A DNA stretch of 64,000 nucleotides from Schizochytrium sp. TIO01 (taxonomy: Eukaryota; Protista; Bigyra: Labyrinthulomycetes): assembly GCA_004764695.1 (NCBI GenBank), contig SMSO01000014.1, positions 1,049,648-1,113,647 on the forward strand. The letters are read 5' to 3'. Every line of letters begins with the position of its first letter. The first letter of the stretch is position 1. The translations under genes were made by a program, and so were the position numbers. Below the pieces are notes generated by a model. The model did no database searches, was not told the origin of the DNA, and saw nothing but the letters and a program-made list of their open reading frames with translations. Below are positions 1 to 64,000 of this stretch, piece after piece.

Positions 1-247
1 TGCAAGAGAAAGCATCGAGAAGAAGAAGCAAAGGAATAGTTCAGATCCAGGAAGCAAACAAGAAGTGGCAAAGAGCGTACGTGGCTTCTCTCTGTTTCTT
101 CTTTCTTTGTTTCTCTGTTTCCTGTTCACCGCAGAAGAACTCCAAGCCGCGAGAGCATCCAAAACCAAAAAGCAATCGAAGAACCTTCGACCCGCAATCT
201 CGTTGAATAATCAGACACCAAATAAATAATATAATACAGCAAGCACA

Positions 248-1951
248 ATGGGCGACTCTTATGTTGACTGTACGTCTGCAGAGCCTTTACCGTACTCCGG
301 CTTTGAAGCAACAACCACATCATTGAATGCAGACTTCGAGAGCTTTGAGAACTTCATGGATGATGATAATGGCTACGGCTGCAATAACTTTCAAGTCCAG
401 CGTCACAACTCATCAGCAACTGATGTCTCAATGGCAGCATACGGTGAGGAGCAAGCATGGAACTCATGGGAAAACCAACAAAACAACTACTATCAAAAGC
501 CAGCCTATCAGGACCAGTACTACGCGAACCAACATCCTTCAAGCATGGACTACCGCCAGACATCAATCCCACCAATGCCGCAGTATGACCAAGGCTACTA
601 CGGCAATAATGGTGACTTTAGATACCACGGACCTGACGCCAATTTTGTTTCAGGAAACGGCTCATACGAACAAGCAGATTTCGAATTCGGCGTTGAACAG
701 GAACAACAACTCACACATGGCTATGCGCCAAGAGATCCTTTGACTCGCTCAGCATCATCAAGCACAGCTTCAAATACCTCAATGAATGATCGCAGGGTCA
801 ACCGCGATTTAAGCATTGCATCAGATGAAACCACCATGACCACACCATCTGTCAATAAACAAGCAGCTCGTGCTCACTGGCAATCACATTCCGGTTATGA
901 CGACGCAATGGAGCCTACAAATTATTACCCCAAGGAGAGAATTGTCCCTTACCCCGACCCACATCACACAGAGCCAGCCCACGCCGTCCGTAGAGACGCT
1001 TGGAACTGGAAACCATCCGCAAGTTACGAGGTCAGCGGTCCTGAACGAACCTCTAAAGCTAGTAGCATGAATGCGTATGGCCCTTCTGACTATGCACCAT
1101 CCTCGAACAACCCGAGCTATCCTGGCCTCGAGCTTCCTGTATACCCTGACGAAGCTGGTGCGGCCCCTTTCTCAGAGTACACTTCAGAGCTTCCGCGTGG
1201 TTCCCAGCAACGCTACCCACCAACGGCAATGCAAAATCGGAAACACCCAGGATTCGTTAGTGCAACTCAGCCTCGCTCCAACTTGCATCCCAAGGTTGTA
1301 GCCTCCGCTCTGCAAACAAAGAGCAGGCAGCCTAACCCTGCTGCTCAAGCTCACGACTCGGACCCTTCCAAGAGCACTCTGACGCACAAGAAGACCTTTC
1401 AACCATTGAGGCCCGCAAGCAGTGACAACAATTCTGTTGAGCCCGGCCCAGATAAGCTCGCCCAAGCTCCTTCTTTGAAGGAGAACAACCTGCCTTTACA
1501 GCCCAGTGGCATCAAGGATGTAGGACTCAAGTCTTCCAACCCTGCTACAAACACAAAGATCCAATCCTCCGCCACCGTCAAACCAGAGCGTCTTACAAAG
1601 CGAAAATCAACTGGAGAAACCATTCTTAGCCCACTCGGAAAACGCGGTGGTGGACAACGCACTAAGAATACCGACATCAAAGAACCGCTGTCAAAGAAAG
1701 CAAAAGAGCACAAGGGTGTCTCAATGTACCGTGGTGTCTCCTGGCACAAGCGTGACCGCCGTTGGCTCGCAAGACTCTGGGTCGATGGCAAAATTCGTTA
1801 TCTGGGAAGTTATTTTGATGAACATGAAGCAGCACTCGCTGTAGATCTGTGCGCTCTTAAAGAGTTTGGTAACTCCAGCGCACGCTTAAACTTTACACCG
1901 GAACAGCGTGAAAAGTTGATGAGCTCTGCTTCAAAGCTACCCCAATTGTAA
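248..1951 (+). CDS. AP2/ERF-domain transcription factor (long low-complexity N-terminus, single C-terminal AP2 domain)
   Basis: 567-aa ORF. C-terminal SMYRGVSWHKRDRRWLARLWVDGKIRYLGSYFDEHEAALAVD...ARLNF fits the AP2 consensus, and basic NLS-like patches precede it. Confidence 0.9.
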   Translation: MGDSYVDCTSAEPLPYSGFEATTTSLNADFESFENFMDDDNGYGCNNFQVQRHNSSATDVSMAAYGEEQAWNSWENQQNNYYQKPAYQDQYYANQHPSSMDYRQTSIPPMPQYDQGYYGNNGDFRYHGPDANFVSGNGSYEQADFEFGVEQEQQLTHGYAPRDPLTRSASSSTASNTSMNDRRVNRDLSIASDETTMTTPSVNKQAARAHWQSHSGYDDAMEPTNYYPKERIVPYPDPHHTEPAHAVRRDAWNWKPSASYEVSGPERTSKASSMNAYGPSDYAPSSNNPSYPGLELPVYPDEAGAAPFSEYTSELPRGSQQRYPPTAMQNRKHPGFVSATQPRSNLHPKVVASALQTKSRQPNPAAQAHDSDPSKSTLTHKKTFQPLRPASSDNNSVEPGPDKLAQAPSLKENNLPLQPSGIKDVGLKSSNPATNTKIQSSATVKPERLTKRKSTGETILSPLGKRGGGQRTKNTDIKEPLSKKAKEHKGVSMYRGVSWHKRDRRWLARLWVDGKIRYLGSYFDEHEAALAVDLCALKEFGNSSARLNFTPEQREKLMSSASKLPQL

Positions 1952-2908
1952 ACCTGATCAAGCAAAAAGAAAAATTGTACCTTTACATCTTAAAGCCCCC
2001 TTTTTATAAACTAGAACCCAATAGCTTCTCTTTATCATATCGTTCAATTTTCTTCCTGTGTGTGTTTGCCTTCTGTAGAAACCCATGCAAAGTAGTACAG
2101 CATAATAGGTAGGTACAAAGGTACAACAAACTTAAACCCTACACAAGATTCCTGCCCTTGTAGGCTGTATCAAAAAGCTCGTTGTTACAAAACTGATTGT
2201 TGTCAATCTGTCAATACAAACAATTAAATTCGCAGAAAAGCACCTTCGACGACGTGCCTACGAACCTAGTTAGTATCTACAAGACAGAATCCCAATGGCC
2301 CCAGCGCTACATAATATGCAACCCTTTGAGTGCTTACCCCATATGTACTGCAGCTTACTCTCACATAAATATCATTTCGCCAGCTACTTTTCGCAACCCG
2401 GACTTCTCATGTAAGGTAGCTCTCGCAGTGTGCACAAACTGGTCTCTCGCGGACCTCCATAACATCCTAGCGATAGCGTCCCCATGAAAACAAAAGCGCC
2501 ACCCAGCTAGCTCCCCATCATCGTCCTCTAGAGGTTGTACTTGAAGCTACCTCCATTCGCCCTTCTACTCACTGACTTGTTCCCAGCTCTCTGCTGGAAA
2601 GCTTTGATCGGAACCCCAACCACAAACGAGGCGTCGACCAGCAGAGTGAGCTAGCTAGTGACTGGCTAGTGTCCATGAAGATCGTGTCCATGCACATACC
2701 AAACTAGTGCTAGTGGTACCGGTAGCAAGCAATAGTAGCTGCGGTGCACACCCCTCATATTTGCTGCTTTCGGGACTACACTTTGGAAGTTCCACAGGTT
2801 CTTATCAAATGGGTGCCTCATTGTTGAGTGTAATATGCCAACAAAACTAAACTCAACCAAGAGACAAGCAGCTGGACGAGTGCACGCGAGGTTGACGAGG
2901 CTGCGAAG

Positions 2909-4223
2909 ATGACTTCGAGCAAGGAAGATGATCAACGATGGATGGATGGCCTCACGGAGGGCGAACTCCACCGACTCCGAAGTTTCCAGCTCAGTGGACG
3001 TATCAACGAGACTCTCATTGAAGGTAAGTGGATCGAGTTGAATCGAGCTGTACGCGCTCAAAAGGCCAACCAAGCACAGGGGGGAATAGCATCTTGAACA
3101 AGTTGCAAGTGCGTATCTAAAGAACAAAGGGTGTCTTGTACGGAAAGAGCGCGCTAGCTTCTGAGTGGGTTCCTTCATAGTATGGTATGCTCTTACAGCT
3201 TTACTCCAATCGATTTTCCCATGTTCTGTCTTGACACGTGCTCATGTGTGTGCTAAACTTTCCGCACAATCATTGAAAGGCAGGGCCGAGAACAGAACAG
3301 ATCAATCAGAGTGGACTAACAAACATACCTGATTGTTTTTCCTCTTCGAAATGATTTTTTTTTTTTGCATTATTATGGTCAGGCGTGGACTTCTTTACGG
3401 ACTTGGCCTTTGTGGCCACCCTCTATATCTTTAGCTTGCCATCCGAAACCGGAAACTATTTCTTAGACACATTGGCAGAAACGGTGGCTACCCCAGGCTC
3501 AGAACCTCGCGATTTGGCTTTCTTTAATCGCCTTTTCTGGGTTGGTGCAATGACGATGCTCTTGAACATCTGCATTCGTATTGGTATTTGGATTCAACAA
3601 TGGGTAAAGTATAAAGAGTACATCACTACTCGTCGCGACTACTTTCTCTTTGCATCTGTACTTCCTGTCATTTTGGTTGAGCCCCATAATGGTCTCCTTT
3701 ACGTTACTCGTATTCTTCGAACCAAAAGTGAACCGCTTACTGAATACCAATACAATTCGCGCGAGGTTAAAATTAACGCGTTTATGCTTCTGCTCGAGGA
3801 TGTCCCTCAAGTAAGTTTAACCAGTGCACCATTCACAAAATAATCGGTATTCGCGTCTCTTTATAATTATTGCGCTGAACAAAAGGTCTTGAACAAAGGA
3901 AAGCTAACACACGCCTTTCATACGCTGACAGTTTATTGTTCAAGTCATCTTTTGGTTTAATGTGAAGAAGGGTGGTCTCACAGTCACGTAAGTCTTACGA
4001 TGAATTTCACTCGTTTTGAGATTCAACTTTGACCTTAGAATTGTATCCTCACGAAATGCTTGCTATTCTTGTTATTTTATACAGATGGTACCTTACAACA
4101 GTTGTCTCTGTCCTCAAGCTTTTGGCTGCAGGAACTGCAATTCTTGTTACATTATTTCAACTTCGTTCAATGAAGAAAACCTCAGCTACTCAGATCTCTG
4201 CAAAGACAGCAGAAGATGCATGA
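2909..4223 (+). CDS. Four-exon multi-pass membrane protein, XK-related-like (exons 2909-3023, 3383-3810, 3932-3987, 4085-4223; about 245 aa)
   Basis: GTAAGT donors at 3024, 3811 and 3988, CAG acceptors at 3382, 3931 and 4084, and CTAAC branch-like sites. Phases join in frame, giving GVDFFTDLAF...LLLEDVPQFIVQVIF...WYLTTVVSVLKLL. The DxxTD and EDxPQxxxQ motifs resemble XK-related proteins. The first exon is the least certain. Confidence 0.65.
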
Positions 4224-5118
4224 CCAAATTACCTTCCTCAGTTTCCCTTTCATTTTTATGAAATAATTAAATAATTTCTTGCTATGTTGTTGTTCTTTAT
4301 GTGTTTCCATACTCCTTACAAACCAACTTTCCCCATATAAAGCTTCGTTCAGAGAATTTGTCTTTTCAGGATAATATTCGCTGGACTTTGATCAGCACTT
4401 ACGCCTAAACAGTATTATGAATAATTACTTGGTGACAAACCTGCAGGTGACTAATCCTCCATGCTTTCGATATTTAGAGCTCGTTCTATTTGCTGGTATA
4501 TTAATATATAAATTGTAGGAATAGCTTTACCATTGCTCTCGCCATGTTTTAAACAAGCAAGCTCATGGTCTGATTGATCTTATTACAACGTACTACCTAA
4601 CCTTTCAGGTGCTACTAGTCCAATTATAATTTCTAACCAACTACTAGTCTCCTTGCATATGTTTCTCTTTCATAATATCCTTTCCTTCGTGGTAGGGAAC
4701 ACAGGGAACTTATCTGGCTGGCTCAGAGCTCATAGTAAAAGAATCTCAAACTCTCACTTCATCGCAACTCAGTCCTTTAAACTACACTTAAATTCATGGT
4801 AACCCCCCCCCAAAAAAAGCCAAACCTTCAAGCTACTCATTAGTTGACTAAAGTAACCAAACTATCAAGCAAGGAATCTAAATCTGCAGAGTTCATTTCG
4901 TCATTTGCACATTTCTCGTTGGCAATGGTAAATTAGCATACTAATACATAAAAGTGGAAACTTGGCATATTAATACTCAAAGTTTATTCTGCTTAGTAAT
5001 AACGAGACGCTCCGTTTGGTTGGCGACTGGTTCTGCGAGCACGAAAAAGTATTGGTAAAGCAGCAAAGTTCGAGGCCTCTTCGCGTGGCGAGAGAAGCGG
5101 TCGAGAAGGTTGGCTGCA

Positions 5119-7836
5119 ATGGACGTCCAGGAGGATGTGGACGCAGGTTCCGAGGCCACGTGGCGTGTGAGCGCAAGCCACAATGGTGTGTATATGGGTG
5201 GCAAGCTTGCGTTTTCTGAAGACGGCCGATGGTTTGCAAGCATGTTCGAGGCAAATGTCTCCTTCGTGGAAGCCGCGACAGGTCGTCTTCTTTTCAGGCT
5301 GCAGCGCGAACCAGAGAATGACGATGAAGCTGAGTCCATGGAACGTATTACGACCTTTGCTCTTCACCCAGACGGCAATGAGATTGTGACCGCGAGCGAT
5401 AACCAGCTTATCCGATGCTGGAGTTTCCGCGACGCGCTTGCCGAGGCCCTCGGCACCCTCGACCCAAGCTCCTCCGATACCCAGGAGAGCGCAGCCTCTG
5501 GCAACTCTGCTGATCAGAGTGGGCGTAATTTTGCAGCTGCGAAGACATGGAGACCTGAGATGACCCGGTCTTGGCGTGGCCACGAAGGACCTATCACCTG
5601 CGCCGACTTCCACACTCAAGGAGACCTCTTTGCAACAGGCAGTAGCGATCGTACCGTCAAGGTCTGGAGTATGTCTGGTGGCTACTGCACGCATAACTTT
5701 AGGGCTCATACTGGGGTTATTACTTTTGTGGGATTCCACCCCAGGGGAGGCACGCTCAAACTCGCTTCAGGAGACAGCTCTGGTGGCGCACATGTTTGGG
5801 ATTTGATGGCACAAACCGACGAAGAGCACGCAAAGGGTGCACACATTGCTCTTAAAAACCATGTTTCAGCGATCTCGGCTGTAGAATTTACCCCTGACGG
5901 CAGGTACGTTGTTACTGCCAGTAGGGACAAGGTACTCTGCGTGTGGGACAAGAGCGGCAAGATGGTCAAGTCACTTGCGGTTCTCGAGGCCGTTGAGGGC
6001 CTCCAGGTGCTGCCTGTGAATGAAACCGGGCTCATTAAGGGACAACATGAACAGACCAAGGGAAAGGAAGCAGGGTATGCAATTGCAATTGCCGGAAGCA
6101 AGGGCATAGTTCGCATGTACAACTTTGTGCCAGCGACCAAGAGCAGGGATGCGAGCATGACAATGTTTGCGTCGGAGGAAAACCTGGCAGTGCAACACGA
6201 ACTCACAGGACTATTTATTCGCAAAGTTCCTGAAAACAACGCAGTGCAGCTGGTGACTGCCACCTTCGACAACTTGATCATTTACATCAACCCCAAAACT
6301 CTGAAGCGTGAGAGACAGCTCATCGGCTTCAACGACGAAATCCTTGATCTGCGCGCACTGCCCGGTCGCCGTGTTGTCATGGCTACAAACGCCGATTATG
6401 CCGCCATTGTCAACCTTGACACCTTTGATAGCAAACTCTTAGTTGGCCACAAAGCTGCCGTACTTTCCGTCGATGTCTCCCCGCGACATGGTTACGTGGT
6501 GACTGGTTCTAAGGACAATACCATCCGCGTCTTCAATGTGGAAACTGGCGAGTGCATTGCCTCGGGCGAAGGCCATACCGAAGCAGTTGCGTCAGTTCGT
6601 TTTCTCCAGCTTGACGAGACTGTTCTGGAGCGCCTGCAGGCAAAGTCTGTCGGAAATAAACGCCAACGTGTGGAGCCTGCTGATGAGCCCGCCGCAGCTG
6701 GTGCTCACAAATTGTCTCCACCGGTTATTGCATCTGGTGGTGCTGATAAGAGTCTTAAGTTTTGGTCTATCGAAACCAGACGTGTGGCCCAAGCTTTGGT
6801 CTGCAAACATACCGAGATTGCTCATGAAAAGGCAATCAACGCACTCGCAACGAGCCCGAACAAGGCCCTCGTTGCCACCGGATCGCAGGATCGCACCATT
6901 AAACTATGGGCACCTGAGGGCTTTGAACTTCGAGGTGTCCTTCGCGGTCATAAGCGCGGCATTTGGGATCTTGCCTTCTCTCCCGTTGAGCGCTGCTTGG
7001 CTTCTGCGTCTGCAGACAAGACCATCCGCATTTGGAGCATTGGTGAAATGACTTGCCTCTCTGTTTTGGAGGGCCATGCCACTTCCGTGCTTCGTCTCCA
7101 GTACCTTGTAGGGGGGCAACAGATTGCTTCAGCTGCTTCTAATGGTGTAATGAAGGTTTGGTCCCTGCGGAAGGGTGAATGCACAGGAACTATGGAACAC
7201 CACGACGATAAGGTCTGGGCTCTCACAGCTGTCCCATATGAAGATAGTCCTGTCCCTGAGGGTCCGGATGGCGCTGCCGATGCCGCACTTGAACAACCGC
7301 GTACTCTCGAGCTTGTTTCTGGAGGCTCGGACTCTCGTCTCGTGCTATGGAAGGACTTCTCTGAGCAGTTGAACAAGGAAGCGATGGCTAGGGATGAAGA
7401 GAGGCTCCTCAAAGAGCAGGAGCTCTATACCAGTCTACGCCGCAGAGATTACTTCCGTGCTGCTTTGCGTGCTCTTGAGTTGAATCATCAGCACCAACTT
7501 CGCACTACTCTCGAGACCATGCTTACGGTTGCCAAGTCACCTGAGGATCCAGTCTCGATTACTAGTTTTGTTAAAGCCCTCGATCGCCAGCAGCTCTTTC
7601 GGTGCTGGGAATTAGCACGGGACTGGAACATGTACGCTCGAAACGCCGTGGTTGCCCATGCGCTCTTGGAGGCCCTCCTTACTGTGGAAGTGCCTCTTGC
7701 CTCCACCGCGAAGGCTCAGTCAATTCTTGACCCTACACTTTCCTACAGTGAACGCCACTTCCAGCGCCTTGACCGTTTGGCCAAGGATTCCTACTTATTA
7801 GATCATGCGCTATCTTGCATGGACCATCTCGAGTAA
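5119..7836 (+). CDS. UTP13: U3 snoRNP / SSU processome WD40 protein Utp13 (TBL3)
   Basis: Many WD40 repeats, including ATGSSDRTVKVW..GGYCTHNFRAHTGV and ATGSQDRTIKLW..LRGHKRGIW. The C-terminal Utp13 domain reads EQELY..ALRALELNH..WN..ARN..YSERHFQRLDRL. First ATG at 5119. Confidence 0.93.
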   Translation: MDVQEDVDAGSEATWRVSASHNGVYMGGKLAFSEDGRWFASMFEANVSFVEAATGRLLFRLQREPENDDEAESMERITTFALHPDGNEIVTASDNQLIRCWSFRDALAEALGTLDPSSSDTQESAASGNSADQSGRNFAAAKTWRPEMTRSWRGHEGPITCADFHTQGDLFATGSSDRTVKVWSMSGGYCTHNFRAHTGVITFVGFHPRGGTLKLASGDSSGGAHVWDLMAQTDEEHAKGAHIALKNHVSAISAVEFTPDGRYVVTASRDKVLCVWDKSGKMVKSLAVLEAVEGLQVLPVNETGLIKGQHEQTKGKEAGYAIAIAGSKGIVRMYNFVPATKSRDASMTMFASEENLAVQHELTGLFIRKVPENNAVQLVTATFDNLIIYINPKTLKRERQLIGFNDEILDLRALPGRRVVMATNADYAAIVNLDTFDSKLLVGHKAAVLSVDVSPRHGYVVTGSKDNTIRVFNVETGECIASGEGHTEAVASVRFLQLDETVLERLQAKSVGNKRQRVEPADEPAAAGAHKLSPPVIASGGADKSLKFWSIETRRVAQALVCKHTEIAHEKAINALATSPNKALVATGSQDRTIKLWAPEGFELRGVLRGHKRGIWDLAFSPVERCLASASADKTIRIWSIGEMTCLSVLEGHATSVLRLQYLVGGQQIASAASNGVMKVWSLRKGECTGTMEHHDDKVWALTAVPYEDSPVPEGPDGAADAALEQPRTLELVSGGSDSRLVLWKDFSEQLNKEAMARDEERLLKEQELYTSLRRRDYFRAALRALELNHQHQLRTTLETMLTVAKSPEDPVSITSFVKALDRQQLFRCWELARDWNMYARNAVVAHALLEALLTVEVPLASTAKAQSILDPTLSYSERHFQRLDRLAKDSYLLDHALSCMDHLE

Positions 7837-8274
7837 AACTTAGCAACTATCCAACCTTCATTAGACTACAAACACTTCATCCTTAACTTTTGCATACAAA
7901 TACTTCAATCCTTTGCTGACAACTTCCTAGTTTGTTGCATCAATTATTGTTTTCACAAACACTCAGTCTCTGAGAATAGCGCGCTCGATGGGAAATACAC
8001 AACTTACCTTCATCTTTTCACTTAGCTGAAGCTTGTTTACATATTTTGATTTTAATAATTTATTTATTTGGTGGGGGGGGGCTAACAAACACATATTGTC
8101 AAGAGAATAAACGATGATATATTCATATAGACTAACTTATATCCATATAGATGCCATTGCCAACGGAGACTGATGAACAAAATCATTGTCATGGTGGAAG
8201 GAAAGATAATCGGGATTGATTCGTATCCGAATAATAATGTGTCTTTTAATTTTGTACTCAATTAATTAAATTCA

Positions 8275-9456
8275 TTACAATTGTAGCGCGGTTGTGGGCT
8301 CGAGATCTTCATATTGTCGAAAATCACTTTCATCATCCTCTCCCTCATCATCCAATAGGCCTTCGTCATCATCGTCTTCATCACCATCGGGGTCATAAGG
8401 TCCTTCCTCGCGGCCGTAGTAGTACTCATCATCATCTGCATTTTCTCCGCCCTCCTCCACGAAGCCATCCACATGCTCTTCATATGAGTCAAGGTGCTCA
8501 TATGTTGGACCTGGGTAATAAAATGAAGAACCATTTGCAAGCGCTGTAGTGCTGTCGGTATCATCTGGATTGGAAGCAGCAGAGAAGCTTCGCGCGGGAA
8601 AGAACTGTTGCATATAATTAACTTGGCCCCGTAGTGTGTGATTCTCAGCTTCAAGATTCATTGCATATTCTTGCAAGACGTCAAACTTTGCGCTCTGTGT
8701 ACTGACCTCCTCCTTTAACGATGCAAACATGTCTCGTAGACTAACAAGAGCACTTTTCAAGCGTTGGTTTTGCTTCTCTAGTTCGTCAATTTTTTGTTGC
8801 GAGGCAACATTAGCATCTACCTGTGCTTGCTGAGAACTAGCCAGCTTGCGTACTTTGACCGCATCAAACAGTTCCTCAACAGGAGAAGCACCTCTAGCGC
8901 GAATAGCAGCAGCCTTTGCCATAGCTATGTCATCAACATCAAGCTCAGTATCAGATTCAGCCTGGATTTCGGATTCACGCAGAATTTGATTCTTCACTGC
9001 AAATGCGGGCCCAGCATAGCTGGGGAGGACCGCCTTTGCCCAAGAATGTTGCATGCCGACAAACGAATACGGAAACTCACGCGTCTGTTGCGAGTTTTGC
9101 ATAATTGTGCCATTCTGTAACACTCGAAAGGGCTCTTGTGGTTGATGTTGCTGCTGCTGTTGCCGCTCCTGCATAAATCGAATTTGCGACGAGTCATTCA
9201 TATAATTCTCTTGGGGTAGAGTTTGACCTTCATCTTGAGCATAAGCGTATCGCGAAAGTTGATGTTGGGAGTCTATGGCTGAAAGTTGCTGCTGCTGCTG
9301 TTGCTGCTGCATGAGCATCTGTTGCCGTTGCTGCTGCTCTTGGAGAACCCGGAATGCCTGCTGTGACGCATCAGCTGCTGGCGTGAATGGTGTTTGCCGC
9401 TGCTGTGAAGACTGTTGCAGAAACGAGGGTATACCAAAGCCCGTCGTGGACTGCAT
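8275..9456 (-). CDS. Uncharacterised protein: Q-rich N-terminus, central coiled coil, acidic C-terminus
   Basis: 393-aa ORF with polyQ tracts, a heptad region (KIDELEKQNQRLKSALVSLRDMFASLKEEV...NLEAENHTLRGQV) and a D/E-rich tail. No family recognised. Confidence 0.75.
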   Translation of the reverse strand: MQSTTGFGIPSFLQQSSQQRQTPFTPAADASQQAFRVLQEQQQRQQMLMQQQQQQQQLSAIDSQHQLSRYAYAQDEGQTLPQENYMNDSSQIRFMQERQQQQQHQPQEPFRVLQNGTIMQNSQQTREFPYSFVGMQHSWAKAVLPSYAGPAFAVKNQILRESEIQAESDTELDVDDIAMAKAAAIRARGASPVEELFDAVKVRKLASSQQAQVDANVASQQKIDELEKQNQRLKSALVSLRDMFASLKEEVSTQSAKFDVLQEYAMNLEAENHTLRGQVNYMQQFFPARSFSAASNPDDTDSTTALANGSSFYYPGPTYEHLDSYEEHVDGFVEEGGENADDDEYYYGREEGPYDPDGDEDDDDEGLLDDEGEDDESDFRQYEDLEPTTALQL

Positions 9457-10940
9457 TTTGCCTCAAAGAGGTGGCACCTGCAAGCTTCCACGTTTCTAAG
9501 CCCCGCACAAGGTTTCAGTCTACAGCTGTCTCGAGCACAAACCTTGATGGTACAAGGCACTGCTCGCAAGGCACTGGGAAGTGGTGGTAACGCAGAGAAT
9601 CGAGTGAACGAACGAACGAAGGAAACAAGGTACAACTTGAACGAGGTCGGGCGCAGCAGCCTGTGCTGACAGCTCGATCACAGGTGCCGGCCCAAAGAGG
9701 GCCTGGCAGCCGCCGCTACGCCCCGAACGACGGCTAGGCGCCGGCGAATGCCTCGAGAAACGGCGCTGGTGGATTTGGAGATTGCAGTTTTCATTCGTTC
9801 AATTGTTCTTTCTTGATTTCTTTTGTTGAGTGCTTTTATTTTGTATGTACGCTTCTTATAGCTAATACTTGGACAGAAAAAGAGAATCAAGCATTCAATC
9901 TCTTTGGGTGTATCGTCAATTCTGCTCCATAAGCTCACCTCCTTTTCAATTTTCTTATATACGATAGGTTTTGCTGTCTTACCTCATTTGGTTCGTGTTG
10001 ACCTTCGTAGACCACTGGCGAGAGCGAGATGATTCGCTTTCATCCCGTGATCTGATGGCCTTATTTTGACTCACCTTCACAGTGTTTTAATTCATGTTCT
10101 TAAAGTGATTTCTTTCTTTCTTTCGAAGGGTGGCTAATAGGATGTAATAAGAGAGACGGTATTTATGACTTTTTAGTTTCTAAAAAGGAAAGAAATAAAG
10201 AATGAGTGTTGGTGGTGGCGGCGGTGGCGATGTTAACACTGCTGCCATTGCTCCTTCACGAGGAAGTTAGACATGGAAAGGGTCATTCAGAATAGCTCCG
10301 GTAGTTCTGTATAATTTGTTCGGGAGCTTTGAGTCTGGACAGAACTATAAAGTTAGTTACCTGTTGCGAAAGTTTTAGAGACATAGTGGAATTACATACA
10401 AGAGAACCCGTTACGCTGCTACATGAAAGAATAAAATCGGAAACTAGAGGATGAGATGCAATTTTTGGAGGCCAAATGGAGATCGCCACATCACTCAAAG
10501 CAGAGGAATGTATTTGAGGCAACACAGAATCCTCGTCATCAGCATCGTGTTTTCTCTGGTTACAATGTACAAGAAATTTCAGGATGTCCTGAACTACTAG
10601 ACCATAATAGGACGCGAGGGTGTGCAAAGCAGTTCGCAGGGTAGTACACGTTCCCTATAATGTTACCAAAGTCCAATTCTGCAGTGCCCGCGGCGTGGCT
10701 AGGTGAACATGGAACACAGCCAGGACCTCGGGGCCGACGAAAGGCTATTGGACGAGTAAAGCGTAATCAGCGAGGCTTGCCAGCTTCATTCAGTCTCGCC
10801 CGGCCTTTATCGAAGCAAGTGTAAGCCTAGCTAGCTAGCCACGTACGTGCGGCGTTGTAAATTAGTGCACTCAAACAGCTGTCTCTGGAAGATATCGCCA
10901 GAATTACAGCGTGACATCAAGCTCACAACTGACTACGAGA

Positions 10941-12932
10941 ATGGGAGCGGGAGGTTCCGTACCAGCTGTGCCGGAAGCGGCTGATGAGAAGGAGCTCCAT
11001 GAAGCACTCATGAACAAATTTGCAGCACTGAAACTAAAGGATGAGAACGCAGAATTGCCAGAGACCTTGCCAGAGACGCTAAAGGAGTGCTTGGAAACGC
11101 CTGCGCCCGGTGCCGATGCGAGCGAACTTGCTCGAAAGGCGTATGCTTCACTTGCAGAGACCCTAGAAGATAAACTTGAAGATTACCAAACTCCTGAAAT
11201 TGAAACTGCCCTCAAAGCCCTGCCCGACGCAATGGATGCCATGGTTTATCAACACGAGAGGTGGCCTGTGCTAATTGACCCTAGTGGACAAGGATCTCGA
11301 TTTATGAGGTATCAGCGGGGTACTTTTCTGCTTGCGCAGAACCCTGCGGACATGAGCAACGAAAATCTCCGTCGGACCTTGGTTGGCGCTCTTCAACACG
11401 GTGCCTATATGATGATCAACTTTGACGATAAAGAAAAGATGGACCTCGATGAATACTATGAAGATGGGTACTTTCCTCGCGATGTGCTTCAAAAAATCAA
11501 ACTCTTTCAGGACTCTGTATGGAAGCCCCTTTTGCGGCCAAAGCAAGGCGATCCAGAACCGGACGTTTTCCAGCTCAAGGATGACTTCAAATTCGTCATC
11601 ATGACTTCACATGAAGCAGTTGGGCGTGAATTTGCTATGAAAAATGGCATGGGAATCATCACTGTTTTAGACCCTAATGATCCAAACAATGCAAAGAAGG
11701 GCCCTGCACGCCGTGGTCAAGATGCAAGTTCTGATGAAATTGCAGCTGCATTTGGAGCACGCGATGTTCACCGCAACTCGCTCAAACTAGTAGAGGCTGC
11801 TTTCGATGGAGAATGGGATGTTATTCAGGAGGAGATCGATCGAGGCTATTCCTTTGACTCTGAGGATATTCATCAACATACTGCACTGTCGGAGGCAGCA
11901 TGTCAGGGTCACAACGAAATTTGTATCAAGCTCCTAAATCTCGGTGCGGACCCTAACGCTCAAAATGATACTGGTCGTTCGCCCATGTACCGCGCTGCAT
12001 ACAATGGTCACCTCGAAACTGTCAAACTTTTACTTTCAAAGGGAGGAGACCCTCGTCTTGCATCAGGAATGGAAACGCCCTTCGATGTTGCCAAAACAGA
12101 TGAAGTTCGTGAGCTGCTTGAGTCCTGGGATATTGCAGAAACAGAGAGACTGATTGCAGAGCGCGCAAAAGAAGCAGAACGACTCCTCGAAGAACGTCTC
12201 ACTACAGCTGCAGAACGTGATGCATATGCTCGTGAGAAGATCCGTGTTGAGTTAGTGGGCCTTGCCATGGAAAACAAAACTCAAGAGTTGAAGGATCGTC
12301 TGCAGGAGCTGGCCGAAGAAGCCATGGAGCACAACGAACGTCCACGTGGCTGCGCAGAAGTTCGCGACAACCGAGGAATGACCCTTTTACTTATTGCTGT
12401 CAGCAATGGATTCGAAGAGATGGTTAATCTATTGTTAAGTCATTACAATACGTTTGATCCAGAATTCGACAAGGTGGAACGGAAGGTCTTTTTTGCAAGT
12501 ATTAAAGCTCGCGAAGCCAAAGGTTGGAATGCATGCGCTTTAGCAGTTTTCCATGATCAGAAGAGAATTTTGCAGAGGCTTCTGGACGAAGGTTGCGATC
12601 CATATGTGAAGAATGCTTATAACAAGAATGCATTTGATCTCGCCCAAGACGATAAGGACGCAGCCCGAAAAGTCACTGTGGATCGCGCAGAAATTCGTGG
12701 AGTCTTGCTAGACTGGGAAAAGTTGCAGAATCCGCGAGCTGCAGCAATTCGAGCCAAAGAGGAACACGAAGCTGAAGAGGTAGCAACAAAGAAGGAAAAG
12801 GGAGAAGAAAATAAGGATGGAGCTAAAAAGAAAGGTGCCAAAGCAGCTACTGCTGCATCTGGAGACAACAAGTCTGGCAAAGCAAAATCTGGTGGTGGTC
12901 CTGCCAAGAAGAAGAAGGGTGGAAAGAAATAA
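10941..12932 (+). CDS. Ankyrin-repeat protein related to IQANK1, with predicted N-myristoylation
   Basis: ATG at 10941 gives MGAGGS (MGxxxS). Contains an ERWPVLIDPSGQGSRFMRYQ domain, ankyrin repeats (HTALSEAACQGH, GRSPMYRAAYNGHLETVKLLLSKGGDP, GMTLLLIAVSNG) and a K-rich tail. Confidence 0.85.
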   Translation: MGAGGSVPAVPEAADEKELHEALMNKFAALKLKDENAELPETLPETLKECLETPAPGADASELARKAYASLAETLEDKLEDYQTPEIETALKALPDAMDAMVYQHERWPVLIDPSGQGSRFMRYQRGTFLLAQNPADMSNENLRRTLVGALQHGAYMMINFDDKEKMDLDEYYEDGYFPRDVLQKIKLFQDSVWKPLLRPKQGDPEPDVFQLKDDFKFVIMTSHEAVGREFAMKNGMGIITVLDPNDPNNAKKGPARRGQDASSDEIAAAFGARDVHRNSLKLVEAAFDGEWDVIQEEIDRGYSFDSEDIHQHTALSEAACQGHNEICIKLLNLGADPNAQNDTGRSPMYRAAYNGHLETVKLLLSKGGDPRLASGMETPFDVAKTDEVRELLESWDIAETERLIAERAKEAERLLEERLTTAAERDAYAREKIRVELVGLAMENKTQELKDRLQELAEEAMEHNERPRGCAEVRDNRGMTLLLIAVSNGFEEMVNLLLSHYNTFDPEFDKVERKVFFASIKAREAKGWNACALAVFHDQKRILQRLLDEGCDPYVKNAYNKNAFDLAQDDKDAARKVTVDRAEIRGVLLDWEKLQNPRAAAIRAKEEHEAEEVATKKEKGEENKDGAKKKGAKAATAASGDNKSGKAKSGGGPAKKKKGGKK

Positions 12933-13486
12933 GCGCCTACGCTTCCTGTTTCGTCTCCTTCCCTTATATTCAGTTCGATTAAATCCCCATCGAAGTTGGA
13001 AAAGTAAGTCACGGACTTTCATGAACTACCGAAAATACCAGTCCACTGGTCATAAATTACCGCAAAGGGAGACAATTTGTAAAGATAAGAAAATTCATCG
13101 ATCTTACATTTATCTATCAATCACACAGAAAACAAACAACAGCAGAAAAGCATAACAAACAAAAGAAAAAGACGGAGAAGAAATTAGACGGAAAGGGGTA
13201 AAATGACTGCAGCAAACATATATTCCCAACTTCAAAGAACTATTCCTCCCAGTCCTGGTCCCACCAAACTTTAGATCTGTGTGTGATTAAAAGTGGGCGG
13301 GAGATACGAAAAGAGAAGTCAACTGCAACCACTCAGTTGCATATATGTTAGTTGATCCGTGGTACGGTCAATGTGCACGGGATCACTAAATCCGAGTGGG
13401 TTTGACTATTACACAATTATAGCCTGTAACGGGAAAATAAGAGCTCCAGGTCGTGTGGGAGAGCGTCCATTAGTTTTGTAGTACAA

Positions 13487-14845
13487 TTATGCTGCCTTGT
13501 AGTGGTTCTCATGCCGCTTCATGAAATGGGCAAGATACTCATCATCGCTCTCCTTGCGGTACCAGCGGTTTGGGTGCGGGTTCTTGCGGATAGTTGGCAC
13601 TCCAAGTGGGCGAATCTTGCGGGAACTGAGCTCCCCGGGTGCTTGGCGAGCCTGGTAGTTTTTAGTCTCCGTCCGGAAGAAACGAAGCATGGTCGCAAGG
13701 CATTGCTTTGAAGTGCCATCAGGAACCCAAGCCGGCGGGAAGCCGAAGTAGCAATGGCGAGCGCCATGGTGTTCCTCAAGTTCAACAGAAAACTTACGAC
13801 GAGCAAGCTCTCTGTACGCCCGGCGGTTAGAATTAACGAGGATATCACGATCACCACAGAGAAGTAAAACGGGCGGAAGGTGTTCAACCTGGTCAATAAC
13901 GTCGAGCAGTGTGATGCGGTTCTGGAAACGATTCCACGGGTCGCGGTATTGGCGAAATGCAAAGGAAATACAGAACTGGGTGACTTTATTCTCCAGGTAA
14001 GAAATCGTATCGAGATCCTTGAGCCATGCCTCCTGGTCCATAATTCCGTAAACGGTCGAGACCGCTACAATGGTGGGGAACTTATAGGCAAGAATCTCGA
14101 GGGTCTGGGTCTCGCGCGCAAAGTCCTCAAGGAGACCGCGGTTGCACACAAGAGCTGCTGCGATGGTAACAAGGTTGCCACCAGCAGAGTCTCCCATGAT
14201 CACCACATCCTGATGGCCTTCATGTGTGTACAGCCAGCTAAGAGCTCTTAGCACAGAGATTATTGGCGTCGGAAAGCGATGCATTGGTGCAAGAGGGTAA
14301 TCAATACTATACACGTCAAAACCAGCGCGAGCTAGAGGCGCCACGGAATGAAGCAAGCATGCAGAGTTTGCAGCGATCCAGCCGCCACCATGGACGTATA
14401 AAAGAGGGGGGTTCCTGGCGGCAAGGTCGCGGTCTTCACAAAGTACAGTGTCAAGAGATTCTGAGGGAAGGGGGCCATACTTTGCTGCGTAGAGCGAGGC
14501 TTCGACGCCCTTGCCTGGCGGGGTTACTCCATCTGTAGCATAAATGCCACCAACCTTGGACTTTCCGCGAAGTTGGCTGTTAATCATGTAATGAGGTGCC
14601 CAGTAATCAAGGAAGACATTTATGGCGCCAACTACGATCGTGCCAAGAATGCCACAGACGACCCAGATCATTTCAAAGACGACCCAGTGAAGGGAGCTTG
14701 AGATGTTGTCGACGCCACGCTGAAAGGTTTCCGCAATTTTTGAAGACAAGGACCTTGCTGCTTTGGCAGGAGCTGGTGGTGCGACATGATTGCCGAGTTG
14801 GCCTGGCGTGATTTGTTCAAAGTCCATCGCGCTTTCCCAAGTCAT
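13487..14845 (-). CDS. Alpha/beta hydrolase, HSL/GDXG esterase-lipase family, with N-terminal membrane anchor
   Basis: YVHGGGW oxyanion motif, GDSAGGNL nucleophile elbow, GDRDIL Asp and GARHCYF His. Hydrophobic segment WVVFEMIWVVCGILGTIVVGAINVF. Confidence 0.92.
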   Translation of the reverse strand: MTWESAMDFEQITPGQLGNHVAPPAPAKAARSLSSKIAETFQRGVDNISSSLHWVVFEMIWVVCGILGTIVVGAINVFLDYWAPHYMINSQLRGKSKVGGIYATDGVTPPGKGVEASLYAAKYGPLPSESLDTVLCEDRDLAARNPPLLYVHGGGWIAANSACLLHSVAPLARAGFDVYSIDYPLAPMHRFPTPIISVLRALSWLYTHEGHQDVVIMGDSAGGNLVTIAAALVCNRGLLEDFARETQTLEILAYKFPTIVAVSTVYGIMDQEAWLKDLDTISYLENKVTQFCISFAFRQYRDPWNRFQNRITLLDVIDQVEHLPPVLLLCGDRDILVNSNRRAYRELARRKFSVELEEHHGARHCYFGFPPAWVPDGTSKQCLATMLRFFRTETKNYQARQAPGELSSRKIRPLGVPTIRKNPHPNRWYRKESDDEYLAHFMKRHENHYKAA

Positions 14846-15391
14846 CTACCCAGGTCGACTTGTCTCTCGAGCAAGAGGTTTGCGCTCCTCAAGACTCCTT
14901 CAAGACCAAGCGAAGGTCCCAACCTACGCTCAATCGCTACTCGTGCAAAAGGGTTTTGCTGCGCCTCGCTTGCCAAGTTCTCTAGCAAGCAAGCCCTTCA
15001 GCGAATAATCGATCGATCGATTCCGTGCTGAAGTAGTCGTGCAAACTCTTGGATTAAAAAAACTTTGTAATGCCAATCACTATGCAAACTAAGCAAATAA
15101 TGCAAAGAAAGCTTCTTAAGCAATCGATGAATCAATGAACGAATCGTAGAGATGTAATATCGAGTCTCCTGTTTCCCACTTTTTCTCACCTTTTCTCAGA
15201 GTAAGGAATTTCTCTTGAAAACCCCGCGATTCCTACTGAACTTTAGCCTAAACCTTAACACTCCCTTCCCACGGGTGTGCGCTTCGGACAGCAAAAGTAT
15301 TTTTTAAAGTATAAAGGAAATAAAAAGAAAGTGAAGAGCCAAAGATGGTCAATCGAACCAACGATTCAACGAATTGAACGAACGTACGGAC

Positions 15392-15778
15392 GAGAGAGAG
15401 AGAGAGAGAGAGCAATGAACCAAGAACGTGCAAGCAGGTATGGCCCTTGGCGTCCTCTGCTTCGACTCTCTGCGATCGATCGGTGTATTTGCTCTACTGT
15501 CGTTGCGATTCTTGCGGAATCCGAAGGTCCTTGTTTTCTTTCTTTCCCTTCTTTCTTTCTTGGCCGTGGACAAATTAAGTTTATTCGTCTTTAGGGAGAC
15601 AGAAAGAACTTTGTTTGAAGAATAGAATAAAATAATTCTTCGACTTGAGGGCTCAAATTGTTTGTTTGTAGGAGTAGCAATGCCTAAGCACTAGTAGGCA
15701 GGTAGTGAGAACAATAACAGTATCGCGCAAGCTTCTAAGATGGCGCAAACTTTGCTTTTTTCTTTTTCTTTTTCTTTT

Positions 15779-15809
<31 letters not shown>

Positions 15810-16321
15810 GCTTCTCCTACTTTTTCGTGGTCTCCTCTGCTCACTCACTCACTCACTCACTCACTCTGCGCGAACAGACTTCGACGGATCCCTCGCTCAG
15901 GAGTCCTCCTCGTGCCCCCCTCGCAGAACAGCCTCCCGCCTCTCGCCTTGTCCAGGTCCTGGCACCTGTGAGGCCAAGGCGGAGCGAGAGGTCGAAGTTT
16001 GCGATGCCTTCGATCGATCAGGTTCAATCAACTTGAAACAAAATAAGGATCAATCAAATAATCGATCGACACGCACTTCCTTATAAAGAGAAGAAAGAAA
16101 CCAACCGGTCAGGTCCCAGCGAGAGAGAACTCTGCACGGCAAAGAGGCTCGAGTTCTTAAGGCCCGACCTCTGCTGCTGCTTGCCTGCGTGCCTGCTTGA
16201 GATCCTGGTCTTCTGACTAATTGCCCTGATACGGGTTTGCTGTGCTTGGAACTGTCAAGTTGGATGAAGTGACGATGAAGTGACGAATGAATGAATGAAT
16301 GAATGAATGAATGAATGAATG
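15392..16321. repeat. Microsatellite cluster: (GA)n 15392-15412, (TTTC)-rich 15756-15808, (ACTC)n 15840-15866, (GAAT)n 16285-16321
   Basis: Tandem units directly visible. Confidence 0.95.
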
Positions 16322-16749
16322 CATTCACGAGTTGATGAAGGTCCTTAAGAGACTACATAGCGCTTACTCCTAACACCTCGTTCTTCTCACTCTGGCTAGA
16401 GCAGCATCAAAGAAATGAATGATCAAGCTTAGGTAAAAATCGTGAACCAAATCGAGAGTCAATGATCGTATTTGCGAGGTTTCAGAGCTGTGGCCGCGCA
16501 AGGGAAAATGAGCAGCGTCGCCCTGGAAAACATATCGGTACGCTGCCCATCAGGGACGCCAAGATCCACGGAGATTGCGATCCTCAGGGACGCGCAGCGG
16601 ATTACAGACAAGCGGCAATACAGGTGAACCAGGCCGGCTCGTTCTGGTCGCTGAAGCAGCGAAAGAAACCAAACTCGGGATTGTGGTTGCCTCCTCGCGA
16701 CATAAAGGCCGTCGAGGCATTCGTGTCTTCTGGACTTAGTCTCCATAGC

Positions 16750-16778
16750 TTGAGAACTTGAGAACTTGAGAACTTGAG
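16750..16778. repeat. Tandem 8-mer (TTGAGAAC)x3 plus a partial copy
   Basis: ttgagaacttgagaacttgagaacttgag. Confidence 0.9.
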
Positions 16779-17150
16779 TTGATGAAATCGCAATGCAACG
16801 AGTTCTTGGGCGGATACCTCGCCAAGTCTTGCTGCCAAGGCGAGCTGGACGTAATGCAATCGAATGCGATCAAGCTTAGACTTAACACGTGTAATCCAGT
16901 GCGATTAGCTTCCTACGGGATGGATTTCAAGCTGAGGTCCACAAGAATCAAGTTTCTTGCAGCCGTTGACTCGTCGGCTCGGCGAAGGGGCGCACGGTTT
17001 CCTGCGCCGGGGTGGGCGAGACCCTTGAAGTTGTGTTGACATTGCTATTATTCTCCTGCCGACAGTGGTGAAGATTATGAGGATGACGACGATGCTGATC
17101 TCGCTGTCGCTCTTGTTTCACAACCTCAGACTGTCGGGTTTTATTTATCA

Positions 17151-17209
17151 GTTGTCGTTGTTGTTGTTGTTGTTGTTGTTGTTATTGTTGTTGTCGTTGG
17201 TGGTGGTGG
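17151..17209. repeat. Imperfect (GTT)n/(GGT)n trinucleotide microsatellite
   Basis: gttgtcgttgttgttgttg...ggtggtggtgg. Confidence 0.95.
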
Positions 17210-20200
17210 ACTTCTTCTAGCTTGCGCTGTCCTCTGGGCAGACTCCCTTCCTAACAGAACTAGCTGTAGAGTAGCAATTTCCTTATCATAAAACTGAATA
17301 TTAAAGTTACACTCAGTCGGCAAAGCAGTGGGGTTCGCTCGCACATTGCAAAGCGCTTGAAAGGCTCAGTTTAGAGCATTCCTCGTCTAGCCTTTGGGTC
17401 GTTTGGGTCCTCTTCGACTGACGCTCAATCAATCAACCAACCAATCAATCAATCTTCATGAGAACAAAATTAGCAGAAATGTATACTAAAACAAAGTCAA
17501 AAACCAGTTGACCGACGCCTCTTCAAGTCGCCTGGTCCGAAGCAGAGCTCAGCTATGACCTAATTTGATGCAAAATTCCGTAACCTTCACCGTCTCCATT
17601 TCTACGCGGAGACGTCCAACCGAAGCAGATCAACAGATCAATACATGAACAAATCAGGGTCCAAGTCCAAGTCTAAGTCGATCGCAGGTGCTTCTGGGGC
17701 ACAGAAACGGCGACGTTTCTTTTTCTTTTCTTTCCCCTTTTCCCCCTCCTTTTTCTCTTTGATATAATACGAAGCTGAACATGCGCACTTTCCATCGAAC
17801 TTCCCGCGAGCTTTTAAAGAGGAAGCAGGAAAGCGCATCGACGGTAAGAGTCTATAGTCCAAAAGCTAAGGAGGCTCAGCGCGCTCGCGCCGTGAAAAGG
17901 TTTCAAGTGTTCAAGGAGATCATTTTATTTTATTTCATTAAATGTTTGATTAAATGCTTAGTTTTCTAATCAAATGATTTTATTTTTTATTTTTCTAAAA
18001 CTTTTGGTTTTTTTAACTTTAATTCTTTTTAATTGAAATATAGAGAGATACCAACTTAATCGAAGAGCTCCAACTTCTTCAACTTTCAAGCGATCCCCTG
18101 AGATCCCTCAAAGCCCGACGCTCGAGCTCCACTGCTCAGCCTGTCATAGGTCTGCCGTAACTTTGCAAGCAAGCAAACACGGGCTCTGGCTGACCGGCCG
18201 CGTGTCTCTGATTTGGCCATGTGTCTTGAGAACATAACGTGTGGCATATTTGTCCATTTTAAAGTAATGAACTATAACTATGGAGTAATAATATCGATCA
18301 AAGTTGTACGTAACGATGACAAACCTGAAGAAAAGTATTCCAAGATGGAGCCCCGACCTGGAGACAGCGGGCATTCTTAGAATGAAGATCCTGCAAGCTG
18401 TTCAGGAGGTTACAAAACTTGACACCGCATCATGGCCAATATCCGAGGAGGCGAAGGCCGCGACTTTCTGGCATCGCCTTTCATCGACGAGTGAAGATCG
18501 ATGATCTTCGCTCCATTCTCCACTCGCATACATACTTTTTCAACGTTTGCCCCAAAAGTGCAAACCTGTATAGCGTAGCAAGTACTACGAAAAGGTTCCA
18601 AACGTTCTCCCCCCTCGCTCTGACTTAGCAGTTAGTGCACTTACTTTTCGTTGTCCATTCTCGCCAGCTCTCGCTCGAGCGAGGAGCCAATTGGTGCCCT
18701 GCGACTCCGAGGCCTGGCCCACTGTTGTTCGGCGCGAGAGGGGTGTTGCTCCGGGCGCGAGAAGAAGAATCGGGCACCAGGTCCTGAAGACTGGAGCGAG
18801 ACCAGCTAGCTCTAGCTAGAGAAAGAGCGAGCTAGATAGATGCCTGCCGTGAATGGCCATCTTTTCCTCTCATTGCTCTCGCTTCTAGCACAAAGGTTCT
18901 TTGTTCCGCCATGTATTGATTAGCGCCGCCGCTGCTTTTTCTCTCATGCGTTACAGAGATGGTCACTGACGACTTTGGGTCGATTGATTGGAGATTGATT
19001 GTTTTGCTCACGCTTTCGTTCGATGGATTGGCAAAGAATGCAGAGCATAGCTCCGTGACCACGAGCGAAGGCGGCGGGGAACGACGACATGCCTAGGCGG
19101 TAGAAAAGGATGGAGTCCGGGCGTCGTACGAGCGTGAAACAGAGCTCAAGGCCTCACTCGCTCTGTCTGTAAAGAGCCCAGGAAGGAAGCTGGCCTCTTG
19201 GAACGATGAGCGATGTGATGCGAAAGTTAGCTGCCAACTCCCTATCTCTCTGGTGGCGTGGATCCAACGTGGTCTGACTGCTCCTGAGTGGCCGGCTGGC
19301 ACCTAAAGGCCTGCGAGCAATCGTGTGCCTTCCCTGGCTTGGCTTGGCTCGGCTTAGCTGGAAAGTCGTCTGTGGGAGCTGAAAGAGGATCGAGCTGCCA
19401 ACCTGCGGGTGGCCATCGGTCGAGTCCTGCAGCTCCGAATTTGATCAGGAGCTTCCACAAGGGAGTGCAGAAACGAACCAGGTTGGTCGATCGAAGCTTG
19501 AAGCCTGCTAGGTCAACATCTCGATTCATGAGTTCTTCAGAACTTTAGAAGACTAGGCAGTTATGTGTGATAATCCAAGGCCAAACTCGATTCCACGATC
19601 AGGCTGTTTGTCCTCACATGCTACGCTTATTCGCAAGCGGTGCCCAGGCACTGATGGGCTGGCGAAGATAGAAGCGCCACCTCTGAATGAAAGGGTGCTG
19701 GAGAAGACATCATGGTCACCCATCGGCCTTAAGACGTCCCCAAGAATGCTCGAATTCTCGAGACGCCATGAGGTGCCCATACAATGAAAAAAATAGAAGA
19801 AAGAATTCTGCGGTACTAGCCTCCATAGCCACGGCCTCTGTGACCCAAGCAAAGACCTCGACAGCTTCTCTGGCTATCCACCTAAAGGCGAAGCACTCGG
19901 TGCGCGTTGAGGAAAGCAGAGCTGATAGTGAAGCTATCGTGACCCCTCAAACTGACTCTTAGTTAGAGATTAACTTTACTTGTTTTGACTGTTAATTAAA
20001 TCGGCACCATTAACGCCTCGCCAAGGCAGGGCTTCGCGGACTTGAATACCACGCAGCACGTACAAGCTCATCAGCGGTGACCTTGATCAGGTCCCGCAAG
20101 CCGCTTTCGCTGAGAATGTGTGCTCCAAATGTCCCGGAGAGAAGAATGTATCTTAACACCTTGGGTTGTACAGAGTTTGCCTAGGATCCGAGGCAGATCG

Positions 20201-20404
20201 CGGCTGCTAGTTCGCGCGTGAGCGTAGCCTAGTAGGGAGCGCGCTCTTGACAGGCTTCCTGGCCAGGAAGACTTTCCACAGGCTGTAGACTCCTTATCTA
20301 CGTGCTAGTGTGCACGAAGAAAACAAACCTAAGCCAAAATCTTTGCTTATTTAGCAGTGCTTTCTTTGAGCAAAACACGGCTTGCTTGCCTTTTGCCGCA
20401 GGCA

Positions 20405-20570
20405 GATATCTGAGCGAATATCCTGGATGAGATGCTCAAGTAGATAGTGGGGCTTTTAGAGATGTGTCGAATGATTATAGTTTCACACAGTTGTAGGCAG
20501 TTTTGCACCAGGGATGCGAAATGGAAGAGCACAATGATGCAAAAGAAGCAACAGCAGCTTCTGTGACTTG
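20405..20570 (+). pseudogene. Possible decayed F-box motif
   Basis: One frame reads DI*ANILDEMLK*IVGLLEMCRMIIVSHSCRQFCTRDAKWKS. This resembles the F-box pattern LPDE-L--I---L------VS--CR-----D--WK, with in-frame stops. Confidence 0.3.
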
Positions 20571-23205
20571 GTTTGGAGTGGCATGAACTCCGTCGGAAGG
20601 ACAGTATAAAAAAACGAACGCGAGCGAGGGTGATCTTGTGAGGCAGTCCTGCGCTGACCCAAACAACGGCCAGGCCGTGCTCTTTACTAATAATAATACC
20701 AAACCCAAAGCACAAAGATATCATCGTGAGGCCGGATCGTGGCCATAAATATTGTATAAGGAGAACACGGGCATCAAATGTACTCACGTCTCATGGTCAA
20801 GTACACCAACACTTATAATATGCAATGCATTTGTACTTTTTTTCAATCTACGCAGTAGACTCCATATGATATATTTATAATAGATTGCTTCTTTCATTGC
20901 ACATTCGCTACTCTAAACGTCGTGTTCTGTCCTTCTGTCCTCTGTCTACTACCAGCTTTGGAAAAACAAAAAGCCAGGAATAAACTGCAGTAGCTGATTC
21001 ACCTCGCCTCAACCCTTCTTCCAAACGACTACCAAGATTGACCCCTCGACCCCAGAGCATTAAATGAATGTCAATCTTCACTCTGCCTCAACAGCAACGC
21101 CGACAACGATGACCTCCACCAGTTCAACACCGCCAACATCTTGAAGCAAAGCAAGACACATTAGGCGTAGAGCATCGAACATAGAGTCAATTGCCACTTC
21201 TGCATTCCCTAAGTGGCGCCTAGCCCTACTCTTGCGGTCGCCCCTCCTCCTTCTTAGGTATGATAATTGTATGATTGTTATATGATTATCATGGCCTTTC
21301 TTGCTCCAAAGTGTGTTTGTGTTTCTTCTCCAATTATTTAGCCTTCCTCTTCGTATGCACTCCTGTATGTATTACGTACGCCGCAGAAGGCCATCTCACG
21401 AAGAAAGCTCGAAGAACCGGTCAGAGACAAGCTGTGTTTCTGTCCTTACGCTGCACTCGCCACGGCCCGGAGCCGGCACGTTTTATTTCCTCCACCGGAT
21501 CCGAGCGGACGACGTCTGTGGACCACAGATGGCGATAAAGAACGACAACAAGTTTTGGCGCCCTTCGACTGTTATCATCAGGTTATAAAATAATGCACAA
21601 AACAATTTTCATCGTAGGTTTTTAAGTATTTCTATAAATAGAACGAAAAAGGCAAACCAATCAAGCACCATCATCCGCCTGAGGCTGTCGTCTTGACCTT
21701 CCCTGACTACCCCCCACATGAAGGGTATAGTAGAGTTGTTCGTGCAATGATGTATACGAACTGATTAGAAGACACCGAGCATCACCCAATACATGAAACC
21801 TCAAATGACCCCCTAGAGGGCCACCATGAGAGTTTACTGGACGACGGTACTGGGTGTGTACCAGTGTGGAGGGTCCTCATGGGGTCCCCGAAGTGTCCCC
21901 GTTGTTTGCGTGCGCTTGCGAATTGCCTCGCACTGATTGAGCTCTGTGGCGCGAACCACCAGGCCACGGCCGGCCTCCGAAGCGCATTGTTAGAACTTGG
22001 CGAGAGCTGTCTCGGTACTTCGGAGTTGAGAGCGTCGATCGAGGTCGTTTTCCTCCGCTTGGGGGAGCAGTCCTTGCGGCTGGGGTCCCGCTTGTCACAG
22101 ACCTTGAGGCAGTTCGCGCATTCGTTCGAGACGCTGTGGCTCTCTCGTTTTCTCATATATAGTTTTCTTTTTTCTTGGTCTGAGTTCTTTCTGGGCAGGC
22201 CTAGTAGGTTATTGTGTTTCTCTGCAAATTACTGTTTGCTTCTTTCTTCTGCGGGTCTTTGTCTGCAGCTCGTCCGATTTCACTGGGACTGCATCGCAAA
22301 CAGAACTTGAGCTTGAGTTCGAAGGCGCGGAATTAAGCTTGGAGCACTCAAGCGAGAGCTTGGGGCATTGATAGCACGTGGAAGGTGACGAATCTCTAAC
22401 TTGCTTGCATGAGGTGAACTCCGTCACTTGAAAGTAATATCACTTCGTTTGACATAAGAAAGCAGCAGCCTGGTCAGTAGGGAAACAAAAAGCCTTTGCG
22501 CAAGAAGCTCGTGCCGAAGCCAAGTGAGGGAAGCTGCGTGGAACTCGCGTACTTGAAGTCTTCGAAACGTGAAGCACTTTGCCCTTCTCTAGATCGAATT
22601 TACGGCGAGCTTAGATAATACGATTCTTTGTCAAAGATCGTTGGAATACAAACGCCGGCTGCGTCATCCACTTTTACAAGCCATAGACTCACGCCAAGCT
22701 CATTGAGCTCAAAATTGGCCAAGGGCTTGAACAATACTTGTAATTGAAACGACGGCGACTACAGACAACAGTGACTAAATTTGTCCTCGATTGATTCGTA
22801 GAGTGAAAAGTACACATTGTCTGTCTTAACTTTAGGGCTTCCCGATCGTCGCAATCTCTCGCAAGAACTATTGTTATCGTGAAAAGTACTTACGACGAGA
22901 GTAGCGAGTGCCTCGTTAACAACGGAACTGAAAAGAAAAGACGCATCCTAAAGAGCAAACTAGCGAACGAACGGAAAGTGAGCAAATAGAGTTTCCCTTT
23001 ATTGCCACTACAGTATTGAAAACGTACAGAACAACAACCGTCAAGTTTAAAACATTCTAGCGCCTTTCTCTCAGCATATTAACGAGCCATTCTTATAAGC
23101 TAGGCAATACAACCACGAATTAGATTCAAGCTGCACTTCTTTTAGGTTGACATTGTAACAACAGGTCCGCAACCAACTTTAATTGAGGTTGGGCAACAAA
23201 TCATC

Positions 23206-24468
23206 ATGATTGGTCCAGAGATGGTGAGTAAAGTCTTCCGCACAGACTTGGACTCCAAACCAGCTCGAAGAATACTCCGCATGGTTCACAGTTGCTTCAA
23301 GTGGATAAGATCTCAGCTTTCAGACCTGCGCAAGGCTACAGCTATTTTGCTAGTTTTTGGTATTGCAACAATTCTTCTTAATGGACTGGCACAGCGACCC
23401 AGTGCTAGCCTCTGTAGCCTTGTTCAGGAACATTTTGATATGACCTGCGAAGAACACCTTGCAACCACACAAGACGGCTACACCCTCGTTATGAAGCGTA
23501 TTCCTGCTCCAGGACGACCGCCCGTATTACTCATGCCGGGTATGCTCGACTCAGCTGCGACTTTTCTACTACTTGGACCTCATGATAGTCTTGCTGGTGT
23601 TCTCCATGATCAAAACTACGATGTTTGGCTGCTAGAGAAGCGCGGCCGAACACCATGGAGGCATGACAGGTACAATGGCCAGGATCTCGAGTTCTGGAAT
23701 TTTAGCTTTGATGAAAATATTGAATTCGATGTGCCTGCCATGGTAGAATACGTGCACCGCGTAACGCGTCAAGAGATCGCATCTATCATCGGCCACTCTG
23801 AAGGTGGTATGCTTGCAGCCATAGCAGCTGCAGAAAGCAAGGTCACTGCTGATCATGTGCGATCAATAGTTGCTCTTGGGGCACCTCTTGGTTCTTGGGG
23901 CGCCCAGCACCGCCTAGCTTCCTATCTTCCGGAGATCCCAGATGTTATTGTACGCAATGTTCACCCTGGCCTGTTTTGGGGATCCTTACGTATTCTTTTC
24001 TCAGGAACATGTGACATGTTTCCTAGTGCATGTGTGCGTCTCATTTGTGCCACTGCAGGTTGTGCAAATCCAGAGGCATTCGATACTAAGCTTGTATCTC
24101 GCATTTTCAATGTTTATCCCCGTGAAACCTCGCTTAAAAATATTCAGCACTACATCCAGTGTGTTCGAGCAGGACAACTGCAGCATTTCGACTATGGGGA
24201 AACTGAGAACCTCGAGCGCTATGGCCAGGCTTCGCCACCTGCATATGACCTTGGCAAGCTTGACACACCGCTGGCACTTTTTTACGGCGCCAGTGACCGT
24301 CTTGTGATGCCATCCACCCACGAAGTTACGGCGGCCTCTTTGCGACCAGGCATTCTGCGTAAGGTGGACCTTACTGGAACGCATGGCCATGTCGATTTCG
24401 TTTGGGCGAAAACTGCAAAACAAGATGTATATCTTCCCGTCATCAACTTCATTGCTTCTATGCTATAA
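23206..24468 (+). CDS. Acid lipase (lysosomal/gastric triacylglycerol lipase family) with signal anchor
   Basis: EEHLATTQDGYTLVMKRIP, YDVWL, FWNFSFDE, GHSEG nucleophile, FYGASDRL Asp and HGHVDFVWA His. Hydrophobic segment ATAILLVFGIATILLNGLA. Confidence 0.93.
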   Translation: MIGPEMVSKVFRTDLDSKPARRILRMVHSCFKWIRSQLSDLRKATAILLVFGIATILLNGLAQRPSASLCSLVQEHFDMTCEEHLATTQDGYTLVMKRIPAPGRPPVLLMPGMLDSAATFLLLGPHDSLAGVLHDQNYDVWLLEKRGRTPWRHDRYNGQDLEFWNFSFDENIEFDVPAMVEYVHRVTRQEIASIIGHSEGGMLAAIAAAESKVTADHVRSIVALGAPLGSWGAQHRLASYLPEIPDVIVRNVHPGLFWGSLRILFSGTCDMFPSACVRLICATAGCANPEAFDTKLVSRIFNVYPRETSLKNIQHYIQCVRAGQLQHFDYGETENLERYGQASPPAYDLGKLDTPLALFYGASDRLVMPSTHEVTAASLRPGILRKVDLTGTHGHVDFVWAKTAKQDVYLPVINFIASML

Positions 24469-25013
24469 ACGGCACAGGCAAAATTCTATAAAAGAATTGT
24501 GATGAATGCAGTCTGAGGGATGTCCATATTAACCTTTCGCTGCTCACACAACTCTGCTCTGACCCATTAACATACCCTTTTGTATCATGCACGACACAAT
24601 ATACTGTACATGAAAATGCATCTTAAGAACCGATTACCATCTGTTTCGTAAATCTGTGAACATTTCTTTAATGCTTTTTTGTTTGTAACTTGATGTGCTT
24701 CTCTTAGCTCTCTAGTCAATAGGAACTGAACTTGAGTCTACCGTATGTAAAGTCACAATTATCTTTTTATTCATTTTTATAACTGGCTACGCCACCGGGA
24801 ACTCTTAAACGATATGAGGACTTTCACCGTACCTATTTAATTGAGGTTGAGGGAACTTTAAGAATATATGTTGTCGAAGTATTTAGAACCATCACATTTA
24901 CGCACAGACGAGAAGAAGAATTAAAGTAGGCAACTTGTTTCGTTTCATTTATTTGATAAAAGGTTATTATAATAGCAAGACGGTAAATAAAGATTTTCGA
25001 GGAAGGGGCAACT

Positions 25014-26756
25014 TCACTTTTGTTTGTTGCGCCTGCGCATCTTCGAATCATCGACTGGTGAACTGAGTTGAGGGAGCAATCGCTCTGATACAATTCGCGG
25101 CATCGTATAGAATTTGTGACGTTTATCTGTGTCCAAAAACTTTGACAGGATTGATAGATATGCACTGCGGATAAAGTATGGGTGTCTTGCATAACAATGA
25201 GTAACAACCGCAAAGCAATACGCAAATACAAGCACTTCTCCATGAGGAAAGGGGCGAACCCACCCGCGTGATACGACGTAGTTCCAACGACCTTCCACAG
25301 CCTTGCTGAGAACATATAGCGCAAGCTCAATCCGTCTACCCTTCTTCTCAATCATGGTCATTGCCCCAGCCCAAATGCCTGCCAACATATAAATTATTTG
25401 TCCAAATTTGCCTGCTTTGGCTCGAGTTAAACCGAGACTCCGCATAAAAGAAACAGAGCAAAATCCAACAGTGCAATACATAGAGAGGAAAACGGAACTT
25501 CGTAGGACGCCTTCAAGCACACGCTTGATTGTCGGTACAGGACGTTTAATGAGCGACTGAGGATAAAATAGCAAAACAGGTACACTAAATACTGGCAGGT
25601 ATACAGGCACGGACAAAGTCATCGCCTTTGCAAAAAACTTGAAGGAGTATGGCAGTAAAGGCATCGTAGGGTGCATGAGTTCTCCTCCGCTCCACTCGTC
25701 TGCACCGTATGGGTTTGTAAGTAGACGTGCAGTACCAGATTTGAGATGGGAACGTGCAAGATTCAATGCATCAATGTCCAAGGGCTCGCCAGTATAAATA
25801 CGTGTCAAACTATCCCGAACAGCCTTTGGCATTTGCGAGTGCACATTCAAGAATCGAACATAAGATGGATCCAGAGTATCTGGTGAAAAGAACCAGCTGT
25901 GTAGCATCGAGGCACTAGCCAGCGACATAAGAACTGTGTCGCCATTTTGTAGAGTTGGAACCCACTTGCGGCGAGCCATGACTTTCATTTGCAGTTCAAA
26001 GGCGCGCACGATGGCAAACAAGGTGATTGGCCACCGCGCTTCACGGGGAATCCAAAAAAGAGCAGACCCGGCGCATAAGCCAGAAATAAAAGCACGGTAT
26101 CTGCGCAACAAAAGCCATGCAGGATGCAACGATCGCGATGCAAACATCCCGCCGTTATAGATGGCTAAAAGTGATCCTAGGAAAAGTCCATATTCGCGAG
26201 CTCCTGTGAAGAGAACTTTACGTGTCACAACTAAACGGCGGCCTCGGACAAGGTTCAATAAGGGGAAAAGTGAATTGAGAAAAACCCGGCCGGCGTAGCC
26301 GAGAACAAAGCCTTTGCCAATGTTGCGCGTGATAGCTGCCCAGAGATCCTCGTAGTGAGCCTCTTCAGTTGTTAACACTCCTTGGGGCTCCTGTTCCGAT
26401 CCTTGAGGGGCCAACGATTGTGGAGGTGTCTCAGCACCGAGACTATCAGGTTCGTCCTCATCAGAGGAATTTCCGCCAAACTCAGGCTTAGTAACGAATT
26501 TGCCATTTGCTTCGTGTACTCCTACGTCACTTGTTTCGCTCAGAGTCGTTGAATTGAAGCTTCCTGTTCGTGAAGGTGGCAGGGTACGAGGGTCGTAAAG
26601 TGCCTCATCTTTTACTTCGTCGTTTGTACCTGATTGCAAACTCTCGTTTTCGTCTGCAGGGTGTCCTTCTGAAATGACTGCCAATCTTCGGCGGTCCGGC
26701 AACTTGAACAAGTCAGAAGAGTAGCTTTCAAGCCGTGTTAGCAGATTAAGATCCAT
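25014..26756 (-). CDS. TMEM135: TMEM135 family (peroxisomal, Tim17-like duplicated membrane protein)
   Basis: Two hydrophobic halves with family motifs YGLFLGSLLAIYN, RAFISGLCAGSA, DTLDPSYVRFL, VLRSSVFLSMY and IEKKGRRIELALYVLSKA. Confidence 0.88.
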   Translation of the reverse strand: MDLNLLTRLESYSSDLFKLPDRRRLAVISEGHPADENESLQSGTNDEVKDEALYDPRTLPPSRTGSFNSTTLSETSDVGVHEANGKFVTKPEFGGNSSDEDEPDSLGAETPPQSLAPQGSEQEPQGVLTTEEAHYEDLWAAITRNIGKGFVLGYAGRVFLNSLFPLLNLVRGRRLVVTRKVLFTGAREYGLFLGSLLAIYNGGMFASRSLHPAWLLLRRYRAFISGLCAGSALFWIPREARWPITLFAIVRAFELQMKVMARRKWVPTLQNGDTVLMSLASASMLHSWFFSPDTLDPSYVRFLNVHSQMPKAVRDSLTRIYTGEPLDIDALNLARSHLKSGTARLLTNPYGADEWSGGELMHPTMPLLPYSFKFFAKAMTLSVPVYLPVFSVPVLLFYPQSLIKRPVPTIKRVLEGVLRSSVFLSMYCTVGFCSVSFMRSLGLTRAKAGKFGQIIYMLAGIWAGAMTMIEKKGRRIELALYVLSKAVEGRWNYVVSRGWVRPFPHGEVLVFAYCFAVVTHCYARHPYFIRSAYLSILSKFLDTDKRHKFYTMPRIVSERLLPQLSSPVDDSKMRRRNKQK

Positions 26757-27759
26757 GGTCCTTCAAGCCCTTTATTGTTTTGCTATAATTTCTTAGCTCA
26801 AGTAGGAAAGCAACTTCCTCGATCTGCAAGAGAAGGACTACTAGATCCTGTCGAAAGCAAGCTTATTTTAGCGCAAAGATGGAAAGTGTACAACGCAGTT
26901 CAAAGGCGCGCTTGAATTCGCGGTCACAAGATGTATTTGATCCTACGCCCTTGATCAAATTCGCTAAATTCTCTTTCGACAGTAATCGCCAAACGAGTAA
27001 AGAGCCCTGCAAGCTACGCAGTTTGGAATTGTGCACGTTGCTTACAAGAAGTCGTTGGATGTCTGGACGTTTATTAATCCCGCTTGGACGAGCGTGGACC
27101 TGCTCCGCCAATGAATCTAGTCAAAAAAACTTGCTGCGAACCCTCTAATCACTCGGAGTGGAGGTTGTTGAAGGGACTGAAGGCAACTCGCAAGTCTCCC
27201 AAGCACCAATTACTCCGAGTGGCAACTCTTGCCTAGTCGAGGGAGCAATCCAGTGAAGTCGAGGTCTAGATCGGGGTCTGGAGCAGAGATCAAGTTGAGG
27301 ACTGCTTTTTGACCTGCCAAATGATTATTGAGAATCAATGAACGAATGCTTTTTCTTTATTTCTTCCATTCTTTCTGTCTTTCTGTCTTTCTTTCTTTAT
27401 TTCTTTATTTATTATATTTTTAAAATCGTTTTTTCAAGTATAAAAAGGGAGAGAAAATGAATGCCCCTGTTAAAATAAAGGAGCTTGATGATGGGAATGA
27501 GAATCATATGTCAATCAGGATCCTATCAAGTAAGAAAAGAACTTGTCAGTAAACCCATGTAACTGAAGGCAATATTTCATCAATTACTCACTATGTACAA
27601 ATGCCAAGCTTCTTGTTTTAAGCTCGATAATAGGAACGAATTCGCTGACTGCGGTTTGCTGATCCCGAAGTCAACTCGAGCTTGAGTTTGATTTATTTGT
27701 AGCTAGCCCTCCTGCAACTTGGAAGCTCGGTCTCACATAGGCTACTATGGTTTTAGACT

Positions 27760-28680
27760 ATTTAGATTGTATTGTGGACTCAATATTAAAAGAATTATAT
27801 ATTACTTAAAGAGGGTAAACTTTATTAGGGATTCAGATAATGATACTTCAACATGTCTAACAGTACATTTGACGACTTGCTTCTGATTATGAGATTAATC
27901 TCAACATTGCTTGTACTTAGAAATTGTCAGTATGTGAATAGCTTCTGTACAGGATGCACATTTTTCCAGTGTTAAACTTGTGCACTTGACACATCTATAC
28001 TTAGATCCCACTCAGATTTTGGCTTTTCAGCTTTAGGTGGCGTTTGGAGGCAGAAGTTGATTCTTCGAAGTACCCAATCTTCTGCATTCCAAAAACCTAT
28101 TCACCCCTTCGTGGAGTGTATCTGGACATAATGTTCATACTAGATGCCCAACAAACAATCGTGTTTGGACTGACTTTGTTTCGAGGTGTTGTTTTTCTAC
28201 TAATTTTTCGCCGCCGTTTTGGATCGAATTTATTGCAAGCAAGATGCTGTAAATTTACTTTGAGGCAATTCTGTAGAACAGGAAATAAGCAACATAGCGC
28301 CTCGACAAAACCAGTAAATTTTTTTATTTGCTGTGTTTAGAATCTGCATGACACAACACGTGTTCCACAAGTTAATAGCACGCATTTTAATCACATTCAC
28401 GAAAATCATATGAGTCTAATCTTTAACCAAATACCCACCTACTGCACGACCTCGACATCTGGCTGTGGCATCAACTCTGACTTTGGGCTTGCTATATACA
28501 TACCCACACTGACGACGCGTCGCTACCTCCACCTTCTGCATACGTATCATCCCAATAAATTTCCAAGTTTCCTACCTTGCAAAGCAGTAGATCTTGAAAC
28601 TGAGTCAAGTCTTGCACAAATGCGCCTTATGAAAGACCTATTGCTTGTACAGCTGAGTACTAACACAGTGTATATTTAAC
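27760..28680 (+). pseudogene. Probable decayed leucine-rich-repeat gene
   Basis: LRR-like pieces in shifting frames: SILKELYIT*, LVLRNCQYV, VKLVHLTHLYLDPTQI, PLRGVYLD, and LHDLDI/SGCGINSDFGLAIYIPTLTTRRYLHL. Many stops and frameshifts. Confidence 0.35.
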
Positions 28681-29025
28681 GGATTCCGAGTATTAGCTCA
28701 AACTTTCGCAGACACAAAACAAAAGGGGAAGCTTTTTTTTTTTTTTTAAATAAATAAATGAGAATCATTTTTCAACAGAAAACTAAAACAGAAAAACAAA
28801 AGAAAAAGCGATCTACTCTTTGCCGATTGGCGTTGTAGTAAACGAAACCCGCAAAATCCTCCGAGTTATTTCACGATTCCCGTTTGTCGCTTCTCTGATG
28901 CCATCACAAATGCATGCACCTTCTTCTGCATCCTCCCAGCTCAGCTGAAAAGTTCTAGTTCAATCCTTGCCCACATTCTTGATTCTCCAGAGCTTAGGGC
29001 TGATCGAGGCACTTTTGCTTTAGGG

Positions 29026-29503
29026 ACATACATACAGACATACATACATACAGACATACATACATACATACATCGTCATCAAGGAAGGGAGGAATGGCGG
29101 ACTCAGACGTCGACGGCGCCAGCTCTGGCAATGGCTGTGTCCTCGATCGCCAATTTGTTTGTTGGTTTGTTAATTCGTCAATCCCCGAAGAGGGGTCCGT
29201 CCTCCTTACCTTGCGATGCAGTAGACAGCGCAGAAGAACAGCGAGGACTTCTGAGTTCTTCTCTCATCCCATTCACGCATTCACGCATTCACTCATGCAC
29301 TCAGTGTGTGTATGTAATGTAATGTAATGTAATCAGCGGAAAGCCGCGGGTACGCGTGGTCTGGTACGCCACGAGCCACTGCGAAGACGTCGTCGCGGAG
29401 GACCCCCCACCACATAAGTGGCAGATAGCGATGCAATGCAATGAGTGCCACGATGAATGCTGCAGTTCGTTGAATGCGATGCGATGCGATGCGATGCGAT
29501 GCG
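29026..29503. repeat. Microsatellite cluster: (CATA/CAGA)n 29026-29073, (TGTAA)n about 29314-29333, (GCGAT)n about 29476-29503
   Basis: Tandem units directly visible. Confidence 0.95.
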
Positions 29504-29929
29504 AGGCAGTGAAGCGATGGATCAGTGCTGTGGGGGGAAAAGCACAACTCCAGAGCTTTGCCGCGAAGCTCGAGAGCACAGCAGCAAGTGAAGATAGCTA
29601 GAAAAGAAGTTGAACATAGTTTTAGCACGTTTGCTTTTTTGTTGGTCTGGGAGGGAAAGTAGCAGGTTGGTAGGTAGGTAGATAGCTAGTAGTAGGTGGT
29701 ACCGTACCTGCGATTTCTTTCTTTCTTTCTTTCTTTTTGATTAGTTTGTCTTGTGCTTTCTCGATTTGTTTTTGCGAATGGTTTGGTTGTGAGTTGAAAG
29801 ATGCTGCTTTCTCAACTTGGAGGTGATTGTTTTCATACAAACACAAAATCCCTAGCATACTGCTTTCTAGGTAGGCAGTGTTACCTACCACCAGGATGGA
29901 GAATAATGTCGAATAAACGTTTTATTTTA

Positions 29930-31280
29930 TTGTATGTTTAAAATTTTAATTGATTGAATTTTAGATAATAACAATCTTAACCACAAATGGCTGACAAACT
30001 TTTGTTTGGGTTCCTCACCTTTCAAGAGCTTGACGAGGTCCTCCTTCGCAATCTGTGCAAGGTTTTGAAGAGTCAGATGGTTAGCGTGCGTTTCTGAATG
30101 ACTAAAGTCAATGAAAATTGACTTCTGAGGATCTTCTTTCGACTGCAGGATGTTCCGAAAAAGTCTCAGGTTACCACTCGGAACACCACGCGCATTAGAG
30201 CCCACTGACGCTCGTCTTGAACTCATCATTTACAGCATCAAGAGAAGCATACGTGAATGAATCTCCTGCATAAGGAGTAGCAATCCCATACCAGGCTCCA
30301 TTAGTATTAGTAATCGAACCATGGCCTAGGTATTTGGGAATACAAACTCCTTGTAAGCCAGATAGGACAGGTTGGTACTGACTTCGGCTTCGAAATTGGT
30401 CCGGTCAAAACAGTCATCAGCGTCTCCGTGCTCACTGAAATCCTTCAAATCCACCACCGCCCGTTGACCGAGGACCTCACACTCAACTGCGCTGCCTGTG
30501 TAGCTGCCAGAAAGGTTCTTGCAATCATAGAGATCATCCCAGGTAATTGCAATGTAACATTCTTTGTAAATGAAGTTGTTCATATCCTCTCGGCCCGCAC
30601 GAGCCCCTTTAGATGATGTATGGACAGGAGGTTTTAGATCGCGGGCTCCAACTTATTTACAGGGATGAGGAAGAACGAGATGGACTTCTCTTCCTTATCC
30701 TGTACAATAACTTGTGTCATCACTGTAACGTCCAAAAACTGTGGCACCTCTTTCTCCATGGCAATCATAGTACCCAGAGCAAGGAACTGCGGGAAACTTA
30801 AGCTAGAGTTGCGTGAGAGCATCGGAGTTGTGACAAGAATGATCTTCTAATTGCGGAAGAATGCTGCAGTGCGGTTATAGTGGGAATAAACAGCAACAAA
30901 CTTGCCAGAACTGACCATGTAGTTGTACAACTGTCTATTTGGAGACGCAGTCCTAACTTTCTCAGAATTGCTCGGCTTGAAGTCGGTGTGAAAATCACAC
31001 CAACGCGCGGCAAAGTTTGCTCCGTTTGCTTTTAGACGCTTTAGTTCACTACAAGCAAGGGTGAACTAAAAGCAAGGGGTCAATTTCAACTGCGACCCTG
31101 TCTTCGATAGCTCCAACAGTAGAATCTGGTGGTGCATCATTCATCAATACTAATATGTCAAACGTGTAGCAAACTCCGCCATCTTCGTAGGATTAAAAGT
31201 TGGTCACTGCATGGGATACTTGTGAAAAACTAAGGCCGGCAGACCTCCCAGGTTTGATATGAAGACAACGCGTTGACTTT
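29930..31280 (-). pseudogene. Pseudogenised restriction-endonuclease-like plus protein-kinase-like gene (Crinkler-type REase-kinase architecture)
   Basis: Stitched minus-strand frames give FDILVL..VGAIEDR...RQLYNYMVSSGKFVAVYSHYNRTAAFFR (REase-like). These are followed by LSGSYTGSAVECEVLGQRAVVDLKDF..FEAEV / QYQPVLSGLQGVCIPKYLGHG..YGIATPYAG / ARGVPSGNLRLFRNIL..KSIFIDFSHS, kinase subdomains in correct order. Broken by stops and frameshifts. Confidence 0.6.
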
Positions 31281-33069
31281 GAGGGGGGGGGGGGGGCGGG
31301 GGCAAGCCATGTTTGACGTTCCTTCTCGATTGACGAGGGAAAGCATTGCGTTCTCTTTTTCTTCTTCTTCTTTTGCTTCTGCTTGCTTACTTGCTCCCTT
31401 CTTCTTACTGCTTGCCTTGGGCATTTGGAAAAGAGAAAGGGTCTGAGAACGCACTCTACCTTTGTTTCTTCCGGTGCTGCAACGTCTACAAGGAAACACA
31501 AAGACGAGTGACTCGTTGTTATATGCCCTTTTCTAGCACAGAGGAGATTTTAATTCTCCCTAACTTACAGTTTCCTACGACTTTTTGTCTCCTCTCACTG
31601 CAGCATCAGCAGCAACGGCCAGAGAACGATTGGTGGAAGGTCAAATCTTGTGAACACAGACCTCGAGAATTATTTTTCGAAGCCAGCTCGTCAGGTTTTC
31701 CTTGCAAATTCCGAGAAACACTCAAGGCTCTCTCGAAAACCCCAAGAATAGATCTTGATGAAGGCCTGCAAACGAGATTCGAAGGCCTCCAGAGGGCGCA
31801 GAGCTATCCTTACTTGTGCTGCACGTGCTGACAAATCCGTTTGCCTGCACATGCAACCCCAAAACACCCACTTTTTCCTTTGTGACGACGAAGGGACGAG
31901 CCAGACCAACCAAACTCAGAACAAAACGAGACTTAGGTGATCGACAGAAAACAAAACGTCTATTGTACGCGTGCGTCAAACAAAGAGGTGGAACACTTGT
32001 TTTCCTTGAGCAAGCATAACTGAAGGTACGTACTTTCCCGCTCTCAGTTTTTACCAGAACCCGAATTTATCTTAAATATTTTACTCCCTCTCTTTTACTT
32101 TCAAATGAACGGCCCAAAAGTAGAAGTTTTTATGAGGTGACCTCGAGCATGCCTATCAAAACGCTTCTTTCTTTCACAGCCAGAAGTTTCGTTGGTACTT
32201 CGCTCTCAAAACGAACATTTCTTTTCCCCGAGCACCAGGCCGAATCTCGATTTCCTCAGCTGATAAGACGTTTTGAGATTTCCAGGAACGTATGAAAGAA
32301 ATGCATGAAACGCTCCCGAAAACAGTTAATTTAACAGAAAGCATTTTTAGAGTATCCTGTCACCCCTGAACACTTTTAAAGGACACTCAGTTTGCGGCAA
32401 AAGCAAAATACAAGAGGATAAAAGAGACCAGAGACCAAAGTAGATGGTGTTTGATCGGCAGATAGTACCTAACTTGGTATTAACAAGTGCTACTACTACC
32501 ATCCAGAGTAGCTCACGACTCTTGATAGAAATCTTGCGAGGGATGGTGGAAGCGATGCATAGGGCACATTTAGGGTGATGCTGATGACGACGATGCGTGA
32601 CGTCTTGATACAAAAAGTGAAAAGTACATGGATGTGCCTGGAGTTCAAGGCCCAGCCAGAATCGTGCTTAGGCATGGAGATTGCAGACCGTCTAGCTGCT
32701 AATTCTAAGATTGGTTGCAGGGGGGGGGGGGGTTTAAACTCAGAAACTAGTCAGAGTATCGTTCCACTCTCGTAGCCCAAGGTAGCTCCTTCAATATTTC
32801 AGCTTGGGAAAACAATCACTCGTTGAACTAGCAGTTTGTATTGAATAATGTGACACTAATAGTACTCACTACCACGATCTTATAGTAACCTGGCACTAAG
32901 TAAGAATCTTTGCAGCAAAAAAAGTTCAGATTAGAAATTTAGTTGTCATCAGCTTCTCTCTGTACTTCACGAACATAGTAGGTGGGTACGCAAATGATTG
33001 AATTTAAAAGAGACAAATTATTGCAAAATATATCACTTCAACCTATTTAAAGCTTTCGGACTGAACTTG

Positions 33070-34386
33070 TTAACGAGATCGGGAGCGAGATCTACGTGAA
33101 CTACGACTACTGCTTTTGTGTCCGCGGATTCGTCTTTCAATTTCTGCGTCCGAGTCAGACTCGGAATCAGAATAGCGGCGACGAGATGAGGAATGGTGTT
33201 TATGCGATTTGTGGCTCTTCTTCTTCTTTTCCTTCTTATGTTTCTTCTTCTTGTTGTTGTTGCTGCTTGAGTCGCGATCACTATCATATTTACCTTGACG
33301 ATCAACGAAATCGTAGTCATATTCATCATCGCGGCCACGCTTTCGATGGTACCGTTCTTGCTCGCGATCGCGACTCAAGCTTCTGTCACGACCACTGCCA
33401 TATTTGTCTCGGCGGTAGTGAGAAGATGGGAGTCGAGAGCGATCGTCATCGCGATTGTTACGTTCATAATTAGACTCAGAGCGCGAGGCTCGGTCTCGTG
33501 AGCGATCTCTTGTTTTATGATAACTACTGCTTTGGCTGTGGTCTCTTGAAAACCTTCTTGAGCGATCATTGTGATGAGAGTACGCAACAGTCTCACTGCG
33601 TCCACCGAACGGCAAAGAAGATCCGCCACGTCCAGCGCTACCATGACTTCTAGAAATGGGATATGTTTGCCGTGGAGGCACACGATCGTACACATCGGCA
33701 GGGCGGGAAGATAGTTTTTCATTAAGCTCTTTCAGTTTGGCACGAACAAGTTTCCATCCATTGTATTGCTTACCGGTGAAATGGCTCAGAAGACGCTCAT
33801 CACTGTCGCTTCGCAGGATCAGGTTACCACTGATGGGGCATACCAGGTGTCGTCGCTGTGCATCAGGCACAACATATAACTTGTCTCTCTGGGCACGCAA
33901 GTTCTCCACACGCTTATATAAATCAAATGCCATCAAAACCTCGCCTTTCTCAGCCAGTGCTTGTAAGTTCTTCAAAAGCTCCTCCATCTCGTCCTCCAGC
34001 TGCACAACTTTGCGGGCGTTTGCCTGAATGTCATCGGGAGCTTCGTTTTTAATCCTCGCCAAGTTATCTGATATCCTGTTGTCTACCTTACGAACCATAT
34101 CCATGAGGAACTTGCGGGTATCCTCTTCGTATCCGTATCTTCGTTTTTCGTGCTCGCTGAGCTTTTCCCATTCCTCTTTGCAAGTGTCGTCTACGATTTT
34201 CGGGTTAGGTCCAAAGTAGTCAGATTTAGTACCCTTGAAAAGCTCGTAGGGTGAACACCCTACAAGGTACATCTTGTCCACCTCCGGGTCGGAAAAATGC
34301 CTTCGTCGACGGTTTGTGCGCTGCTCTGGTGCCAAGTTGCGCTCGGCGCCCATGAGCTCATCCAAGAGCGCTCGGTTTGTTTCCAT
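33070..34386 (-). CDS. LUC7: LUC7-like U1 snRNP splicing factor with RS/K-rich tail
   Basis: RALLDELMGAERN, FSDPEV..YL.G..PYELF..TKSD, YGYE, coiled coil, VCPISG..DERLLSHFTGKQY.GW, and a long RS/RD tail. Confidence 0.93.
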   Translation of the reverse strand: METNRALLDELMGAERNLAPEQRTNRRRRHFSDPEVDKMYLVGCSPYELFKGTKSDYFGPNPKIVDDTCKEEWEKLSEHEKRRYGYEEDTRKFLMDMVRKVDNRISDNLARIKNEAPDDIQANARKVVQLEDEMEELLKNLQALAEKGEVLMAFDLYKRVENLRAQRDKLYVVPDAQRRHLVCPISGNLILRSDSDERLLSHFTGKQYNGWKLVRAKLKELNEKLSSRPADVYDRVPPRQTYPISRSHGSAGRGGSSLPFGGRSETVAYSHHNDRSRRFSRDHSQSSSYHKTRDRSRDRASRSESNYERNNRDDDRSRLPSSHYRRDKYGSGRDRSLSRDREQERYHRKRGRDDEYDYDFVDRQGKYDSDRDSSSNNNKKKKHKKEKKKKSHKSHKHHSSSRRRYSDSESDSDAEIERRIRGHKSSSRSSRRSRSRSR

Positions 34387-34877
34387 CGCGCCGGCCCGTT
34401 TGTAAGCTGACCCCCCAATTACTGGAAAATGGGGTTGGGGACAAAGAGGAAGACAATCTCGGAGATCTCAGTCTACCTCCAAGGCACCAAACAGAGGCGC
34501 CGTGTCGATTGCGTTTTGCCTTCCTTGCACAATTGCAACTTCTCTCATCTTATTTAATTTTTTTAATTTTTTAATTCCTCTTGTCGTTGCTGCACATTGT
34601 CATTGTATAGAAAATATGGCGAATGGCTACCATTTAGGTACCATGCTAGTGAACAGTAAGATCAATTCTGGCGCGAGAATGATAAGAAGATAATACTCGT
34701 GAATTGCAAGTAAATAGTGCTGTCCAGGAAATGTAGATACTTCTTCTTGTTATAGATTTACAAACAATACTTTTTTCTTTTTTTTAAAAAAGGGTTAGAC
34801 TTTGAACATCTTTTTGCTTCTCAAATGCTGATAGGAATTGGAATAGTTGATCAATAGGAATATCGGTCGGAAAAGAC

Positions 34878-36830
34878 TCAAGACTGCCAGGAGCAGGCCC
34901 AGTGGTGCACTGCAAGGCAACCTTTAGCAGCATAATCCTTTGTGGATAGCGTCTCCTCAGGATTAGCAGTGTTTGACAAAGGGTACATGGTGACAGGCGG
35001 CAAAACAAGAACTGAGTTATCTCCCGAGACACGAGGCAGCACTGTTTTCGTAAAGTACCCGGGACCAGTCTTGGCAATAGTAGAGGTTGTCTCGGTAGCT
35101 TTTGTGAGATTTTCAGAGTCCTCCGCAGATAAGTAACTAGTTAGCATCCCACCAGTAAGATCTCTGAAGCTAGGGATGTCCTTTGTAAGGCCACTATTCA
35201 ATGCCTCCAGAATCGGGTGATGGGGAATGCTAGCAATGAAGGCATTGTTCACCTCCAGAGCACCAACATTTGAGAGACCACAAATAAAGCTAGCATTGAA
35301 GCGAGCCATCTCATTCATAAATTCAGAGATGGAACGAACACATTCAAAGTCAATATCAACGTAAACACCACCATATTGACGGAGGATCTCGTACCGTGCA
35401 ATGTCAGATTTCTCACCAAGATTTGAGGCATTTTCAAAAGCCTTGCGATTGACCATATCAAGCTGCTTACAGTCAGCATCGCGCCAGAAACGAAACGTCC
35501 ATCCCTCAGCATCCAGAAATCGTTTCCAAGTCTTCATCCATTCGCCGCGATTAGGAATATTCTTAGAGCCAAGCCAGATGTGGTGAACAATACGTGGAAT
35601 TTGCTCTCCTTTTGCTTCTTCGATATCCCTCCTCGGTCGAAACCAAAGGGAATTATAGCGTTCCGCAATATCATATGTCCAGGTTTTCTCCTCTTCTGCA
35701 GAAGCCCACAGCTCAGGGCGGTCGTGAATACTCTTGCATCCATCTTGTCCTTCTTGGAATGTCGCTGGAAGTGGTACGCGGCGCTCAAACCCACAGTTTG
35801 GGTACCGGCTGAGCATAGAGTCAAACCATGCATTCTTGTAGGGACTATACTTTTGCAGACGCATAGCGTCGGCAACTTGCTCAAGATTAGCTTCGCTGGC
35901 AAAATTTTGAGTGACTGCTACAGTCATATCAAGGTTGATGACAATATGCCACCAGCCCCGTGGAACAAACACAGTGTCACCGGGACCTTGCGTGAACTCG
36001 ATAACCCCCAAAGCCTCATGATCGAGCTGCGGCAAGACCTCTGCAAACCAGCGTTCTACGTTTACATCTTGACGAAATTGTTTCACAACTTCAGCATCTA
36101 CATCAGGTGGGATTAAAACCCAACGCTTGTGGCCTTCAAGAAGGGTGTTCCATGCAGAGGTGCCAACAGGATCATAGTGGATCCGTGTGCCAGAACGTGC
36201 AGGGCCAATAAGCATCCAACGAAAACGGGGTCGCCCTCCCATTTCTGGGCGTTCTCCCTCAGGGAGTTCATACAGGTCGCGACCTTCAAAGATCATCGGG
36301 ACACTGTAGCTTTGAAGGATCGCATCATGCGCAAGCTTTGACTTCTCATCAATTGCATTCTCCCGGTCACTGAGATCCTCGAAAAGATACAGTGGGCACT
36401 CATCGTACTCGCCACGACCTTGTGCATAGGATACATACTCCCGCAATGTAAACTTTTGTCCCGTGTACAACGCAAACGAAGCATCACCAAAGAGGTCAAC
36501 AAGCCTTTCACTAGTCCATGTTTTTGCAGCCCACTCATTTGCACATCCAAGAACGGCCATTGGTTTTCCGGGGCCCTCAAACTCGGTTTGGAACTCCTCT
36601 GCTGTCAGAGTTGAGACGTCACGAATTTCGAGGTCTCCACAATGAATCCTTGCGCGAGCATCGTCGGTGTTCGCCTCTTCAATAAAACGATCTAGTTGCT
36701 CCTGCCTTGATGCAGCTGTGCTCAATGCTCCATCAGCACCAGATGTCTCCTCCTCGTCAATTTCTTCGTCGTCATCACTATCAGCCAAGGCGGCCGCCAT
36801 GGCAAAGAGGTCCAAAGCACCTTCAGCCAT
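34878..36830 (-). CDS. Fusion of a JMJD6-like JmjC 2-oxoglutarate/Fe(II) oxygenase and a GT32 (Gly_transf_sug, DxD) glycosyltransferase
   Basis: Single 650-aa ORF. aa ~66-345: RWMLIGPARSGTRIHYDPVGTSAWNTLLEGHKRW..PGDTVFVPRGWWHIVINLDMTVAVTQNFAS (H218, D220, H295). aa ~410-650: IPRIVHHIWLG, KSDIARYEILRQYGGVYVDIDF, NNAFIASIPHHP, TGPG, HHWACSW. No signal peptide. Confidence 0.92.
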   Translation of the reverse strand: MAEGALDLFAMAAALADSDDDEEIDEEETSGADGALSTAASRQEQLDRFIEEANTDDARARIHCGDLEIRDVSTLTAEEFQTEFEGPGKPMAVLGCANEWAAKTWTSERLVDLFGDASFALYTGQKFTLREYVSYAQGRGEYDECPLYLFEDLSDRENAIDEKSKLAHDAILQSYSVPMIFEGRDLYELPEGERPEMGGRPRFRWMLIGPARSGTRIHYDPVGTSAWNTLLEGHKRWVLIPPDVDAEVVKQFRQDVNVERWFAEVLPQLDHEALGVIEFTQGPGDTVFVPRGWWHIVINLDMTVAVTQNFASEANLEQVADAMRLQKYSPYKNAWFDSMLSRYPNCGFERRVPLPATFQEGQDGCKSIHDRPELWASAEEEKTWTYDIAERYNSLWFRPRRDIEEAKGEQIPRIVHHIWLGSKNIPNRGEWMKTWKRFLDAEGWTFRFWRDADCKQLDMVNRKAFENASNLGEKSDIARYEILRQYGGVYVDIDFECVRSISEFMNEMARFNASFICGLSNVGALEVNNAFIASIPHHPILEALNSGLTKDIPSFRDLTGGMLTSYLSAEDSENLTKATETTSTIAKTGPGYFTKTVLPRVSGDNSVLVLPPVTMYPLSNTANPEETLSTKDYAAKGCLAVHHWACSWQS

Positions 36831-37215
36831 CTTTACGGGCTGTGGCCTTCTTCCACCAAAACCTAGAGCTCCTTGCTCGCAATTACCAAATGCGCCTTGT
36901 CGGATTTGCAGGAATCCTCAGAAGCCAGAATGGTCGCATGCGAAGCTCCTCGTGAATCGCAATTGCATTTAATCCATTGAAATGCTTGCCATCGATTCCT
37001 TCGGACGCCTCACACAAATGCTATAAGTAATTTATAGCGCTTTTTAAAGTGGGTTATAGACTTGTTACGAGTGAACAATATCTAAATCTCCTCAATAGAC
37101 AATTCCTATAATTCATTATCATGAAAGAGATGTGAAAATAACCAGAAAGACCGCCACAACTCTAATCAAATGGATAATGTGGGAGACAGCAAACCACAAT
37201 CAATGAGACAAAGTC

Positions 37216-39696
37216 ATGGCTCCTGCGCGAATGTCCAGCGCCTTGGCGGGCGGGAGAACTCAGGGAAGTACCCTTTCACGTAGACTTCCGTCACCACGAA
37301 CTCGAAGCCTCTCAGGAGGCTTGGCTTCTTCAGGAGTGCTAAGCGGGACCACTTCTGCGCATCTTGAAGATTGTCAAGGATCTGCTCAGGAACCATCTTC
37401 ATTATCGCCAACAAGAACTTCATCAAATTCGGTAGGCTCTGCATCATTGCGAGATGAAGGATCATCATCTCCGTTTGCAACGAGACCATCACTAATAAAC
37501 TCGCCTTCATCGGCAAGGTGCCTCCTTCCAGAACGAGATCCGTTTGGGATTCAAGAAAACAACAGTCAAAGACCAACAAGGCGATGGAGTGCAATTCTTG
37601 GATCGCATGATTTGATTGCACCTGCTCGAAACAATGATCATACGCAGGGCGACCGATCTAGGGACATTCCACGCCGACCGAAACGTACCCGGTCGAATGA
37701 TTTGAGTACACAGTATAGCGAATTTACAGCCCAATCGCTGGCTCAGGCTGCAGCGCAAGCTTCATCGTGGGGTGTCACAGATAGCAGGAAAAACATCATG
37801 GGTACTGTAGTCTTTCATGTAATAGCGCTTCGAGCTCTTGTTTTGGGGTTGGTTGCAGGAGTTATTCTGCTTGGTGTACAATCTGGTCTGAATGCTATCG
37901 GCGTCTCTGAATGGCTTGGCCTTGTAGAACAGGGAAGCTGTGCAGTTGCAATGCCGTCAAATGCTCAAGCATTGCAGTCATTAGAAGATGGGCGACTTTC
38001 TTGCCGGGATGCAAAACTACACGACCAAGTGCATCTTATTGGATCCGACCTACATGTGACTTGGGCCACTTCTCTCACGGAGTGCTGTGCGAAATGCACC
38101 CAGCGTCGTGCTTGCATAGCACTAAGCTACAATATTGTTCAACGGCGATGCGTGCTCTTTAAAGGTACTGTTTCTGAAGCAATGCAATCAAGCTGGACAC
38201 GATCATTTATTTTACAGCCCGCCTTGGCTCAAGCGGACATGGGCAATGTTCGCGCTGCAAGAGAAACTGAACGATGGGATGTTGAGGTTTCTTTCCAGCG
38301 TGCCCTGGCGCCCCCTTCATTCACAGTGGAAACCCAATACAGAGATCCAGTCTCCCGAAACAAACGTACTCGAACTGACTACCGGGACCACGTCGCAGGG
38401 GCTCTGAGGGACCTTGGACTTGTTCCCATAGCACTCCCGACAGATGTGACAACTCTCGATGTGATTTGGGGACTGCATTGGGATAGCCAGAAAAAATTCA
38501 CATCTGCCGGATTGCACTCCTGGCAGTTACTCAATATGGTTCCAGGTGTCTTGGATCAAACTATTGGAGAAAAGGATTCCCTGCACCGCTTAGTTCAGGA
38601 TTGTCGAAAACGTTATGGCACTGATCTAGTTGATAGTTTCATGCCTCGATCATACATGCTTCCTGAAGATGAAGATGAGATTGTCGACCCCAACGCAATA
38701 TGGATATGGAAACCACTGCGATCTTGGTCTGGGGATGGTATTTCTGTTCTTACAGGTGAGCACGCAAAGGAACGTCTTTTACGCAAACGTTCTTCTTCAC
38801 AAACTAACGTAATTCTACAGACCTATATATTAAACCCACTTACGTTATCAGGGTACAAATTTGACACCCGATGGTGGGTAGTTATTACAAGTGTAAATCC
38901 TTTGCGGGTGTACTCCGTAGAAGATGCGTATGTCCGTCCCGCTGCAGTGCCATACCGTAGTGACATTCCTGGTCTGGCAGATAAATGTGTTCATGTAACA
39001 AATGGTAAGGTCTTTAAGCAATGCAAAGGGTCGAAAAGTTTCCCTATAAAGCGAGTGAATGATCCCCTTTTTATGAACAAGTTACGCGATGCATATAACA
39101 GGGATCTCGATCCAAACTTAGCTTCGCGAATCGAGAAGACCTTAATTTCTCGAACACAAATTGCCATGTTGAAGACCCTCTTGCTCAGTCTGCCAATTTT
39201 GAAACAGACTCATAACTGGACTGCTGCACAACACTTCCAGCTTCTTGCGTTCGATATAATCTACGATTCAGACACTGGTGCGCCGTGGGTTGAAGAGGTT
39301 AACAGCAATGGTTTTCTAGGAACTGGCATGATTGAAGTTTCATCTGCTGTCGGATCTGATATCCTTAGAGACATGTTCACGCTTGTGGGCGTTGCAGGTT
39401 ATGATAGATCGGCCTACCAAACATCTCTTGAACGATATTTCATGCGCGATTCAGGAAGCGAGCCTCCTTCTTTGGATATTTTATCGCCTTTACAAGCCTC
39501 GATTGATGAATTGTATGCTTCGCAGCGCTCCTGGAAAATGCTGTACCCGTTGCCACTTCGCGAATCAAGTGACACTGACATCCAATCGCTAATTAGGATG
39601 GCGGACCACGATGCTTCCCATGCACAGCTACTACGAGATGTTCTTGCGAGTCTTCCAGGGAGCCCTGCTGTCTTAGGGTACGTAAAGTCAGCTTAA
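37216..39696 (+). CDS. Tubulin-tyrosine-ligase-family (TTL/TTLL) ATP-grasp protein with N-terminal TM helix and PAN/apple domain
   Basis: TM at aa ~198-225. PAN-like CRD..IGSDL..TSLTECCAKCTQRRACIALSY..RRCVLFK. TTL motifs: FMPRSYMLP, WIWKP..SGDGI, ILQTYILNPL..GYKFDTRWWVVITSVNPLRVY, HVTN, FQLLAFDII..PWVEEVN. Confidence 0.88.
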   Translation: MAPARMSSALAGGRTQGSTLSRRLPSPRTRSLSGGLASSGVLSGTTSAHLEDCQGSAQEPSSLSPTRTSSNSVGSASLRDEGSSSPFATRPSLINSPSSARCLLPERDPFGIQENNSQRPTRRWSAILGSHDLIAPARNNDHTQGDRSRDIPRRPKRTRSNDLSTQYSEFTAQSLAQAAAQASSWGVTDSRKNIMGTVVFHVIALRALVLGLVAGVILLGVQSGLNAIGVSEWLGLVEQGSCAVAMPSNAQALQSLEDGRLSCRDAKLHDQVHLIGSDLHVTWATSLTECCAKCTQRRACIALSYNIVQRRCVLFKGTVSEAMQSSWTRSFILQPALAQADMGNVRAARETERWDVEVSFQRALAPPSFTVETQYRDPVSRNKRTRTDYRDHVAGALRDLGLVPIALPTDVTTLDVIWGLHWDSQKKFTSAGLHSWQLLNMVPGVLDQTIGEKDSLHRLVQDCRKRYGTDLVDSFMPRSYMLPEDEDEIVDPNAIWIWKPLRSWSGDGISVLTGEHAKERLLRKRSSSQTNVILQTYILNPLTLSGYKFDTRWWVVITSVNPLRVYSVEDAYVRPAAVPYRSDIPGLADKCVHVTNGKVFKQCKGSKSFPIKRVNDPLFMNKLRDAYNRDLDPNLASRIEKTLISRTQIAMLKTLLLSLPILKQTHNWTAAQHFQLLAFDIIYDSDTGAPWVEEVNSNGFLGTGMIEVSSAVGSDILRDMFTLVGVAGYDRSAYQTSLERYFMRDSGSEPPSLDILSPLQASIDELYASQRSWKMLYPLPLRESSDTDIQSLIRMADHDASHAQLLRDVLASLPGSPAVLGYVKSA

Positions 39697-40294
39697 TTAG
39701 ACTCCGCGCACTATCATCCCTTGTCACACTCGCTAACAATATGTTTTATAAATTACGTTTCTGAGGACATGGATCTACTGAATGACGAGCTCCAGTGAGT
39801 CGTCCACCAGAGTGGCCTTGTTTTTATTATAAATTTTGTATAATTTAGATTTATTGGTATTTGTGCGTCTACAAGCTTTTTAGGATGGAACAATTTGCGA
39901 TGGAAAGAGAATTGGAGCAGAAACAAAAACAACAGCGCAACGTACTTTCTTTTTGTACTATATTTGAAATACGATAGGTACGAAGTGGAGTTCGCTATAT
40001 ATATTTGAAGCAGAAGAAAGCCTTTCGCACCTCCAGCATCATCCAAAATCATATATAAGCATTTCATCCAGTTTCATGGGTAGAGCAGGGCACTAGGAAA
40101 TAACAATCTAAAAGGGACTTCTGATTGATCAACAGTTGAAAAATGGTAAATTAGGTTATCCTGAGGAATACATTGATGGAGGAGCTTTGTTTGATACACA
40201 AGTTTGTTGAGACTTGGGGTGAGTTTTTAAGTTCAATGCGCTGGAAGGACCCTATAGAAGCACTGTGATAAGCAGACTTTACTCATAATCCTGC

Positions 40295-40849
40295 TTAAAA
40301 GATGTTGAGGATGCCAAAAGAGGCAGAAACGGAAGTAAAGATCACACCAACGAGGGCAGTCCAGATGTGTACTCCAAGGAAGTGGTCAGAGTAGCGCTTG
40401 TCGCTGCCCTTGGCATAGCCCTCAGCCCACTTGATACGGGAAGCGGACCAGAGAAGGCCACACAGAGAGGTCACGACAGGATGACGGAGACCTCCGATGA
40501 GGGAAAGAGCAACAAAGCTGGGGTAAGTTTCGAGAGCGTTTTGGTGTCCACGCTGCACACAGTTGAATTGCGTGGCTTCATCAGAGGTGCCCTCTGCATA
40601 CATGGTAGGGGCCTTAATATCGTACTTCTTACGAGCTTCACCCACCTTCATACCCAGCTTGAGAAGCGTGAAAGTTGTGCCGACAACGTTGAAGAGCGCT
40701 ACAAGACCGTAGAGCTTAGGGATAGCGAAGACGCTGGAGCCTTGCACAGGTGCGGGCAAGAGCTCCTGAAAGTTTGCGAGAGCATAGGTCTCAGCGATCA
40801 TGAGAGCCGAGATCGGCAGACCGCGCTTCACGAAGAGTGCTGCAGCCAT
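40295..40849 (-). CDS. MGST3: MAPEG family microsomal glutathione S-transferase 3-like
   Basis: KVGEARKKYDIKAPTMYA..QFNCVQRGHQNALETYP..GGLRHP..GYAKG..KR, with hydrophobic helices. Confidence 0.92.
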   Translation of the reverse strand: MAAALFVKRGLPISALMIAETYALANFQELLPAPVQGSSVFAIPKLYGLVALFNVVGTTFTLLKLGMKVGEARKKYDIKAPTMYAEGTSDEATQFNCVQRGHQNALETYPSFVALSLIGGLRHPVVTSLCGLLWSASRIKWAEGYAKGSDKRYSDHFLGVHIWTALVGVIFTSVSASFGILNIF

Positions 40850-41739
40850 CTTGAAATGTTACCTTGAGGTCTATCTAAAGTTTCGCTTCTGCATATACAT
40901 GCACCAATTCATCATTTAGGACGCATTGAGCAGCGCGAGCATCCCAATTCCAACGAAGTTCAACATCACGCACCAGATGAAAGACAATATTCCATACGAG
41001 AGAATGTTAGTCACTTCACCGCTTGTTTGCACTCTACCTTCCCAGTAAGCAGAAAGGCCATTCTTCTGGCTACGTACCTGTCACGACGATCTGGCCGTCG
41101 AGAGGATTGTCTTGATTCGGATTTGCTGGTTTGCTCGAGGGAACTGCCTTTCGGCATCTTCAATGATCTCTTTCTCGATCCAGCCAGAGCGTTATTCCGT
41201 CTAAGAAAGAACCAGCCTTGCAGCCAAACAGGACCCCGTGTCAAAACCTATGGATCCCATATATCTTTAAAGTCCCTGTGAATACCGTCTTTTAATATTC
41301 GCAGACCTCAAGATGCCTTTCGAGATCGCCTCGGAGTGAGTCTCAGACACATTGGAGGATTCGCAGTTTCACTGTCGCCCACTTCTAAAATATACCCCTC
41401 CCATTTACCCGTCGCACATATATTCAGGCTTATTATGGGGTGCGGCAAAACCTTTGGGAGGTTATAGTAGGAACCTAATGGGAAACGTCGAAGCTCTGCG
41501 GCGGTGTAAGAACGAAAGAGCTTAAGCTCACGTGAAAATAAGAGTGAATCACATGATTTAGTGAAGAGAGCAGACACCCACTTCGACGCAAAGAGTTTTA
41601 TTTTGGTGACTTTAGAAGCCCGTGACAGTCTCCGGAAGGCAGTCTAAATTCAACCTTGAAATGGAGACGAAAGAACTAGTGAGACCAAGGGAATCAATTA
41701 TAAAACAGTAGATATGTAAGTAACTAGTAGGAATCTATT

Positions 41740-41767
41740 TAATAATAATAATAATAATAATAATAAC
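41740..41767. repeat. (AAT)n microsatellite
   Basis: taataataataataataataataataac. Confidence 0.95.
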
Positions 41768-42229
41768 AGTACTGACAAGAATACTGATACTAAACATTTC
41801 TTTAGACACACAATATAAAATATTTTTATAATTAAAGAACAAGAACAGGAAGAAGAGAAGAAGAAGAGAAATGGAAATGGAAATGTAAAATGCAGCACAA
41901 AGAGGCGGTATCTTTAACGAGGCTCAAGCCGAGACCGAGATCTTTCAACACAAGCGAAACTGAGACTCCAACAGTAGTGAGACAAGCGGCATCTTCCTTC
42001 TTTTTCCTTCGCGGTATTTTCTCTCGGTTGACAGACAGCAAAGCACTCCAATTGTAAATCCATCACTAGATCGGTAGGTAGGTACTAAGTACCTCTACTC
42101 CTTTTCTGTTTTCTGCTGTTATCATTCATTCACCGGCGAATGAGAATGAATGAATGAATACCTTCTACTAATTACCGTATATAGTAAGCTCTCCGCTGCA
42201 TTTATGGGTAAGTAAGGCTTTGGGAGAAA

Positions 42230-42279
42230 CAGCGTGGTCCCAAGGAATCGACGCAGCTCGAGTCCTGAGGACCACGCTG
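42230..42279. other. 50-nt inverted repeat / hairpin (22-bp stem, 3 mismatches, 6-nt loop)
   Basis: CAGCGTGGTCC-CAAGGAATCGA-cgcagc-TCGAGTCCTGA-GGACCACGCTG. The outer 11 bp pair perfectly. Confidence 0.85.
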
Positions 42280-42782
42280 GAACGCCGTGGTGGCCAAAGC
42301 CCTCCTCAGTAGTGACTTTGATAATAGGCGGCTCTGGTGGCGCTCTTGTTGATTTATACTGACTGGTTCAACAATTGCGTTCTTCTATAACTTCAGTATG
42401 GAAATGAAGAATAGCCAAAAGAACCGTTACGAGTTAGAACTGGTGAGCCTTCTTTTAATTGAAAGCGGCGCGTGGGCAATGGTATGGAAAACATGGGCTT
42501 GACAAACTCAATACAACACAGATAATCTGCGTGTGCTTGGAGCGAACTTCTGCTCGCGCGCTCCTGAGCCTGCCTTGAAAGGGGAGTCCTCCATCTCCAC
42601 AAGACCTGCTGCCTTCCATTGCAGCTATCGAGACGGCACGAGACTCACAAGAGCAGTAGCACAAGCGACGATCGAAAACTTGTAAAAAACGCCCTGACAT
42701 TATTTTATTCTCGTAGACGCGTAGAGGCGGGCTTCAGCTGTCAAGTTTAACAGAGCAAGATCTCAAGGCTGGCGAAAGTGCG

Positions 42783-45700
42783 ATGAGCCGTCCAGTGGAA
42801 GGAAACGACCATCATGATGACCAAGACTTCAGTGAGTACGGCGAATACAATAATAATCATGAAATCTCGAGCAGGGACCACGATGCTCGAAATTATCACT
42901 ACACTAAGAACTTTGAGGACAGCGAGAATGCCAGAAAAGAAGATGAGGAGGAATACGAAGATAGCGAAGGAGGTGCCTCAAGCAGTCAGGGTTTCGGGAT
43001 GCTTGAGGAGGTGCCGGGCGAGCACCATGAACGATACCACGGAAGACGCTTCAGTGAAGAAAGCAATGTATCGTGGAATTCTGGATATGGTAGTGAAGAA
43101 AACGATAGCCTTGTGAATTCCTCTCCTCATAATTCACGAATGAGAGGAAACCACTTCAGTGAAGACGAAGAGGACTTTGAATCGAGTAGTGAGGACGATG
43201 TTCCTGATTTAATTGATAGTGAAGCAGGCTCGGTTATCCATGAAACACGCGACCCACAGTTTGCGACATTCCCGGCGCGGCTTGACTCTGGCCATCTTGA
43301 AGACGAAGAGATGGCGACACAATCCCAAGGACCAGAGACACCAAAACGCAGTCGGGGTTGGTCTGCTTCCTCTCTTTTTAGAAAACTACCCAGTACACCC
43401 TTAAGTAGACGCTCCAAAGCTGGTACACCAAAGCAAATCAACGATGTGAATGATAAAGCCCCTGAGTCACGATCATCGCTCCGGCTTCCTCGGACACCGC
43501 ACTCTCTTTTTAAAAAGCGACATACATCCGCAAATACTGCTAATACAGCCACGGAAACGAAAGAGGATACAGCATCAAGGTCGATTCGAAAACGAGCATT
43601 TTCTGCATCTAGCTTGTCAAGCTTTGTCTCAAGTCCTATGTCATTATTGCGTAAGCGCTCTTCAGGCACTCCACGAAGCGACACATCGAAAGATGAAGAA
43701 TCAAAAAAAACTTCAGAAGCAAACGGGACCCCTCGCCGACGCAGATTTTGGTCTAGTTCAAGTTTAGAAAGCAACGAAGCAACATTTAAGACCCCCACGG
43801 AAGAAAAGCAAGAAGTACTCAGTGAAACAGATAGCACCAAAGAAGAAAAACGCCAACACCGCGAATCCAAGTTTGGTCGGTTACGAAGTGTCATGAAATC
43901 AAGCGCACATCGTCTCGCCCACTTCGGTCGATCCGAAAAATCATCAAAACAGAATAAAACAAAGTCTTTCCTCCTTGGAAGACACCTCAAAAGCTCCATC
44001 TCCAAGCAGGCCATCGGCCAGTCTCTCAGGTAGCGAAAATGATGACGAAAGTGATTCTGACCACGAGTCAGGAAGCGAAGGAAGCGATGATGTCTCAGAC
44101 TATGAATGCGATAGGATTTGCCTCACAGCCTTTTATCTCCAACATCGCCCAGAAAACGCTGACAAGGTACCCTACTTTCTTGAAAAGTATGAAGATGATA
44201 TTGACAGCCTGTTTGACACTGTAGAAAAAAGATACAATGCACAAGTCCCAACATACCGCGATGCTGTGCAGATCATTAAAAATTATGAAAGTGAACACCG
44301 ATTTAATGCTGCAGGTGATGACGGAGAACATGAATCAGAACCACCAATTCCACCCAAACCTCAAGGGTATTCGCCTCGCTCACCTGACAAGAGTTCACCT
44401 CTTACAATCGACACCACAACCTTTGAAGATTCACCTGTGGGCGAACCTTTTGGAACAGTTTCACGCATATGGGTTACGTCCAAACCCACACCTGTGATTG
44501 GATTTTCCTATCTGGAACATAATCGCGCAATTCTATTGCACCTTGACGAGAAGGTTATTCGATCACGCTCTGCCGATAGCATTTTAAAGAGTTTGCGGCG
44601 TATACATGGCTCATATCTTCATGGATCTTATGCCTCGCTCCTTCGAAGTATTCAAAACCTGCAATTGCACCTTGGTGTACCAAATGTAGACAATGATCCG
44701 ATCTTGGATCCGCAGGCATCCCCGCAGCCTCAATCTGATGAGCATATGATACCTCTAAGACCTGAGGTTGATACGTCTTATATGCCTGATCAATTCAGAC
44801 ACGACCTAGATGCGGATCAGGGCTCTGAAAACACGAGGAGCAGTATATACAATGGAGACGAGGAAAATCAAGAGAACTCAGATGCATGCAATCCCATTGA
44901 TGAAGATGATGATGAAATCTATAAGAGTGGCGATGACCAAGTAAGAATGGAAACGGAGAAGGAGGAAGATGACGATTACTCAGAGGATAGAGACTCTAGC
45001 AATAGTGAGGACACAGATACGGAAGACACCCTTGTGGAGACACAGAGTAACGAGCAATTTCATGTCAAGGCACTTGTGAATCAGAAGGAAGAAAGAATAA
45101 CTGCAATTGAACGTGAAGAAGCTGAGAATGCTCCAGATTGGATGTGGGAGGGTCGCGAATTTCCCGACGAGAAATCCAGTCAGCATGATCAAGCCAACTG
45201 TGATCAGAACAAGGATGACTCTGAGGCTGAAGATGCTAGTTCGGAGGGGAGCTGGGACCGGGACACAGAGACAGCTGACGAATCCTCAGCACCAGCTACG
45301 TCTCCTCGAGCAAATGCGCCAGATCTTACAAAAGGAGGAAATGTGCTGGTAGATCGGGTTCCAGATAAAGTCGATGGGAAACAAAGTGATGAGGACGATG
45401 ATTATTTTGATGACGACGACCATAGTACAGAGTCGAGTGTTGTGGACAACGAATCTTCTGTCGGTAACAATGACAAACGCGAGCCCCCGCAAGTTCCATC
45501 GCGATCAGAAATTACATTTGACATTCAGGAAGATGGCACCAGCTTTCGAGACCGTGCAGATGCAGAGCCGCTTCGACAGTGGAAGAAACGCATACACTTG
45601 GTTGACAATGTAATCTTTGAGATCGTTGATTCTGAAAGAAAATACTACAATGACCTTGACACAATCAATGATTTTGTGATATTACCCATGCTGGAACAGC

Positions 45701-47352
45701 ATCAAAAACGAAAACTTCGCTTCACTGAAAAGGGCGCAGACAAATTGTTGACTTTTCTTAGGCTTTGGTCAAAACTCACTCGCTTCCACGAAGGCCTAAA
45801 CGAAAGGTTATGGCGTAGGTGCGTCGACGAATCCTCCAATAGAAATGGTGTGCCTCTAAAGGTTTCCTGGGAGGAGCAACAACAACCAATGTATAGTGCA
45901 CTTGAGGAAATGTACTCGATCCGTGAAGCTTGTCATCTGTATGATGATTATTGCTTACTCTACGCTACCTCAGTTGCGTGTTATGCTAAGGAGCTTCAGA
46001 ATAACCAGGGTCTTTTGTTGTTTTTGCGAAACAATTGTGAGGGTGCACTGCGGGGGCAGACCTTGGAAAGCTTTTTTATCAAACCAGTACAGAGGTTTTG
46101 CAAATACCCACTTCTCTTGCAGACGTTGGCAAAACATCAAGCATCCTTTACTCCTCGACAGCGGATGGCAAACGATATGATAAGCCGTACAGTCAAAGAA
46201 ATGGAAGGATGGGTAGAACAGATCAATATCCATAAAGCTCAAGCAGAGCAGCTTTCTGCAATGGCATCATTGTCCAATCGATTACGCTTTGGACAGGATG
46301 AATCATCTGTATCTCTAACTGAGTCGCATCGCGTGCTTCTTCAAGCTGACACTATTAGTATTATCCGCGATGGCCAAGGGGAGCCAGAGGAGCGATTTGC
46401 CATCTTATACAATGATGTTCTTCTCACTACTGTGGTACGCAAATCTTGGTTAAACCCACTTATGAAGGTGTATGATGTCATGGGTGTTCTTCCTCTTCGT
46501 TATGCTGATATAGCCCATTTCAACTCAACTCCGAATCCAGCAAAACTTAACGCTTATGACTGTGCGCGACTTGAGTGCGATGAATGGGAAGGCATTCAGG
46601 TTCTAGACCTTGGTTTCCCAAACCCAACAGTGGCTAAGTTATGGAAAGCGAGCCTAGAGGAGGCGTTATCGTTCGCTAGTAATGAGCTCAACCAACATCG
46701 CGATGATAATCTTCTATCTCAAATAGCCAAAAAGATTAACAACAAGAGACATCAATCGACGGTAGTAAGAAATCTTCTTGAAAAGAAAAGTCGGGTATCA
46801 AGGACTTTTGGTAGACTCCATGAAACCAGTGCAGTGGCGATCCAGAAAACCTTTCGTGGACTGATTGGTCGCCGGCGGGCTACAGAAAAGAAGAGCGAAA
46901 TCACGAAGGAAATTAGTGCCGCGTTGATCATCCAACGAGCATTTAAGCGATTCAAGAAAAGGCTTTACTGGAAGAAGCAGCAACATTTGGAGCTCGCCCG
47001 TAAGGACCGCATCGCTGCTGCTTCGGAAAAGGCACGCGCGCCAAATTCTCCAGATTATTCTGACAATGAAGAAGATACTACACTTCACCATATCTCTAGC
47101 CACCAGGAAGATGAAGAAAATGAAGGAGAGGATCAGGATCCGTATGCAGATTGGGATGACACAGATTCAGAAAATTATTCTCAGAACCGGTATCGACCCT
47201 CCCAACTACAACAAGCAGCAACCCGTCGTCCTCCTCAGAATCACATCGTTGATGACACAGATGGAGAGCGCAGTCTTTCAGACTTTGATGCGTTCGATGA
47301 AGCTGTTGGAGTTCACTTTAATGATGATGATGAAGATGAAGAAGCTGTCTAA
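42783..47352 (+). CDS. RhoGEF (DH-PH) with IQ motifs; N-terminal part 42783-44033 in a different frame, probably one gene split by a +1 frameshift
   Basis: DH: VIFEIVDSERKYYNDL..LESFFIKPVQRFCKYPLLLQTL. PH: RVLL..ERFAILYNDVLL..AKLWKASLEEAL. IQ: AIQKTFRGLIGRR and IIQRAFKRFKKR. The downstream ORF starts only at TTG, and the two frames are both open over 43897-44030. Confidence 0.82.
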
Positions 47353-48029
47353 TAGTGATGACTTTTCGATTCCTATTACCAATGTATTACCCTTCTTGCA
47401 AATAATAAAGAAACCTTCATTTTTACAGAATTTCTGCCAAAGAAACCTCGTTTGTAATTCTCATGGATCCATGGTTCACAATTTGCTGGGCAAAACGCTC
47501 ATTCTGTACTTTACAGCGACAATCATGTCAACAGCAACGAATACTCTCTGTCTATTTTTACAGAGTAATTAGCACGTTGGTCATGTCGTTGCACAAATCA
47601 ATGGAAGATCTCCCCTACACAGGACTACGTCGACTCAGTTGATCTATAAACAGGCAAGATAATGATTTGGAGTGTGCATCTCTCTGGTGCGCCATGTTAC
47701 CTTGAACGAATCGAATCAGGAGATTTATTATTCGCGACCTATTCAAGTTATATATGTTTTAATTTCTTTATTAACTTTTTAATTCTGAAAGCCTAAAGAG
47801 AAAAAAATCGGCCTTTGTCAAAGAAGCAACAACTTTTTAATTATATCAACAAGTCGTCCATCACCTCTTTGGCTGATAAAGCCGCTTCCTGCGCGCATCT
47901 CAGAGGGTTCGCAGATTGTGCAACCCTTCTCAGTGGAGCTTTCCCTTGTGTTTGCTAGGCTTGCACACTTAGCGCGCAGAGCCCATCACCCCAACAGCTC
48001 GTTAACTTGAAGCCTCTTTTGGCGCCATC

Positions 48030-48728
48030 ATGGAGAAGCCGAGCCACACGCTGTACTTGCGCGGCCTTGAGGAGAAGGTACACCCGGACCGCATCAAGCT
48101 CATGCTGTACACTGCTTTCTCTCGTTACGGTACAATTTTAGACATTGTATGTTCGAGGCGAAACAAGCTGCGAGGCCAGGCCTGGGTGGTCTTCAAGGAG
48201 GTTTTGCAAGCGACCGAAGCTAAAAAGGCCATGCAAGGCGTGACCATGTACGGAAAGGAGGTCAAAATCGAGTATGCTAAGGCAAAGTCTGACGTCATTG
48301 CTCGCGTTGATGGGTCTTTTAAGCCAAGGCCCAAGCGCAAGCCTGAAGACGGCCTAGCACAGGGCCCGAAAAGGCCTGAACGTGAAAGTGGAAACGCTAG
48401 CGACAATGATGATGATGATGATATGGACACTAGCGAACAAAACAACAACCCTGCGGCACAAGCTTCGATGGGAGCTCCTGTTGAGGAGCTAGCCCCGCCG
48501 CACAAAATGCTTCTTATTCAGAATTTGCCGGCTGAGGCTTCCAAGGAGGCTTTGGAAATTCTTTTCAATCAGTACCCAGGCCTGCGTGAGGTACGGCACA
48601 TTGTGTCTCGCAACGTTGCCTTTGTAGAATTTGATACTGTGGAGCATGCTACCCTGGCTAAGGAAGGCTCACAGGGTTTCAAGCTTGATGCTACCCACGA
48701 AATTAACGCTGTTTATGCCAAACAATAA
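48030..48728 (+). CDS. U1A/U2B'' (SNF-like) spliceosomal two-RRM protein
   Basis: PSHTLYLRGLEEKV..KLRGQAWVVFK..YGKEVKIEYAKAKSDVIA. Second RRM: PPHKMLLIQNLP..LFNQYPGLREVR..VAFVEF..QGFKL..YAK. Confidence 0.95.
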   Translation: MEKPSHTLYLRGLEEKVHPDRIKLMLYTAFSRYGTILDIVCSRRNKLRGQAWVVFKEVLQATEAKKAMQGVTMYGKEVKIEYAKAKSDVIARVDGSFKPRPKRKPEDGLAQGPKRPERESGNASDNDDDDDMDTSEQNNNPAAQASMGAPVEELAPPHKMLLIQNLPAEASKEALEILFNQYPGLREVRHIVSRNVAFVEFDTVEHATLAKEGSQGFKLDATHEINAVYAKQ

Positions 48729-49087
48729 CCAAGATAAGAACGAAACAGAATCTGATTGTTCATCCTACCAAACAATAGATGAATGAAAAAATTGTCCCGA
48801 AAGATCTTCTACTTTAGCTCACTTACCGTCGATCTTTGTTAAACGTCACTCAAGTCATATTTTGACTGCCACCGATTTTATTATGGGGGGGGGGCAGTAG
48901 GCCTATCTGCTCCCAGCCATTTCCACCTCATCTCAAACTCCATTTCCGAGTGCCAATATACCTAATAAAAAACAAAAGCAAAATTGCTGTTCTCCGTTAC
49001 GCTGTGCTGATTATAAAATTGTACAAAAGAAATTGTCACTGCAAGTACCAATCTCGTTGATAGAGTTGATTGATGAATTCAATCCAC

Positions 49088-49840
49088 TTATTGCAATGAA
49101 CTTAAATCAAAGCTCGTCCGTGCCAGCGCGACGAACTGGAGCTGTTTCAGACGCAAAAGGCCAGGTGGCATTTCTACTACTTCATTGTTTCCCCGAAAGT
49201 TAATTGTTTGTAACTCTTTTGACATCTCCTTCCAGGGGAAGTTTTTCACCGATCCGCCTGAAAGGTAGTTGCTAGAAATATCAAAGTCAATGAGTTGACG
49301 AAGCTTTGTGAGAAACTCAGGAAGATGAGTGATTTGGTTATCACTGAGAGACAATTTCTGTAAACGTCGCATTGAGCTTAGTACATTTGGAATTTCTTTG
49401 AGGCGATTTCGATTCATGTACAGCTCCCGCAAGGTAGTCAGTTTTTCAGCATTTTGTGGAAGGTTAACGAATTGATTCCCAGAAAGATTAAGACATTCAA
49501 GTCTTGGTAAATCGCAAACGGCATCCGGTAAAGTTTGAATATTGTTGTTGGCCAAACTCAACGTTCGAAGGCTAAGTAAGCTGCCAATTTTATGGGGCAG
49601 GCTTGCTAGAGCCTGATTGTCGAGCCAAAGCTGCTGAAGTCCAAACCCTGTATCCCTCTTCATTTTAAACTTCTTAAAGACATCTGGAGGTATCATGTGC
49701 AGCTTCCCGTCACTCAAGTCTTTTGTTGCTGTCTCTGAGTTTTCCTCTCTTGCCCTCGACGGTCGTTTATGTTCATAGTATGCCAAATCGAGGCTTCCAT
49801 TTTGCACCTTGCGTCGCTGATCCGGACTGGCCGTCGGCAT
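49088..49840 (-). CDS. Leucine-rich repeat protein (start uncertain)
   Basis: Repeated LxxLxLxxNxL/IxxLP units: LRTLSLANNNIQTLP, LECLNLSGNQFVNLP, LRELYMNRNRLKEIP, LQKLSLSDNQITHLP. Confidence 0.88.
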   Translation of the reverse strand: MPTASPDQRRKVQNGSLDLAYYEHKRPSRAREENSETATKDLSDGKLHMIPPDVFKKFKMKRDTGFGLQQLWLDNQALASLPHKIGSLLSLRTLSLANNNIQTLPDAVCDLPRLECLNLSGNQFVNLPQNAEKLTTLRELYMNRNRLKEIPNVLSSMRRLQKLSLSDNQITHLPEFLTKLRQLIDFDISSNYLSGGSVKNFPWKEMSKELQTINFRGNNEVVEMPPGLLRLKQLQFVALARTSFDLSSLQ

Positions 49841-50997
49841 TCTCTTCCTCCTTTTCAAATACTACGCAGATCTTCTGCCAGATCCTCGCCTCGCTTAGAT
49901 CCTTCTTCACTCCAAGTTCTTTCACATTCTTGCATCCATATATCCATAAATTCACAGATTCACGTGCTCTGCGAACGGACATGTCCTGGCCAAGTTAAGA
50001 GCATCCGTATTACTACCTACAGTAATTGAATCAAAGCGTTCCCTCCGTTCCTAATACCGCCACTACTACTATCACACACCCCTTCTACGACCACATATGA
50101 GGCCTATAGCGTCTACTTAGGCTCTGCTAAGCAAACCTTCACCTACCATATACCTTACAACAAGGCATGGCCTAGCACCTCTCATACATTTGCTAAGAGA
50201 TTACTACAACGATGAACATTGCTCTTTTGAAACGACACTTTAAGAAGTCTTAAAGAAATGAAAGCAGGATGTCCTAGTATTTATTCTAACAGCTATTATA
50301 CTAGGTCGTATAATGTAATTAAGGGGCCCTTAAATTCGTCCTCGCTGCCACAGATGCACAGAGCCACGATCTCTGGCTGTGCTGCCTTCAGTTTTGGGCA
50401 CTATGAGGTAAAAGGTTATAAAGTGAATTAAATTTAATAGTACACTTGTGAAAGTAGAGTATATATAAGACTATAAAGTAGAGCAAATCTGTCGAGGTAA
50501 CCAGTAGTAGCGGCAGTGTTGCTGCTGATGAAGGGTGGAAAAGAGCATGTGGCCAATTGAAGTCATTGCAATGGCATATTCTCTTTCGCTTATCGCTCGG
50601 TGAACTGGTTGCTTATTTGAATGTAGTTATGCATTTACTTTAACTTCAAGCTGCTTCATTCACCATCACAAAATAATAATTTGATGAATGCTGGCACTAT
50701 TGTCATGTTCTATAACTTACTCGTAGGGTCTATAATATTTCACTTGTGCAAGTGAAGTATTGTGCTTGTTTACTGCTCTTTATTTCTTTGTTTTGTTTTA
50801 CTTGGTCCTTATTATTCATTGTTTTCTTCTTTCTCGCATTGCTCAGTTTTTCTGCTTTCCTTTGCTTGCGCTTTCTCTGTTGCGGCAGTCAACTCTGCCG
50901 CTGCCGCAACCTTTCTCGCCCGGACGCGAGACTCGGTCGGCCGCTGCCAGCTACTTTAGCCGTTTTCAGAGCTCGCCCCCGGCCCCTCACAGCCACC

Positions 50998-52098
50998 ATG
51001 TCGGCGTGGAAGGCTTTTCGCAAGCCCATGAGCATCCTGGAGCGCACCGACCGCCTGATGAAGCGCGGTGCCATCCAGCGCAAGGTACGTTGAGGAGCAA
51101 GTCCAGCAAGTCCAGCGAAGGGAGTCAAGGCGTCTAGATTCGCTATGTCTTAGTCAGTCTATTTCGCTTAAATGCTCGAAGCGTTGCAGGTCTTCAGCTC
51201 GCAAGGTTGCGAGTTTCTTCAAGTGTTTGCAATTTTTGCAGTTTCTTGCAATTGTTGGCGGCTCTTAGCGATTCTGATAAACATGTGATGACAACGACTC
51301 CTTTGTTAATGCTTTGGACTCCGCGTGTCCATTTAAATGGTGGAATACAGATAGAAGTCATGGTCTTGGCATGTCATTTTGTATGTGAATGCGAGTGCAT
51401 GCCGTATTCAGACTTTATTGGAACATGGAATGTCTTGGTCTTATGTCTGGACTGAGCAAAGTTTTGAGCAATTGTACAATTTCTGGACCTGATTACTAAC
51501 TAGATGATGGACTTCACACGCGCCGTACATGGGCCTATGCTTTGCTTTGTGCTTAAAATTAACCTTGGTGAAAAATTAATAATGGGATCTGACTTCGGCT
51601 TCGTTTGTTCTGAATATTATGTAATCACAGCCCGTCTGGCTCGATGTCATGAAGGCTGTGCCCCCGATGACCCCTGAGGAGTACGAGCCTGTGCGCAAGC
51701 GCTTTCAGTTCCCTGAGGAGGGTCTCTTGCAGAAATATTACCGCCGCAACCCGCACGCCCTTTCCACCGAGGTGTACGACCCGGCAGACCCGAGCACCCG
51801 CCCTTTGGCCTTTCGTTTCGTTGGACTTCAGCTCAAGTACATGAAGGAGAAGAACCTCTCTGAGAGCGAGGCATACTCCCGTGTGGAGCGTGAGCTCAAG
51901 AAGGATCTCCGCAAGGAGTCAGACCTCGCCGACGCCCTCAACTCTGAGGAGCCCCACAATGCCGACGACGTCAACCTCGGCGCTGCTTCCGATACAAACG
52001 AGCTCGAGGCCATCTCTTTGAGGGAACAGTTCCTTGAGTGGACCGAGGCAGAGGAGCAGTTCTATGAGAGCAGAGCCCAGACCCGAACAAAAGAGTAA
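50998..52098 (+). CDS. MRPS23: Mitochondrial ribosomal protein mS23 (MRPS23/RSM25 family), two exons 50998-51084 and 51631-52098
   Basis: gccaccATG start, GTACGT donor at 51085 and CAG acceptor at 51630. Spliced product MSAWKAFRKPMSILERTDRLMKRGAIQRK|PVWLDVMKAVPP..FQFPEEGLLQKYYRRNP..RFVGLQLKYM..LSESEAY fits the mS23 pattern. Strong codon bias. Confidence 0.82.
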
Positions 52099-52149
52099 TT
52101 ACTGTCAAAAATGATCTGATTCCCGCAATTAAATACTTTCTCACACAAC

Positions 52150-52195
52150 AACCAACCGATCAACCAACCAATCAACCAACCAAGTATCCAACCAA
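52150..52195. repeat. Imperfect (CCAA)n microsatellite
   Basis: aaccaaccgatcaaccaaccaatcaaccaaccaag. Confidence 0.8.
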
Positions 52196-52508
52196 CAGCA
52201 ACACCGTTTGCTACTTGCTTGCCTGCTCTTTATGCTTATCTTGACTCTTGTTCTTTGTCGATTGCTTGCTTTTCGTCAATCAAGTAAATCATTAAAAGAT
52301 TGCGCCTTTCTGCCTTTTAGAAGGAAACATGCCATGTGTATCAAACCATTGATTGGTCAAGCATGACACATTTCATTTTAAATAACGCGAACACAAAAAT
52401 CCAACCTCAAGTCCAGACAAAGGATACACTTGCAGCTATCAAGATTCACAAACAAGAAATATCGACCATATTTCATTAAAGACAAACATGTACTTGATAT
52501 CATATAAA

Positions 52509-55500
52509 TTAGACCATTACAGAGGCTCGATTCGTTGACGTCGAATCTTTCGGCTTCGCGCTCCGATGGGTGCGGCGACGCTGCTGGGAATTCGAGGATG
52601 TGGTGCCGGATGAAAAGTTTCCATTGTTGTTGTTTTGCTGACTATTCGAGGAGGAACCATTTTGTTTCTTCGAAACGCCTTTAGGCTTTGCGCGCTTGGA
52701 TGCGCCACTACTATTGCTTGCCGAATTTGCTTGACTGCCTTGAGCTCCAGATGCTTTCTTCTGCTGAGTGTTGCCATTGCGCCGAGAACGGTTCCGGTTC
52801 GCCTTGCCGCTGTTTTGGCTATTGTCATTACCAGGGTTATTCTGGCCATGCAAAGAGCGTTCAAAAATGGCATCTTGCTGAATTCCCTCCATAGCAGCAA
52901 GCTCCATGGCTAAACGTTCTGATTCCATTTCAAGGGCTTGCTGATTCTGAATATCAGAAAGTGTTCTATCGCTGTTTCGAGTGCACAAGCCCCAGCTCGA
53001 AACTTGGTGATTTGTCTGATTGCGACCTGAGGCCTTTTCAGCTTGTTGTTCAAGCTGGATACTATTTAAATCTAAAGATTTCTGCATTGCCTGTAGAACA
53101 GCACCTGAAGATGAAGATGAAGATGGTGGCGGCTTCGACGCCTTCTTTGAGCTTTGAGCCCATGGTGCCCTATTATTTGGTTTTGTTTTGGGCTTCATGT
53201 AGTCACTTAAAGACACACCTCGGCGAGCGCTCTGGCCAGTCTCTAAGGGAGAAGATGAGAGCAACGAAGAGGTTGACATTGAGCTAGATGACGGCGGGAG
53301 GGTTGTAGATTGAATCAGTGGCGAAGCCGGAACCGAAGAACCAACAGCACTGACACTCCCTGAGCGATGCCGAGATTGTAGAGGCGAAAGATAGGTAGAC
53401 TCGGGTCCAGTCTTTGGTGAATCCATTAGTGACATTGCCGGGACCGTACCACCCGTAACTTGCTGTGCCCACATGCGCTGTGGTGTCGATGGCAACAATC
53501 CAGCGTTGCGTTGGTAGCGCAAACGTTGCTCGTGAAATAGCTTGCGGGTTTCTTCCTCTTGCTGAATATCACGCAAATTAAGAGCAGACTGGCGCGGGGT
53601 AGAAACCTCTTGCGGAGCCACCTGCGGGCTATACCAAGGTCGAGCTCCATTGGTTTGCTGCTGCTTACAACCCGACCTAGGTTCAGTATTCTCACAATCT
53701 CTACCACGTGTTGGGGTCCCATGGGTACGCGTTTTTTCTTCTTGCATTTGGATTTTCTCCAACTCTTGCTGTCTGGCTTGAGCGCGTCGATGTTTCTTTC
53801 CAGCAACATGATGAATCATGCCGTCTTCGTTATTAACATGAACGTTGCAAGTGCGGCACCATAACGGGTCTGGTCCATTTCCAGACTTTGAATGCGTCAT
53901 CAAACTGTCCTGTGCTCGAAGATTCAACTCATTCTCGATCAAATTTCGAAGTCTCGTTATTTCACCCTTTTGTTCCTCGAGAGAACGTGATCGACGAGCT
54001 TGATTGCGATGCCTGTCAGGTGTGGATGCCATGATCTTCAGTTGCATGTCAGACACTCCAGCAAGTTGCTTTTCAAGTGCATCAAGGCGCTTGCGAAGAC
54101 GTGGAACTGACATAGAGGTCAACTCGGCTTCTTCGTTGCGCGGTTGCATAAGTGGTGACCCAAATTTTCCAGAGTCTGATGCAATACTTCCAAAGTCGCT
54201 TGCTACAGAGAAAATACTAACTACACTTCCAGAGCGAAGTCGTGCAGTGTCTACAATTGGCATTATAGGAGGGGATGCTAGCCCTATCGATGGATCCTCT
54301 TGACCCTCCAGAGGATCATGGAGGAATTCCTGAAGGTCAAAAAGTGGGACGTCACACAGGGCAGCAATGCGTTCTATCGTACTACTACTATTGACTGCAA
54401 GTACCGCATCAAGGTTTAATGAGACAAATTGCTTGCAAAAGTCTGCCAATGCAACAGCAAAACATCGATCTGCAAACTCCCAGAACTGCACGACGTTCCA
54501 AAGGTCGATGTTTTGAGAAATCGTGTCTTCACAAGCAAGCTGAAGACTCATAGGTTCTCTTGCAGAAGACTGAGAAACTGTTCCTTCTTCCTCTTCACCA
54601 TCTACACTATCTAGTTCTTCGTCTTCATCAAGAAGGCTTTCCCTGTCTGTTTCTGAGTGGTTGTCATGGGCATCCTCTTCTTCGGTTGAGGCCGTCTCAA
54701 TCTGAGGTTGTTGGAGGTCTGATTGAAGTTCTTGCGGGGCTTCGGACTCATTCGACTCACTCACAGTGTCTGCCTCGATCTCCGATTCAGCACGCCAGCT
54801 GACGACTTCTGCGAGTGTCAGAGGAGAAAACGATGGTTTTGAGGTTTGTAAAAGTGCAACTGTGTGAGAATCAGCAGCAGACACTGCAGAAACACCTCGA
54901 AGAGAATCAACTCGCGTAGGTGTTGGCTGATACTTTTCTGAAGTACCTAATGCTCCACGCTCTCCATCACCCCATGTATACAAATTGCCATGAGTATCGA
55001 CAGCACAGGTGTGGTGGCGAGAACATGACACAGAGACAATATTGTGTTTTCGCAAAGCTGTGACACGACGGGGTTTCACGGTGTGAGCACTTTCACTGTC
55101 CCTATTGCAGCCCTTGCCAGCATGACCCAACAGGTTTGCATATGTTCCCCAGGTAAAAAGCATACCATCCCGGCTCACTGCAGCAGCATGGTTTGGCCCA
55201 CAAGCAATAAAGCTGATTCGGACAGAGCTTTCACCTCCGCGACCACCGTAGGCCCAGTCTGCAGTTGCTTCTTCTTCTTCTTCCCCTTCTGCTTCGTTAC
55301 GTACACGAATGCGGATTTTGCTAGGTGCATGTAGTCCTAATCCAATCTGCATTACATCCCCTTGCTTGCTCAAAAGGTATGTAACACCTTCTGCTGCACA
55401 TGCCTGATCAATTGCAGTTCGCGAAACACTGGTGATAATGCGTGGAGTTGAAACTCTGACGCCATCACGCTGACCAGCCTGGCATTTGTCATTGTTACCC

Positions 55501-56327
55501 CATGCAAATGTTCGCCCTGTTTGATCAATTGCAATAGAATGTGACGGGCTCGCAGCCACAAACCTCACGAGAGGGCGTCCTCGGTCTTCTTTATTGGCTC
55601 CAGAGGATAATCCACCAGGACTCAAGGAATTCACGGTATTCCTTTGGTTCATTGCCTCGTCATAGGGGAGTTTTACTCGACGCGGGCTAGATGAACTGCG
55701 CGCAGAGCTAAGCCCAAGTTGGCCCTTTTCATTGCTTCCCCAAGCAAACATTAGACCATGTCTAGTAACAGCCAGTGTATGATCCTTTCCGGCTGCGACA
55801 CGAATCACAACATAAGAGCTCAAATCCCGCACAATTTCAGGCTCGATTCGGGTTCTTTCGTCGCCGAGTCCAAGCCTTCCGTGCTGGCCATGGCCCCAAG
55901 TCCAAATCCGACCGAGGGTATCGATTGCAACACTGTGATGCACAGACGTAGACATTTTTGTTATGCGCACATTGATATCAATACGACGCGGAACAGTCTG
56001 AATTGCAGCAGAGTCTGCTGTAAGATAGCCAAGCTGATGGTCACATCGACCGAAGGAAACCATGCGTCCTCCCTTACGTAGCCTGGTTGTGCCACGTTTG
56101 TGATGATCAGGATGCAAAGCGACCGTAATGGCATCCAAAAGGTTATCATATGGTTCTAAGCTCTCCTTGGCATCTGCATCCATTTCAAGGCCTCGGTGCA
56201 ACACAAGAAGTGCACAGGCAAGGCCCAATGAAGAGGCATGTGGAAACCCCTTAAGTGTAACCTCAAGGGCTTCTCGAATTCTGCCTGCCCTTACAAGCTC
56301 TACGGCTTCGCTGCGAGCGTTCTCCAT
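52509..56327 (-). CDS. RCC1-repeat protein, IBtk-like, with BACK-like helical domain, U1-type C2H2 zinc finger and disordered tail
   Basis: RCC1 repeats (IWTWGHGQHGRLGLGD, FAWGSNEKGQLGL, LYTWGDGERGALG). BACK-like LQLACEDTISQNIDLWNVVQFWEFAD..LADFCKQFVSLNLDAVL. Zinc finger WCRTCNVHV..HHVAGKKHRR. First ATG at 56327. Confidence 0.85.
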   Translation of the reverse strand: MENARSEAVELVRAGRIREALEVTLKGFPHASSLGLACALLVLHRGLEMDADAKESLEPYDNLLDAITVALHPDHHKRGTTRLRKGGRMVSFGRCDHQLGYLTADSAAIQTVPRRIDINVRITKMSTSVHHSVAIDTLGRIWTWGHGQHGRLGLGDERTRIEPEIVRDLSSYVVIRVAAGKDHTLAVTRHGLMFAWGSNEKGQLGLSSARSSSSPRRVKLPYDEAMNQRNTVNSLSPGGLSSGANKEDRGRPLVRFVAASPSHSIAIDQTGRTFAWGNNDKCQAGQRDGVRVSTPRIITSVSRTAIDQACAAEGVTYLLSKQGDVMQIGLGLHAPSKIRIRVRNEAEGEEEEEATADWAYGGRGGESSVRISFIACGPNHAAAVSRDGMLFTWGTYANLLGHAGKGCNRDSESAHTVKPRRVTALRKHNIVSVSCSRHHTCAVDTHGNLYTWGDGERGALGTSEKYQPTPTRVDSLRGVSAVSAADSHTVALLQTSKPSFSPLTLAEVVSWRAESEIEADTVSESNESEAPQELQSDLQQPQIETASTEEEDAHDNHSETDRESLLDEDEELDSVDGEEEEGTVSQSSAREPMSLQLACEDTISQNIDLWNVVQFWEFADRCFAVALADFCKQFVSLNLDAVLAVNSSSTIERIAALCDVPLFDLQEFLHDPLEGQEDPSIGLASPPIMPIVDTARLRSGSVVSIFSVASDFGSIASDSGKFGSPLMQPRNEEAELTSMSVPRLRKRLDALEKQLAGVSDMQLKIMASTPDRHRNQARRSRSLEEQKGEITRLRNLIENELNLRAQDSLMTHSKSGNGPDPLWCRTCNVHVNNEDGMIHHVAGKKHRRAQARQQELEKIQMQEEKTRTHGTPTRGRDCENTEPRSGCKQQQTNGARPWYSPQVAPQEVSTPRQSALNLRDIQQEEETRKLFHEQRLRYQRNAGLLPSTPQRMWAQQVTGGTVPAMSLMDSPKTGPESTYLSPLQSRHRSGSVSAVGSSVPASPLIQSTTLPPSSSSMSTSSLLSSSPLETGQSARRGVSLSDYMKPKTKPNNRAPWAQSSKKASKPPPSSSSSSGAVLQAMQKSLDLNSIQLEQQAEKASGRNQTNHQVSSWGLCTRNSDRTLSDIQNQQALEMESERLAMELAAMEGIQQDAIFERSLHGQNNPGNDNSQNSGKANRNRSRRNGNTQQKKASGAQGSQANSASNSSGASKRAKPKGVSKKQNGSSSNSQQNNNNGNFSSGTTSSNSQQRRRTHRSAKPKDSTSTNRASVMV

Positions 56328-59300
56328 GATGCGATCTCCGCAAATTTCCCCACACCAAATTTCCCAATTTCCACGCAAAAGATTCCTGGACGATTTCCGC
56401 TACCACAACACAATGTATAAGCACGTGTTTCGAGTAAACTCGGTTCTCCGCTAAACAATCTCAATGCCACTTCCACAGCTTTTTTATTAGGTCGTCGTTC
56501 TTGGCAAGAAAGAAGAAGGACAGCACCCCGAGACAATGGGGCTATTAAAGCCTTCTTAGTTTAAACTATAGGACTACAGCCGCGCAATGAAAAGCGACGG
56601 AAATACGGGCTTGGCGCCGGCACGACTCGAGCACTCTCCTCCTGGGCAAATGTTTTGGGGTCACCGCGAAAACCGTCTGTAGACCCTCTAGCACGACAAA
56701 GGGTCCTCTTGGCGCTCCTAGCTCCTGCCAGAGGCAGCCGTTTGGCTTGCTGGTTGTTTCTGTCAGCAGTGACGTCGTCTCTGTTTGTTTCTCAATAGTT
56801 TCTACTTGAGAAATAACAAGTTTTGAAATAGATGCCAAAGTTCACGATGAAGATGTTCCTTCCGGGCTCGCGAGGGGGTCTACTAAAGCTTAAAAGGCAG
56901 CTTCGCCTGTGCTTGGTAGGTTGCAACGCAATTCACAGTGTAAGTCTTTGCGAGAGGAGTTGGCGGGGCTCGACGAGGCGCCCCCGCGCTCGCACGGCTA
57001 CAAATGCAAAGGAATCTGCCGTCGCTGCGGTGGCTTAAGTACCTCCCTATAGAAGAAACCAACTTTCTGCTTTTAATAAAATTCTACTTTCATATATATA
57101 CTCTAATTAAATGTTTCTAAACCTTTAACTGACTAGTGCTATCATTGTATCTATCTATCTATATTGCTAACAACTCAATGTTATGGAAAGTTAATAAAAC
57201 TTTTTTACTTTTTTAATTTAGTTATACAAATATAGAAACAAAGGATTACTACGCAAGTATTGTATATGCCTAAACTCGAAGAGCATCAACTGTGACAGAC
57301 TCTATTTACTAGAGTTTTGGTTAGAAATGGATTAGCAAAGGAAGAGTGTTAAACTTAATACTGTTAGTAGATACTATGTTCTCCTAGGAGATTCTGGGGT
57401 CTTTCTTTCTTCTTCTCTTTCTTCTTCTCTTTCTTAGAAGACGGGTTTTTTGCTGGAAAACTGCTTAGCTGCTCAGTTTACTTCCTAGCACATTCGCAAA
57501 GAATCATTTACGCATCCCTTCCAATCATGTCATAGTCTAATGCTTTCAATCACTATCATTCACTGTTCTGTCGTGGTTCTCTCGTGATTAATTGAGATAA
57601 GTGCACTATTTTAATCGAACACCTCTGGAACAGGTAGGGTATTTCCGTCTCTACCCACCGCTAACAGATCAATAGGAACTTAGTTCTGTCCTGGAGATAG
57701 CTACTCCAAGGTCGATAGCACTAACACTAGTGTAAATAATAGGCCTTTCTGAGGATCGTTCTGTCTTCTTTCCGCGCGTTCTTTCTTTATAAAATAAATA
57801 GATGATGGTTCTTTCCTTTTCTCTTTTTCTCTTTTCTTTTCATTTCAAAGTTATAAAACTATCGTGACGTTCAGGCTAGAGTAAGCTGTAGCAGGAGCCT
57901 ATGGGCGCGTGGTTGTCCACCTTGAGAATCAGAGTAGAAATATCCTTCTGTGTAAATCAGCTTGGTGTTCGAGCTTTATAGTTTCATGAAGACCAACCCT
58001 CAACATCTCAGAATCTTTGTTTCCCATACCTAACACTGCACCCCCCCTGCCAAACTCGTGTTACAATCAACTTTAGAACAAACTACAAATAAAATAGTAT
58101 CGGCCATGATGATGTACCTTTCTTATATTACTCTACATCTGTCGTTAATCAGATATTAAATACCTATACTAATCTCCCCTCTCGTACGTAGTCATCTTAG
58201 CAACCCGCAACGCAATGGCGAAACTGCTGCCAGCTAGATATTTCAAGTTGTTTCAAGTTATTAGAGATACTGCTCAAGAATGGCGGTAGATATCTGGAAG
58301 ACTAGATTCTGAGGATTCTCTTCCGCAAAGTCGTTAGTTGTCGTTGTCTAAGTCCTAACTCTGATCCTCGCTGGATATTGCATGAACTTTTTCATGTACT
58401 AGGAACTACTATATGTTACATACCTAGCTGCCAACCTATTAAACTTCTAGGGGCCACTACCACTACGCTACGTGAGCTAAGCCACAATGGTGGCCCTATC
58501 TTTCCGCAAGGAAGAGGTAGATGCGATGGACCTTGAAGATGCAAATTGTACAATAAAGTGGAACGGTTCCTCGATCGTGGACTAGCTCAAAACCTGATGT
58601 ACAGCGTGGTATTAGCAACAACAGGAACTCTTGGAGGGATTGGATAAATGCAGCGATGTGGTTGGCGATCACACTTAGGATGATTAATAAAAGATGCCAT
58701 TCTTCGAAGCGGTAGGTAGCTTATCTAGACTTGGGAATGAATTCCAAGGAAAAGGCAAACAAACAAAAAGAGGCAGGGAGAAGAAACGTTGACAAAGCCT
58801 ATAGACCTCACTAATCTTTGTTCAAGTACGATCAGAAATACAGTTGTCGATGTTGGTCCTTCTTTAGGGTAGGGAGGTGCTAAGAGCTGTTTTTTATCTT
58901 ATCATGAAGATTCAATGTAGTGCCATCATTCGGGCTGAGGTAGACAGTCCTACTAGTCTATAACATGCCGCGTAAAACGGGTGAGGCATTCTCCACATAA
59001 TGGTTGTAATGTGTATTGGTGCCATAGTACGTCCCGAAGAATTCTAACACAGTTCAGCATCTTGAGCCACTCATTCGCTCGCCCCTTTTGAAAATAGATA
59101 GACTGAGGAATCCGAGATCGTTAAATTGAAGAAGACCTTGCCTCAACGTTTTCCCCATTCTACAGTGAGGGCAAGTTTTTTTATTGCTCTCATAGGTTCA
59201 TGTTGGCAAAATCAATTAATGGTGACATCCCAGACACTGGATTTAAACCTTTTTTGTAGTTGAGTATAGTTTTGACAAAACAATTCGTTGACTTGTACAC

Positions 59301-62300
59301 AGCGACCATCAGAATCTCATAATCCAGTCTTTTAGTGACGAAGACTCTATCACAATACTCAACTTTGAGCTCGTTATAATTAGCTTTGACTTGCAGCAGG
59401 ACAATCACGTACAGGGACTACGGCCACTGTGACCTCTCGAAATAGCTCCAGTCCACTTCCGTCACCTCGTAAAGCTCATAGACTCACGTACCTCAAAACC
59501 TACTGTCTGACTTATCACCTACTGCCAACGTTGAACATAAATCAGTCACCATTTCCCTCTTGACTCAATTTACCACGAATTGCATGAGTGACACTCGTTC
59601 GTGACCCGCTAAGCACATATTCGTCTGTACTGTTGCAATCTAGCTTCTTTTCAACTTCGTGTGGCCAAGTTAGCATCCCCATGCGACTCTGCAATAAGTA
59701 AAATATACTTAGTTGAACTTTCCAACCGTGATTTAGTGATTATTATACAACATCCACGACCCGATTGTAGGAATCTCGAGCCGGGCTTGACGAAAGCTAC
59801 AAAGTCTTGTTTTTCTTTTGTTTCTTTTTTCATCGAAATCAAAGTACCAGAATTAGTGAGGAAGTAGTAAGTGCCTAAGAGCCAAAAAAGGAAGGGGAAA
59901 TACATGCCAACTTGGACGAGGTAATAAATTAGCGGTGGCGCACGCCCATCAGATAGCAGGCACGCGCCGTGTTCGCCTTATAGTGTAGCACGCCCAATTA
60001 TTGACATCTGACAAGCTACGATCGTGGCCTTAATCCAACATCTGAAGAAGTAAAGCAGTGATTGAAAAATATGAAGAAAGTATACATTGTAGGTAGGAAT
60101 AATTGCCAGGCGGATTGAAAGTATGATTTTGTTTAGTGGGCTCAAAGATTTGGGACAGCATACTTCATCGATACCCTCGGCCAGCTAATAAAGTGAGGCG
60201 ATCCCAAATGGACTGGGATATGTAAATGCGAGCTCTTTAACGAATACGTATACTACTCTTATGGTTTATTCTGTAGATCTTGTCTTCTTATGGAGTTCTA
60301 AACGCGAAGGAGTAAAAAACTAGAAAGGTCTAGCTAGTATCAGTCAATGTGAGATTAAATTACTCTTGGTACCCAAATAGAAATGGCAGACGCTTGCATT
60401 TGTCTTAAAACTTCAGTTACTTATGGATGCTATGTCCATACCAATGCTAATGCCCTCAACCGCCACCACCATGACAGTGGTTGCTTAACTAGAGGTAGTA
60501 GGGATGAGATTACATAAACATAGAGGCGAGGGAGCTTGGGCCTGCCACAAGATTTGACACTGAACCAGGTTCTTTATGATTTGCAAATGAAGGGCCAGCG
60601 AGTGGTTTTTCATTATATCTTCTAACATGACAAGAGAGCCTGTCATTGCCGCGAGCTTGGAGTTCGATGGGCGAGGGAGCGCAACCTCAAACTTCCTTAG
60701 TTCTCCTGGCTGAAAAAGTGCTCTTTCCCCATGCTGTTTTTTTAATATATGAGGGCAGATATTTTATAGTGGCTTGTTGTTTACTGGGTGCTCTTCCCAG
60801 CAGCCACGTGGTCGGGCCCTTTCCATTTGTTGCAAGCAAGCTAGCTGCCTGCGAAGAGCGGGTATGGCATACGTTTGTTATGAGTCGTAAGGTTTGCTTC
60901 AAGCAACGTTTTCTAACGCAAAATTCGTCGCACTCTCAAAGGAGGAAGTCATCGCCGTCGGCAATACTACCGCAACCATTTAGTAGTTCCAGAAATACAA
61001 ACAAATATCACTGCTTTGGAGTACCTGCTGGAGGGATCATCTACCTCGAGGCTTGATATTAACCGGCTTGTCTTGCACGCAGCGTTCTCTGAGAGTGAAA
61101 GAGTTCAACTCGAACTATAGCCTAATGCCACGGTCGAATTCACATTAAAATTATTGAGATCAATTACCTACCGTAAGGCATCAAAGTTCTCCTCGTAAGT
61201 TGTGACATTCTACAAGCTCAAGATGTCTTTTGTCCATGAATAAGTTACCAACATTTCTATTATTATTACAATGAAACTATTGCAGAAAGATGTAAATTCT
61301 GCAAATGGTCATGGTGGAGAATTATGAGAACTAAAGAATGGGCAATAAGTGAATGGTGCCTCCAAAGAAAGTACACACCGATGATAGTGCAAATCCGCTT
61401 TGAATACCTTCTCCTTCTCCTCCTTTTATTACTACGACTCCTTCTTCAGCACGTGCACCAGCGCACTGTCCTCACCTTGAGGTTTAGCTAGAGCTTGTTT
61501 AAGCGTTCTTGTTACCCATCTTGGTCAGTGAGTACTTTTACAGGAACATCATCATGTGTCGTGATCCACATTTCAAGTCATTTCAATTCGGAGAAAGGCA
61601 GTTGGCTCCAGCGGCTCATACCCGCGCACCAAGGTAGGTATATTCTGTGAACTACTTTCTAAACTCTAACGCATGCAGCTTTATCAGAATCATCGTGGTG
61701 ACATTGAAATTGAGATTATGGAGAGCACTCGCGTTCACAACAAAACTTTTGATCTCGCCCTCTTTCGGCCGCATCAGAGTTAATGAATTCGCAATAGGTG
61801 TACTACCTAGGCACCACAGAATAACTATCATAGTCAATGAAAAGGTTTCCTCTATTCCCCCTTAATTTCATTGGGTCACGTGTGCGGAGTAAACGCGCCC
61901 TATACCCCCTGATTGGCGCACGCCCACTATTAGCACTTCTATAATACCCCCTCTATAGAGGTGATTACATTGTAGAGAAGAAAGAGAGCAGTAGAGTGGC
62001 ATGAAAGGATTGTTGTAATGGGGGGCATCTCTACTGTGTGCACGAACGAGGGAAGTTGTATTTCTAGTGTAAGTGTCTGTTTGATAAGCGAAAGAAAGAG
62101 AAAAGAATCCTCAACGCTCTCTGAAGAAATCCTGTTATAAAAAGAAATACTTGACAATTTGATTATTTCTTTGCTGTTGTGTTGATGCGAGTAACCGGGC
62201 AGGTGGTTTCGCTCTGGCGCACGGTGGGCTTCCAAATAATAGCAGCATATTCACAGTTGACTGCCGACTTCTGCTGGTACTGCCAGTGCCGGTTGAGGCC

Positions 62301-63277
62301 CTCTACGCAAAAAAAGAAACACGCACAAAGCGGGCTCTGTACAATGTTGGATTTCTTTTTACAATATGTAGGTTTAGGTAGTAGCTACCTAGTCCCTTTT
62401 TCCTTCTTTTAATATTCACACTGTCTATTAGTATTATTATTAGTACCCAATGAAAACTCTTTACAGTATAGACTGTTATTATAAATAATGAATTAATGCT
62501 AGTAGTCACTTGTTTGTTTTCAATAATTTTAGTTTTTTAAAAGACTGGAATTAAAAATTTAAATTAAAAAAAGCACTCAAAGTTGAACTGCGTGCTGCAA
62601 TCACTCAACTCTGGAGACCCGCCGCCATCTAGTCGCGTGCGGGCTCGAGGAGACCGACCAGTTGGCGGTCAAGGTAGGTTCATGGTGGAGGCCGATTCCT
62701 GGCAGGGTGGCGGTTTGCCATCTCTCCTGGGGAATTTGCGTACGTGCTCATCAGCCACGGCAGTGCCATTGAGTCGACGCGTGCACAGCGAAAGAGGGAG
62801 AAAAGGAGAAGAAAAAGCAGTAGCTGGAGAAGGGAAGAACCAGCGCGTGCCGCGCCGATGATGTATAACTTGATCAATGGATTGGCACGTAAAACACCAA
62901 AGCTACAACTGCTTGGCGAGACGGTGTTTGACGGAGGACAACACGTTATTAGGAAACTAAGGGAGGCGGTGAATGAAGCAGTAGTAGCAAGAACAACTAA
63001 CCAGTTCGAGAGACGCACGCACGACGGACTGCTTTTTTTAAATTATTTGTTTTTTCCATTCTCTTCGTTTGTGGTTTGCGTACCTTTTCGCGATAACGCA
63101 GAAGACAAGCACAAATCTGGCTTGGGTCAGACATCATAGCGAGGACAGTTGACTCCCGTTTTTTGTGGCGTTGAGTATTATTGCTGACTTGCTCTAACTG
63201 CTTTGAAGGGAAAGCAGTTGGAATTCGTGTTATTTGCTGTTGATATTGTTATTGTGTACTGAAAACTTTCCGGCACC

Positions 63278-64000
63278 ATGGAGAAGCGTGTGATTCGCAA
63301 GGGCGAGGAGGATGACCTCGTCCTTCTCAACAACATCAATGAGAAGGAGGTGGTTAACACCCTTGAGCGTCGTTTCGCTAAAGATGCCATCTACACTCGG
63401 ATTGGCCCTGTGTTGGTCAGTGTCAACCCTTTCAAGGACATTCGCGGTCTCTACTCCATGGACATGATGCGCAAATACTATGGTCGCTTCCAGTTCGAGC
63501 TTGCACCGCACGTTTTTGGCGTTGCCGAAGAAGCATATCGGTCGCTCCTCTCCACTCACTCAAACCAGGCCATCCTCATCAGTGGTGAGTCTGGTGCTGG
63601 TAAGACTGAAGCCGCAAAGAAGATTATGGAATACATTGCCGCTGTCTCGAAAGACCGCGCCGAGGTGTCCTCTGATATCTCTGTTGGTGAAATCAAGGAC
63701 GCCCTTCTCAAGAGTAACCCTGTGCTCGAGTCTTTCGGTAACGCCAAGACGCTCCGTAATGACAACAGTTCTCGTTTCGGTAAGCTGATGCGTATCTTTT
63801 TGGACTACGACGGTGTGCCTCTTGGTGGTGCTATTAGTACTTACCTCCTCGAGAAAGCTCGCGTGGTGTCCCAGACTGAGGGTGAGCGTAACTTTCACAT
63901 CTTCTACCAGCTTTGCGCTTCTGGCGTCAAGAGCCAGCTTCGTCTTAAGGACGCGGGTTCTTACAACTACACCAGCACTACCACCTCTGTGGATTCCATT
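63278..64000 (+). CDS. Myosin motor domain, class I-like, truncated by the window end
   Basis: gcaccATG at 63278. Translation: DDLVLLNNINEKEVVNTLERRF..IYTRIGPVLVSVNPFK..PHVF..NQAILISGESGAGKTEAAKKIMEYIA..SNPVLESFGNAKTLRNDNSSRFGK..YLLEKARVV..ERNFHIFYQL. No N-terminal SH3-like extension. Absent from the ORF track because no stop lies in the window. Confidence 0.96.
   Translation, partial: MEKRVIRKGEEDDLVLLNNINEKEVVNTLERRFAKDAIYTRIGPVLVSVNPFKDIRGLYSMDMMRKYYGRFQFELAPHVFGVAEEAYRSLLSTHSNQAILISGESGAGKTEAAKKIMEYIAAVSKDRAEVSSDISVGEIKDALLKSNPVLESFGNAKTLRNDNSSRFGKLMRIFLDYDGVPLGGAISTYLLEKARVVSQTEGERNFHIFYQLCASGVKSQLRLKDAGSYNYTSTTTSVDSI

Follow-up and report, generated by a model that had tools for sequence, protein, structure and literature searches.

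A JMJD6-like oxygenase and a GT32 glycosyltransferase in one expressed gene

The 64,000-nucleotide stretch of Schizochytrium sp. TIO01 DNA that we analysed (the window) carries, on its reverse strand, a single intronless gene in which an N-terminal JMJD6-like JmjC domain is joined to a C-terminal GT32 glycosyltransferase domain. The features of the gene and of its product are listed below.

34816..36952 (-): transcript-like unit, with a 5' untranslated region of about 122 nt and a 3' one of about 62 nt, which in one run reaches 155 nt
34878..36830 (-): JMJD6-like plus GT32 coding sequence from the ORF listing, 650 aa, no intron, stop codon at 34878-34880
36783..36830 (-): conserved N-terminal motif M-A/E-E-x-x-LDLFAMAAALA, residues 1-16, shared by every family member, whether or not it has the GT half
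36636..36782 (-): variable acidic linker, residues 17-65, little conserved in alignment A1, pLDDT below 50
35871..36635 (-): JMJD6-like JmjC/cupin 2OG-Fe(II) oxygenase domain, residues 66-320, from Pfam and human JMJD6 structures
36171..36179 (-): H218-Y-D220, first and second Fe(II) ligands, aligned to the JMJD6 HxD and invariant in the family
35946..35948 (-): H295, third Fe(II) ligand, from the JMJD6 alignment and invariant in the family
35736..35870 (-): helical inter-domain region with invariant P355, residues 321-365, from alignment A1 and models
35616..35735 (-): helical extension of the GT module with the motif LW-x8-W-x7-RY, residues 366-405, pLDDT 83-92
34881..35615 (-): GT32 catalytic domain, GT-A fold of retaining type, residues 406-650, from Pfam PF04488 and the model
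35349..35357 (-): D492-I-D494, DxD metal/UDP-sugar motif, aligned to the TcdA DxD

The one unbroken reading frame that an earlier note had described at 34878-36830 matches the ORF listing exactly, and a stop codon lies in frame 29 codons 5' of the ATG. The MMETSP collection contains a complete transcript ORF that is 99% identical to it, on a contig of 2217 nt. Sequencing contigs cover the gene whole (X4, 34816-36952, 2137 nt; X8, 34723-36952) or in two pieces (X6, 34792-36943), and transcript-sized contigs from three studies stop at the edges of the gene, with the flanking genes found as separate contigs at other depths. The RNA label of these sequencing runs is a guess, and our call of transcription uses contig boundaries and the MMETSP record, not depth. 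That adjacent genes were joined by the assembly, or by a missed stop or intron, is extremely improbable and effectively refuted: the genomic frame is unbroken across both halves, the independent MMETSP transcriptome carries the same ORF, contigs from at least four studies agree over the ORF with no indels and no joints, and distant relatives share the JmjC plus GT32 architecture. The possibility of two separate genes, raised in the earlier note as what would overturn its reading, meets a fused architecture in both the transcript ORF and the relatives. We conclude that the fusion is a real, single and expressed gene, and the features of its ORF are far beyond chance.

A divergent JMJD6-like oxygenase half

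The N-terminal half matched Pfam JmjC (PF02373; residues 205-310, 2e-17, 63.9 bits against a cut-off of 24) and Cupin_8 (PF13621; residues 78-312, 53.8 bits against a cut-off of 27.4), and human JMJD6 structures were colinear with residues 66-320 (E = 1.3e-46). Alignment to JMJD6 confirmed the earlier numbering of the Fe ligands H218, D220 and H295 and of the 2OG-site residues N228, K235 and T307, with K235 corresponding to the 2OG-binding Lys; all six residues are invariant in eight family members. Like human JMJD6, a lysyl-5-hydroxylase, and protist JMJD6a, the domain has the colinear fold (38-45% identity), the HxD...H triad and the aligned 2OG-site Asn, Lys and Thr; unlike them, it belongs to a separate clade, has its own N-terminal motif and an attached GT, and shows neither the poly-Ser tail nor the K/R clusters. 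No poly-Ser tail and no 7-residue window with at least five K/R were found in the fusion protein, whose C-terminus is the GT32 domain. In the JmjC-domain tree the fusion JmjC branches off on a long stem as a clade of its own (support 100), set apart by a branch of 98 from every canonical and F-box JMJD6 protein, so that by this test of orthology it falls outside the animal and protist group of JMJD6 proper. The canonical JMJD6 of this genome is a separate gene (L002) with a Ser-rich tail, which pairs with P0178 (support 99) inside the canonical group. Judged by these residues and domains, the JmjC half appears to be a divergent, catalytically intact JMJD6-like 2-oxoglutarate/Fe(II) oxygenase.

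Pfam gave no F-box in the fusion protein at E ≤ 0.1, and neither an F-box nor another known type of Skp1-binding motif was found in it. The conserved N-terminal motif was considered as an F-box and rejected (hhalign probability 0.07%), the N-terminal profile having been compared with the N-termini of five homologues, two of which (L004 and P0041) have a Pfam F-box. The full-length AlphaFold model, made from an 8-sequence alignment, had a pLDDT of 56.6 and was left out of the fold search.

A soluble eukaryotic GT32 half

Pfam placed Gly_transf_sug (PF04488) at residues 463-505 (9e-10, 39.6 bits against a cut-off of 23), and the GT32 motifs lie where they had first been read from the sequence: IPRIVHHIWLG at 411-421, SDIARYEIL..GGVYVDID at 475-494, TGPG at 588-591 and HHWACSW at 642-648. 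The DxD aspartates D492 and D494 correspond to D132 and D134 of alignment A2, invariant in its 62 sequences. The model of the GT module (pLDDT 88.1) had the GT32 protein Och1 (9n3s) as its top Foldseek match (E = 8.8e-9, probability 1.00), followed by the SetA, YeGT, PaToxG and TcdA GT domains. Since the LW-x8-W-x7-RY motif also stands N-terminal to GT32 in the standalone proteins P0089 and P0091, as well as in P0229 and P0260, we assign the helical extension at residues 366-405 to the GT module. With Och1, SetA, YeGT, PaToxG and the TcdA/TcdB GT domain, which include the closest solved folds, the fusion shares GGxYxDxD and the N-terminal HxxW(I/L)G; identity is nevertheless 10-17%, and the fusion has no toxin delivery or targeting modules. 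The Kyte-Doolittle maximum in a 19-residue window is 1.21 and falls within the GT fold, and we therefore assign no transmembrane segment or signal peptide, as the earlier note had also read the protein.

The GLSNVGALEVNN motif, which the earlier note had likened to Glt1-like GT32s, is characteristic of the soluble eukaryotic GT32 clade, in which the GT half sits with sequences from Pythium, Aphanomyces, Nannochloropsis and Chattonella. Its nearest relatives, from Pythium oligandrum and the latter three genera, are proteins of 300-400 aa without transmembrane segments; the GT tree is weakly resolved at depth. A search of the ESM Atlas returned generic small viral GT32 clusters only. P0072, P0074, P0077 and P0161, each about 600 aa long and ending in a GT32 domain, were considered as possible apicomplexan Glt1 candidates and set aside as uninformative; upstream of the GT32, the first three show nothing beyond a weak NBR1-like Ig match, below the Pfam cut-off, and P0161 shows no match. 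No named Toxoplasma protein was among the matches in word-indexed and exhaustive protein searches. The GT half is a eukaryotic housekeeping-type enzyme, and the domains together describe what would be a bifunctional cytoplasmic thraustochytrid enzyme.

A rare architecture and a second JmjC fusion

Searches recovered the JMJD6-like plus GT32 fusion in distant relatives, in about six clusters among 1.84 billion representative proteins, including one from the thraustochytrid Mucochytrium; the fusion is rare and lineage-restricted. Both halves are monophyletic among the relatives (JmjC, 100; GT, 97), and the fusion lineages are 41-45% identical to one another. In P0006 and P0007 the JmjC active site is invariant and the GT half lacks DxD, TGPG and HHW, while P0008, P0162 and P0166 keep the JmjC domain and have no GT half; the JmjC tree is a polytomy at the point where the order of GT loss and fusion would show. 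Our literature search gave no paper describing a JMJD6-GT32 fusion, in agreement with the note's statement that none was known, and within the literature searched the architecture has not previously been described.

A further protein, P0229 (1040 aa), combines a JmjC domain of another subfamily, a GT8 domain and a GT32 domain of the same soluble clade as the fusion. The best solved match of its GT8 domain is Pythium Gat1 (2.2e-73, compared with 6e-34 for glycogenin), which is annotated 'UDP-galactose:glucoside-Skp1 alpha-D-galactosyltransferase', and we take the domain as a Gat1 orthologue; Gat1 is the terminal galactosyltransferase of the Skp1 pathway. By their domain composition, P0229 and the TIO01 gene appear to be two independent JmjC fusions to one GT32 clade.

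The Skp1 pathway in the TIO01 genome

Skp1's prolyl hydroxylation together with its glycosylation is the best-understood mechanism of O2 sensing in protists, and a dual-function prolyl hydroxylase/GlcNAc-transferase, PhyA-Gnt1, has been reported in Pythium ultimum. The TIO01 genome encodes a PhyA-type P4H fused to a GT60 domain (PhyA-Gnt1) in a single 649-aa ORF, a Gat1 orthologue (6mw5 at 2e-49, compared with 6e-22 for glycogenin) and a Skp1 that carries the target proline in NDFTPEEE, and it has F-box JmjC genes of its own (L003 and L004). A search of this genome found no other GT32 of the fusion's clade.

Toxoplasma gondii Glt1 is a Skp1-pathway enzyme of family GT32, a UDP-Glc:fucoside alpha1,3-glucosyltransferase (PMC6939170; bioRxiv 10.1101/764241), and the Glc that Glt1 adds is extended by Gat1 (bioRxiv 10.1101/764241). 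The fusion resembles Toxoplasma Glt1, here compared by description only, and stramenopile Glt1-like proteins in being a cytoplasmic GT32 from a genome with PhyA, Gnt1, Gat1 and a modifiable Skp1, and its GT32 clade is joined to Gat1 in P0229; it differs in its N-terminal JMJD6-like oxygenase, which is not described for Glt1 in the literature searched. JMJD6-family proteins with a documented Skp1 link are JcdI in Dictyostelium and FBXO13 in Toxoplasma, and the Skp1 association of JcdI/JcdH and FBXO13/JMJD6b needs Skp1 to be hydroxylated and glycosylated (PMC9485057, PMC11570480). All of these are JMJD6-related oxygenases tied to Skp1, as we propose for the fusion; in JcdI/JcdH and FBXO13, however, the tie is an F-box, whereas the fusion has no detectable F-box and its tie would be the GT domain. 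PhyA-Gnt1 likewise places a cytoplasmic 2OG oxygenase and a Skp1-pathway GT in one chain, but there the parts are a PHD-type P4H and GT60 rather than JmjC and GT32, and the hydroxylated residue is the substrate of the GT, which for the fusion would be a candidate idea.

Complex prediction for the fusion with the Skp1 of this genome gave a score of 0.50, against 0.00 for the best of three controls, to be read against a mark that 51 of 78 solved complexes attained, as did 2 of 108 mismatched pairs. Of the solved complexes, only 5 of 78 attained it at scores of 0.60 or below, whereas all four mismatches that passed (of 180) lay in that range. Runs agreed in at least 41% of contacts with a partner pLDDT of at least 72, and no interface is given. 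The prediction lends weak support to a possible association with Skp1.

Proposed function and alternatives

We consider the best reading to be that the fusion tethers a candidate Glt1-type Skp1 glucosyltransferase to an active oxygenase, to which we assign a probability of about 45%. The GT half would be the orthologue of Glt1, the UDP-Glc-dependent alpha-glucosyltransferase whose product is the fourth sugar of the Skp1 glycan on hydroxyproline. The fusion would bring the JmjC oxygenase to that client as well (Skp1 or SCF), and there the oxygenase would probably hydroxylate, in a second O2-dependent step, a residue of Skp1 itself or of a protein bound to it, most likely a lysine. The candidacy for Glt1 follows from the Gat1 linkage in P0229, the presence of PhyA-Gnt1, Gat1 and a modifiable Skp1 and the lack of another GT32 of this clade from the genome search. 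The link to the Skp1 glycan pathway that the earlier note had suggested is thereby borne out in part: the Gat1/JmjC/GT32 composition of P0229 and the genomic set of PhyA-Gnt1, Gat1, Skp1 and a sole Glt1-type candidate speak for it, while Glt1 orthology, the Skp1/SCF target and lysine as the JmjC residue are steps that we infer.

A self-contained enzyme, the main idea of the earlier note, in which the JmjC half makes nucleocytoplasmic hydroxylysine and the GT32 half adds a hexose to that hydroxyl, is in our view rather unlikely; in proteins of the P0229 type, Gat1 would then add Gal to give a Gal-Glc-Hyl glycan. Two independent fusions of lysyl-hydroxylase-type JmjC domains to one GT32 clade fit such a scheme, as does PhyA-Gnt1 in the same genome, where a hydroxylase and the GT acting on its product form one chain and which, by analogy, would favour coupling of both steps on one residue. 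SetA, YeGT, PaToxG and TcdA, the nearest folds except for Och1, glycosylate side-chain hydroxyls of cytosolic proteins, and Gat1 uses simple terminal-Glc acceptors with low efficiency (bioRxiv 10.1101/764241). However, relatives with a degenerate GT half, or with none, retain an intact JmjC site, and the JmjC product would therefore do without a GT in cis. Standalone GT32s of the clade also occur in organisms without such a fusion, the retained Gat1 needs a Glt1 for which the fusion gene is the sole candidate found in the genome, and the literature search gave no hydroxylysine glycan from JMJD6-type enzymes.

We regard it as less probable still, and clearly unlikely, that the two halves are independent activities that are merely co-expressed, with a JMJD6 paralogue that modifies a separate set of clients (RS-domain splicing factors like LUC7 are an example) and a Glt1-type GT acting on Skp1, with no shared substrate. 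Several relatives dispense with the GT half, neutral gene fusions are possible, and the adjoining gene encodes a LUC7 RS protein, LUC7L2 being a reported JMJD6 substrate. Yet the fusion has been kept across lineages at 41-45% identity, P0229 shows this GT32 clade joined to a JmjC domain a second time, independently, and the genome already has its canonical JMJD6 with a Ser-rich tail, while the fused copy lacks poly-Ser and K/R clusters.

Returning to the tethered Glt1-type reading, a Rosetta-stone argument, strengthened by P0229, would have JmjC hydroxylases and terminal Skp1 glycosyltransferases sharing a client. Because two independent fusions were found, the TIO01 type and P0229, we also raise, as a tentative and on balance doubtful idea, that stramenopile JmjC hydroxylases may be unrecognised parts of the Skp1 O2-sensing system, either through a second O2-dependent hydroxylation, of Skp1 or an SCF partner, that one polypeptide couples to the terminal Glt1/Gat1 steps, or through an additional role of the Glt1/Gat1 pair in building a new Gal-Glc glycan on JmjC-made hydroxylysine of proteins in the cytoplasm or nucleus. 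If the preferred reading holds, the Glt1 step would be identified in Labyrinthulomycetes and a second oxygenase would be tied to the Skp1 pathway. It raises the questions of which protein is hydroxylated, whether a cytoplasmic hydroxylysine glycan exists and whether two oxygenases of different O2 affinities act on one ubiquitin-ligase switch; thraustochytrids are genetically tractable.

Lysyl hydroxylase and glycosyltransferase also share one chain in collagen LH3/PLOD3 and in mimivirus L230. As in the fusion, a single polypeptide there holds a 2OG oxygenase, which in the fusion may act on lysine, and a GT-A glycosyltransferase; but the families are unrelated, and LH3/PLOD3 and L230 are collagen-modifying enzymes of secretory or viral origin, which makes the likeness an analogy only. 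By Pfam and hydropathy, the TIO01 protein does not have the PLOD-type architecture, and is instead built of JmjC and GT32 without a signal peptide.

One gene encodes a JMJD6-like oxygenase and a GT32 glycosyltransferase

The earlier note had proposed that a single open reading frame joins a JMJD6-like JmjC domain to a GT32 glycosyltransferase domain. The frame is indeed unbroken and carries Pfam JmjC and GT32 matches in the same frame; it lies between two other genes.

33070-34386 (-), LUC7 family RS/K-rich splicing protein (Pfam LUC7, 3e-50), immediately downstream of the fusion gene, its start codon 491 bp past the fusion stop
34878-36830 (-), fusion gene, 650 aa, with an in-frame stop 29 codons 5' of the ATG
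37216-39696 (+), 826-aa protein with a PAN/apple domain (residues 265-321) and then a tubulin-tyrosine-ligase-family (TTL) domain (436-701), divergent in orientation to the fusion gene

Three Pfam domains exceed their curated cut-offs in the fusion: JmjC (residues 205-310), Cupin_8 (78-312) and Gly_transf_sug, the GT32 signature (463-505). Human JMJD6 crystal structures align colinearly with residues 66-320 (E = 1.3e-46), and the JmjC residues named earlier (H218, D220, N228, K235, H295 and T307) occupy the positions assigned to them. The glycosyltransferase motifs were likewise all recovered: IPRIVHHIWLG, SDIARYEIL..GGVYVDIDFE (with D492-x-D494), TGPG and HHWACSW. Hydrophobicity over 19 residues peaks at 1.21, within the GT fold, so that the protein lacks a signal peptide or membrane anchor, as had been claimed. 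The fusion contains no K/R-rich cluster and is acidic (105 D/E versus 65 K/R).

Two separate transcripts would have contradicted the proposal; instead, both halves are spanned as one. An MMETSP transcriptome holds a 650-aa ORF, marked 'complete' and 99% identical to the fusion, on a contig of 2217 nt. We also compared Logan contigs from four runs in four studies over window positions 33000-38500, whose RNA label is a guess and which we treat as transcript-like evidence, concordant with the MMETSP record. In three of the four runs, whole contigs stop just beyond the ORF, with contigs at 34816-36952 (run X4, whole), 34723-36952 (X8, whole) and 34792-36943 (X6, two pieces); the LUC7 and TTL neighbors lie on separate contigs whose depths differ from that of the fusion. 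These contigs show no joints, and the gene is thus intron-free. These data effectively rule out an error of assembly or annotation, and we give an artefactual origin a negligible chance.

Distribution and descent of the fusion

An exhaustive HMMER search over 1.84 billion representative proteins matched both halves in only a handful: P0002/P0084 from the thraustochytrid Mucochytrium quahogii (labeled in UniProt only as 'JmjC domain-containing protein'), P0003/P0085, P0004, the fragment P0005, and P0260, which is N-truncated with a long linker. The nearest relatives of the window protein, P0006 (569 aa) and P0007 (579 aa), are called 'histone arginine demethylase JMJD6' by JGI; they retain an intact JmjC site next to a decayed GT32 half, in which DxD, TGPG and HHW are lost and part is deleted. 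P0008, P0162 and P0166 consist of the JmjC half alone. An N-terminal motif, M-(A/E)-E-x-x-LDLFAMAAALA, is common to all family members, including those without the GT half, and the eight members in the alignment show no variation at the Fe and 2OG residues. The JmjC halves form a single clade (support 100), set apart from canonical and F-box JMJD6 by a branch with support 98, and the intact GT halves also form a single clade (support 97). Leaving aside the relative order of GT gain and loss, these trees are most simply read as a fusion that arose once and was then inherited vertically. Separately, the EukProt Trinity transcript P0163 (697 aa) carries two JMJD6-like JmjC domains in tandem (residues 66-328 and 414-664).

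In the same 64 Mb, 37-contig genome there is also a canonical JMJD6 whose tail is Ser-rich (L002), and two further JmjC genes fall in the F-box JMJD6 group (L003 and L004); Pfam, which covered L004 only because the L003 frame ran off the locus, finds the F-box there.

Our literature search found no paper pairing JmjC with GT32 and no description of a JMJD6-glycosyltransferase fusion, and a published protist JMJD6 phylogeny, with three JMJD6 groups plus JMJD4, is without such an architecture. Both domains and the Skp1 pathway are known; the JMJD6-GT32 architecture and its implications are new.

The GT half and the Skp1 pathway

Modeled from a 62-sequence alignment, the GT module (residues 361-650, pLDDT 88) is predicted to adopt a retaining-type GT-A fold. 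Its top structural match is Och1 (GT32), followed by SetA, YeGT, PaToxG and the TcdA GT domain, all cytosol-acting protein glycosyltransferases; the predicted fold alone does not discriminate between a glycan and a protein-hydroxyl acceptor. The nearest sequence relatives are eukaryotic proteins of 300-400 aa without a hydrophobic anchor, among them those of Pythium oligandrum, Aphanomyces stellatus, Nannochloropsis oceanica and Chattonella subsalsa, while signal-peptide-bearing and bacterial GT32 members form a distinct, well-supported clade. Because a helical extension before the domain (LW..W..RY) also occurs in the standalone relatives, it belongs to the GT module rather than to a linker.

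A second fusion provides the main lead. P0229, a 1040-aa protein on two Logan contigs (longest 4017 nt), combines JmjC, GT8 and a GT32 of the soluble clade. Its GT8 hits structure 6mw5, Gat1 of Pythium ultimum, titled 'UDP-galactose:glucoside-Skp1 alpha-D-galactosyltransferase', at 2.2e-73, versus 6e-34 for the best glycogenin. In the Skp1 glycan, the GT32 enzyme Glt1 places a glucose, which Gat1 extends with the fifth sugar; Gat1 genes have been reported to co-distribute with Glt1-like genes (bioRxiv 10.1101/764241; PMC6939170). The P0229 JmjC is only 25% identical to that of the window protein and groups (support 99) with that of L005 (1267-3399 (-), G000:C4), a 711-aa protein of the window's own genome joining Methyltransf_16 (family-16 lysine methyltransferase) to a JmjC of this same subfamily. 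P0229 is thus a fusion of separate origin, made with a different subfamily of JmjC. In the GT tree, the P0229 GT32 falls among standalone members, outside the JMJD6-fusion clade.

Further Skp1-pathway genes were found in the window's genome.

L036:973-2919 (+), G000:C24 ~5133942-5135888, one 649-aa ORF with a PHD2/PhyA-type prolyl 4-hydroxylase and a GT60 GlcNAc-transferase
L026:1174-2148 (+), G000:C13 ~5086009-5086983, Gat1 orthologue (6mw5 at 2.4e-49 versus glycogenin at 6e-22) with a Ser/Thr/Pro-rich insert near its N-terminus
L048-L050, G000:C33:1653784-1659087, three Skp1-domain genes within ~5 kb

Judged by its domains, the L036 ORF has the PhyA-Gnt1 dual-enzyme arrangement of the Skp1 pathway. 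Only the first of the three Skp1-domain genes (172 aa) is a strong Skp1 match and carries the NDFTPEEE proline; the main Skp1 ends in ...NDFTPEEEARVRDENKW, so the modifiable proline is present. Genome searches with the fusion GT half or the P0229 GT32 found solely the fusion gene, the next-best matches being distant GT32 paralogues (E ~1e-7 to 1e-6). The fusion is thus the only Glt1 candidate, if the organism builds a Toxoplasma/Pythium-type Skp1 pentasaccharide. Gat1, which the genome retains, requires an acceptor that ends in glucose.

Weighing the readings

The reading we favor, with a probability of roughly 0.45, is that the protein combines a Glt1-type Skp1 glucosyltransferase with a catalytically intact JMJD6-like oxygenase, which the GT half would carry to Skp1/SCF. 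Relatives of the oxygenase make such a link plausible: the F-box-bearing JMJD6 homologues Dictyostelium JcdI and Toxoplasma FBXO13 bind Skp1, and how far they are represented, or how abundant they are, depends on the hydroxylation and glycosylation of Skp1 (PMC9485057, PMC11570480). Whereas the F-box ties those proteins to Skp1, neither Pfam nor N-terminal profile comparison found one in the fusion. A predicted complex of the full-length fusion with this genome's Skp1 scored 0.50 (best of three controls, 0.00); the runs have 41% or more of their contacts in common, and the pLDDT of the partner is no lower than 72. Of 78 solved complexes, 51 reach the benchmark mark, as do 2 of 108 mismatched pairs, and scores of 0.60 or below comprise 5 of the 78 versus all four mismatches that passed (of 180), so the prediction nudges us only slightly towards a fusion-Skp1 pairing.

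The earlier note's own model, in which one chain makes hydroxylysine and then glycosylates it, is favored by PhyA-Gnt1 as a precedent, by the two JmjC fusions of independent origin and by relatives of the fold that glycosylate proteins. We nevertheless consider it less likely, as the JmjC active site stays intact where the GT half is decayed or absent, some GT32 members stand alone with no JmjC, and a Glt1 is required in this genome. That the two activities are independent and merely co-expressed seems to us rather improbable.

As regards the downstream neighbor of the fusion gene, LUC7L2 is a reported JMJD6 substrate.
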